A stretch of 64,000 bases of DNA from Myxococcales bacterium (lineage in GTDB: Bacteria > Myxococcota_A > Polyangia > Palsa-1104 > JAEUJZ01), in the NCBI GenBank assembly GCA_016794365.1, contig JAEUKB010000053.1, positions 2,599 to 66,598 on the forward strand, given 5' to 3'. The notes beneath the pieces were generated by a model that was not told the DNA's origin, did not search any database, and saw nothing but the letters and a program-made list of their open reading frames with translations. Both the position numbers and the translations under genes were made by a program. Shown one piece after another: positions 1 through 64,000 of the stretch (position 1 is its first letter; each line of letters starts with the position of its first letter).

Positions 1-1
1 G

Positions 2-2428
2 ACCGACGAAAAGGTCAATCTCCAGCGTGAAGTGGTCCGCAATGAGCGACGACAGTCCTACGAAAACCGTCCCTATGGCATGGCTGAGCTGCGCATCTCG
101 TCGGCGATGTATCCAGCCGGGCATCCCTATTCGTGGCCGGTCATTGGCTCGCACGAGGATCTCATCGCAGCCAGCACCAGCGACGTAAAGCAGTTCTTTT
201 ATAAGTTCTACACACCGTCGAATGCCACGCTGGCCATCGTCGGAGACTTCAATCCAGAAGAAGCCAAGCGGCTCATCCATACCTATTTCGGCTGGATGCC
301 CAAGCGTCCCAAGCCATCGTCGCCATCGCTGCAAACTGGCGTGCCGCAGATGGTGGTTCCCGTCGAGCAAAAGCTCACGATCGAAGATCAGGTGAAGCTG
401 CCGCGCGTCTATGTCTTATGGCATGCTCCAGCGACGGGAAGTCCCGAGTTTGGAGAAGCTGTCCTTTTGGGCGATGTGCTCGGCAAAGGCAAAGCCAGCC
501 GTCTTCACCGTCGGCTCGTCGTCGATTTGAAGCTGGCACAGTCCGTCGAAGTGGAAGTCGATCCCCAGCAGCTTGGATCGGTCCTGGGACTGACGGTGAC
601 GGCGCAGCAAGGTGTCACAGCAGAGCAGCTATCCCAAGCCGTGTCAGAAGAGCTGGCTGCGTTCGTCAGTACACCGCCGAGCCGCGACGAAATTCTGCGT
701 GCGCGCAACGTCCGTCTCGTCGAGCTGGCCCGAGAGCTAGAGACGCCGCTCGGTCAGTCGCTGTGGCTTCAGCAGCTTCATGCCTGGCTGGGCGATCAAA
801 ATGCGCTGCCACAGATCGTCGGAAAAATTCAGTCAGCGACGCCAGAAGCCCTCCTAAAGCGCGCGCAAGATCTGGGCATTGGCGATACCTATCGTCGCCT
901 GGAAATTCAGGTGGTGCCTCCGCAAGGATCAGCGACGGAAGCGAAAAAGCCCGCAGAGCCAGCCAAGACGCAGCCAAAGCCCGTCGCCAAGCCAGCGGGG
1001 AAGGCTCCGCCGCTTGGGGTGCCGATGCGTGCGCCGTTTGATCTGGCCAAAGCGCCGAAGCCGCTGCCGCTGAAAGCCCCGACGCCACCACCGAGCGCGC
1101 ACTTTCGCGTCCATGGCGTCGATGTCACGCTGGTGCAGCGCACGGGAACTCCGCTGATTGAAACGGCTGTGGCCATTCCCGTCGGAGAAGCAGACGCATT
1201 GCCCGCAAAGTCCGGCCTGGCCGATGCAGTGGCTGCGATGCTGAGCGAAGGCAGCGGACAGCGCACCGGAAGCGACTGGGCAGCGGCAATGCAAGCTGCG
1301 GGCGCAAGCTGGAAGACGCAAGTCTCGTCGGACACAACGCTGGTGACGATGGGCGTCTTGGCGCAGACCTATTCCGAGGCGGCTCCGCTGTTTTACGAAG
1401 CCCTGCTGCGACCGCGCTTTGATGCCACCGATTGGAACCGCGTCCGAGGAGAGCGCCTGGCCAGCCTCGAACAGAAGAACAATGAGCCCGCGCAAGTAGC
1501 CGATCGTGTGCTGCGCAGCGGTCTGTTTGGTTCGTCAGAGCCGTACGGTCGCTGGCCTCAAGGCTCGGCGGCGACGCTGCAAAAGCTGTCCGCGTCGGAT
1601 CTTCGCTCGTTTCATCAGAGCTTTTATCCGCCGCGCTCGTGGAAGATTGTCGTCGCGGGCGACTTCGAGCTAAATCAGTCCGTCGCTGACAGGCTGCTCG
1701 GTGCGCTGGGTAAGCTGCCGCTCAATCCGCCTTCGTCGCCGCTGGCTCGTCCGGTGCGCACGCCGCCCAAGCCGCAAAAAGGACTGATCTTGGTCGATCG
1801 TCCGGGCTCGCCTCAAGCGGAAGTGCGCGTCGCCAACTTGGTTCCGGGAGCGCTCGATCCCGAGCGTCCGGTGCTGGACATGGCGAACGTGCTGCTCGGC
1901 GGAATGTTCACCAGTCGGCTCAATCAAAACCTGCGCGAAAAGCACGGCTACACCTACGGAGCGCGCTCGCAGGTGATGCGGATGGACGGGCTGGGATATT
2001 GGGTGGCGCAAGCGGCGGTGCGCAGCGACGTGACCACCGAGTCCATTCTGGAGCTGCGCAGTGAAGAGCGACGGCTGCGCGACGAGCTGTGCTCTGCCGA
2101 GGAGCTTCAGAGTGCGAGAAACGGAGCGATGCAGCGTCTGGTGATGCAGAGCGAGCGCACGGCGGGGCTGGCACAGCTCTATGCCCAGTTTGCGCGCAAT
2201 CGCCTGCCCAGCGACGAGTTTGCCAGGCTGCTCGCCGGAGCCCAGAGTGCGACGCCCGCGCGCCTCAAAGAAGTCAGTCAAAGTCGTCTGCGTCCCGACG
2301 AAGCTACGATCGTCATCGTCGGAGACGTTCAAAAGCTGCTGCCCAAGCTGCCACAGTCGCTCGGAGTGTCCGAAGTGCAGCTCCGCGACGCAGACGGCAA
2401 CGTCATTCCGTCGAAGACCGCCCAGTAA
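2..2428 (+). CDS. M16-family (insulinase/pitrilysin-like) zinc peptidase, 5'-truncated at the window edge
   Basis: The reading frame is open from nt 2 (TDEKVNLQREVVRNERRQSYENRPYG...), so the gene starts upstream of the window. It has two M16-type halves (YTPSNATLAIVGDF and FYPPRSWKIVVAGDF blocks) joined by a Pro/Lys/Ala-rich linker. Confidence 0.85.
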   Translation, partial: TDEKVNLQREVVRNERRQSYENRPYGMAELRISSAMYPAGHPYSWPVIGSHEDLIAASTSDVKQFFYKFYTPSNATLAIVGDFNPEEAKRLIHTYFGWMPKRPKPSSPSLQTGVPQMVVPVEQKLTIEDQVKLPRVYVLWHAPATGSPEFGEAVLLGDVLGKGKASRLHRRLVVDLKLAQSVEVEVDPQQLGSVLGLTVTAQQGVTAEQLSQAVSEELAAFVSTPPSRDEILRARNVRLVELARELETPLGQSLWLQQLHAWLGDQNALPQIVGKIQSATPEALLKRAQDLGIGDTYRRLEIQVVPPQGSATEAKKPAEPAKTQPKPVAKPAGKAPPLGVPMRAPFDLAKAPKPLPLKAPTPPPSAHFRVHGVDVTLVQRTGTPLIETAVAIPVGEADALPAKSGLADAVAAMLSEGSGQRTGSDWAAAMQAAGASWKTQVSSDTTLVTMGVLAQTYSEAAPLFYEALLRPRFDATDWNRVRGERLASLEQKNNEPAQVADRVLRSGLFGSSEPYGRWPQGSAATLQKLSASDLRSFHQSFYPPRSWKIVVAGDFELNQSVADRLLGALGKLPLNPPSSPLARPVRTPPKPQKGLILVDRPGSPQAEVRVANLVPGALDPERPVLDMANVLLGGMFTSRLNQNLREKHGYTYGARSQVMRMDGLGYWVAQAAVRSDVTTESILELRSEERRLRDELCSAEELQSARNGAMQRLVMQSERTAGLAQLYAQFARNRLPSDEFARLLAGAQSATPARLKEVSQSRLRPDEATIVIVGDVQKLLPKLPQSLGVSEVQLRDADGNVIPSKTAQ

Positions 2429-2517
2429 AACGAAGCGACAAACTGGACAAATCCTGCAAATTCGCGGGGTTGCAGCTTGACGGACAGGGCCTTCAGGATG
2501 TAGCAAAGGATCCTACG

Positions 2518-2745
2518 GTGACGCTGTTCACCGAGGCCAATACCGACATGCCGCAAACCGAACCGAGTGAAGGCCCGCAATTTCAGCTTGCAGGTCAGTG
2601 GGTAGCCGTCGCACAGGTCGAAAAAGGCAAGGGCCAAGGTGGTCCGGTGCTGGTCGATTTCGATGCAGAGATCGATCAGCTCTGCCAGCGACTCGCAGCC
2701 AGCGGACGCAGCGGACTAACCATCTTCCGTTACCCCGCTTCCTGA
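2518..2745 (+). CDS. Possible small protein (75 aa), unknown function
   Basis: In-frame GTG at 2518 sits 7 nt after AAAGGA (2505-2510). The tail of track ORF 2089..2745 beyond the M16 stop reads as ordinary protein (QFQLAGQWVAVAQVEKGKGQGGPVLVDFDAEIDQLCQRL...) with G/C-rich third positions. No family recognised. Confidence 0.3.
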   Translation: MTLFTEANTDMPQTEPSEGPQFQLAGQWVAVAQVEKGKGQGGPVLVDFDAEIDQLCQRLAASGRSGLTIFRYPAS

Positions 2746-2780
2746 TTCATCCCAACATTCCTGGTTTGCGCAGCGACGAC

Positions 2781-3458
2781 TTACAGCGACAGCCTGATCT
2801 TGGCGATGGCTGCTAGATCGTCGATGACCTGTTCCAGCGAGCGATCGCTTGTATCAAACAGGACCGCATCATCCGCACACTTGAGCGGGGCCGTCGCACG
2901 AGTCAGATCGCGGCGATCGCGCTCTTCTTGCTCTCGACGCGTATCGCTCACATCGGCACGGACCCCGCGCGCTTCCAGCTCTTTTTGACGACGCTGAGCA
3001 CGCACTTCCGGCGACGCGGTCAAAAAGATCTTGAGCGGGGCATCCGGCAGCACCACCGTCCCGATGTCTCGGCCTTCGACGACGCACGGACCGCTACGCG
3101 AAAGCTGACGCTGAAGCTCAAGCAGCATCGCTCGAACCTCAGGATGCGCTGACACCTGCGACGCACCCAGCGAGACTTCCGGCGTCCGAATCGCAGTTGT
3201 AACGGTCTGCTCAGCCAGATAGACAGCGCCATCTTCGTCGCCTCGACCAAAGCGAATCGGAAGCTGCTCGGCCAGCGCACCCAGGCGCGGACCGTCGGCC
3301 CACGACACACCGTGCTGCTCGGCAAACAAGGCCAAGCTGCGGTAAATCGCGCCGGTATCGAGTAGGAAAAACCCAAGTCGCCGGGCCAGCGCACGCGCAA
3401 CAGTTGACTTTCCGGCCCCAGCGGGTCCGTCGATCGCGATGACGGGAAAAGGAAGCAT
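2781..3458 (-). CDS. cmk: Cytidylate kinase
   Basis: MLPFPVIAIDGPAGAGKSTVARALARRLGFFLLDTGAIYRS is the classic Cmk N-terminus with a P-loop. Start trimmed to the ATG at 3458; the 93-codon upstream extension of the track ORF overlaps the neighbouring gene and is Arg/Cys-rich. Confidence 0.9.
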   Translation of the reverse strand: MLPFPVIAIDGPAGAGKSTVARALARRLGFFLLDTGAIYRSLALFAEQHGVSWADGPRLGALAEQLPIRFGRGDEDGAVYLAEQTVTTAIRTPEVSLGASQVSAHPEVRAMLLELQRQLSRSGPCVVEGRDIGTVVLPDAPLKIFLTASPEVRAQRRQKELEARGVRADVSDTRREQEERDRRDLTRATAPLKCADDAVLFDTSDRSLEQVIDDLAAIAKIRLSL

Positions 3459-3499
3459 CGGTTGGTTCTCGCTATGACTAAAAAGAGTGTCTGGCGCGA

Positions 3500-4549
3500 T
3501 CACTGACGAACCAGCACCGTTCCTTGGGCTCCGACGGCATACAGTGGCTGGCTGGATGACACAGCGCTCAGCGTCGCTGTGGTTCCACTGTCTTCGACGG
3601 TCCACGCTTTGGATGCACCGTCTCGTCGCAGGATGCTGCCCAAAGAGCCCACCACCGTCACATCGCGTCCGCTCACCCCGAGCGAGAGGAAGTGAACCGT
3701 TTGGCCGCTCTGCGCAAGTGCCGTTTCCCGACGCCATTTATCGGAATCTCGACGCAGGAATCGGCTGTATTCTCCCGCAACGAACAGCGCATCACTCGTC
3801 GAAACCACGCCATAGAAGTTGCCGCGATCGGCAGCATCGACGGAGACGCTGTCCGGGCTCCACTTGCCAGCGCTGCGTCGGGCAATGACACCACCTAATC
3901 CGACGGCGAATAGCTCGTCTCCCGTCGCAGTAGAGATCGCACGAAAATCAGCGGTGCTCAGCGCTGGATCGACGGAGTCTTTGACCCACGCGCCGCCCAT
4001 TGGCTTATGCAGAATGACCCCGGTGTCGCCGACGGCATAGAGATCGCCGGAGCTGGTTGCAGTGATGGCAAATAGCGACGACGCAAGTCCAAGATCTTTG
4101 CCTTCTTGCAGCCACTTATCGACGGAACGCTTGACGATTACACCGGCTTCTCCGACGGCATAAAAGTCGCTACCGACGCTGACTGCGCCGTAGAAGTTGC
4201 CGCTGATCGTCTTGGTGCCATCGACAGCGGGCTCGCTGACCCAGCCGGTGCCGCTGCGACGCAAGATCGTACCTTGATGTCCGATCGCGAAGACTTGGCT
4301 GCCAGAAGTGACGATGGCGCGGAGCGTCTGACCGCTGCGGACGCTCTGATCGGGCAGCCAGCGCAAGCGACCTGCGTCGGGCTGTGTCCCAAGATCCAGC
4401 TTGCTCGTTGACAGATCGACAATGCCCGACGGCTTAAAGTCGGGAACCGTGATCTCTGGGTCGGGCAGACAAGCCGCCAGCGCGAGCGGCGAAACCACGG
4501 CCAGAAGCGAAGCGCAGCGACGGAAAGTGCGACAAAGTGAGCGCAGCAT
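3500..4549 (-). CDS. Beta-propeller repeat lipoprotein (Ycf48/BNR-like fold inferred), unknown function
   Basis: Lipobox LALAAC follows MLRSLCRTFRRCASLLAVV. There are about seven repeats of the type (F/L)(Y/F)AVGxxGx(I/V)(L/V)xR (FAIGHQGTILRR, FYAVGEAGVIVKR, LYAVGDTGVILHK, LFAVGLGGVIARR, VTVVGSLGSILRR, LYAVGAQGTVLVR). Confidence 0.8.
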   Translation of the reverse strand: MLRSLCRTFRRCASLLAVVSPLALAACLPDPEITVPDFKPSGIVDLSTSKLDLGTQPDAGRLRWLPDQSVRSGQTLRAIVTSGSQVFAIGHQGTILRRSGTGWVSEPAVDGTKTISGNFYGAVSVGSDFYAVGEAGVIVKRSVDKWLQEGKDLGLASSLFAITATSSGDLYAVGDTGVILHKPMGGAWVKDSVDPALSTADFRAISTATGDELFAVGLGGVIARRSAGKWSPDSVSVDAADRGNFYGVVSTSDALFVAGEYSRFLRRDSDKWRRETALAQSGQTVHFLSLGVSGRDVTVVGSLGSILRRDGASKAWTVEDSGTTATLSAVSSSQPLYAVGAQGTVLVRQ

Positions 4550-4639
4550 GTGGGGCCAAACTTTTCGTGACAGACCGAGGATTGTCAAGTCACAAACCCG
4601 CAGCCATGGCCGCAATCAAACCCGTAGCAAAGGCCGCAA

Positions 4640-6877
4640 ATGACCGCGCTGGCGTCGTCGTTGACCCTCTCTGCGAAGGCGTGTATCAAAGGCGATATGC
4701 TGACGCAGCTTTTGCAAAGCCTGGGACACAGTCCGCTGCTGCTCTTTTTGGCGCAGGCTGTGGTCATCATCGGCTTGGCGCGCGGACTTGGGCTGCTCGT
4801 GCGCTACATCGGGCTGCCGATGGTGATTTCCGAGATCCTGACCGGCATCCTGTTGGGTCCGTCGCTGCTCGGCTGGCTGCTGCCCAGTGTGTCGTCGGCG
4901 CTGTTTCCCAAGTCGTCGCTCGGACTGATTCAGCTCTTTGCGCAGACTGGGCTCGTGCTGTTTATGTTTCTCGTCGGACTGGAGCTAGACACCAAGATGG
5001 TGAAGCGGCACGGTCGGATGTCGCTGTGGGTGAGCCTCGCGGGGATCGTCGTTCCGTTTGCGATTGGTGGAGCCGCAGCGTCGATGCTGTACGAAAAGCT
5101 GTCGAGTCCCGACGTGCGTCCGCTGTCGTTTGCGCTGTTTTTGGGGACCGCGCTGTCGATCACCGCGTTTCCGGTGCTCGCACGGATCTTGTCAGCGACG
5201 GGAATGCTGCACTCCAAAGTGGGAACTGTGGCGCTGACGAGTGCGGCGATAAACGACGTGCTGGCCTGGTGTCTGCTCGCGTTTGTGGTGGCGACGGCCA
5301 AGTCTCACAGCCTGGCGCAGTCCGTGCTTCCGACGCTGCTTACGATCTTGTACGTCGCGGTGATGTGGTTTGTGGTCAGGCCATTTCTGCGACGACTCGG
5401 ACAGCGCGGTTCCAGTCGGGAAGGGCTCTCGCAGAACCTGGTCGCGGTGGTGTTTCTGCTGCTGTTTTTGTCGAGCTTTGCGACGGAGCTGATCGGGATT
5501 CATGCGCTGTTTGGCGCGTTCGTGTTCGGCGTGCTGCTGCCCAAAGAGAGCAGCTTTGCGACGGCGCTGGCCGATCGACTGGAAGACTTCGCGGTGGTGT
5601 TTTTGCTGCCGCTGTTCTTTGCCTATTCGGGGCTGCGGACGCAGGTGGGACTGCTCAACCAAGCCAGCATGTGGGGACTGTTTGCGACGCTGCTGTCTCT
5701 GCTGCTCATCGGGAAGTTTGGTACTTGCTCGCTGGCTGCACGCGCTTCCGGCATGTCGTGGCGAGAGTCCGCCGCCGTCGGGGTCATGATGAACACCCAA
5801 GGTCTGATGGAGCTGGTCGTGCTCAACATCGGGCTCGATATGGGTGTGATCTCACCGACGATGTTTACGATCATGGTGCTGGTTGCGCTGGTTTCGACGG
5901 TATCGACCGCGCCGCTGTTGCGCTTGATCTATCCCGATCGGTTCGTCGCCGCAGAGTCCACAAAAGATCCGCAAGGTCCGCTCGATGCGCTCTGTCTGCT
6001 GCTGTGTGTGTCGTATCCAGCGACGGTGCCGGGCATGCTGAAGCTCACGCGAGCGCTGCTTGGACAAGGTGCGCAGCGAAGCCGAATCTATGCGCTCAAG
6101 CTTCAGCGAGTGACGGAGCGCTCTTCGTTTTATGTCGCCGATGCCCAAGCACCGCAGTCGGAAGCCGACGCGCTGCGTCCGATCATCAAGCTCGCCGAGG
6201 AGTCGCAGCTTCCCGTCCGTCCGATCTCGTTTGTGTCGCACCACCTGGCCCGCGACATCGCCAACGTGTCCGAGGTCAAAGGTGCCGATCTGGTTCTGCT
6301 GGGCTGGCATCGTCCGCTCGTCAGTCGCGCCGCGCTGTCTGGAACCGTTGGTGGGGTGCTGGAAGAAGCGCGCGCCGATGTCGGAGTGCTCGTCGATCGC
6401 GGACTCGAAGCGCTTCAGCGTGTGCTCGTGCCGATTCATGGAACCGCTCACGATCAAGTCGCGCTGCGCGTTGCGCGTCGGCTGCTTGAACAGTCCGGCG
6501 TCGCGGTCACGGTGCTGCGCGTCGTCGATCCAGCCGGTTCCGCATCCCCAGCATCCGCCGAAGCCACGCTCCACGCTGCGCTCGCCGACACCTACAGCCG
6601 CGTCACCGTCGATGTTGCGACAGCCAGCGAGCCCACCGAAGCCGTGCTCTCTGCGCTGCGACAAGCCACGCATCCCTACGACTTGGTCTTGGTTGGAATT
6701 GGCCGTGAGTGGGGACTCGAAGCCAGGCAGTTTGGCATCCAACAGGAATATCTCATCCGCGCATGTCCAACCTCGCTGCTGATCTTACGAGGCTACGATC
6801 CAAGCGTTCATGGCGCCAAAGCGACGCCGTCCACCCAATCTGCGCTCAGTGCTGGAAGCCAGCGCAGCCCGTCGTAG
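4640..6877 (+). CDS. Monovalent cation:proton antiporter (CPA2/Kef-type Na+/H+ exchanger family) with a C-terminal tandem USP-like domain
   Basis: N-terminal polytopic region with LPMVISEILTGILLGPSLLGW and about 12 hydrophobic helices. The soluble C-terminus carries two universal-stress-like halves (RVLVPIHGTAHDQVALRVARRLL...). The true start may be the internal ATG at 4697 (MLTQLLQ...). Confidence 0.85.
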   Translation: MTALASSLTLSAKACIKGDMLTQLLQSLGHSPLLLFLAQAVVIIGLARGLGLLVRYIGLPMVISEILTGILLGPSLLGWLLPSVSSALFPKSSLGLIQLFAQTGLVLFMFLVGLELDTKMVKRHGRMSLWVSLAGIVVPFAIGGAAASMLYEKLSSPDVRPLSFALFLGTALSITAFPVLARILSATGMLHSKVGTVALTSAAINDVLAWCLLAFVVATAKSHSLAQSVLPTLLTILYVAVMWFVVRPFLRRLGQRGSSREGLSQNLVAVVFLLLFLSSFATELIGIHALFGAFVFGVLLPKESSFATALADRLEDFAVVFLLPLFFAYSGLRTQVGLLNQASMWGLFATLLSLLLIGKFGTCSLAARASGMSWRESAAVGVMMNTQGLMELVVLNIGLDMGVISPTMFTIMVLVALVSTVSTAPLLRLIYPDRFVAAESTKDPQGPLDALCLLLCVSYPATVPGMLKLTRALLGQGAQRSRIYALKLQRVTERSSFYVADAQAPQSEADALRPIIKLAEESQLPVRPISFVSHHLARDIANVSEVKGADLVLLGWHRPLVSRAALSGTVGGVLEEARADVGVLVDRGLEALQRVLVPIHGTAHDQVALRVARRLLEQSGVAVTVLRVVDPAGSASPASAEATLHAALADTYSRVTVDVATASEPTEAVLSALRQATHPYDLVLVGIGREWGLEARQFGIQQEYLIRACPTSLLILRGYDPSVHGAKATPSTQSALSAGSQRSPS

Positions 6878-7036
6878 CGTCCGTGCTCTATCTTCGCAGC
6901 GCAACTTCTGATAGATGCCCAAGCAGCGAAGTACGATTCCCGAACCGAACACCTGAGCCGACTCGATTTCGATGGCTCTCCTCGAAACAGTCAAGATAAG
7001 AATCCTTTCAAAGTCCTAATAAAGGAGACCCAAGTC

Positions 7037-8299
7037 ATGGCAACCAAGCAGTTCTCTTACGATGTCATCGTGGCGGGCGGAGGACCGGCGGGCTCGACGA
7101 CAGCAAGCTTCCTGCGCAAGCAAGGACGATCGGTGCTGGTGCTGGAAAAAGAGCGCTTTCCTCGGTTTCACCTGGGAGAATCGCTTTTGCCTTGTGGCGG
7201 CGAGGTCTGGGACGAGCTGGGTGTCTCCGACGAGATGAAGCGACGCTACATCCACAAGCCGGGCGCGCGCTTTATTCACAGCGAGTCGGGACTGACCCAG
7301 ACCTATTACTTTTCCGAAGCGATTCGTCCCGATCATCCGTTCGCGTACGAAGTGCAGCGTGCCGACTTTGACAACCTGCTGCTGCGTCGCAGTGAAGAGC
7401 TGGGCGCGGTGGTTCGCGAAGAGACTGCCGTCCGCGATGTCCAGTTCGATGATCACGGTGTCGATGTCACGATTCGCAGCTCCGATGGATCAACCGAAGT
7501 GGTGCGCAGCCAGGTCTTTGTCGATGCCACCGGACGCGATACCTTCCTTGGCACTCGCTTTGGCTTGAAAGTCTCGGACGAGCTGGTCACCACCAACCTC
7601 GCATGCTTTACCCACTACGAGCACTGCGTTCGTCAGACCGGCGCGGATGAAGGCAACATCACCATCGTGCTGTTCGACGGCGGCTGGTGGTGGTTTATCC
7701 CGTTTAAGGGAACCGTCACATCGGTCGGCTGCACGCTGCAAAAAGAGTTCACGCTGTCGCGCAAAGGACTCACAGCCGAGCAGATGTTTATGGCCGCGCT
7801 CGAAGCAACGCCCGCGATGCAAGAGTTGCTGCAAGGAGCCACGCGCGTCCGTCCGGTCGATACCACCGGCAACTGGTCCTATCGCTGCAAGCAGTTCTAC
7901 GGCGATCGCTTCCTGCTTGTGGGTGACTCCGCTGCGTTCATCGATCCGCTGTTTTCCACTGGCGTGCTGATGGCCGTGACGTGCGGAAAGTACGCAGCCA
8001 GAGCGATTCACGAAGCCCTGCTGGCCGGAGACTGTTCCGCCGAGCGCTTCGCCAGCTATCAGCAGCAAGCCCTGCAAGGTGCGGATCTGTTCAAGGGCCT
8101 GGTTCACGAGTTTTACGCACGCAACCTACGGCCTCTGCTGGTTCGCTCTGCGGCGCACCCTTCGACGTGCGCGGCCATCACCAGTGCGCTCGCTGGCGAT
8201 GTCTACCGTCCCGCGATGTGGCAAGGACTGTTTCGGGAAGGCTTTAGCGAGCGCGCCGTCGATTCCTACGGAACCCAGCGCTCCTCGATGGAAAGCTAG
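7037..8299 (+). CDS. FAD-dependent oxidoreductase, flavin-dependent halogenase-like
   Basis: Dinucleotide fold YDVIVAGGGPAGSTTA, FPRFHLGESLLP, HKPGARF and the WxWxIP-type motif GGWWWFIPF. RBS AAAGGAG precedes the ATG at 7037. Confidence 0.8.
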   Translation: MATKQFSYDVIVAGGGPAGSTTASFLRKQGRSVLVLEKERFPRFHLGESLLPCGGEVWDELGVSDEMKRRYIHKPGARFIHSESGLTQTYYFSEAIRPDHPFAYEVQRADFDNLLLRRSEELGAVVREETAVRDVQFDDHGVDVTIRSSDGSTEVVRSQVFVDATGRDTFLGTRFGLKVSDELVTTNLACFTHYEHCVRQTGADEGNITIVLFDGGWWWFIPFKGTVTSVGCTLQKEFTLSRKGLTAEQMFMAALEATPAMQELLQGATRVRPVDTTGNWSYRCKQFYGDRFLLVGDSAAFIDPLFSTGVLMAVTCGKYAARAIHEALLAGDCSAERFASYQQQALQGADLFKGLVHEFYARNLRPLLVRSAAHPSTCAAITSALAGDVYRPAMWQGLFREGFSERAVDSYGTQRSSMES

Positions 8300-8304
8300 A
8301 CGAC

Positions 8305-9324
8305 ATGACGATCCTGGCTGGAGACTTGGGGGGAACCAAGACGCTGCTCGCTCTCTGTGACGATGACGGACAGCGCTTGGTCAGCCAGCGCTTCGCCAGC
8401 GCTGCGTATCCAGACTTTGAGTCACTTGTCGCGGAGTTTTTGGCCGCGCACTCGTCCTATCCATCGCCGCGTCGCTTTGCGCTCGGGGTTGCCGGTCCGG
8501 TGATCGATGTCGGATCGCACCAAACCTGCGACATCACCAACCTGCCCTATCGCGTAAGCGGAGCCGCGCTCGCCCAGCGCTTTGGCTTTGCGTCCGTGCG
8601 ACTGATCAATGACTTCTACGCGGTCGCGCTGGCGATTGCGCAGGTGGCCCAAGGAACGTCGCTGCCTGGACTTACGCTGACTCCGCTCAACCCTGCGGCC
8701 CAGCCGATTCCCCGCGCGCCGATTGCGGTGCTTGGGGCTGGAACGGGGCTCGGCGAAGCGCTGATTGCCTTTCATGGCGATCAGCCCGTCATCCTTCCGA
8801 CCGAAGGCGGCCACAGTGACTTTGCTCCCCACGATGAAGAGGAGCTGGCCCTGTGGCGCTTTCTGTCCCAGCGCTTTCCCGATCACATAAGCCAAGAGCG
8901 CGTGGTCTGTGGACCGGGCATCGTCACCCTGTACGAGTTCTTCTGTCAGCAAGCCCAAGCGCCGCACAGTCCGCAGATCCAAGCAGAGATCGCGCGCGCA
9001 AGTGATCCGGCCCAGGTGATCTCCGCGCATGCGATGCACAAGTCCGATCCACTGTGTCAGCGCGTGATGCAGCGCTTTGTGATGCTCTACGGAGCCGAAG
9101 CAGGAAACCTGGCGCTCAAGTCGCTGGCACGCGGAGGCGTATATCTAGCCGGAGGCATTGCCGCCAAGATCCTGCCGCTGCTCACAGACGGTCTGTTTCT
9201 GTCGCACTTTGCCAACAAGGGTCGCTTTGCTGCGCTGCTGCGATCGATTCCTGTGTACGTCGTAGACTGCGCTGAAATCGGTCTGTTCGGTGCGATGGCG
9301 TGCGCGCGACAGCTTCCGCTGTAA
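8305..9324 (+). CDS. glk: Glucokinase
   Basis: ILAGDLGGTKTLLAL ATP-binding N-terminus, VLGAGTGLGEA, EGGHSDFAP and GGVYLAGGIAAKI blocks typical of bacterial Glk. Confidence 0.85.
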   Translation: MTILAGDLGGTKTLLALCDDDGQRLVSQRFASAAYPDFESLVAEFLAAHSSYPSPRRFALGVAGPVIDVGSHQTCDITNLPYRVSGAALAQRFGFASVRLINDFYAVALAIAQVAQGTSLPGLTLTPLNPAAQPIPRAPIAVLGAGTGLGEALIAFHGDQPVILPTEGGHSDFAPHDEEELALWRFLSQRFPDHISQERVVCGPGIVTLYEFFCQQAQAPHSPQIQAEIARASDPAQVISAHAMHKSDPLCQRVMQRFVMLYGAEAGNLALKSLARGGVYLAGGIAAKILPLLTDGLFLSHFANKGRFAALLRSIPVYVVDCAEIGLFGAMACARQLPL

Positions 9325-9349
9325 CGGTGCGCAAAGGACAAAGAAGATC

Positions 9350-9766
9350 ATGTCAAACAACACGGTGCGAACCCTGGGTGCAGCGCTGGTCATGATGTGC
9401 AGCGCACCAGGCTGTCAAAAGACCACCCAGCTACCACCCATCGAAGCGGCGCCTTTGGTGTCTGCTGAAGCCAAAGCCGCCGGGGCCACGCTCTACTCCG
9501 AGCTGTGCGTACGCTGTCACGGCGTGTCCGGCTGGGGCGATGGTCCCGAAGCGCTCGCCAGTCGCAAGGTCAGAGTCCAAGACCTCGGCGATCCGGTGTG
9601 GCAGTCGAACGTGTCCAACGATCGCTTGCGCGCCGTCATCTTGCGCGGCGGTCCCGGTGTCCGCAAGAGCCCGGTCATGCCCGCCTTCCCCCAGCTTGCC
9701 AAAAACAAAGACGAGCTAGACGGCCTGGTTGCCTACGTTCGATCGCTGTCTCGCAGCGTGCAGTAA
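9350..9766 (+). CDS. Monohaem c-type cytochrome, lipoprotein
   Basis: Signal/lipobox LVMMCSAPGC, haem-binding CVRCHG, and a distal Met in SPVMPAF. Start moved to the ATG at 9350 (MSNNTVRTLGAALV). Confidence 0.8.
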   Translation: MSNNTVRTLGAALVMMCSAPGCQKTTQLPPIEAAPLVSAEAKAAGATLYSELCVRCHGVSGWGDGPEALASRKVRVQDLGDPVWQSNVSNDRLRAVILRGGPGVRKSPVMPAFPQLAKNKDELDGLVAYVRSLSRSVQ

Positions 9767-9789
9767 GCGTTGTGTGCTAGAACGATCGC

Positions 9790-10128
9790 GTGACGACCTG
9801 GAAGTGCAAAAAGTGTAGCTACATCTACGATCCTGCCGTCGGAGATCCCGATGGCGGAATTCCTCCCGGCACCCCCTTTGAACAGATTCCTGACTCCTGG
9901 CGCTGTCCAGAGTGCGGAGCCACCAAGAAGGACTTTGTGGTGATTTCCACAGCGTCCGCACGCTCTACGCAGCCCGCTGCTCCGACATCCCCTTCTGATG
10001 CCAAAGCTCCCGCAGCCGCCAAAGCCCCTTCCGCTGCTACGGAGTCCGTCCGTCCCGCGTCCCCATCCGGCCACGCCAGCGTCCACAGCCTGACCGTTGG
10101 TTCGCTCAAAGGAATCCGTCAGCCGTAA
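9790..10128 (+). CDS. Rubredoxin with a ~60-aa Ala/Pro/Ser-rich C-terminal tail
   Basis: [46 protein letters not shown] carries the canonical CxxC...CPxCG rubredoxin knuckles. GTG start. Confidence 0.85.
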
Positions 10129-10240
10129 CGGCACGCTCACCCAGCCAACCGCCGCCAAAGCCCTTTCCTACGCGGCCTCCTATGCGGCTTCCTGACTCAC
10201 TTTCATCCCCACTACGCCGCTTCATCCATCCTGCGCACGC

Positions 10241-12394
10241 TCACTTGCTATCTGCTGCGGGCTCGTCGATGGATGGACGACTCTGGCTAAACTCTGCCAT
10301 CACCGCTTCGGTCTCTGGATTGGAGTTCTGAAGCGTGGAAGGCAGCGGCAGTCCGCGCTGACTCTTTGTCGCATGCGGCAGCCACACCACAAAGATGCTG
10401 CCTTCCCCCAGCTTGCTCTCTGCCGAGATCGCACCGCGATACTGCCGAATGATCCCGTAACAGACCGACAGCCCAAGCCCCACCGTGCGACTGGCGGACT
10501 TGGTTGAAAAGAACGGCTCAAACAGCCGCTTCATCGTCTCTTGCGACATCCCAACGCCGGAATCTGCAACCTTGATCTCGACGTAATCACCCGGCAAAAG
10601 ACCATGCTGCGCCGACTCTTCACCGAGCGTCACATTGCGCGTCGAGATCTCGATCTGTCCTTGGCTGGGAATCGCATCGCGCGCATTGAGCAGAAGCTGA
10701 ACCATCACCTGTTCAAGCTGTCCGACATCGACCATCACCGCGCCAAGTCCTTCGCTCAGGTTGATCGAAAGCTCGATTCCTTTTCCGAGCAGACGCAAGA
10801 TGAGCGGCTTCATATCCCCCAGGATCTGGTTGAGATCGCACTCGCGCGGGACACCATGCTGACGACGCGAAAACGTCAGTAGCTGTCGCACCAGATCCGC
10901 CGCGCGTGCTGCCGCTTGCCGAATCTCTTTCAGATCTTCTTGGCCCGGATGATCGCTCGACAGTGACTCCGCCAGCAGCTCTGCATTGCCCGAGATCACC
11001 ACCAGCATGTTGTTGAAGTCGTGCGCAATCCCGCCCGCCAGTCGTCCCAGCGCTTCGGTCTTTTGCGCCCGCAATAGCTGTGCTTCCAGGCTGCGGCGAT
11101 CCCGAATGTCCCGAATCACCACCAAGTGCTGCGACACCCGTCCGTCTTCATCAAGCTGCGTCGAGATCGTGTACTCCAGCGGGATCTCCTGCTTGTCCCC
11201 CACCACAAAGGAGCCCGTCTGGACGCCCTCCGCTTGTCCGACGTGACGCTCTAGCTCACGCAGGAACGCATCCCCAGTCACCAGGTCGAGCCGCGCCCCC
11301 ATCACACGCTGCGCATCCACCCGAAACAGCCGCTCAGTCGCTCGGTTGGCATAGGTGATCTGAAACGATCCATCGACCGCGATCACCGCATCTGCGACGT
11401 TGGCCAGCACCTCTGCTTGAGAGCGCAGCTTCCGCTCCGCATCCTTGAGCTGCGTGATGTCCGTTCCCGATACCACCAAGCGACGGACCTGCTGATCCTC
11501 TCCGCACTGAGGCACCGCAGTGAGCAGCACACGCTGATGCTGGTCCCCCGAAAAGCCGCGATCCTCGTTGTGCTGGATCTCTTTGGTAGACAGCGCCCGA
11601 TGCAGCATCGGATCGGTGGTCCGCAGCTGTTCCCGAGGCAAGACATCGCGGTGCCGACGCCCGAGCAGCGGCCCTTTGGGCAGTCCCAGGAGCTGATACA
11701 CCCGGGGATTGAGCGCCGCCACCCGCAGCTCGCCCTGCTCATCGACATCGAACACCGACACCCCGATGTCAATGTCGCGAAAGACATCGATCAGAAACGC
11801 TTCCCGCTCACGAATGATCGCCAGCAAGCGATCGATCACCAGCGCGCCCATTGCCACCACCATCGCGCGGCTCACAAGCTGAAGCCCGAGCAGCCACGAC
11901 CACGGCTTGCCACCATCGCGCTGGCTCACAAGCGCAAAGTACAGGCTCGCCCCCATCACCACCAGCGCCGACAGCGTCACGCCCCGGCGTCCGTACTGAA
12001 GCCCAAGCAGCAGCATCGGCACAACCGTCAGAAACTGCCACGCGCCCGCATCCGAGCTGCCATGCAAGCTCAGCGACACCGATGCCAGCACGCCAAACGA
12101 CACGATCTTGCTGGCCAGCATCGCCGATCGAAACTGGAGCGACAGCGCCAAGAGCGCCGATACCAACAGGAACAGCGCCTGCATCACAAACAGCGGACGC
12201 ACCGTCGCAACCAGGTGCTCTGCACCTGCAATCAGCAGCGCGAACACACCCATTCCCAGCAGCACAAGCAGGCTCTGTCGGAACAAGCGATCCACCACCA
12301 TGCTCGCGATCGGCAGTCCATCGATGCTGCTGTGGCGCTCTCCACGCGGCGGCGCGCTGGGACTCGGCGGAAACGAGTGGCTCACGGCCAGCAC
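10241..12394 (-). CDS. Membrane-bound PAS-domain sensor histidine kinase
   Basis: Six or so N-terminal TM helices, PAS-like regions, H-box GIAHDFNNMLVVISGNAELL, and N/G boxes (LLLNARDA, DSGVGM, GLGLSVCYGI). Overlaps the upstream response regulator gene by 13 nt. Confidence 0.9.
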   Translation of the reverse strand: MLAVSHSFPPSPSAPPRGERHSSIDGLPIASMVVDRLFRQSLLVLLGMGVFALLIAGAEHLVATVRPLFVMQALFLLVSALLALSLQFRSAMLASKIVSFGVLASVSLSLHGSSDAGAWQFLTVVPMLLLGLQYGRRGVTLSALVVMGASLYFALVSQRDGGKPWSWLLGLQLVSRAMVVAMGALVIDRLLAIIREREAFLIDVFRDIDIGVSVFDVDEQGELRVAALNPRVYQLLGLPKGPLLGRRHRDVLPREQLRTTDPMLHRALSTKEIQHNEDRGFSGDQHQRVLLTAVPQCGEDQQVRRLVVSGTDITQLKDAERKLRSQAEVLANVADAVIAVDGSFQITYANRATERLFRVDAQRVMGARLDLVTGDAFLRELERHVGQAEGVQTGSFVVGDKQEIPLEYTISTQLDEDGRVSQHLVVIRDIRDRRSLEAQLLRAQKTEALGRLAGGIAHDFNNMLVVISGNAELLAESLSSDHPGQEDLKEIRQAAARAADLVRQLLTFSRRQHGVPRECDLNQILGDMKPLILRLLGKGIELSINLSEGLGAVMVDVGQLEQVMVQLLLNARDAIPSQGQIEISTRNVTLGEESAQHGLLPGDYVEIKVADSGVGMSQETMKRLFEPFFSTKSASRTVGLGLSVCYGIIRQYRGAISAESKLGEGSIFVVWLPHATKSQRGLPLPSTLQNSNPETEAVMAEFSQSRPSIDEPAADSK

Positions 12395-13563
12395 TCCGGC
12401 TCGATCGACTCAAACCTCGGCGACGGCTTTGCAAAGAAGTAGCCTTGCATCAGGTCACAGCCCAGCGCGATCAGCATGTCCCGCTCTTCCGCTGACTCGA
12501 TTCCTTCGACAATCACCTCGACTCGCAGCTCCCGACACAGCTGCACCAGCGACTGCGTCACCGCCTGCCTGCGCGGGTCGCTGTTGATGTTGCGGACCAG
12601 CCCCATGTCGATCTTGGCGACTGTCGGACGAAGCTGCAAAAAGCTCAGCAGCCCGGCATAGCCTGCGCCCAGATCATCGATCGCCACCCCGAAGCCAAGC
12701 TGCCGCAGGGCCCCGGCATGCGCTTCTACTTCCCGACGGCCCGAGATGTCCGTCCGCTCTGTCACTTCCAAGATCACCCGCGCAGCAAACGGCGTAAGCG
12801 GAGCGGACTGCGACAAGATCTCTGGATCTTCTAGGTCCGACGGATGCAAGTTGACCAGCAGCCGCGTCTCATCGGGCAGACTGCTGATCGCCGCCGCTGC
12901 CAAAAAGCGAACCCGCCGTCCCAGATCGCGCAGCCGATCCAGGCGCTCTGCGGCCTCCAGCACCGAAATCGGCGTGGGCAGCACCGAATCCGACGATCGC
13001 AGCAGCGCTTCATAGCCCCAGATCCGCCGCTCTTTCACCGAAACCACCGGCTGGAAGTGAAGCTGCATGCACTCGAGCACCCGCGAAAACGCCGTCTGGA
13101 GCCCGATTCGATCTGCCGCCAGCGGATGCATCGTTCCGACCAGCGACATGGCCTCTTGCTTGAGCAGCGCCAGCCGATGAAGCCGCGCCGCCTCTCGTAC
13201 CGTCTCGACCAGCAGCCGATGATCGATGGGCTTGGTCAGGTAGCGCATCGCGCCCAGCTCCACCGCCCGCATCGCCGTTTCCAGCGAAGGATTCCCCGTG
13301 GCGAAGATCACCTGCACCGTCAAGTCACGCTCACGCACCGCCGCGAGCAGCGACACCCCTGACAAGCTCGGCATCGTGATGTCGCTCAAGATCACATCGA
13401 AGCTCTGCTTTTCTAGAATTCCCAGGGCTTCCATTCCATCGCTGGCTTCGGTCACGTCCATCTCGGCGCGACTTAGTACCTTGGTAAAGATGCGCCGCAC
13501 GCCCGCTTCGTCATCAATCACCAGCACTCGAATCGGCGCCCCAGGTGCCACCGCGTCGGACAT
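12382..13563 (-). CDS. Response regulator with EAL domain (c-di-GMP phosphodiesterase type)
   Basis: Receiver domain IRVLVIDDE...DVILSDITMP...KP, followed by EALLRS and DDLGAGYAGL (EAL signature). Confidence 0.9.
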   Translation of the reverse strand: MSDAVAPGAPIRVLVIDDEAGVRRIFTKVLSRAEMDVTEASDGMEALGILEKQSFDVILSDITMPSLSGVSLLAAVRERDLTVQVIFATGNPSLETAMRAVELGAMRYLTKPIDHRLLVETVREAARLHRLALLKQEAMSLVGTMHPLAADRIGLQTAFSRVLECMQLHFQPVVSVKERRIWGYEALLRSSDSVLPTPISVLEAAERLDRLRDLGRRVRFLAAAAISSLPDETRLLVNLHPSDLEDPEILSQSAPLTPFAARVILEVTERTDISGRREVEAHAGALRQLGFGVAIDDLGAGYAGLLSFLQLRPTVAKIDMGLVRNINSDPRRQAVTQSLVQLCRELRVEVIVEGIESAEERDMLIALGCDLMQGYFFAKPSPRFESIEPECWP

Positions 13564-13617
13564 CTAGAAACCCCCGGAGCTTCATCGTAGAAGACAGGAC
13601 CGAGGGCTTACAAGTTC

Positions 13618-14688
13618 TCATTTTGGCAGTGCCAGCTCCGCCCCCAGCCACATCGGCAGCCGCGATAGATCCGCCTGCGCGCGCAGCGCGGACAGATCCA
13701 CGCTACTGACCGTGTTCACAAACAGCACCCGCTTGCCATGGAGAAGCCCCGCATCGGCATCCGCAAGCAGCGCCGCCAGCGTCTTGCCGGTGTAGGTCGT
13801 CTCTAGCTGGAGCCCCACCGACCGAGCCCGTGCGACCGCTTGCCGCGCCGCATCCGTGACCGCACCATAGCCAATCCCCGGACCGACGTAGCGACCCTCT
13901 ACCGAGAGCTGCGGGATGGGCCGCAGTGACTCCCCCGAAAGACGCAGAAGCAGCGCGCTCGCTCGACCTGCTAGAAACCGAACCCCCTGTTCACTGGCAA
14001 TCGGCCACGGCACCACCCGCACACCGCGCAGCGACTTGGCCGCCTGCCCGAGTCCCAGCCACAGTCCCGCTGCCGTTCCCCCTGTACCAATCGTCACGTA
14101 CACCACATCAAAGGGGGGCTCCCCCCGCTGCGCAAGCTGCTCCGCCACCTCCAGCCCACCTCCTACCCAGCCGAGCACACCAGCTGGCGAGGATCCACCC
14201 GCCGGAATCGTCCACACCGGCTCATGCGAAGCAAAGCGCGCCTGCACATAGCGCAGCCCCATCCCCGCAAATGTTCGGGACGGCCATAGATGCGCCTGCG
14301 CCGCGAGCTGCCCGGCCAGCTGCTTGCGCAGGTAGGGTGCCGTCTCTTGCGTGAGCGGCTGCGGAAACAGCACCGTGTCCACCCGCAGACCCAGCTCTCG
14401 CCCGTACAGCGCCACCGCCAGCGCATGGTTGGATCCCCACGCCCCGAGCGTCAGCAGTCGCGGCCTGGACGCGGGATCCACAGCACCGATTCCGCCCAGC
14501 AGCAGCTCCAGCTTGCGGACCTTGTTGCCGCCATAGATCACGCCCGCTCGGTCTTCCCGCTTCACCCACAGCTCTACGGACGGCGGACACAGCCCCTCCA
14601 AGCGCTCCAGCGCCGTGGGGAACTGCCCAAGCGACCGAAACGGCAGCCGCTCGCGGAGTCGGGGAAAGCGAGCAAACAGAAGTGACAT
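13618..14688 (-). CDS. PLP-dependent ACC deaminase / D-cysteine desulfhydrase family enzyme
   Basis: WVKREDRAGVIYGGNKVRKLELLL contains the family's PLP lysine motif, and GTGGTAAGL matches the glycine loop. Confidence 0.8.
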   Translation of the reverse strand: MSLLFARFPRLRERLPFRSLGQFPTALERLEGLCPPSVELWVKREDRAGVIYGGNKVRKLELLLGGIGAVDPASRPRLLTLGAWGSNHALAVALYGRELGLRVDTVLFPQPLTQETAPYLRKQLAGQLAAQAHLWPSRTFAGMGLRYVQARFASHEPVWTIPAGGSSPAGVLGWVGGGLEVAEQLAQRGEPPFDVVYVTIGTGGTAAGLWLGLGQAAKSLRGVRVVPWPIASEQGVRFLAGRASALLLRLSGESLRPIPQLSVEGRYVGPGIGYGAVTDAARQAVARARSVGLQLETTYTGKTLAALLADADAGLLHGKRVLFVNTVSSVDLSALRAQADLSRLPMWLGAELALPK

Positions 14689-14742
14689 GCCTACATCCTA
14701 TGTGCTAGACGCAGACAAAGCGCCGTCCAAGTTGAAAGCTCG

Positions 14743-16296
14743 ATGCAGTCTCCCCCAGTCGCCTCGCCCCCAAAGGTTCCTTCGTTTCCTCGCTCCTTCT
14801 GGGTCGCCAACGCGATGGAGATCTTCGAGCGCATGGGCTGGTACGGCTTCTACGCAGTCTCCACGCTGTATCTCACGTCCCCGATCTCGGAAGGGGGCCT
14901 GGGTCTGTCGTCCAAAGATCGCGGTGTCATCCAGGGCCTATCGACCTTCTTTCTGTACTTTTTCCCGGCGCTGTTTGGCACGCTCGCGGATCGCTACGGC
15001 TACCGGCTGATGTTCGTGCTGTCCGCTGCGGTCATGGTGCCCGGCTATCTGCTGCTCCACCTGCCGCATACCTTCTACGGCTTCTTCTTGGTCTACATCC
15101 TGGTCGCCTGCGGCCACGGCATGTTCAAGCCCGTCGTCTTGAGCACCATCGTCAAGACCACGAGCGCCCAGAACGGCACCCTGGGCTTTGGCATCTTCTA
15201 CATGATGGTCAACATCGGCGGTCTGCTCGGTCCGCTGATCGCTGGCGTCGTGCGCGGCTGGAGCTGGGACTACGTCTTTTACACCTCTGCTGGCTGGATC
15301 GCGCTCATGGGCGTGCTCTGTCTGCTGCTCTATCAAGAGCCGCCCCGCGAGCGCCGCAGCGAGCCCCTCTCTGCCGTCCTGCGCCGCATGGTCGCGGTCA
15401 TCGGCAATGCCCGCTTCTTCGCGCTCGTCATTGGCATGCTGCTGCTGCTGGTGCTGGGCAGCAAGTGGTGGACCTTCCGCAGCGCATCAACCGTCGCGGT
15501 GTGGTGGCTGCTCGTTCACCTTCTGTGGGATCTGGCGCTCCGCTTTCGCCGTCCCCGCCCCCACGATCCCTTCTACCTTCAGCCGCTCAAGGTGGGCGAA
15601 GGCCGCTATCTGCTGTTCCTGCTGCTGATGTCCGGATTTTGGACCTGCGAAAACCAGCTTGCGCTGACCATGCCGGAGTACATCCGCGACTACGTAGACT
15701 CGCGCGATCTCGTCGCATCGTTTTCGCCGATGGCGTCAGTCCTCTTGCGCGGTCTGTCCTATCTGGGCTTCGATACCGCTTCCTTTTCGCGCGCCGTGCT
15801 GGATCAAGGCCGCGTCAAGCCCGAGCACCTCATCAACTTAAACTCGCTCGGCATCATCTGCCTCCAGGTCTTGATCTCCTTCGCTGCGCGCAGCCTGCCC
15901 CCGCTCGCCACCATCATCAGCGGCGTGCTGCTCACCGCGCTGAGCTTCCTGCTCTTTGTCCCCTTTGCGGCCCACGGCTCCGGCTGGCTGGTTGTCACCT
16001 TCGTGCTGTCCTTTTCCATCGGCGAGATGCTGGCCAGCCCCAAGTCCAAAGAGTACGCCGGACGAATCGCGCCCCCCGACAAGGTCGGGCTCTACATGGG
16101 CTACTTCTATCTGTGTGTCGCCCTCGGCAACCTGTTTGGTGGCCTTCTGTCCGGCTCGGCCTACCAGCACTTTGGCAAGCGCGGCACCAACCGACCGGAC
16201 CTGCTCTTTTTGCTCTTCGCTGGCCTCTCGGTGGCTTCGGCCCTGGTGCTCTGGCTCTACGATCGCTGGCTGCGCCGTCATCCCGCCACGAGCTAG
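14743..16296 (+). CDS. POT/PTR-family (proton-dependent oligopeptide) MFS transporter
   Basis: FWVANAMEIFERMGWYGFYAVSTLYL matches the ExxER(F/M)xYYG PTR2 signature. Protein has 12-14 hydrophobic helices. Confidence 0.85.
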   Translation: MQSPPVASPPKVPSFPRSFWVANAMEIFERMGWYGFYAVSTLYLTSPISEGGLGLSSKDRGVIQGLSTFFLYFFPALFGTLADRYGYRLMFVLSAAVMVPGYLLLHLPHTFYGFFLVYILVACGHGMFKPVVLSTIVKTTSAQNGTLGFGIFYMMVNIGGLLGPLIAGVVRGWSWDYVFYTSAGWIALMGVLCLLLYQEPPRERRSEPLSAVLRRMVAVIGNARFFALVIGMLLLLVLGSKWWTFRSASTVAVWWLLVHLLWDLALRFRRPRPHDPFYLQPLKVGEGRYLLFLLLMSGFWTCENQLALTMPEYIRDYVDSRDLVASFSPMASVLLRGLSYLGFDTASFSRAVLDQGRVKPEHLINLNSLGIICLQVLISFAARSLPPLATIISGVLLTALSFLLFVPFAAHGSGWLVVTFVLSFSIGEMLASPKSKEYAGRIAPPDKVGLYMGYFYLCVALGNLFGGLLSGSAYQHFGKRGTNRPDLLFLLFAGLSVASALVLWLYDRWLRRHPATS

Positions 16297-16339
16297 GGTC
16301 TTCACCCCAGCAGCCGTCCCCTTTGCCGCCCCAGTTCCG
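16297..16339. repeat. Solo unit of the 43-nt GGTCTT(G/C)ACCC repeat family
   Basis: ggtcttcaccccagcagccgtcccctttgccgccccagttccg starts 1 nt after the transporter stop codon. Palindromic head AGGGTCTTCACCCC; the tail (ccccagtt) resembles units in the arrays at 17910 and 38448. Confidence 0.45.
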
Positions 16340-16372
16340 CTATCCTAGAGCGAAGATCAAAGGAGTGTGCGA

Positions 16373-16582
16373 ATGGGAAAGCAGAAGCTTCTGTGGGCGC
16401 TGATCATCGTTGGCATCTTCGGGGCTGCATCGGTGGCATGGGCCAAGATGCGCATCGTGACCACAGCCGCAGGCTGTCACGCAAACTTCAAGGGCAGCGG
16501 CTTCTATCGCGCCTGTATGAGCTGCGTAAAGTCCCATCACAAGTTCAAGCTCGACCTCCGCAACAACTGGATCTGCAAGTAG
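16373..16582 (+). CDS. Small secreted basic 4-Cys protein (69 aa precursor)
   Basis: RBS AAAGGAG lies 8 nt before the ATG at 16373. Signal peptide MGKQKLLWALIIVGIFGAASVAWA. The mature ~45-aa part has 4 Cys (GCHANF...RACMSCVKSHH...WICK). Third codon positions are G/C-rich. Confidence 0.55.
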   Translation: MGKQKLLWALIIVGIFGAASVAWAKMRIVTTAAGCHANFKGSGFYRACMSCVKSHHKFKLDLRNNWICK

Positions 16583-16880
16583 CGCAGGCATCGGACCGCA
16601 CCCAGCAGACCCAGACCGTCCATCCCGATCGGTCCAACACCTCAGGTATCTACCTGAGATAAGCCGCATTTCCCCAGCCAGCGCAGACGCTTCACCACAA
16701 GCTCTGACCTGAACAAGGTCTACAGCCCATCTAGGCAACACACCTAGGCTTTTGTCTATTCGATAGCGCTGGCCCGTTCAGGTAGGCATCTATGCTGAAA
16801 TAGGAATCCACCGTGTATTCTTTGCGCGCAGCTTGCTTCGATTATACTTACCTTCGCTTTTTGTCCCCTTGGAGATATTC

Positions 16881-17861
16881 ATGAACAATCACCGCACCAT
16901 CCTGTCTGTCTTGGCCTCCATCTGCTTGTCCGGCTGCGCCGCCCTGTTTGGCAGCGGCTCCGGGCTTGGTACAGTCATGTCGGATGGCGCAGCTGGCAGC
17001 GTCGTCTTTGCCAATGCGGAATACCCTGACTACACCGCAGCCGCCCAGCATGCCGTCAAGGAAGTGCGTGATGGGGATGAAGTCTGGATGTACGTCAAGT
17101 TCCCCGGACCACTCGCCAACTATGTTGGAACGGGAAAGACCACCCATCCTGATGGAACTGTCAGCGAGACAGCAGTGGTTACGGTCGAATGCGATGCCTC
17201 TCGCAAGGCCACGGACTCTGATACCACGGTGGCAGAGCAAGCCATCTTCCTAAAAGGCGGCAACAAGTCGAGTGCGCGCTTAGAAAACATCGATGTCACC
17301 ACCCAGAACGAGCTCAAGATCTATCTCAGTAAGTACGTTCGCCACAAAAGCTCGTTCGTGATGCTCAAGTGCATTACCAAAAACCAGGCAGAGCCGCTAA
17401 ACGTCAGGCTCTTGCTCAAAGGTAAGAACCTGGATGTCATCACCAGCAGCACCTTAACAGGTCTGTTCGACAGCGGCTTTCCAACCTACATGAAGCAGTG
17501 GAATGCCTACGACAAAGTCCTTACCTCTGGCGATATCCTCGACAACGAGCTACCGCCGATTGGCAAGTTCAGCGATGCCAAGATCCGCGATGCGATCGCC
17601 ACCACAGTGCAAGCGGACGGCATCTCGGCCCCCAAGATCTATTTCACCATGGATGCCTGGCGCGAAATGAGCAGCACGCGCCCCAACGTCCTCAAGGAGC
17701 GGCTGATCTACGCCTTCGCGCTGTACAAAAAAGACGGCCAGTGGATGTTCATGCGCGCGGAGATCCACCAGCTCATGGGCGGCTCCGGCAAGTGGAGCGC
17801 TCCGTCCATCAACCTGTACGACAAGGACTCGCCGCTGGACCCGAGCAAGCTCCCCAAATAG
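16881..17861 (+). CDS. Lipoprotein, unknown function
   Basis: RBS GGAGA before the ATG at 16881. Lipobox SICLSGC in MNNHRTILSVLASICLSGCAALF. No recognisable family; somewhat AT-richer than its neighbours. Confidence 0.75.
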   Translation: MNNHRTILSVLASICLSGCAALFGSGSGLGTVMSDGAAGSVVFANAEYPDYTAAAQHAVKEVRDGDEVWMYVKFPGPLANYVGTGKTTHPDGTVSETAVVTVECDASRKATDSDTTVAEQAIFLKGGNKSSARLENIDVTTQNELKIYLSKYVRHKSSFVMLKCITKNQAEPLNVRLLLKGKNLDVITSSTLTGLFDSGFPTYMKQWNAYDKVLTSGDILDNELPPIGKFSDAKIRDAIATTVQADGISAPKIYFTMDAWREMSSTRPNVLKERLIYAFALYKKDGQWMFMRAEIHQLMGGSGKWSAPSINLYDKDSPLDPSKLPK

Positions 17862-17909
17862 CCACCGGGCTGCCGCGTAACCCGCCCACCGCAAAGCAGC
17901 CGAGGAAAG

Positions 17910-18210
17910 GTCTAGACCCTTGCCAAGCTGCCCACCACCCCAGCTCGCCAGGGTCTTGACCCTCCACGCACACCGCATCACCGGCTTTCGCCCTGGTCTT
18001 GACCCTCCACGCACACCTCGTCACCCAGCTTCGCCTGGGTCTTGACCCTCCACGATCCCCGCATCACCGGCTTTCGCCCTGGTCTTGACCCTTTGCGCAC
18101 ACCTCGTCACCCAGTTTCAGCAGGGTCTTTCCCATCCAAGATCCCCGCAGCCCCGGCTTTCGCCAAGGTCGGCACCCTTTCCAAGTCCCCCACGCGCAGG
18201 ACGGACGGTC
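17910..18210. repeat. Tandem array A: 7 units of exactly 43 bp with a palindromic GGTCTTGACC core
   Basis: Unit starts at 17910, 17953, 17996, 18039, 18082, 18125 and 18168. Heads include AGGTCTAGACCC, AGGGTCTTGACCCT and GGGTCTTGACCC. Odd and even units alternate (ccgcatcaccggctttcgcc versus cacctcgtcacccagYtt), giving an 86-bp higher-order repeat. Confidence 0.9.
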
Positions 18211-18532
18211 AGTTGGCGCGCTGGGCGAAGCAGCTTGGACAGGAGCACTGCTTGCGCATCCGCTCGACTTCTTCGCTCGGCAGCTCCGCCAAGATGGTCA
18301 TCTCGACCGCGCACAGGCCGCGCTGGTTTACCGCCTGCACCACCAGGCCGACAAGCCGCGTCCACAGTTGCTCACGACAGCGCGCCCCCAAGGTCCGGGT
18401 TCCAGCAAGCGTATTGGCGGTGGGAGGTCTCATGAGGCGACGGTATTTCTGCCTCCCGACATCGGCTTCAATCGGTAGGCGCGGCGCATAATATCCACTG
18501 GCGATCTCAGCACCAGCATTTCTTGACATCAT
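18209..18532 (-). CDS. Hypothetical protein (107 aa; only the C-terminal ~70 aa looks coding)
   Basis: The C-terminal part (QLWTRLVGLVVQAVNQRGLCAVEMTILAELPSEEVERMRKQCSCPSC) has G/C-rich third positions; the N-terminal part does not. No clear RBS and no family recognised. Confidence 0.3.
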   Translation of the reverse strand: MMSRNAGAEIASGYYAPRLPIEADVGRQKYRRLMRPPTANTLAGTRTLGARCREQLWTRLVGLVVQAVNQRGLCAVEMTILAELPSEEVERMRKQCSCPSCFAQRAN

Positions 18533-18717
18533 CTACCAGCCGCCCTTGCCAGCGCCCCCAAAGCAGCATGCTCTCCGTCTGAAAGCGGCCTGGCCTAACC
18601 GCTTCGTCCAGCGCGTGCGCGGCGTCCACGCAGCCGCTTCCCCTTGTCCGACTGCCGCAGCGCGTCACTTCTTTGGCTTTACAGCCTCGGACAAAGCGGT
18701 GTAAAGCCTGGGCACGC

Positions 18718-19728
18718 ATGTCTAGCCACGATCCGCACATGGAACAGCTTGTCGCCGAGATTGCCCGCCGGGTGGCCGCCCGCCTCGGTGGCTCGGCACC
18801 GCTTGTCACGCTGGGGACCGCTCCGCCACTGCGCGAGACCCCTTGCCAAGACGGACCCTCTGAACACTGCACCGCTTGTGGACTGTGTACCGTCCGCAGA
18901 CCCGAGGCCGTCCAGAACATCGTGGCGGAAGGGGCCAGCCGCATCGGTAGCGGGATGGGCACCGGACAGACGCCGGGCGACATCGCCGCAATGATCGATC
19001 ACACCCTGCTCAAGGCCGACGCGACCTCAGCAGATGTCGAAAAGCTGTGCGCCGAAGCACGTCAGCACCGCTTTGCATCGGTGTGCGTGAACACTGGCTT
19101 TGTGCCGCTCGCCAAGCGCCTGTTGCGCGGCTCTGGTGTGATGGTGTGCGCCGTGGTCGGCTTCCCGCTGGGTGCGATGGCGCCAAACGCCAAGGCCTTC
19201 GAGGCCCGCGAGGCCGTCCGCAGCGGTGCCGAAGAGATCGACATGGTGATAAACCAAGGCGCGCTCAAGAGCCGCGACTACGCCACCGTCCACGAGGACA
19301 TCCAAAAAGTGGTCGAGGCGTCCCGTCCCGCCAAGGTCAAGGTCATCCTAGAGACCGGCGCGCTCACCCAAGAAGAAAAGGTGATCGCGATCTCGCTGTC
19401 CAAGGTCGCGGGCGCTCACTTTGTAAAGACCTCGACCGGCTTTGGTCCGGGCGGTGCCACGGTCGAAGACATCGCGCTCATGCGCAAGCTCGTCGGTCCC
19501 GACATGGGCGTCAAGGCCTCGGGCGGTGTGCGGACCTGTGAAGATGCCCAGAAGATGAAGGCCGCCGGAGCCAGCCGCATCGGTGCCAGCGCCTCGGTCT
19601 CGATCGTCAAAGGCTGCGCCACCCCGAAGAGCGAAGACAAGCCCAAGCACCCGAACCGTCCGTGGCTCCGGCAGAAGCAAGAGCCCCCGACACCGCGTCC
19701 AGCAGACGGCAAGCCATCCGCTTACTGA
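18718..19728 (+). CDS. deoC: Deoxyribose-phosphate aldolase with an ~85-aa Cys-containing N-terminal extension
   Basis: Core [12 protein letters not shown]...[11 protein letters not shown]...VVGFPLGA...EIDMVIN...[10 protein letters not shown]...FVKTSTGF...VKASGGVR (the Schiff-base Lys lies in the KTSTGF context). The extension contains [15 protein letters not shown] and [15 protein letters not shown]. Confidence 0.9.
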
Positions 19729-19794
19729 GGCGAACTGCGGCGCGTCGGCACAGAATCTAAGAAGTAAGAAGACGGAAGCGGAAGGACCAAGGAC

Positions 19795-20994
19795 ATGAGC
19801 GCAGTGCAGAGCGCGCCGTTTGAGCGCGTGGTTTTGATCGTCCTCGACTCGTGTGGCTGCGGCGCGGCCCCGGATGCGGCGCGCTATGGCGATGCGGGAG
19901 CCAACACCTTGCAGCACATTGGGGAGCGGCTCGGCGGTCTGCGGCTGCCCCACCTGGAAGCGCTGGGCCTTGGCAACATCACCGAGATTCCCGGCCTGGC
20001 CCCGGTCAGCCAGCCGCTCGGGGTGTTTGGCCGCATGCGGGAAAGCTCACGCGGCAAAGACACCACAACGGGCCACTGGGAGCTGGCGGGGCTCGATGTC
20101 CAGAGCGAGTTTCCGACCTATCCAAGCGGCTTCCCCACCGACATGATCGCACGCTTTTCGGCCCAGACCGGGCGCGGCGTGCTCGGCAACAAGCCCGCAT
20201 CGGGAACGGTCATCTTGGACGAGCTGGGTCCGCAGCACATGCGCACCGGCGACCTGATCGTCTACACGTCGGCGGACAGCGTGTTCCAGATTGCCGCGCA
20301 TGAGAGCGTGGTGCCGCTCGATGAGCTGTATCGCGCCTGCGAGGTGGCCCGGACGCTGTGCGATGAGCGCAACATCAGCCGGGTGATTGCCCGTCCGTTT
20401 GTGGGAGAGCCCGGCAAGTTCCGGCGGACCTACAACCGTCGCGACTACGCGATGCCGCCGCCCGAAGCCACCGCACTGTCGCGCATCGCCGACAGCGGTC
20501 GCAAGGTGGTGGGCGTTGGCAAGATCTGGGACATCTTTGCGGGACACGGCATCACCGACAACATCCACAGCGAAGGCAACACCGATGGGCTGCGGCTGAC
20601 GCTCGAAGCGCTCGACACGGTGAAGCAAGGGCTCATCTTTGTGAACCTGGTGGACTTCGACATGCTGTACGGACATCGCCGCGATCCGCAGGGCTACGGC
20701 AGAGCGCTCGCAGAGTTTGATGCGTTCTTGCCGAGCCTGCGCAGCAAGCTGGGGCCAGCCGACCTGGTGCTGCTCACCGCCGATCACGGCAACGACCCAA
20801 CCTGGCCGGGCAGTGACCACACCCGAGAAGACGTTCCACTGCTGGCGTTTACGACGCAGGCTCCGCTGCCTGCCCGCGCCGACCTGGGCGTGCGCGATGG
20901 CTTCTTTGATGTGGCGCAGACGCTGTGTGATGCGTTCGCCCTACCCGCCTGGCCACGCGGCAAGAGCGTGCTGCCGCACCTTCTACCGTCCTGA
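19795..20994 (+). CDS. deoB: Phosphopentomutase
   Basis: VVLIVLDSCGCGAAPDAARYGDAGANTLQHI, FVNLVDFDMLYGHRRD and LTADHGNDPT are DeoB hallmark blocks. Confidence 0.92.
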   Translation: MSAVQSAPFERVVLIVLDSCGCGAAPDAARYGDAGANTLQHIGERLGGLRLPHLEALGLGNITEIPGLAPVSQPLGVFGRMRESSRGKDTTTGHWELAGLDVQSEFPTYPSGFPTDMIARFSAQTGRGVLGNKPASGTVILDELGPQHMRTGDLIVYTSADSVFQIAAHESVVPLDELYRACEVARTLCDERNISRVIARPFVGEPGKFRRTYNRRDYAMPPPEATALSRIADSGRKVVGVGKIWDIFAGHGITDNIHSEGNTDGLRLTLEALDTVKQGLIFVNLVDFDMLYGHRRDPQGYGRALAEFDAFLPSLRSKLGPADLVLLTADHGNDPTWPGSDHTREDVPLLAFTTQAPLPARADLGVRDGFFDVAQTLCDAFALPAWPRGKSVLPHLLPS

Positions 20995-21038
20995 GCGGCC
21001 CGTAGCGCTCGGCCTTTTCCCCCACAGAGCCCTGTTCG

Positions 21039-22375
<1,337 letters not shown>

Positions 22376-22379
<4 letters not shown>

Positions 22380-23257
22380 GCCGAGCTGAAATCCACCACG
22401 ATGCAAGCGACCTCTTTGCTGCGGTGAAGCGATCCGCAGAACAGATTGCCGCGTTTTTGCCAGAAGGAGCGGCCCCCAAGATTGCGCTGGTGCTCGGATC
22501 GGGTCTTGGCAGCTACGCCGACGCGCTGTCGGACGCCAAAGGCATTGACTACGCCGAGCTGGGCTTTCCTCGGTCGGGCGTGGTGGGACATGCCGGACGC
22601 CTGGTCTATGGCCGCGCGGCAAAGAGCGAGACCAGTCCGGGTGTCGAAGTGCTGCTGATGCAAGGTCGCGTCCACACCTATGAGGGTCACAGCCTCCAGA
22701 CGGTGGTGCTGCCGGTGCGCGCGATGGTCATGGCGGGCTGTAAGACGGTGGTGCTGACCAATGCGGCGGGCGGGGTCGGTGCGGGACTGGAAGCGGGCGA
22801 CTTGGTGCTCTTGCGCGACCACCTAAACCTGATGGGCGATTCGCCGCTGCGCGGTCCCAACGATGACCGCTTCGGGCCGCGCTTCCCCGACATGACCGAG
22901 GTCTACGATGCCAAGCTGCGCGCCGTGGCGGAGCAGGTGGCAGCCAAGCTGTCGATTCGACTCAAGAGCGGTGTCTACGCAGGGCTGCTTGGCCCGCAGT
23001 ACGAGACGCCATCGGAAGTGCGCATGCTGCGCGGGCTCGGGGCGGACTTGGTCGGGATGTCCACGGTGCCCGAAGCGATCGTGGCGCGACATATGGGAGC
23101 CAAGGTGCTGGGGATGAGCTGTGTCAGCAACCTGGCCGCAGGCATGTCAGGACAGCCGCTGTCCCACGAAGAAGTCACGGAAACCGCGAACCGCGTGCGG
23201 GCTACCTTCATCAAGCTACTCGACGGTATCATGGCAGAGCTAGTCAGCCTGTGCTGA
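22376..23257 (+). CDS. punA: Purine nucleoside phosphorylase (trimeric PNP-I family)
   Basis: ALVLGSGLG, GHAGRLVYG, LLMQGRVHTYEGH, GPNDDRFGPRFPDM, GMSTVPE. The ATG at 22376 overlaps the deoA stop (ATGA coupling). The longer track ORF starting at 22247 is rejected. Confidence 0.9.
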
Positions 23258-23276
23258 CCGAAGGAGCCTGGTTTCG

Positions 23277-23792
23277 ATGACCCACCGATCGAGTGCCCAG
23301 CCTGCCACAGATCGTGAGATCCGCGATGTCGCCACGGGACAGCCGCTCCCTCCGCTGCTCCACGATCTGGCCGAGCAAGCGCGCGCCGCACAAGCGCTGG
23401 CCTATGCTCCGTATTCCCACTTTCCAGTTGGGGCCGCGCTGCGGACCGAGGATGGACGGGTATTTGTCGGAGCCAACGTCGAAAACGCTTCCTATGGGCT
23501 GACGGTCTGTGCCGAGCGAACAGCCGTATTTCAAGCCGTCTTGGCAGGAGCGCGCCGGATCAAAGCGATCGCGATCTGCACCAACCTCTCACCTCCGGCT
23601 GCACCGTGCGGAATGTGTCGCCAGACGCTGGCAGAGTTTGCCGAGGAAGCCGAGATCGTGCTGCTGTCCCCAAGTGGGCCCGCACAGCAGACCACACTGA
23701 GCGCGCTGCTGCCGCTCGCGTTTCGCCCCAGTGCGCTCATCACGACCGAGAGCTCGTCGCAAGCAGAGGATGTTCATGGCGCAGGCAAATAG
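23277..23792 (+). CDS. cdd: Cytidine deaminase
   Basis: YAPYSHFPVGAALRTEDGRVFVGANVENASYGLTVCAERTAVF and PCGMCRQTLAEF, which are the zinc ligand motifs CAE and PCGxCRQ. Confidence 0.9.
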   Translation: MTHRSSAQPATDREIRDVATGQPLPPLLHDLAEQARAAQALAYAPYSHFPVGAALRTEDGRVFVGANVENASYGLTVCAERTAVFQAVLAGARRIKAIAICTNLSPPAAPCGMCRQTLAEFAEEAEIVLLSPSGPAQQTTLSALLPLAFRPSALITTESSSQAEDVHGAGK

Positions 23793-25134
23793 CTGGCTTC
23801 TACGCGGCGGCACGCTGGTCACTGTCGATCGCAGCCAGCCTGTACTGATCGGGGATCTCCTGATCGTCGATGGGGTGATTGCCGCGCTCGGCCCGGCAGT
23901 CAGCAGTGATCCAAGGAGCGCGTCGGTTCCAGTTATCGATGTCTCGGGCTGCGTGGTGATGCCGGGGCTTGTGCAAGCACACATTCACTTGTGTCAGACG
24001 CTCGGACGGGGACTGGCGGACGATCTGCCGCTGCTGCGCTGGCTAAGCGAGCGGGTGCTGCCGTACGAAGCGGCACTTGATGAGCGCAACATCCAGCTTG
24101 CGGCCCAGATCGGCGTGGCCGAGCTGCTGCTTTCGGGCACCACGACGCTGCTCGACATGGGCACTGTGCGTCATCACGATGCGCTGTGTGAAGCGGTTGC
24201 TGTCACGGGAATCCGCGCCACGCTGGGCAAGGCGATGATGGACTACCCGGACACGGTGCCGCTCAGCTTGCGGGAAGACAGCCAGGCTTCGCTGCGGGAG
24301 GCTGACGCGCTGTGTGCGCGCTGGCACGGTCGCGGCAGGCTGCGTTACGGCTACGCGCCGCGCTTTTTGGTGTCGTGCAGTGATGAGCTGCTACGCGGGG
24401 TCGCAGAGCGCTGTCAGCAGCACAGCACAGACGGACCGGGCATCCACACGCACGCCAGCGAGCAGCTCGATGAGATTGAGCTGGTTCAAAAGCGGACGGG
24501 CAAAGACAACGTCGAAGCGCTCAAGGCCCTGGGCATCGCCGGTCCGCGTACGGTGCTGGCCCACTGCGTACACGTCTCGGACCATGAGATGAGGGTGATG
24601 GCCCAAGACGGCACGCACGTCACGCACTGTCCGTCCAGCAACCTCAAGCTGGGCTCGGGCATTGCCAAGATCGTGCAGCTTCTGGCGGCGCAGGTAAACG
24701 TCGCGCTCGGAGCCGATGGTGCGCCGTGCAACAACCGGCTCGATGGCTTCGCAGAGCTACGGCTGCTGTCGCTGCTGCAAAAGGGACTTCACGGACCGGA
24801 AGCCCTGCCCGCCGCGCAAGCGCTGGAGATTGCGACGCTCGGTGGAGCCAAAGCGCTGGGTCAGGCCGCTCAGATTGGCAGCTTGCAGGTCGGCAAGCGA
24901 GCGGACGTGGTGGTGGTCGGTCAAGGCTCGCCCGGTCAGCTCCCGGTTCATGATCCGGTGTCCCTGCTGGTGTATGGCAGCCAGGGCAGCGATGTGCGTC
25001 ACGTCTTTGTCGAAGGAGAGCTGCTGGTTGAACACGGCCAGCTCACGGCGAGAACGGGACTGGATGTCGAGCGACTGCGCGCGCACAGCGCAGAGCAGAT
25101 GCCCGTGCTGCTACGTCGCGCCGGTCTGCGGTAA
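23770..25134 (+). CDS. Amidohydrolase-superfamily deaminase (MtaD / guanine deaminase / SsnA-like)
   Basis: LLRGGTLVTVD...DLLIVDGVIAALG and VMPGLVQAHIHLCQTLGRGLADDLPLLRWL (HxH metal site), plus HASE, HCVH and GADGAPCNN. Start is the ATG at 23770 or 23776 and overlaps the cdd 3' end. Confidence 0.85.
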   Translation: MFMAQANSWLLRGGTLVTVDRSQPVLIGDLLIVDGVIAALGPAVSSDPRSASVPVIDVSGCVVMPGLVQAHIHLCQTLGRGLADDLPLLRWLSERVLPYEAALDERNIQLAAQIGVAELLLSGTTTLLDMGTVRHHDALCEAVAVTGIRATLGKAMMDYPDTVPLSLREDSQASLREADALCARWHGRGRLRYGYAPRFLVSCSDELLRGVAERCQQHSTDGPGIHTHASEQLDEIELVQKRTGKDNVEALKALGIAGPRTVLAHCVHVSDHEMRVMAQDGTHVTHCPSSNLKLGSGIAKIVQLLAAQVNVALGADGAPCNNRLDGFAELRLLSLLQKGLHGPEALPAAQALEIATLGGAKALGQAAQIGSLQVGKRADVVVVGQGSPGQLPVHDPVSLLVYGSQGSDVRHVFVEGELLVEHGQLTARTGLDVERLRAHSAEQMPVLLRRAGLR

Positions 25135-25169
25135 GCCAGCGGGACTGGCTCCGCCCGGACCGATGCGGT

Positions 25170-25397
25170 CTACTTCAGCTCTTTGCTGCCAATGATGGTC
25201 AGGTTGGCGCCGACCTGAACCTGCACCGGCTTGCCGTCCACCACAATGGTGGCTTTGCCGGACAGATACCAGCCAAACGAGCCGGTGGAAAACTCCTTGG
25301 GCTCAGCAGTGAGCGGCACACCTTCTACCGAGACGCTCACAGGCTTGGCTTTGGTCTTAAACTCTTCACGAGTCACTGGGCATGGGGACTTGGCCAC
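25170..25397 (-). CDS. Small conserved-looking hypothetical protein (75 aa)
   Basis: MAKSPCPVTREEFKTKAKPVSVSVEGVPLTAEPKEFSTGSFGWYLSGKATIVVDGKPVQVQVGANLTIIGSKELK. Clean ORF with typical codon usage and beta-rich composition. Family not recognised. Confidence 0.7.
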   Translation of the reverse strand: MAKSPCPVTREEFKTKAKPVSVSVEGVPLTAEPKEFSTGSFGWYLSGKATIVVDGKPVQVQVGANLTIIGSKELK

Positions 25398-25615
25398 GGG
25401 TCACGCTCCTATCCAGGAATAGCTGACTCCCACCGTAACACGATCTCTGCCCAGGTTCTGCGGGTTTGTCACGGCTGCGCAGGGTCGCACCGCACACTCC
25501 GCTTCCGTACTGCGTGCTTGGTGCGTGGTCGTTACCAGGAATGAAGCGCCAGCGAAGGGAGCGAGGAGAGGAAGTCCAGACGAAGCGTCCCACGATGGAC
25601 GCAGGAGCCGTCCGA

Positions 25616-26725
25616 CTACAGGCGAGGCTTGCGGGTGATGTTGTACTTCTTGACGTTGATCTCGGCACCCTGACCGAACAAGCGGCTGCCATTCACGCTG
25701 TTTGGATCCACAAACGTCTCTTCCGTGGGCTGTCCCACAGAGGGCTTGTAGTAAAAACCAGGAGCCGCCGAGAGCTTCGCAAGTCCGCCCCGACCCACCG
25801 TATTGGCATCGAGCAGCGTAAACAGACCCATTCCGCAGTTGAGCTGGTTGAGCGACACTTCCGTCGGCGTTCCGCCATGGTCGAGCACCATGTTGCTGCG
25901 ATCAATCGGGAGTCCCACGCGGCTTACGCGCTGCACTTCGCGGCCATCGACTTCCCAGCGCACCGTGTTCGAGGCCTTGTCATACGAGATGCCGAGCTTG
26001 TGCAGCTCTCCTGGACAGTTGTCCGCTACGCGCTTGGCAAAGGAAAATGCAGCGTAGTCACCCAGAACTTCTCCGCGACCGAACGGAAGCCGCTCGTAGA
26101 AAGCGTAGATGCCTTCATTGGTGATAAAGAAGTCGAACACCATGAAGGTTTCTACGTCGATGGTGTTGAGTGCAAAGGCCGCGAGTCGCAGATCATCGTT
26201 GGCGTCCACAACGGCATTCCCAAACGGATGTCCGCTGGTTCCGTACGTCTTGCCGCCGACCCATGCTTCACAGCCAACCTGACGACTGGTGGTTGCGTCA
26301 AAGCCTGGGTAGCCCCTACTGGAAAGCTGCGAGCTATAGACCAGCCACTTGACGTGATCGACACCACCCGGAAGTCCCAGCGAAGCCTGACTCGTCTCTT
26401 GCACCACGGTGCTGGTAAACGCGGGCTTGCCAGTGGAAGGATTCACTCCCTTGGACACCACGCGGAGTCCGGCGCTGCTGGTGCTTTCGATTCCGTCGTT
26501 TCCAGTAAAGGCGGGACCGAAGCCAAAGTAGTCCCACTTGTCCGTTCCTGAGGCAGCCGAAAAGCCATTGCGGAAGTCATCGTAGAGCTGCGTAGAGCCT
26601 CTGCCTTCCTGTTCCACTTGATCCGCCGCTACGGAGTCCGTCACATCGGCGTTACCGCACGCGGAAGCAAACAGAGAGACCGTCAGACCCAAAAGTGCAG
26701 CCACATTCCCGAAACGCTTCGACAT
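25616..26725 (-). CDS. Secreted lipoprotein, unknown function
   Basis: RBS AAAGGGG before the ATG at 26725. Lipobox LFASACG in MSKRFGNVAALLGLTVSLFASACGNADV. Globular beta-rich body (FFITNEGIYAFYERLPFGRG). The antisense ORF 25466..26551 is rejected. Confidence 0.8.
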   Translation of the reverse strand: MSKRFGNVAALLGLTVSLFASACGNADVTDSVAADQVEQEGRGSTQLYDDFRNGFSAASGTDKWDYFGFGPAFTGNDGIESTSSAGLRVVSKGVNPSTGKPAFTSTVVQETSQASLGLPGGVDHVKWLVYSSQLSSRGYPGFDATTSRQVGCEAWVGGKTYGTSGHPFGNAVVDANDDLRLAAFALNTIDVETFMVFDFFITNEGIYAFYERLPFGRGEVLGDYAAFSFAKRVADNCPGELHKLGISYDKASNTVRWEVDGREVQRVSRVGLPIDRSNMVLDHGGTPTEVSLNQLNCGMGLFTLLDANTVGRGGLAKLSAAPGFYYKPSVGQPTEETFVDPNSVNGSRLFGQGAEINVKKYNITRKPRL

Positions 26726-27218
26726 GGAAGACCCCTTTCTGGAACAGCAAATCAAAGACACACTACGGCTAAGCAGACTCTGTGCTCTCCCGTCAGGCTT
26801 CACCATCCCGGTGCGCCTTCGGGAAGACCATCGCAGCAAGCGATTTGGGGGACTCTGCTTCTTCGTAAGAAGAACGTTTCCCCACTTTCCATAGTACCAG
26901 GTTGGGATTCACGCTCAAGTGTTTTGTGCGTGTTTTGGGAGTCCGATCTGCGGGCTCCTAAGTGACTGATTTTCCGTCGGAAATCAGCCATGTGATTTGG
27001 CTCACAAACTACAGAAAGTAGGGAGTCCCAGCGCTGTCAAACAGTGATGCGTTACACACCGTAACGACAACACCATGAGATGCTTTGGGAATCGTGTCTG
27101 TGCGGACTCACTTCGCAGGTGATCGCGATCTGGATCGGATTCTGTAAGGGGCGATCTGGGTCTGTTTCTGCGCAGCGATCGGCGTCAAAGGAATCCAGTC
27201 GCACAAAAGGAGTGCTTC

Positions 27219-28133
27219 CTAGCGAGGAAAGACACAGCGAGCGCCTTGGCTGTCACTGCGCGCTGTCTCTGGCGTATGGAAGTCCCGCCACCACGCCTTC
27301 AGCTCTTTAAACTGTGTGCTCTGAAAACCACCACCGCGCCGTCCGCGTGTGACTCCGGTGAGGGGTCCGAGCGGATCGGTACAGCCCATCGCGCAGTCTT
27401 TGTACGCACTGTCCGCGTAGTAGTCCGTAACCCACTCCCAAACATTGCCAGCCATGTCCACCGCGCGACTGGCGGAATAGAGCTGCGCCCCTTGCCTGCC
27501 CGATGACACCGCTGACCACGGCTGATTCAGACAGCCGGGCCCAGCGTAGTTTGCACCGGATGTACAACCCAGTGGCTGAAGTCTGCCCCAGGGATACATG
27601 CGTCCGTCGCGACCACGCGCGGCCTTTTCCCACTCTGCTTCGGTCGGAAGTCTGCCCCCTTGAAAGCGACAGGCCGACTCTGCTTCGGACCACAGCAGGC
27701 AGGTCATCGGCAGCGACTCATTGCCTGCGGGCGATTCCGTCCAGGTCGCGAGATCGAGTGAGCAGCGCAGCGCACTGGAACCCGGACAGCGTCCGGCACT
27801 GACGCAGGCACGATACTGCGCAACGGATAGCTCGGTCGCACTGACACACAGCGCGTGATTGATCTGTACGGTGGAAAGCGGCTGTGCGCTGGCGAGACAG
27901 TCTGGATCGGATGCGTCACAGCCCCGGGAAAAGGAGCCTGCGCCGACATAGACCGTGCCCGCAGGACAGCCCGGATCGGCACAGACTCCGCCCAGGCAAG
28001 CACGCAGCGCGGCTTGGGAATCACAGTCATCATCCGAGCGACAGGCTGTACCTGGAATCACGTTGGCAGCCATGATTCCGTCACAGCCGGTCAGCAGAGA
28101 CAGGAGCGATACGAAGCGGAGAGCGTGGGACAT
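27219..28133 (-). CDS. Formylglycine-generating-enzyme (SUMF1/FGE-sulfatase) domain lipoprotein
   Basis: Lipobox LLSLLTGC and a Cys-rich N-terminal module, then RLPTEAEWEKAARG...YPWG and GNVWEWVTDYY, which are typical of the FGE-sulfatase domain. Confidence 0.85.
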   Translation of the reverse strand: MSHALRFVSLLSLLTGCDGIMAANVIPGTACRSDDDCDSQAALRACLGGVCADPGCPAGTVYVGAGSFSRGCDASDPDCLASAQPLSTVQINHALCVSATELSVAQYRACVSAGRCPGSSALRCSLDLATWTESPAGNESLPMTCLLWSEAESACRFQGGRLPTEAEWEKAARGRDGRMYPWGRLQPLGCTSGANYAGPGCLNQPWSAVSSGRQGAQLYSASRAVDMAGNVWEWVTDYYADSAYKDCAMGCTDPLGPLTGVTRGRRGGGFQSTQFKELKAWWRDFHTPETARSDSQGARCVFPR

Positions 28134-28145
28134 CTCCTAGATTGT

Positions 28146-29636
28146 CTACTTGGTCTTGGCGCGTGCCAAAAGGCGAATGGGCGTACCGACGAAGCCGAAC
28201 GTCTCACGGAGCTGATTTTGCAAGTAGCGGCGATACGAAAAGTGCATGCCTTCGGTGTAGTTGACGGACACCACAAACGTCGGCGGTCGCGTCTGCGCTT
28301 GGGTGATGTAGTACAGCCGAATCGGCTTCCCTTGAAACAGGGGTGGCGGATGCTTTTCGACGATTCCTGCAAAGAAGCGATTGAGCGCGCTGGTCTTGAC
28401 GCGGCTCGCAAAGGATCGATAGCAGCGCGTCGCTTCATCCAGGATCTTGAGCACTCCCTTTTGCGTGTGCGCGGAGCACCACATCCTGTGTGCCCACGGA
28501 ACAAACTGGAGCTTGCGGTCCAGCTCTGCCTCGATCTCTTTCATCCGTGCAGCGGGCACCAGATCGCGCTTGTTCAGCGCAATCAGCAGCACCCGTCCGG
28601 CATCAGCGACCAGTCCGGCAATCCGCGCGTCCATCTCGCCAATGCCTTCGCTGGCATCAATCACCAGGACGGCTACATCGGCTCGCTCAATCGCGCGCTC
28701 GGCCATCGTCATCGCGATGCGGTCGCTTGGCTCGTGAACCCGGACGCGCCGACGAATGCCAGCGGTATCGATCAGTGAAAAGCGCTGGCCACCGTGCAGA
28801 ATCGGCGTGTCGATCGGATCGCGCGTGGTTCCGGGCGTGGAATCGACGAGCATTCGCTCTTCTCCGCACAGCGTGTTCACGAGCGATGACTTTCCGGCGT
28901 TTGGACGACCCACAAGCGCAATGCGAATCACATCCTTGGACAGATCCGCTTCGCTGACCGTATCTGGTCCCTCATCGCCGGGCCCATCGTCTTCCTCGTG
29001 TGCGGACTCCGCTTGCTCGATGGCCGCCAGCGCGTCTTCGGATAGCGCCGTGTCGTCATGCTCAAAGTCAGCCAGCGGAGGCTCGACATGCTGCGCTTCT
29101 TCCTCCTCCACCGGCAGCGCCAGCAGGATCGCATCAAGCAGATCCGGCATGCCGCGACCGTGCGCCGCCGAGACACCGAAGATCTCTCGGCAGCCAAGCT
29201 CGTACATGTCGTTCACATGGCTCTCATGCCGAGGTCCATCAATCTTGTTGGCAACGAGCAGGATCTTTTTTCCAGCGCGTCGCAGCTTGACAAAGATCTC
29301 GCGGTCGTCGGGCAGCAGACCATGCTGGCCGTCCACAATCAGCAGCACCACATCGGCTTCGGCGATCGCCATCTCGGCTTGACGACGCATGCCGACGGCG
29401 ATGCTACCTTCAGCGGTAAAGTCGATGCCGCCCGTGTCTACGACACGGAACTGCCTGCCGTCGTATTCGCAGTTACCGTAGCGACGATCGCGGGTCACAC
29501 CCGGCTGATCTTCGACGATGGCAAAGTGACTGCTCGTCAGGCGGTTGAACATCGTGGACTTGCCAACATTGGGGCGACCCACCAGCGCAACGACTGGCAG
29601 GGAGTAATCCACAATCGGCTTGGGAACGGCTTTCAT
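28146..29636 (-). CDS. der: Ribosome-biogenesis GTPase Der (EngA) with an acidic inter-domain insert
   Basis: Two G domains (VVALVGRPNVGKSTMFNRL and IRIALVGRPNAGKSSLVNTL) and a KH-like C-terminus. A ~60-aa Glu/Asp-rich linker lies between the G domains. Start overlaps the era stop by 4 nt. Confidence 0.92.
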   Translation of the reverse strand: MKAVPKPIVDYSLPVVALVGRPNVGKSTMFNRLTSSHFAIVEDQPGVTRDRRYGNCEYDGRQFRVVDTGGIDFTAEGSIAVGMRRQAEMAIAEADVVLLIVDGQHGLLPDDREIFVKLRRAGKKILLVANKIDGPRHESHVNDMYELGCREIFGVSAAHGRGMPDLLDAILLALPVEEEEAQHVEPPLADFEHDDTALSEDALAAIEQAESAHEEDDGPGDEGPDTVSEADLSKDVIRIALVGRPNAGKSSLVNTLCGEERMLVDSTPGTTRDPIDTPILHGGQRFSLIDTAGIRRRVRVHEPSDRIAMTMAERAIERADVAVLVIDASEGIGEMDARIAGLVADAGRVLLIALNKRDLVPAARMKEIEAELDRKLQFVPWAHRMWCSAHTQKGVLKILDEATRCYRSFASRVKTSALNRFFAGIVEKHPPPLFQGKPIRLYYITQAQTRPPTFVVSVNYTEGMHFSYRRYLQNQLRETFGFVGTPIRLLARAKTK

Positions 29637-30676
29637 CGGAGCGCCTCGCTCTCGTAACCCATCTTGCGCAGGCCCGCAGGAGTCTGCGACCAGTCTTCAT
29701 CGACGCGCACAAACAGCGCCAAGTGAACGCCACAGCCGAGCAGCTCTGCGATCTGTTGACGCGCCAAGCTACCGACCGAACGAATCATTTGACCGCGCTC
29801 ACCCACCAGGATCTTTTTCTGGCCTGGCTTTTCCACATGGATGGTCGCGTCAATCTGAACGCCGATGCGCTCGCCGCGACGCTTGCCGTGGTCCGCGATC
29901 CGCTCTTGCCACTGATCAATCGTCACAGCGACCGCGTACGGGATCTCTTTCTGGGTCGCCAGAAACACCTGCTCGCGAATCAGCTCGCTCACCAAGAAGC
30001 GCTCGGGACGATCGGTGATGACATCCTCTGGAAACAGCGCGTCGCCCTTGGGAAGCACTGCGGACAGCTCGGTCAGCACGCGCTCCACGCCGTCACCGCG
30101 AAGCGCACTGGTGGGAACAATCGGGGCTCCCGGCAGCTTCTTCGCCAGCGCGTCGATCATCGGGAGCAGCATCCGCTTGTCGGGCACGATGTCGGTCTTG
30201 TTAATGACCACGATGAGCGGCTTGCCCAGCCCAAGCAGCTGCGTCGCGATCTGCTCATCGGAAGGAGCCAGCGAAGGCAGCACTTCCTCGGTGGACTTGC
30301 CTTCGGGAACACGCATCTGAACCACGAGCAGCACAGCATCGACGCCATCGACGGCTTGCTGCGCCTCTTCGACCATGAAGCGGTTGAGTGCGGTGCGACC
30401 TTTGCCCGTGGTTAGGTGTAGGCCCGGCGTATCAACCAGCGCCAGCTGAACGCCCGGCAGGTTCTTGATGCCCAGGATGCGATTGCGAGTGGTCTGCGGC
30501 TTGGGACTTACGATGGAGAGGTGCTCGCCCAAGATGCTGTTCAGCAGCGTCGATTTCCCGACGTTGGGGCGACCCACCAGGGCAACAAAGCCAGAGCGCT
30601 CTATCGATGTGCTCTCGCTTGGCTGCGCCAGTTTCTGTTCTGTATTCGACGGAGATTGCATGAAGGGCGCTTGCAT
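29633..30676 (-). CDS. era: GTPase Era
   Basis: GFVALVGRPNVGKSTLLNSILGEHLSIVSPKPQTTRNRILGI, DTPG, INKTD and a C-terminal KH domain (VEKPGQKKILVGERGQMIRSVG). Confidence 0.92.
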   Translation of the reverse strand: MQAPFMQSPSNTEQKLAQPSESTSIERSGFVALVGRPNVGKSTLLNSILGEHLSIVSPKPQTTRNRILGIKNLPGVQLALVDTPGLHLTTGKGRTALNRFMVEEAQQAVDGVDAVLLVVQMRVPEGKSTEEVLPSLAPSDEQIATQLLGLGKPLIVVINKTDIVPDKRMLLPMIDALAKKLPGAPIVPTSALRGDGVERVLTELSAVLPKGDALFPEDVITDRPERFLVSELIREQVFLATQKEIPYAVAVTIDQWQERIADHGKRRGERIGVQIDATIHVEKPGQKKILVGERGQMIRSVGSLARQQIAELLGCGVHLALFVRVDEDWSQTPAGLRKMGYESEALR

Positions 30677-30761
30677 AGCACGTCGTCACCTGCAAGCGCA
30701 AACGCCACGATCGGGACATGCTCAGACGAGCCCAGCACGACCTGACGAGTCGATGGCGACG

Positions 30762-31634
30762 CTACAGCCCCGCGCCCGGACGCGGCATCGGCTGTCCATA
30801 GCCCGGCGGTGGCGGGGCAGGAGGCGGTGGTGCGTAGGGTGCGCCAGCGGGATTGTAGGCCGGTGCCCGCGTGGGCGGACCCGAAGGCGGCGTGTTCACC
30901 ACGGGCGCAGGGTGGCCATACACCGGCTGCGGTGGTGGCGGGGCATAGCCTACAGGTGGTGGCTGACCGTAGGCTGGCTGCGGCGCTGGTGCAACATAGC
31001 CGGGAGGTGGCGGCGGATAGCCCCGACGGTACGCCCGCTGGTCTTCACGCAGCTCGCGCTGATCTTCGCGCAGCTCGCGACGCGAGCGACGCACTTCCTG
31101 CTCCGCCAGACGGATAAAGCGCTGCATCGCCTGCCTTGCATTCATCAGCGAAGGCGTGTTCGGTCCCCACTGATAGGTCGCAGCAACCGCGCGCTCCAGC
31201 TCGTTGAGCGCTGCAATCTCCTGACGCAGCTCTTGTCGCTCTTCACGCGCATCCCGGCGATCATCGCGGGCATCGCGGGCATCCTTCCAGGTTCGATCCC
31301 GGCGCGCTTCCCAGTTCGAGCGCTGCGCTTCGTTGTGCGCTTGCATCGTCTCGCGCTGCTGCTCTGCCACTTCGGCGCGACCTTGCGACACGAAGCTGTT
31401 AAGCGCGGCGTTGACTCCACCTGCATCGCGACGCTGCCAAGCCATGTCAAACGCAGCGAGCGTCGCCCGAAAGTTCTGAAGATCCCGGATGTCGTCCTGA
31501 AGCTGATGTGCGCTGCGTGCGACATCTGCGCGATCAGCATTGCGTTCCATTCGACGCATCGGCTGCGCCTGCGCGTTCCCCACTGCACAAACAAGCAGCA
31601 GTACACCACCAAGAATCGATCGACAGCGGTCCAT
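30762..31634 (-). CDS. Secreted charged coiled-coil protein with a Pro/Tyr/Gly-rich C-terminus
   Basis: RBS GGAGG before the ATG at 31634. Signal peptide MDRCRSILGGVLLLVCAVGNAQA, an Arg/Asp/Glu-rich helical middle, and a C-terminal PPPPGYVAPAPQPAYGQPPPVGYAPPPP region. The antisense 427-aa ORF is rejected. Confidence 0.75.
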   Translation of the reverse strand: MDRCRSILGGVLLLVCAVGNAQAQPMRRMERNADRADVARSAHQLQDDIRDLQNFRATLAAFDMAWQRRDAGGVNAALNSFVSQGRAEVAEQQRETMQAHNEAQRSNWEARRDRTWKDARDARDDRRDAREERQELRQEIAALNELERAVAATYQWGPNTPSLMNARQAMQRFIRLAEQEVRRSRRELREDQRELREDQRAYRRGYPPPPPGYVAPAPQPAYGQPPPVGYAPPPPQPVYGHPAPVVNTPPSGPPTRAPAYNPAGAPYAPPPPAPPPPGYGQPMPRPGAGL

Positions 31635-31815
31635 GAGATCCTCCAAGCTGATTCTGTGTCCTATTGTCTCGTTCAGACGCACGCGCCGCCACTTCATTCG
31701 AAGGCTGCACACCACAAAGCGCCAAGTCACCCAAAAACATCGGCGTGATGCGCACTTGCGTGCAGCCGACTGCCTGCTGCGATCCGCGCACTTCCGATCA
31801 TGCTACCCAGCGACC

Positions 31816-32685
31816 CTACTTGAGCAGCGGGGGAAGCTCTTTGCGGAGCTGCTCGAAGATCTCTTTGTCATGGCTGCGCAGGCTGCGCGCGCGGGTCACG
31901 CTATCGAACAAGATCTGATGACCACGCGAAAACGCCAGCACGGCCTTTTTGAACGATAGAAGCGACTCGTAGCTTGTGCGCAGATCGTGTTCAAAGTGGA
32001 GCAGCGCCACAAGCTGGGCCTGTCTCTGCTGACGCAGCACCGGGTCTACGATCTTTTGACTGCGCTCGACCTCTGCCAAGCTGCGGCGGCGAAAGGACAG
32101 GCTACTTTGCGACATCTGCCGGGCCGACTCCGAAAGCAGGGTCGTACGACTCAGCACTCCTTCACACAGCGCCATCACCAGCGGATGCGACTGCTTGATG
32201 ATCTGCTCTAGCTTGTAGCGTCGCCACTCTTCACTGATGGTTGCGAGCAGGCTGGCGGCCCCTTGCTGGGTCGATAGCGATGCGGCATCCACAGGCATCG
32301 CCCCCCAAGCAGAGACCCTTTGGATGTTAAACACCAAGATCCGCGCCGGATCGGCACCACGCACATCGTTATAGTCCGCCAGGTTCCGCAGCGCGGTTGC
32401 GTACTCGGTCAGGGCTTTGGCATAGGAATCGACCTCTTCGATCGCTTGCAGCGTCGGCTCAAGCTGACAGGTCGGCGGATTGTGAACCCCTGCCAAGATG
32501 TTTTCTGCTTCGCAGTACAGCGCAAGATCCTTGGCCGCCATCACACGCGCGCCAATCCACGTTCCGACCGCACCAGTGGCAGACACACTACGCAGAGACA
32601 GACAGCCGCTGAGCAGAGGCAGGGCAACCAGCACGATCCACAGACCGGCGGTTCGGTATCGCCCAAAGCTGTTGCCCATCGTCAT
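31816..32685 (-). CDS. Lipoprotein, unknown function
   Basis: MTMGNSFGRYRTAGLWIVLVALPLLSGC lipobox with a helical body. Start at ATG 32685 or 32679. Confidence 0.7.
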   Translation of the reverse strand: MTMGNSFGRYRTAGLWIVLVALPLLSGCLSLRSVSATGAVGTWIGARVMAAKDLALYCEAENILAGVHNPPTCQLEPTLQAIEEVDSYAKALTEYATALRNLADYNDVRGADPARILVFNIQRVSAWGAMPVDAASLSTQQGAASLLATISEEWRRYKLEQIIKQSHPLVMALCEGVLSRTTLLSESARQMSQSSLSFRRRSLAEVERSQKIVDPVLRQQRQAQLVALLHFEHDLRTSYESLLSFKKAVLAFSRGHQILFDSVTRARSLRSHDKEIFEQLRKELPPLLK

Positions 32686-32693
32686 AGCCTGCG

Positions 32694-33245
32694 ATGCTAG
32701 CATGCGCCGTCATGTCCGCAGATCCCAAAGACGGCTCGCTCCCTTCTCTTACTCTCAGTCACTTGGACGCAAACGGTCATGCCCACATGGTGTCTGTGAC
32801 CCACAAGCCAGAGACACTCCGTACGGCGCGCGCCAGCGGTCGCGTGATCATGCTGCGCAGCACGCTCGATCGCATCCTCTCCGCTGACATTCCCAAAGGA
32901 GACGTGCTGCAAGTCGCACGCCTTGCAGGAATCCAAGCGGTGAAGCGGACTGCGGATCTGATTCCGCTGTGTCATCCGCTGCGCATTACCTCTGTTCAGC
33001 TTGCGCTATCCCCAAGTCCGCTGGCGGATTCCGAACCGTATAGCAGCGTCGTGATCGAAGCCACTGTCAGTGCGATGGACAGAACCGGCGTCGAGATGGA
33101 AGCGCTCACCGCAGTCTCTGTCTGTGCACTGACGCTCTATGACATGTGCAAGGCCATCGATCGCGGAATGCGCATCACTGACATCGAGCTAGACGAAAAG
33201 AGCGGCGGTCGCAGCGGTCACTATACCAAGCAACAGACTCCGTAA
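32694..33245 (+). CDS. moaC: Cyclic pyranopterin monophosphate synthase accessory protein MoaC
   Basis: LSHLDANGHAHMVSVTHKPETLRTARASG, IPKGDVLQVARLAGIQAVKRTADLIPLCHPL, and MEALTAVSVCALTLYDMCKA. The start may be the ATG at 32712. Confidence 0.9.
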   Translation: MLACAVMSADPKDGSLPSLTLSHLDANGHAHMVSVTHKPETLRTARASGRVIMLRSTLDRILSADIPKGDVLQVARLAGIQAVKRTADLIPLCHPLRITSVQLALSPSPLADSEPYSSVVIEATVSAMDRTGVEMEALTAVSVCALTLYDMCKAIDRGMRITDIELDEKSGGRSGHYTKQQTP

Positions 33246-33322
33246 CAGAGCGCGCCGAAAGACCGCGCTGTCCTGCGCTGCGCTCGCACCTCGCAAGACC
33301 CCACGCCAGGCGTTGTGTTAAC

Positions 33323-34927
33323 GTGAAGCGCATGAGCACTCACGGTTCTTCTTCGACGACCAGCACTCCTTCGCAGCCCGCCGCAGCCCGCGCAGCGCTC
33401 GCAAGCTGGCAGCAGTCCAAGCGCCAGAACTTTTACGACATCGATACCGATCTACACGCAGTCCTGTCCTACTACTTGGGGGCCGACAGACTGCGCGAAG
33501 AGAGCCCCGGTCTGTCTGCCTTTGGTGCAGAGTCCGCGACGATCTTGGATGACCTGATCCGCGAAAACAATCGCGATGAACACCTGCCCGTGCTGCGTCG
33601 TTATGACTCGATCGGACGACGCATTGATGAGGTCATCTTTCATCCGAGCTACCTAGAGATCGGGCGTCGTGCCTATCGCACCGGGGCGATGTCTCGCTAC
33701 GCCCAGCCCGGACAGGAGCGGATTCAGCTCGCGTACTCCTATCTGCTGGCTCACCACGGGGAAGGAGGACATCTGTGTCCGTTTGCCTGTACCGCAGGAC
33801 TTATCAAGATCTTGCAAGCACGCGGAGACGAAGCGCTCAAGGCCCGACTGCTTCCGGGTCTGCTTCATACAGATCGCTCCGATCCCGCGCACTATCACGG
33901 TGCTCAGTTTCTGACAGAGCTGCAAGGCGGCTCCGATGTGGGACAAAATGCTGTGCGCGCACGTCGCGATGGCGATGCCTGGCGGATCTCTGGGGAAAAG
34001 TGGTTCTGTTCTGTGATCGATGCCGACCTGTACCTGATGACAGCCAGACCGGAAGGAGCCCCGAGCGGAACCGCAGGGCTCGGAGCCTTTGTGGTGCCGC
34101 GACTTTTGCCTGATGGCACCCCCAATGCGGTGTACATCCGACGCCTCAAGTACAAGCTGGGAACGCGCAGCATGGCCAGCGCAGAGGCCGACTTTGACAA
34201 CGCCCTGGCGTGGGCAGTGGGAGATCCCGCTCAAGGCTTCAAGTCGGTCGTAGAGATTGTCCTAAACACCAGCCGGGTCTACAACGCGATTGCTGCCTGC
34301 GGAATGATGCGCCGGGCCGAGATCGAAGCCACATCCTATGCCGCACATCGCGAAGCATTCGGGCAGACGATTGACTCCTTTCCGCTGGTCCGGCGCACGC
34401 TGTCCCAGATCACCGCCGAGCGCCGAAGTGCGGTCGCAGGAACCTTTGGACTGATTGCGCTTTCTGATCAGCTTGCGCTTGGCCAAGCCGATGACACGGT
34501 GCGCGCGGTCTTTCGCTTGGTCGTCAACATGAACAAGTACTACACCTCGATTCGCTGCACCGATGTGATCCGGCAGGCCATCGAGGTCTTGGGTGGCAAC
34601 GGCGCGATCGAGGACTTTTCCGTGCTGCCCAGGCTGCTGCGCGACAGCATTGTGATCGAAGCGTGGGAAGGCACGCACAACGTCTTGTGTGCCCAGATTC
34701 TGCGCGACCTCCAGAAGCTCAGTCTGCATCGCGCTTTCTTTGCCTTTGTCAGCGCGCGCGCGAAAAGCCAGCTGGTGCGGGACTGGACGGCCCGCTGCGA
34801 GCAGCAAGTCCACAGCCTGTTACAGAGCAGCGCGGACGAGGCAGCGCTGCACATTCGCGCGGTGGTCGATGCCCTGTTGCCGCTGTGGCAGCGCGTCTGT
34901 GTCGAGGAAGCGCTGGGCACTACGTAA
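33323..34927 (+). CDS. Acyl-CoA dehydrogenase family protein (AidB-like)
   Basis: Length and blocks match AidB-type ACADs: NFYDIDTDLHAVLSYYLG, FLTELQGGSDVG, KWFCS, and LGGNGAIEDFSVLPRLLRDSIVIEAWEGTHNVL. Confidence 0.8.
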   Translation: MKRMSTHGSSSTTSTPSQPAAARAALASWQQSKRQNFYDIDTDLHAVLSYYLGADRLREESPGLSAFGAESATILDDLIRENNRDEHLPVLRRYDSIGRRIDEVIFHPSYLEIGRRAYRTGAMSRYAQPGQERIQLAYSYLLAHHGEGGHLCPFACTAGLIKILQARGDEALKARLLPGLLHTDRSDPAHYHGAQFLTELQGGSDVGQNAVRARRDGDAWRISGEKWFCSVIDADLYLMTARPEGAPSGTAGLGAFVVPRLLPDGTPNAVYIRRLKYKLGTRSMASAEADFDNALAWAVGDPAQGFKSVVEIVLNTSRVYNAIAACGMMRRAEIEATSYAAHREAFGQTIDSFPLVRRTLSQITAERRSAVAGTFGLIALSDQLALGQADDTVRAVFRLVVNMNKYYTSIRCTDVIRQAIEVLGGNGAIEDFSVLPRLLRDSIVIEAWEGTHNVLCAQILRDLQKLSLHRAFFAFVSARAKSQLVRDWTARCEQQVHSLLQSSADEAALHIRAVVDALLPLWQRVCVEEALGTT

Positions 34928-34952
34928 GGTCGTGCGCCCGCGCCGTCCCGCC

Positions 34953-35540
34953 CTACTTCTTGTCCGGTGCGGTCATCCGCAGCGCTTCAATCGCCGGAAT
35001 CGCACCGCCGCAGCTCTGCTCGTGACAAGCGCGGCAGCCATCGAGCACGCGACCATAGGCCTTGGCCGCATCGACTGGAGGGGCAGCATCCAGGGCCGCC
35101 ACGGCTTGCAGATAGCTCTGGGCCGACGCATCAAAGGCAGCGTTGCGATCCGACTGGTTCGTCGGCCAGACGCAGCGAATCTTGCGAAAGCGCGGCCACA
35201 GCGGAGCCACCTTCTCGCCTCGCTCGATCGCGGCGCGCGCCAGCTTTAGCTCCGACTGCATCGTGCGCATGTGCTCGGCCAGCTCGCTGTTTCCGTTTGG
35301 ATTGATCGCGGACGGGATCAGGTGCCCCGGACTCCCTGGAATGCCCGGCACAAGCTGGGTGTCCAGCGTACACGGAGCCTCTGCCGCCAGCGCTGCTGAT
35401 GAAGCCACTTGGCTGGGCTGCGGGGCCGATGCCACTTTGGGCTGCGCGGGACTTGCGGACGTAGCAGGCGGAGCGCTCCGCTCTGGGCAGCCGGTCAGCA
35501 TCCAGCACAGTCCGAGGCCAATAAGGAGATGTCTGTTCAC
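34953..35540 (-). CDS. Lipoprotein with C-terminal CxxCH: class II (cytochrome c'-like) haem protein
   Basis: Lipobox MLTGC, a helical body, and a single haem motif CRACHE about 25 residues from the C-terminus, as in four-helix-bundle class II cytochromes c. Confidence 0.65.
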   Translation of the reverse strand: MNRHLLIGLGLCWMLTGCPERSAPPATSASPAQPKVASAPQPSQVASSAALAAEAPCTLDTQLVPGIPGSPGHLIPSAINPNGNSELAEHMRTMQSELKLARAAIERGEKVAPLWPRFRKIRCVWPTNQSDRNAAFDASAQSYLQAVAALDAAPPVDAAKAYGRVLDGCRACHEQSCGGAIPAIEALRMTAPDKK

Positions 35541-35644
35541 GGGCTGAACCTACCACAAAGTCCTCACCACCCAGCCCCGAAGAGCCCCCGACCGCCGCTG
35601 CCGCCCAAAGACCTCTCACTAGACAGAGGAACGATCTCTTTGCT

Positions 35645-35768
35645 GGAACACTGGACCAGACCGTCATGAGGAACCCTGGATGCAAAGAGGCGGCCCGCAG
35701 CGTACGCAAGTACGTGAGGACCGCCGCTGCCGCAGACAGGGTCCGCAGTAGGTCCGGTCCTGTGTTCC
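35645..35768. repeat. Copy 1 of a ~124-nt structured intergenic element (conserved core inside a variable long stem)
   Basis: Outer arms ggaacactggaccagacc / ggtccggtcctgtgttcc. Core gtcatgaggaaccctg...cgtacGCAAgtacgtgaggacc...cagggtccgcagta. The 3' arm ends on the first base of the multicopper oxidase stop codon (minus strand). Confidence 0.85.
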
Positions 35769-37675
35769 TACTTGCCGCAGAGCATCGGATCGGGCGCGGG
35801 CGGCAGTGGATAGGCAGCCGTCGCAGCTTTGGCAAACTGGCAGCGCTTGTCGGTCGGCTTGCAGTCTGCCGAGCTGATGCACTTTCCGCCCGCATCCGTA
35901 CCCTGGCACAAGCAGCTCTGATCCCCAGGCGCGCAGATCTCCAGCAGCTCCATCATGCCTTCGTCTTCGTGGTTGAGCTTGTGGCAGTGCATCACAAACT
36001 GTCCTGTGAACTTGCTGTAATGCATCAGCAGCTCGCGCCCGCCATCTTCCGCTTGGACCCAGTAGGTGTCGCGCCAGTGCGCGAAGTTTGGCTCTTTGTT
36101 GGACCCGGTGGGACAGACCAGGAAGGGGTTGATGTGAACGTGAAAGGGGTGTCCGTCAAAGGCGCGGACTTCCCACTTTTCCGACGTTCCCACCGTCATC
36201 ACGCGATCGCTGCGATAGCCCCAGGCGCGGCGCTCATCAAAGCGGCGGCAGCTGATGTTGGGACTGGGACAGACGCAGGTCGGAAGGGAGGGATCGACCT
36301 CGTGCTGATGGTGATAGGCCGCCGGATCACACGATGCAAGCGACGGAGTGCTACCAATCGGCGGCGATCCTTCTGGGGTCGGAACCAGCAGCACTGCCTT
36401 TTGCTGCACGGTCTTTACGGTGTCGCAGGCCACTTCCATCTGCTTGCCTTCCACGGTTCCCATCCAGCGGGTGGGCTTGGCATGTGCGGTGACTGCGCTC
36501 TCTTCGGGAAGGTTGACCTCGGTCGGACTGCCCGCTGCTGGATCGACATCAATCACCGCCAGGACAGAGCCGGTCAGGTCGCGAACCCGCCGTCCGACGA
36601 GACACAGGGTCTGCTTTTCCTGCGGCATCTTGACCATCGCATCGACGCGATAACCGGAAGACACCCAGATCGTGCTGTTGCGATAAAACTGCGGCAGGGT
36701 CAGACCATCGCGCGCGATCTGGGTCAGCTCCATCGGCGAAAGGATGTCCCACGAGCCACAGTGATCATCGAGCGAGCGGTGCAGCTTGAGCCCCATCTCA
36801 TCCGGTGTGCCGCCGTAGATCATGCGCCAGCGCTCGACCTGTCCGGGGGGCGTGACGATGCGAGGCCGCAGCTTGCCGTTTATCAAGGTCGGACTGTCCT
36901 GCGTCACGGTCAGGAAGCTGTTTACAGACAGCGTATCTTCGCGACAGGACTCACCCGGCGGCAGCGGCACCGTCTGCTCGGAGTCAATCGGCACCTGATG
37001 CATCACCATCACACGCTCTTTGGACTGCGCAATGCCAGGCAGACGATCGACCGGACCCTCGATGATGAGCGCGCCGAGGGCTCCGTTGATGACCTGGATG
37101 GACGTGCTGCCGTGGATGTGGGGGTGATACCAGTTGGTGCCTGGCTCGTGGACTCCGTCTTCATCCAGATCCCAGCGATACTGCGCCTTGCCGCGCGCGG
37201 GCACCTCGATGAGGACATTGTCGCCGTAGTAGCGCGAGCCCGGCGCACAGCCATCCCCATAACAGGGCAGCTCACCGGCTGCTGTGGCGAAGTTTGGCTG
37301 TACGTGTGCGCCGTGTGCGTGCAGGTTGGTGGCGTTGAAGTCGTGACACGATCGGGTCGCGTAGCCTTCCATTCCAGCAATCTCGCGGTAGTCGGATCGC
37401 TGTAGGTCGTTGTGTAAGGTGACGCGGACCTTGCGATCTGTGCCTTCGGGAATGCGCAAGGTAGGACCGGGTATGTGCCGGTTGTAACCACGCAAGCAGA
37501 AGCGCTTGTCTCCGATCTGAACCTCGGTGGGAGCCAGGTGCAGCTCGTACACACCCTGCGCATTCGGAGCCAGGCTCGGTGGCTCCTCATACGGGACAGT
37601 TGCAGTCTCACTGCTACAGGCAAGTGACAGTACAGACAGCAGACCCAGCATCCAAACAGACCGATCGATGGTCAT
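35768..37675 (-). CDS. Multicopper oxidase (three-domain laccase-like), lipoprotein
   Basis: RBS GGGGGAGG before the ATG at 37675. Signal LLSVLSLACSS. Copper sites HAHGAHV, WYHPHIHGST, HPFHVHINPF and HCHKLNHEDEGMM. The 579-aa antisense ORF is rejected. Confidence 0.9.
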   Translation of the reverse strand: MTIDRSVWMLGLLSVLSLACSSETATVPYEEPPSLAPNAQGVYELHLAPTEVQIGDKRFCLRGYNRHIPGPTLRIPEGTDRKVRVTLHNDLQRSDYREIAGMEGYATRSCHDFNATNLHAHGAHVQPNFATAAGELPCYGDGCAPGSRYYGDNVLIEVPARGKAQYRWDLDEDGVHEPGTNWYHPHIHGSTSIQVINGALGALIIEGPVDRLPGIAQSKERVMVMHQVPIDSEQTVPLPPGESCREDTLSVNSFLTVTQDSPTLINGKLRPRIVTPPGQVERWRMIYGGTPDEMGLKLHRSLDDHCGSWDILSPMELTQIARDGLTLPQFYRNSTIWVSSGYRVDAMVKMPQEKQTLCLVGRRVRDLTGSVLAVIDVDPAAGSPTEVNLPEESAVTAHAKPTRWMGTVEGKQMEVACDTVKTVQQKAVLLVPTPEGSPPIGSTPSLASCDPAAYHHQHEVDPSLPTCVCPSPNISCRRFDERRAWGYRSDRVMTVGTSEKWEVRAFDGHPFHVHINPFLVCPTGSNKEPNFAHWRDTYWVQAEDGGRELLMHYSKFTGQFVMHCHKLNHEDEGMMELLEICAPGDQSCLCQGTDAGGKCISSADCKPTDKRCQFAKAATAAYPLPPAPDPMLCGK

Positions 37676-37811
37676 GGTGACCTCCCCCAAGCAGCACGTC
37701 GATGGGAACAGAACTGGAGGATAACCGGCAGACTCACTCACCCAACATGGCCAATTGTGATCACTTGGTGGTCAGATCTTGAGCTGTGACAGGTGCGTTG
37801 GCAGGGCTTTT

Positions 37812-37937
37812 AGAACACCTCACAAAACCGTCATGAGGAACCCTGGAAGCAAAGAGGAGGACCGGAGCGTACGCACAAGTACGTGAGGACCGACGATGCC
37901 GCAGCCAGGGTCCGCAATAGGCTTTGTGAGGTGTTCT
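37812..37937. repeat. Copy 2 of the ~124-nt structured intergenic element
   Basis: Outer arms agaacacctcacaaaacc / ggctttgtgaggtgttct, with the same core as copy 1 but a gcacaa loop in the central hairpin. The 3' arm ends on the first base of the stop codon of gene 37937..38362 (minus strand). Confidence 0.85.
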
Positions 37938-38362
37938 TAGAGCGTGCTGGATTTCGCTAGCCGCCTGCGCTGCTCTGCGATCCACGCGCGCGCTTCTGAC
38001 TCCGTAGCCGTAAACACCGTTGGCGTGTGATCGCCCCGGAACAGCCGGATCGCTGCGATGGCCAAGCTCGATACGGCCCGCGCCGCCACACTGCCACCAA
38101 ACAGGGCAATGCCCGAGATCCGGTTCCGCTTGGACCACTCAGCGATGTGGCGACGGGCTTCGGGCGCTGTCTTTTCTGCTTGGGTCAGATCGAGCAGAAA
38201 GAACAGCCGACCGTGCGCGGCCAAGACCTCGGCCATCACCACCGTCACTTGCAAGACCTCTGCTTGGACGTGATCGCCGATCTGGGTCAGCACAACGATG
38301 TCGTCTTCGACCGTCAGCTTGTGGCGACCAATCATCATGGGAAACCTGGGGGACTCGCTCAT
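37937..38362 (-). CDS. Hypothetical protein, STAS/SpoIIAA-like fold suspected
   Basis: 141 aa. The pattern VEDDIVVLTQIGDHVQAEVLQVTVVMAEVLAAHGRLFFLLDL...GIALFGGSVAARA resembles small STAS-like domain proteins; this is an unverified recollection. Confidence 0.6.
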   Translation of the reverse strand: MSESPRFPMMIGRHKLTVEDDIVVLTQIGDHVQAEVLQVTVVMAEVLAAHGRLFFLLDLTQAEKTAPEARRHIAEWSKRNRISGIALFGGSVAARAVSSLAIAAIRLFRGDHTPTVFTATESEARAWIAEQRRRLAKSSTL

Positions 38363-38447
38363 GGTCAGACGCCATCTGCTGGCTCCGGTGATCGTATCGG
38401 GACACGCCTGCTTTGTATAGGTGAGCGACGGAGCAGGAGTACAGCAG

Positions 38448-38791
38448 GGTCCAGACCCGCCCGTACCTCGGCAGCCCCTAGATGGAAGAGGGTCTTCACC
38501 CTCCCGCAGCTCGGTACACGGCCAGTTGGCGAGGGTCTTTTCCTCTTGCTGCTGCCTGCTTCCCCACGTTGGGTGTGGTCGTCACCCTGAGCGAACGGGT
38601 CCGCGCCCCGATCTGGCTGGGTCTTCACCCTTCACTTCCTACATCGCGCCCTGTTCGGACAGGGTCTTTTCCTTGGCAAGCTGCCTCCGTCCCCAGTTTG
38701 CAGTGGGTCTTCACCCTGCCCGGTCGGTTCGCACACCGGATCCAGGTAGCGCTTGACCCGGTGGCAAGTGCAGACGTAGCGTTCTGGTTGT
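38448..38791. repeat. Tandem array B: 8 units of 43 bp with a palindromic GGGTCTTCACCC-type core
   Basis: Unit starts at 38448, 38491, 38534, 38577, 38620, 38663, 38706 and about 38749. Heads include GGGTCCAGACCC, GAGGGTCTTCACCCTC and GGGTCTTCACCC, alternating with degenerate GGGTCTTTTCCT heads. The array lies between the divergent starts at 38362 and 38833. Confidence 0.85.
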
Positions 38792-38832
38792 GTAGTTAAC
38801 GTCCACATCCCACTGGTTCTGGAGGCGTTCGC

Positions 38833-39813
38833 ATGCGCAAGACCGTTTTGACCGCAGTCTTTTCGGCAGCTCTGCTGGGTCTGGGTTCGCTCAGCGCATA
38901 TGGGTCCCCTCTTGGCGCAGCGCTCACCACGGTGAAGACGTTCGGCGCAGGGGAAAGTCCTGAGTCGATTGCCATCGATCGATTTGGGAACTCGTTCATC
39001 TCGGTGGGAAACACCATCCGCAAGCGAACGTACAGCGGCACCGAGAGCACGTTTATGACGCTGCCGATCTCTGCGTTTGTGCTGGGCGTCAAGGTCGGAA
39101 AAGACGGCTGCGTCTACAACACCAGCACCAGCTTGGACCCGGCGATCCCGGGTGCGTTTGTGTGGAAGACCTGCACGGCAGGCGCTCCCACCAAGTATGC
39201 AACCCTGGATGCGAGCGGCGGTCCAAACGATCTGGTGTTCGATGATGACGGCAACCTGTTTGTCACCGATGCCTTCCTGGGTCGCGTCTACAAGATCACG
39301 CCCAGCAAGACGGTCAGTGTGTGGCTGTCGCATCCACTGCTCAGTGGCAACGCAGCGTCTCCGTTCCTGCTGTTTCACGCCGTGGGAGTCGATGGCATCG
39401 CCTTTGATGAGGACAAAGAAAACCTCTACCTGGGAAACCTGGACTACGGACGCCTGATCCGCGTTCCCGTTGCATGTGATGGCAGCGCCGGAACGCCCGT
39501 GGTGGTGGCCACCGATACGCGGCTGCAAGGAATTGACGGCATCGCGCTCGATAAGGAAGGCACGATCTTCGCCGCCATCAATGGTCAAGACGGTCTGGTA
39601 TCGATAAGCCCCACCGGAACCATCACGACGCTGTTTACTGGCGTGCCCCTAGACGGTCCCGCCAGCGTCGCGTTCGGAACCCGGTCAGGAGATCGCCAGA
39701 CGCTCTACGTCGTCAACGGTGCGTTCATGCGCAGCTTTGGGCTCAAGCCCGGCACGCCGAGCCCGACGCTGCAATCGACCACCACCTGTGAGCCCGGCCT
39801 GCCCCTGCCGTAA
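38833..39813 (+). CDS. Secreted SMP-30/gluconolactonase/LRE-like six-bladed beta-propeller protein
   Basis: RBS GGAGG. Signal peptide MRKTVLTAVFSAALLGLGSLSAYG. Blades of the type PNDLVFDDDGNLFVTDAFLGRVYKI, GVDGIAFDEDKENLYLGN and GIDGIALDKEGTIFAA. Confidence 0.8.
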   Translation: MRKTVLTAVFSAALLGLGSLSAYGSPLGAALTTVKTFGAGESPESIAIDRFGNSFISVGNTIRKRTYSGTESTFMTLPISAFVLGVKVGKDGCVYNTSTSLDPAIPGAFVWKTCTAGAPTKYATLDASGGPNDLVFDDDGNLFVTDAFLGRVYKITPSKTVSVWLSHPLLSGNAASPFLLFHAVGVDGIAFDEDKENLYLGNLDYGRLIRVPVACDGSAGTPVVVATDTRLQGIDGIALDKEGTIFAAINGQDGLVSISPTGTITTLFTGVPLDGPASVAFGTRSGDRQTLYVVNGAFMRSFGLKPGTPSPTLQSTTTCEPGLPLP

Positions 39814-39908
39814 GGTCCACTGACCGTCTATACGGCCTGCCAGCGAGGCCGTCACACCAGCCGACCCCACGCCAAGCTGTGGTATGAGCCAAGTGGGTGA
39901 TCTCCACC

Positions 39909-40514
39909 ATGAACACACACGACAAGGACGCAGCCACCTTGCGGATTGGCCTGCTGTCGATTAGCGATCGCGCCTCGCAAGGCGTGTACGAAGACAAAGG
40001 AATCCCAGCGCTGCGGGAGTGGTTTGCGGCGGCGCTGACCTCGCCCTGGCAGCTTGAGGCGCGCCTGATTCCCGATGACCAGGCGACGATTGAACGAACG
40101 CTGATTGAGCTGGTGGACACGGCAGGCTGTCACTTGGTGCTAACGACTGGCGGCACCGGACCCGCGCCGCGCGATGTGACGCCGGAAGCGACGCTCAGCG
40201 TAGCGGACAAGGTGATGCCGGGCTTTGGGGAGCAGATGCGCCAGATCAGCCTGCACTTTGTGCCGACCGCGATCCTGTCGCGTCAGGTGGGCGTGATTCG
40301 CAAAGGAGCGCTCATCCTGAACCTACCGGGACAGCCCAAGTCAATTCGCGAGACGCTGGAAGGGGTCAAGGACGCGGCGGGACAGGCGGTGGTTCCGGGC
40401 ATCTTTGCGGCGGTGCCGTACTGTCTGGATCTGATTGGCGCGCCGTATGTCGAAACCGATGAGCGCGTCGTGAAAGCGTTCCGCCCCAAGTCTGCGGCAA
40501 AGCCCAAGACCTAA
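39909..40514 (+). CDS. mog: Molybdopterin adenylyltransferase (MogA/MoaB family)
   Basis: LRIGLLSISDRASQGVYEDKGIPAL, LVLTTGGTGPAPRDVTPEAT and LILNLPGQPKSIRE. ATG at 39909; an upstream GTG at 39897 is also possible. Confidence 0.88.
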   Translation: MNTHDKDAATLRIGLLSISDRASQGVYEDKGIPALREWFAAALTSPWQLEARLIPDDQATIERTLIELVDTAGCHLVLTTGGTGPAPRDVTPEATLSVADKVMPGFGEQMRQISLHFVPTAILSRQVGVIRKGALILNLPGQPKSIRETLEGVKDAAGQAVVPGIFAAVPYCLDLIGAPYVETDERVVKAFRPKSAAKPKT

Positions 40515-40607
40515 GCGGATCGCCCGGTTGCTGGTGAAGCCCCAGGCGTGCCCCAAAGCGCAGCGCCCAGGAGAGCGGCTGCGCGAAAGCGGCGGTGCGA
40601 GCTGGGG

Positions 40608-41927
40608 TTACGGCCAGATGCCGCGATCGCCGTAGGCGCGACGGATGCGATCGAGTCCGATGGCGTAGGCGGCGGTGCGCAGATCCAAGCGCTTTTCGTG
40701 GGCGAAGTCACGGACCCAGCCGTAGCTGCGCTTCATCTGCTTCTCTAGGCGGGCCTCCACCTCTTCGAGATCCCAGCGCTCCGAGCGCTTGTTCTGAAGC
40801 CACTCGTAGTAGGAAACGGTCACGCCACCGGAGTTTGCCAGGATGTCCGGCACGACGGTGATGCCGCGCTCGTTCAAGATGGTGTCGGCTTCGGGCCAGG
40901 TGGGGCCGTTGGCACCTTCGACAATCAAGCGAGCCTTGATGTTGCGCGCTTCCTGCTCGCCGATCTCCAGCTCGAGGGCGGCGGGAACCAGGATGTCGCA
41001 CTCGACGGCGAAGAACTCCTCGCGGCTGATCGGCTTCGAGTGCTTGTAGTCCACGACCGAGCCGGTCTTGCGAACGTGCTCCGCGAGCTTGTGCGGGTTA
41101 AGACCTTCGGGGTTGGCGATGTAGCCCTTGTAGTCGCCGGTCGCGACCAGCGAGACGCCGAGCTTCGACAGGATCTTGGCGGTAAACGAGCCGACGTTGC
41201 CAAAGCCCTGAATCGCGACGGTCTTGCCGGTCAGGTCAAAGCGACGATCCTTGGCCCACTCGGTGATGCAGTGGACGCAGCCTTGGCCGGTGGCGGCTTC
41301 GCGTCCGAGCGATCCGCCCGAGGTGATGCTCTTGCCGGTGACCACGCGGCGCATGGCGTTCTTGTCGAGCGCGCCCGCGATGTTCATGTACGTGTCCATC
41401 AGCCAGTTCATCACCTGACCGTTGGTGCCAACGTCGGGCGCGGGGATGTCGTACTCGGGACCGATCGAGCTAGCGAGTGCGTGGGTGAAGCGGCGAGTGA
41501 TGCGCTCGATTTCGCCGATGCTGTGCTGGGTCGGATCAAACTGCACGCCGCCTTTGCCGCCACCGAACGGGATGTCGTGCAGCGCGCTCTTCCAGGTCAT
41601 CGCCGAGGCCAGGCCGCGCACTTCTTCCAGACACACATCTTGGTGATAGCGAATGCCGCCTTTGTACGGTCCCAGGATGTTGTTGTGCTGAACGCGGTAG
41701 CCGGTAAACATCTGGTACTTGCCGTTGTCCATCCGCACCGGGAAGTGAACGATGATCTCGTTCTTCGGCTGGCCGAGGATGAGCGCAATCTCTTCGGGGA
41801 GGTTGATGGCCTTGGCCGCACGATCGATGTGGGTGTTGACGATCGCGCCGAGGTTGCCCTTGGGATGCTGCGTCGATTGAGCAGCGGGCGCGGGGACCGG
41901 AGTAGCAGACGATTTTTCTTTTGACAT
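40608..41927 (-). CDS. gdhA: Glu/Leu/Phe/Val-family (glutamate) dehydrogenase
   Basis: GPYKGGIRYHQDVCLEEVRGLASAMTWKSALHDIPFGGGKGGV (catalytic Lys motif) and IQGFGNVGS (Rossmann fold). Start trimmed to the ATG at 41927 (MSKEKSS). Confidence 0.9.
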   Translation of the reverse strand: MSKEKSSATPVPAPAAQSTQHPKGNLGAIVNTHIDRAAKAINLPEEIALILGQPKNEIIVHFPVRMDNGKYQMFTGYRVQHNNILGPYKGGIRYHQDVCLEEVRGLASAMTWKSALHDIPFGGGKGGVQFDPTQHSIGEIERITRRFTHALASSIGPEYDIPAPDVGTNGQVMNWLMDTYMNIAGALDKNAMRRVVTGKSITSGGSLGREAATGQGCVHCITEWAKDRRFDLTGKTVAIQGFGNVGSFTAKILSKLGVSLVATGDYKGYIANPEGLNPHKLAEHVRKTGSVVDYKHSKPISREEFFAVECDILVPAALELEIGEQEARNIKARLIVEGANGPTWPEADTILNERGITVVPDILANSGGVTVSYYEWLQNKRSERWDLEEVEARLEKQMKRSYGWVRDFAHEKRLDLRTAAYAIGLDRIRRAYGDRGIWP

Positions 41928-42022
41928 GGCTGTTTGTTCCTTGGCTAGTTCGCCTAAAAGCGCCACCGGATGTGAGTTTTGAAGACAACTAAGCGGCTAA
42001 CACGGCGGCAACTAGGTCCTAC

Positions 42023-43549
42023 ATGAGAACCCCAATCTACTCCAAAGCTCCGCGCCGAGATAGGTCCGCTGAGAAGGATTTTCTCGACGCTGCGCAGCAT
42101 ATTGAACCGCTGGGCCGGTCGGCCTCTGCCATCGGGAAGTCCGCTTCTGCTTCTGCACAAGGCGCGACGGATGCCCAGCTGTCCTACGGGGCGCAGCCTG
42201 AAGGTCCAGCCGGGAAAGCAGTGACTGCGATCTTTGACGCGGTGCAGCAGACGGCTCGGCAAAAGGGCTGGTTCGCGGCCAGCGCGGTCATCGGCAAGAG
42301 CCTGCGCGACGATCGCAAGCTGCACTCCCGCGAGCGGCGCTACGTTGGTGACACCGTGCATGCGATGCTACGTCGGCTGCGACGGCTGCGAACGCTGTGC
42401 GGTGGGAAAAATCCATCAAGCCAGGCGCTCTATGCGGCGCAGCTGGTCGATGAGTGGAGCGATGGACCCCAGAAAAACGACGCGCTGCCCGATGCGATCC
42501 ATCGCTTTGCCCGGCAGTGTGGGCTGACGGTGAGCGAGCTACAGTCGCGCGGGGCGCAGCTCTCGGCGCAGCTTGGTGCGCTCACGTCGCTTTCAGAGCC
42601 CGAGCAGGTCAAAGCCATCGGTGAGGCGCTGTCGTATCCCGACTGGCTGGTGTCGCTGCTGCTGACAGAGCTGGGGTTGGCTGCGGCGCAACAGATCCTG
42701 CGGGCGCAAAACGCTCGGGCGCGTCTGACGCTGCGCGCGAACCTGCTCAAGTGTAGTCGCGACGAGCTGCTGGCGAAGCTGCGCAGCCTGGGACTGTCCG
42801 CAGAGCCGACGCCGCTCGGGCCGTGGGGCGTGGTGCTCGATACGCATCTCAATGTCTACTCGCTGCCGCTTCACGAAGAAGGGCTGTGCGAGGTCCAAGA
42901 CGAAGCCAGCCAGCTGGTCGCAGAGCTGTGTGCGCCGCCTCCAGGTAGCTTGTTCGTCGATGCCTGTGCGGGAGCGGGCGGCAAGACGCTGGCCATCGGA
43001 GCGATGCTCGGCAATCGGGGACGGATCTTGGCGCTGGATATCGATGAGCGAAAGCTGTCCGAGCTAAAGCAGCGTGCGCGCCGAGCGGGCCTGACCAACA
43101 TCGAAACGCGCTGCCTGGATGAAGACGGCCTGCTTCACATGGTTCCCGAGCGCTTGGTCGGATCCGGCGCGCAGCGTGTGCTGGTCGATGCACCGTGCTC
43201 TGGTCTTGGGGTGCTGCGTCGCAATCCCGAAGCACGCTGGCGACTGTCGAAGACCGATATCGACGAGATCACGGTCAAGCAGAAGCGGATCTTGGCCGCG
43301 AGCGCCCGCCTGGTTGCGCCGCACGGACGGCTGATCTACGCGACCTGCACGATCTTGCGCCGCGAAAACGACGACATCGTTGATGACTTTCTGCGCAGCC
43401 ATCCCGACTTTGTCAGCGTCCCGGCCAAAGAGATCCTGGGATCCGCGCGCGCCAGCCAGTTCGGAGACGGTGAGCGCCTGCGCATCTACCCAACCGAGCA
43501 CGGTCCCGATGGCTTCTTCGCAGCGGTGCTCCGTCGCAAGCTAGGTTGA
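42023..43549 (+). CDS. rsmB: RsmB/NOP2/Sun-family RNA m5C methyltransferase
   Basis: FVDACAGAGGKTLAIGAML (SAM motif I), VLVDAPCSGLGVLRRNPE (motif IV Cys), LIYATCTILRRENDD (motif VI Cys). Confidence 0.85.
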   Translation: MRTPIYSKAPRRDRSAEKDFLDAAQHIEPLGRSASAIGKSASASAQGATDAQLSYGAQPEGPAGKAVTAIFDAVQQTARQKGWFAASAVIGKSLRDDRKLHSRERRYVGDTVHAMLRRLRRLRTLCGGKNPSSQALYAAQLVDEWSDGPQKNDALPDAIHRFARQCGLTVSELQSRGAQLSAQLGALTSLSEPEQVKAIGEALSYPDWLVSLLLTELGLAAAQQILRAQNARARLTLRANLLKCSRDELLAKLRSLGLSAEPTPLGPWGVVLDTHLNVYSLPLHEEGLCEVQDEASQLVAELCAPPPGSLFVDACAGAGGKTLAIGAMLGNRGRILALDIDERKLSELKQRARRAGLTNIETRCLDEDGLLHMVPERLVGSGAQRVLVDAPCSGLGVLRRNPEARWRLSKTDIDEITVKQKRILAASARLVAPHGRLIYATCTILRRENDDIVDDFLRSHPDFVSVPAKEILGSARASQFGDGERLRIYPTEHGPDGFFAAVLRRKLG

Positions 43550-44494
43550 TGGATCGTCGCGCCGAGGTGGAACCGCAACCCGACTGAAGTCTTCGGCAGC
43601 CACCACATCGGGAAACACAGCGGCGGCCTCGGCAATGTGACCGGCGGTGGACTGATAGCGCTGGGAAAAATGGGTCAGCACCAGCTTGCGCACGCCCGCT
43701 TGCTGGGCAATCCGCGCGGCTTGCTCGGCGGTCATGTGGGCGTATTCGTGCGCTTCGTGCTCATGCTCGCGGGTAAACGTCGCTTCGCTGACCAGGACAT
43801 CGGCTCCTTCGGCCAGACGCACTGCGTTTGGACAGGGCCGCGAGTCCATCACCACCGTGACCTTCTGGCCCAGACGCGGCGCGCTCACATCGGAAAGCCG
43901 GATCGTTTGGCCGTGCTGCTGAAGCTGACCGTCCGTCTGGAGTCGCTTGATGTCCGCGCCCTTTATGCCAAGCTGCGTAAGCCGCTCGGGCAGCATGCGA
44001 TGACCGTCGGCTTCTTCGATGCGATAGCCAAAGCACTCGACGCGATGATGCAGAGGCCGCGCCCAGATCTTGACCTTGGCCGCTTTTGACTCCGTCACCA
44101 AGATCGGTCCGTCGGGCGCATCGGGCGCTAGCTGGATCGGCTTTGGGACCAGCTCGGCCTGCTCTTTGTAAATCGATGCGTAGCGCAGTCGCTCAAAGAA
44201 CACCTGACCGCTCGCGGGATAGATAACCTCGACGGGATGAGGCACGCGATCGAGCGAAATCCGCTGCGACAGCGCCGCCAGCCCCAGACAGTGATCGCCG
44301 TGAAAGTGCGTGATCAAGATGTGGGTGATCTGCGTCGCGGCAATCCCAGCCAGCAGAAGCTGACGCTGCGTGCCTTCACCGGGATCGATCAAGATCCCGA
44401 GTGTGTCAAAGCGTACAAAGATGCCGTTGTGGTTGCGATGACGCGTCGGAACCTGACTGGCGGTGCCAAGGAATGTGATCTCGCGGGCGGACAT
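43541..44494 (-). CDS. rnz: Ribonuclease Z (MBL fold)
   Basis: ITFLGTASQVPTRHRNHNGIFV, ILIDPGEGTQRQL, ITHFHGDHCLGL (HxHxDH) and LTHFSQRY. Overlaps rsmB convergently by 9 nt. Confidence 0.85.
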   Translation of the reverse strand: MSAREITFLGTASQVPTRHRNHNGIFVRFDTLGILIDPGEGTQRQLLLAGIAATQITHILITHFHGDHCLGLAALSQRISLDRVPHPVEVIYPASGQVFFERLRYASIYKEQAELVPKPIQLAPDAPDGPILVTESKAAKVKIWARPLHHRVECFGYRIEEADGHRMLPERLTQLGIKGADIKRLQTDGQLQQHGQTIRLSDVSAPRLGQKVTVVMDSRPCPNAVRLAEGADVLVSEATFTREHEHEAHEYAHMTAEQAARIAQQAGVRKLVLTHFSQRYQSTAGHIAEAAAVFPDVVAAEDFSRVAVPPRRDDPST

Positions 44495-44624
44495 GTTCAG
44501 TCAGCATGCCAAACCTTGGACCCGGCGGTGGATCCAAACTGTCACTTTGCCGCGTTTGCATCTTGAGCGCAGGCCCCGTTCCAAAAGAAAATGATCGGAT
44601 ACCCGTAGTGTTTGTGGAGGAGCT

Positions 44625-45161
44625 ATGCAGCCACGTATTCGCAGACGGATGATTGCCCTGCTACTGCCGGTTTGGCTGGTGGCCTGCGGCAAAAATCCCG
44701 AAGAGAAAGCTGCCGAGATCGGCAAGGAAGTCGATTTGGCACTTGGCTCGCAGCGCTGGGAGCAGGCCGAAAAGAAGGCGCAGGAAGTGCTCGCGATTGC
44801 CAAGATCAGCGACGCGACGCGCGATCAGGCACGGCTCAAGCTGGAGCAGGCCAAGAGCGAGCAGCAAGCCAAGCTTCACTACCAGCGCTTCGTTGGAGCC
44901 GCCGATACCGATCACGACACCGCGATGGCTGCCTATCGCGACATGGCCCAGGGCTCGTACTATCGGACGCTCGCGAAGGGTGAGCACGATCGCATCTTGC
45001 CGAGCTACGTCGCCGACCACATGGAAAAAGCCACCAGCGCATCCTTTAACGGACGCTGTGCCGACGCCAAGCAGCAGCTTCAGCTCGTCCTCGATGTCGA
45101 TCCGCAGAACGCCAAGGCCGTCGAGCTAAGCAAAAAGCCCTGCACCAAAAAAGCCGACTAA
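44625..45161 (+). CDS. Helical (TPR-like) lipoprotein, unknown function
   Basis: MQPRIRRRMIALLLPVWLVACGKNPE lipobox followed by a helical repeat body. The stop codon overlaps the 5' arm of structured element copy 3. Confidence 0.75.
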   Translation: MQPRIRRRMIALLLPVWLVACGKNPEEKAAEIGKEVDLALGSQRWEQAEKKAQEVLAIAKISDATRDQARLKLEQAKSEQQAKLHYQRFVGAADTDHDTAMAAYRDMAQGSYYRTLAKGEHDRILPSYVADHMEKATSASFNGRCADAKQQLQLVLDVDPQNAKAVELSKKPCTKKAD

Positions 45162-45283
45162 GAACGTCGAACCAAACCGTCATGAGGAACCCCGAGTGCC
45201 AAGAGAAGGCCCGGAGCGTACGAAGTACGTGAGGACCGACGATGCAGCAAGCGGGGTCCGCAGTAGGTTTGATTCGGCGTTCT
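45161..45283. repeat. Copy 3 of the ~124-nt structured intergenic element
   Basis: Outer arms agaacgtcgaaccaaacc / ggtttgattcggcgttct. The core has ggaaccccg...cggggtcc (a compensatory change relative to copies 1 and 2) and a gaa loop in the central hairpin. It fills the whole gap between two convergent stop codons. Confidence 0.85.
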
Positions 45284-47783
45284 AAAAGTCTGCGCGCAGT
45301 CCGAGGTTCGGAAAGAAAGGAAGACCCGTCACGGGCGCAGACTGAGAGAGCTGTCTGCCACCATAGGCGAGCTGCTCGGTATTTTTGTTGGCATAAAGAT
45401 TTTGCAGATCCAGATACAGCGCAAACTTCCAGCGATTGAAGACCCAGGTGCGATCGATTCGTAGATCGAGCTGATGAAAGTCCGGCAAGCGATCGGAATT
45501 GAACGTACCCACAATGGGAGTCCAGGTCTGGCTGCCGGTGTCGCGGATTCCACCGAGGACGGGCGTTGTGGGATTGCCAGTGATGTAGCGGAAGCGTAGG
45601 CCGACCTCGAGTCCGAGGCGTTGCCAAGGGAGTCGGTAGCTCGCGATCAGCGTCAAGATGTGGGTCTGATCGTACGAAAACAGTCGCCATGGCTCATCGG
45701 GAGAGTCCTTCCGTTCGCTGCGTGAAACGGTATAGGACAGCCAGCCAAACAGTCCCTTCCACAGTCGCTGACGCAGCAGAAAGTCTCCGCCCACTGTGCG
45801 TCCGATTCCGAAGTTGCTGTAGCGCGTATAGGGATCGGTCACGATCAGCGAACGGAACTCTCGATAGAAAAACTGTCCTTGCGCGCTCAGCGTGGGGGTG
45901 AGATCGGACTCAAATCCGGTGACGTAGGTGGTGCTCTGTTGTTGATCGAGCTGAGGATTCCCATAGCTTAGCGAGGCTTCGCGCACCGCAGGAACTTGGT
46001 GAAAGGAGCCGATTCCGAACTTCCAGCGCAGCCAGCGCGGAATGATCTGAAATGACAGAAACAGCCGAGGCTCTGGAGTCACAAAGTTGTTCGAGAGCGT
46101 TCCTTCATACGCTTGCTGAAACAACATGGAGAGACGGAGCTGCGGCGACACGATCAGCCGACCATTCCAGAACTCAAAGTGCGAAATGAGATACGGCGCT
46201 ACGCTCACCGAGTGGAGGACAGTCTGTTCCGCAATCGATTGCTGAAGCGTAGAGGGTGCATCTGAACTACCCCGATCGGAGCTGCCATCACCCAGCGTTC
46301 CGGCCAGCCCTTGGGTCGTCTGCACATCGTATTGAGTATGATATCCAGCCAGCTCGATTCCTGTGGTCAAGCGGACAAAGGGAGGGAGTCTCTGCTGAAG
46401 CTCTGCGCGCAGTCCGTAATCGACCGACGTACTGTCTGTGGACAGCGGAATGCCACCCAGACCCAGCTCTCCAGTTGTGGCGCGCTGGACGGTGCCGCCG
46501 AAGTAGGGCTGCACGGTAAGCACGCTCTGTGCAGAGAAGCGATGAATCCAGCGCAGGATGACCCGACTAAAATAGGAGTGTGTATCCAGCGCAAGCTGCA
46601 CAGCTGGATCGGGTGCATCGTTGCGGATGCTGATTCTGTCTGTTGCACCCAAGATGAAGACATCCAATTCATTGCGAATGCTCGGACGATAACGGAGTGC
46701 AAGCTGATAGTCCCAGTACGAAGGTGAGAGCTGATAATCAGACACCTTGAACAGCGGCAAAAACGCAGAGATCCAGCTGACGCGGGCCCCCGCAAAGAAG
46801 TGAAGGTTCTTCGTGATCGATCCTTCCAGCGTCACTGCTCCATCGATAAGATCGAGCGACACCGATCCATGCAGCTTGTCCGAGCTGGGCGCACGGAGCT
46901 TGATGTCCACCAGGCCTCCCAAGCGACGACCGAAGTCCGCACCGTACGCACCGGGCTTGAACGATACCTCGCTGACAAAGTCCCCCGGAATGACAGAGCG
47001 CAGACCCGCTGCATGAAACGCGGACGGAATCTCGACTCCTTCTGCATAGACCGCAGTGTCTCTGGGCGCAGATCCCCAGATGATGAGCTGACCACTTGTG
47101 ACCGGCACGCGTGCGACGCCAGGCAGGTTCTGAATCGCTTTGATCGGATCGTTTTGGTTGCCAGGAATCCGCGTCAGCTCACTTGTATCCAGGACGTGCT
47201 CGGCGGCACTGCGGGCCTGCTGGGTTGCGCGCACGACCGCACCAAACGGAACCTTGCGCAGCGGTGCATACAAGACCAAGCCTCTGCGTAGTGGCACGCG
47301 GATGAGCTCGCGGACTTCCGTGGGTTCGATCAGCGGCCCTCGTAGTGCGATGCGATAATCGCCCGCTGGTACAGCTGGAAACAGAAAGCGACCGCTGGCA
47401 TCCGTGCTGGTCTGCTGGATCGGCTCAGGCTGTCCGAAAGTAGACCGCAGGAGCTGTACTTGTACGTCTTGCAGCGGATCGCGGTTCCCTTGCGTAAGCA
47501 CCGTTCCTGCCAGGCTACTCTTTCGTGATGTGGCAGACAGGGGCGCTCCGTTTGCGGCAAAACCCGACGGTGCGGGCTCCGGTCCTTCTCCGATGGGGGC
47601 GGGCTCCTGTTCGTCTCCAGCGGGTGCGGGCTCTGGTCCTTCTCCGATGGGGGCAGGCTCTGGTCCTTCTCCGGCGGGTGCGGGCTCTGAATCGTCGGGC
47701 GCTGCGGAGTGTGCCGCGTACGTCTCACGAACAGACAAAGTCAAACAGGACAGAAAGACTGTAAACAGACTGATCCCGCGCAC
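45282..47783 (-). CDS. TonB-dependent receptor-like outer-membrane protein with a CarboxypepD_reg-like domain and an N-terminal Pro/Glu repeat
   Basis: GTG start with GGGGGAA RBS. Signal peptide MRGISLFTVFLSCLTLSVRETYA, PAPxGEGPEPAP repeats, LAGTVLT...DASGRFLFPAVPAGDYRI, plug block IPGNQNDPIKAIQNLPGVAR, a long beta-barrel, and a terminal LGLRADF. Confidence 0.85.
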   Translation of the reverse strand: MRGISLFTVFLSCLTLSVRETYAAHSAAPDDSEPAPAGEGPEPAPIGEGPEPAPAGDEQEPAPIGEGPEPAPSGFAANGAPLSATSRKSSLAGTVLTQGNRDPLQDVQVQLLRSTFGQPEPIQQTSTDASGRFLFPAVPAGDYRIALRGPLIEPTEVRELIRVPLRRGLVLYAPLRKVPFGAVVRATQQARSAAEHVLDTSELTRIPGNQNDPIKAIQNLPGVARVPVTSGQLIIWGSAPRDTAVYAEGVEIPSAFHAAGLRSVIPGDFVSEVSFKPGAYGADFGRRLGGLVDIKLRAPSSDKLHGSVSLDLIDGAVTLEGSITKNLHFFAGARVSWISAFLPLFKVSDYQLSPSYWDYQLALRYRPSIRNELDVFILGATDRISIRNDAPDPAVQLALDTHSYFSRVILRWIHRFSAQSVLTVQPYFGGTVQRATTGELGLGGIPLSTDSTSVDYGLRAELQQRLPPFVRLTTGIELAGYHTQYDVQTTQGLAGTLGDGSSDRGSSDAPSTLQQSIAEQTVLHSVSVAPYLISHFEFWNGRLIVSPQLRLSMLFQQAYEGTLSNNFVTPEPRLFLSFQIIPRWLRWKFGIGSFHQVPAVREASLSYGNPQLDQQQSTTYVTGFESDLTPTLSAQGQFFYREFRSLIVTDPYTRYSNFGIGRTVGGDFLLRQRLWKGLFGWLSYTVSRSERKDSPDEPWRLFSYDQTHILTLIASYRLPWQRLGLEVGLRFRYITGNPTTPVLGGIRDTGSQTWTPIVGTFNSDRLPDFHQLDLRIDRTWVFNRWKFALYLDLQNLYANKNTEQLAYGGRQLSQSAPVTGLPFFPNLGLRADF

Positions 47784-48065
47784 CGTGATGTTCCCCCAAG
47801 TGCCGAGGAATCAATGCGAGTCCGCGAAGGCCTCGTGCTGCGCTGCGCAAGCACGCTGTTTGGCTCATCACGCCGCGCCCCAGCTCCGCAGGTAACGTCC
47901 AAGGAAATGATATCACGCACAGCGGACTACGCGAGCCGGTCACCAGTGCGGTCGCGCTCCGATCTTTTCCGTCGGAAGCATCCGATCCACTGGCCTTCAG
48001 AGCACAAGATCACACCTGTCCCGACAGCACAGCCAGTTCCGTTTGCGTGTCGCTTCAGACGCTGG

Positions 48066-64000: not shown

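Follow-up and report, generated by a model that had tools for sequence, protein, structure and literature searches.

A family of hairpin elements sited at stop codons in Myxococcota, Spirochaetales and Alphaproteobacteria

Three hairpins in a Polyangia contig

The DNA considered here, called the window, is a stretch of 64,000 nt from a Myxococcales bacterium of the class Polyangia (GenBank assembly GCA_016794365.1, contig JAEUKB010000053.1, positions 2,599 to 66,598 of the forward strand). Within it are three copies of a repeat, and re-reading the window bore out the positions and sequences given for them in a preliminary description, together with the minus-strand stop codon that each adjoins (CTA at 35768-35770, TTA at 37937-37939 and CTA at 45282-45284 as read on the plus strand). 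Copy 1 (35645-35768, plus strand, 124 nt) has arms at 35645-35662 and 35751-35768 enclosing a core at 35663-35750, and in the core lies an apical module, GAGGCGGCCCGCAGCGTACGCAAGTACGTGAGGACCGCCGCTGCCGCAG (35687-35735), which is the portion conserved between phyla. It is placed between the stop of a multicopper-oxidase-like gene (minus-strand ORF 35768-37741, whose TAG at 35768-35770 overlaps the final base of the copy) and the next minus-strand gene. Copy 2 (37812-37937, plus strand, 126 nt; arms 37812-37829 and 37920-37937, core 37830-37919, apical module 37854-37904) comes directly after a SpoIIAA-like gene of 141 aa (minus strand, 37937-38362), the TAA of which, at 37937-37939, again overlaps the final base. 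Copy 3 (45161-45283, plus strand, 123 nt; arms 45161-45178 and 45266-45283, core 45179-45265, apical module 45203-45250) constitutes the whole spacer between two convergent genes and adjoins a plus-strand stop too: the TAG (45282-45284) of an 833-aa minus-strand ORF (45282-47783) overlaps its final two bases and the TAA (45159-45161) of a 178-aa plus-strand ORF (44625-45161) its first. The 7.2 kb separating copies 2 and 3 is conserved housekeeping synteny and includes a glutamate dehydrogenase gene with its nearest relatives in uncultured Polyangia/Myxococcales MAGs. The window is free of tRNAs, no transposase gene adjoins the copies, and no larger element bearing the same arm ends is present in the window.

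The window has exactly three occurrences of the 14-mer GTCATGAGGAACCC, and in an alignment of the three copies the mean column identity is 89%, with indels solely in the apical loop. Each copy folds, on either strand, into a single long imperfect hairpin of -55 to -78 kcal/mol (z -6.2 to -8.5 against dinucleotide shuffles, 0 of 200 shuffles being as stable). Paired cells in the alignment amount to 96%, against 30-40% in slid controls, and seven pairs have changed on both sides, a number that 0 of 500 shuffles equalled. Six of the seven are in the 18-bp closing stem; the remaining one, in the inner helix ggaacccYg/cRgggtcc, is the compensatory double change to which the preliminary description had drawn attention. 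That description also had the arms varying in sequence from copy to copy while staying complementary, of which the pairing stands and the freedom of sequence does not, since 11 of the 18 arm positions are invariant. The arm motif GAAC....AC.A.ACC is found in the window at the six arms and nowhere else; the arm ends read rGAAC/GTTCy, and the arms are equal in length and lack bulges. Immediately outside GAAC...GTTC the flanking triplets are TTA/TTA, TAA/TAA and CTG/CTA. Six-frame translation of the three copies gave no match to a protein database at E<=10, and the proposal of a non-coding family that is constrained by its structure and displays true covariation is supported.

No known RNA family accounts for the copies, as had been surmised: with Rfam 15 there were 0 matches in the whole window at the gathering score, a single spurious lncRNA match away from the copies when window 35400-38200 was scanned at E<=10, and nothing at the elements in five loci with relatives at E<=1. 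The suggestion of a terminator fell, as no site with a U-tract is predicted at the copies and they are thus not intrinsic terminators; terminator-like sites are lacking at copies 1 and 2, copy 3 has a weak one that joins an arm edge to the flank, and promoter-like sites are lacking at all three. A literature search by sequence, repeat type and hairpins of gene-transfer agents (GTAs) turned up no description of the family, prior description elsewhere remaining possible.

The copies also occur in short-read contigs of the same species (99.3-100% identity to the window), several of which end within a copy, as is usual for repeats. One such contig, L001 (9660-9705 versus window 35560-35644), is 99.3% identical over 9.7 kb and becomes fully divergent 13 nt past copy 1; 4 of its 64 differences from the window are inside that copy, 3 of those in the arms. 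For the source species no copies beyond these three are known. A search for the exact two-block core in collections of genome, metagenome and viral contigs gave nothing or two chance coding matches, the species being absent there or its copies masked.

Related MAGs offer a comparison at copy 3. Four of their loci (L006, with 88% nucleotide identity, L008, L009 and L040) are syntenic to the window as far as 45157-45160 and resume at window ~59.7-60.4 kb, lacking a 13.7-kb block (45161-58830) of ordinary metabolic genes (for a CarboxypepD_reg protein, an MGDG-synthase-like glycosyltransferase, a chromate transporter, a polysaccharide deacetylase, GFO/GMC oxidoreductases and an MFS transporter). 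Exactly at the edge of this block stands copy 3, and in L006, L008 and L040 the short spacer after the 178-aa gene, where copy 3 would be, is without the element. An 8-nt match, CGTCGAAC, between the 5' arm of copy 3 and the L006 flank may be chance. For copies 1 and 2 no orthologous empty site emerged via homologues of the 141-aa gene, the best of which is 38% identical. The L006 contig ends in a different repeat (19330-19472; GGGTGAAGACCC..., with GGGCGATGAGCAGATG twice) that is unrelated to the hairpin element.

A family with a conserved apex

A covariance model built from the three copies (R1), the check that the preliminary description had proposed, was narrow and gave weak matches only, yet these proved to be true relatives. 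They lie in two other Polyangia MAGs, and the homology is clear on reading the sequences: L033 shares the terminus GGAACAC, the box GTAGCGAGG, the centre AGCGTA-loop-AAGTACG and, ahead of the 3' arm, CCGCAGTAGG. A pattern made of such shared blocks led to a second, near-identical copy in the L033 MAG, to two Spirochaetales MAGs, one with two adjacent copies, and to two copies in Phyllobacterium bourgognense. The distant homologues reached by pattern or covariance model are L033/L095 and L096 (Polyangia MAG), L064, L086, L093 and L097 (Spirochaetales MAGs) and L098 (Phyllobacterium). BLAST with a Phyllobacterium copy then extended the family to 66 places in 34 plasmid or chromid records, of Sphingobium, Shinella, Agrobacterium vitis, Phyllobacterium, Mesorhizobium, Bosea, Novosphingobium, Rhizobium, Ensifer and Aminobacter, and the exact apical pattern to 38 IMG/VR loci; sequenced phage genomes had no copy of the element, and a window-type copy had no match to plasmids. 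The family spans Myxococcota, Spirochaetales MAGs and many Alphaproteobacteria.

Its members are rod-like hairpins of 115-200 nt with a common layout. The best-conserved part is the apical module, GAG(A/C)ACCGG(A/C)GCG(G/C)AGCGTAC-loop-GTACGTGAG(C/G)ACCGGA(A)GCGCAG, composed of two short helices, purine-rich internal loops and a CGTAC/GTACG stem. CCGCAGTAGG, which holds a GTAG motif, is present in Polyangia, Spirochaete and Phyllobacterium copies, and the end sequences differ by subfamily (GAAC..., GAGACC..., GTCTG..., GGATGTG...). A model constructed from the alphaproteobacterial copies and L064 only (R2), with no window copies in it, matches those of the window at 43 (copy 1), 27 and 23 bits, the lowest E being 1e-7 in 1.3 Mb. 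R2 further found the member in L086, which immediately follows a homologue (38% identity) of the 141-aa gene and so has the position of copy 2; the arms there are identical to those of copy 2 at 13 of 18 positions, with compensatory changes, and the apical stem is AGCC/GGCT instead of GTAC/GTAC. Some members carry insertions or substitutions of their own: a copy after a capsid gene (L135, 5010-5207) has a ~70-nt nested hairpin within the apical loop, and L098 (2215-2362) and L141 (7447-7592) have a small extra hairpin in place of the 5' CCGG strand. Just left of the hairpin element in L101 (2841-2935) is another short repeat, found in up to 10 places in Novosphingobium, Sphingomonas and Sphingobium plasmids.

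A resemblance of the apex to ribosomal RNA was considered. AGTACGTGAGGACCG, on the apical 3' strand of the window copies, agrees with AGTACGAGAGGACCG of the sarcin-ricin loop of E. coli 23S rRNA at 14 of 15 positions, with weak statistics: 23S helix 95 is the best local match in five of seven members at scores just 2-3.5 sd over shuffles, and R2 misses helix 95. The apical 5' strand of alphaproteobacterial copies, CGAGAACCGGAGCGGAGCG, resembles CGAGAGGACCGGAGTGGACG too, and this is also statistically weak.

Selection on the fold, with the variable closing and middle stems kept complementary, is evident at each depth of comparison. In the R2 alignment of 52 distinct sequences 18 of 29 pairs have changed on both sides (177 cells) and 91% of cells are paired, versus ~35% when slid, with 0 of 500 shuffles reaching any of the measures. 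In six Polyangia and Spirochaete copies, anchored at the junction, 15 of the 17 closing-stem pairs have changed on both sides with 92% of cells paired, and RNAalifold on eight diverse members gives compensatory change in 15 of 29 pairs.

Which strand folds is another matter. The preliminary description had favoured the minus strand on the basis of 3 A-C versus 1 G-T mismatches in the window arms (3 of the 5 mismatches are A-C, i.e. G-U on the minus strand), and the asymmetry of the family is the opposite. Among the pairs aligned by R2, the model strand (window plus) has 104 G-U, or 55 when an invariant apical pair is set aside, and 12 A-C. The plus strand is the more stable in 45 of the 48 alphaproteobacterial copies, by a mean of 11 kcal/mol (Wilcoxon p 5e-9), and in 8 of 9 Polyangia/Spirochaete copies, the exception being window copy 1; internal loops are purine-rich on it and pyrimidine-rich on the sense strand. 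From the G-U pairs and folding energy it follows that the selected fold is that of the strand antisense to the upstream ORF, which speaks against selection on a simple 3'-UTR hairpin of the sense strand and fits single-stranded DNA, or an antisense RNA, read by some enzyme.

Stop codons, and alleles filled and empty

Placement directly after a stop codon is general and not a peculiarity of the window. In a first set, 12 of 17 copies have a converging ORF of at least 134 codons with its stop at most 7 nt from the base of the 3' arm. A converging ORF of 100 codons or more ends between -13 and +13 nt from that same edge of the model match in 41 of the 48 alphaproteobacterial copies; ORF distances at the opposite edge are scattered, from -51 to 150. 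It is one particular arm that lands, or survives, within a few bases of the preceding gene's stop, often in operons, and in all seven of the loci with two copies both have the same orientation.

The genes in front include seven for HK97-type major capsid proteins (55-84% identical), seven from a tail family of 191 aa, five that are homologous to one another, four for tail completion, and also terminase; in the IMG/VR loci (L113-L150) the element recurs after terminase, major capsid, tail completion and ~191-aa tail genes. The copies next to capsid genes belong to different subfamilies. Those of the 191-aa group are clearly orthologous elements with compensatory changes, and in this group, as in L095/L096, the stem runs over the stop codon into the last codons. 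By gene order the alphaproteobacterial head-tail clusters are presumably RcGTA-like, that is, akin to a gene-transfer agent.

Comparison of close strains at three loci reveals the element in one and its absence in another. In Agrobacterium vitis the site between an isocitrate-lyase-family gene and an ABC permease gene is filled in S4 and CG78 and empty in F2/5, VAT03-9 and VAR03-1. The empty allele has AACGGT joined to CAGATTTT, and the filled allele has AACGGT, the element AAAAGTCTG...CAGACTTT and then CAGATTTT; the insertion point is the 3' edge of the TGA stop codon and there is no target-site duplication. In Sphingobium TomMM15 is filled and TomTYG72 empty (AAACCCG joined to CACATCCTAGGC), again without duplication. 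There, the empty allele already has the last 12-17 nt of the 3' arm, stop codon included, and this host DNA is repeated in inverted form at the far end of the 5' arm; the Sphingobium boundary is ambiguous, since a similar arm end is seen in a related copy that MI1205 carries elsewhere. The etfB-etfA spacer is filled in Ensifer adhaerens CTYH.Ch1, Rhizobium sp. WSM1274 and Aminobacter sp. SR38, where the element adjoins the etfB stop codon, and is ~140 nt shorter in the other listed records with most of the query covered, conspecific E. adhaerens included; the two empties read, E. adhaerens Casida A and S. meliloti AK57, are both without the element, and no target duplication is seen. In the three filled/empty comparisons the element alone is the ~140-nt indel, with at most 1 ambiguous nt of duplication: it comes and goes between strains by itself and leaves no target-site duplication.

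Stop-codon CTAG sites are a landing spot common to unrelated small elements: in the Sphingobium plasmid loci L108, L109 and L110 (~700-900) a ~190-nt MITE distinct from the hairpin, and with CTAG(G) duplicated at its target, is at the very stop codon that the hairpin follows in TomMM15. The Sphingobium sp. MI1205 copy has an IS3-family transposase within its 5' arm (L111, 298-1500), which truncates it.

Two claims of the preliminary description gave way here. It had argued against a MITE, and the element behaves as mobile in a MITE- or REPIN-like manner, with clean ~140-nt indels between close strains; its 3'-UTR motif of one genome was too narrow a notion for a family that is dispersed across phyla and present or absent between close strains.

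What the element may be

The reading that we prefer, at a probability of roughly 60%, is that of a non-autonomous, structure-constrained mobile element in the manner of REPIN, ERIC and Correia, which punctuates operons and is apparently an undescribed, widespread family. Its apical module would serve as the handle for a trans-acting enzyme that moves it, and movement would pass through a single-stranded folded intermediate, as with REP/REPIN or IS200/IS605-type substrates, and not through cut-and-paste by a DDE transposase. Co-transcribed with the upstream gene, the hairpin may act as a 3'-end barrier, a processing site or a partial stop, and such punctuation, proposed by analogy, would set the ratio of upstream to downstream product; the frequent site after the major capsid gene of phage head-tail clusters fits. 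Several points tell against this reading. No transposase, recombinase or reverse transcriptase is tied to the family; what has been seen is indel polymorphism and not a transposition event, and gain could be mimicked by repeated precise loss or by lateral replacement of spacers. The positions shared by diverged clusters (copy 2 and L086, the capsid group, the 191-aa group) could equally reflect long vertical retention, and the best-folding strand, being antisense to the upstream mRNA, suits a mobility intermediate better than a role in the sense message.

That last point bears also on whether mobility need be invoked at all, given that a cis-acting structured RNA of the 3'-UTR (sense strand, window minus), functioning as a stabiliser, processing site or termination-coupled regulator, could have been spread by ordinary duplication and kept by host selection. 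The constant site after the stop codon in a single orientation, the intercistronic location in operons, the recurrent positions kept in diverged head-tail clusters, the strong covariation and the three of five window arm mismatches that are G-U on the minus strand would all be expected of it. We nevertheless judge it unlikely, though it merits a hearing: clean element-only indels distinguish close strains at three unrelated loci, near-identical copies follow unrelated genes in one genome, and across the family the G-U pairs and folding energy favour the antisense strand, the sense strand having pyrimidine-rich loops and A-C mismatches in place of conserved G-U pairs. If the element is mobile, its mover is very improbably a DDE transposase acting on a classical MITE with terminal inverted repeats GAAC...GTTC and a 3-bp target duplication of TNA type. 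The triplets that flank GAAC...GTTC in the window and the 11 of 18 conserved arm positions lend themselves to such a scheme, only for the triplets to be stop codons and their palindromic partners, for the family to conserve its centre and not its ends, and for no larger element with these ends to be in the window; the three filled/empty comparisons have no duplication, and the empty sites rule out the TNA duplication.

The same absence of duplication would follow, as would a closing stem that runs into host sequence, if a SINE-like or guide-directed element inserted by priming or templating, its terminal arm, in a folded plus-strand RNA or ssDNA, pairing with the gene end, stop codon included. 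It is in keeping with this that the plus strand is the folding strand, that in Sphingobium the 3' arm end pre-exists in the empty allele with the 5' arm end as its inverted copy, that in L095/L096 and the 191-aa group the stem takes in the stop codon and the last codons before it, that the A. vitis arm end CAGACTTT resembles the neighbouring flank CAGATTTT, and that copy 3 shares its 8 nt with the L006 flank. We consider it improbable all the same: no reverse transcriptase or HUH enzyme is linked to the family, the MI1205 copy elsewhere with its similar arm end means that the Sphingobium stretch may be the element's own, the window arms are unlike their flanks, both arms are complete in the A. 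vitis insertion, and the filled/empty pairs compared number just three. As for an attC-like recombination site marking cassettes of gene plus hairpin in an integron-like system, a hairpin after an ORF with structure conserved above sequence, the gene-element-gene-element order (window copies 2 and 1, L098, the two-copy loci) and the end of the window-specific 13.7-kb block at copy 3 are reminiscent of one. Such a system is scarcely credible here, and the cassette idea was rejected: the indel is the element alone and not gene plus element, the ends do not match RYYYAAC/GTTRRRY and those of other members are unrelated to it, the arms are equal with no extrahelical bases, and copies 2 and 3 are separated by 7.2 kb of housekeeping genes in conserved order. 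Integrons are, to our knowledge, essentially absent from Alphaproteobacteria.

Set against known systems, the preferred mobile element is close to several and identical with none. REP units have a conserved 20-40 nt with a GTAG or CGTC head and form the arms of an inverted dimer around a variable spacer (PMC3733652). REP doublets and REPINs (RAYT, Y1 HUH) are likewise non-autonomous, multi-copy extragenic hairpins of ~100 nt without target-site duplication, often near gene 3' ends, and the GTAG in some members here (CCGCAGTAGG) adds to the likeness. REPINs, however, conserve the arms and vary the centre, whereas this family conserves the centre across phyla and varies the arms; REP families are lineage-specific, whereas its core is common to three phyla; it keeps much more strictly to one position and orientation at the stop codon, and no RAYT gene is linked. 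Membership of REP/REPIN was tried and failed on the varying arms (15 of 17 pairs covarying), the conserved centre and the restriction of GTAG to some members.

ERIC/IRU of enterobacteria and Correia/NEMIS of Neisseria are also imperfect palindromes, of 100-160 nt, in transcribed intergenic regions, strain-polymorphic and co-transcribed with flanking genes. They influence mRNA processing and stability. They have conserved terminal repeats, a TA duplication (Correia), confinement to one family or genus and either orientation, whereas the hairpin family has no duplication, variable ends, a single orientation and zero-distance placement at stop codons. With attC sites it has in common an imperfect hairpin after an ORF, conservation of structure above sequence, better folding by one strand and a stem whose outermost part can come from neighbouring DNA; it lacks their R/L box consensus, extrahelical bases, integrase and cassette behaviour, and its apex is conserved where theirs varies. 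Group IIC introns too insert just 3' of genes in a specific orientation without target duplication, recognizing the target partly by structure and short pairing. At 120-200 nt, however, the element is far too small for a group II ribozyme and Rfam intron models do not match it, and those introns insert after terminator hairpins whereas it sits at the stop codon.

A bolder synthesis, distinctly unlikely as a whole, would have it a new class of gene-less mobile hairpin in at least three phyla that homes to the position after stop codons by arm pairing with the gene end, inserts in a target-primed or guide-directed way via folded antisense-strand RNA or ssDNA without target duplication, and has been adopted by hosts as operon punctuation, the GTA-looking head-tail clusters of Alphaproteobacteria included.

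For RNA and repeat databases this is an unannotated family, and one that accounts for assembly breaks in these genomes. There are handles for testing: the apical module, presumably read by a protein; the filled and empty alleles that occur naturally in strains of A. vitis, Sphingobium and Ensifer that can be cultured; and the recurrent sites after capsid, terminase and tail genes, where an effect on product stoichiometry is measurable. Placement at the stop codon would be stricter than in any described bacterial repeat, and recurrence in head-tail clusters could bear on how the ratios of their products are set. If the preferred reading is right, a single small structured element has spread through, or persisted in, Myxococcota, Spirochaetota and Alphaproteobacteria.
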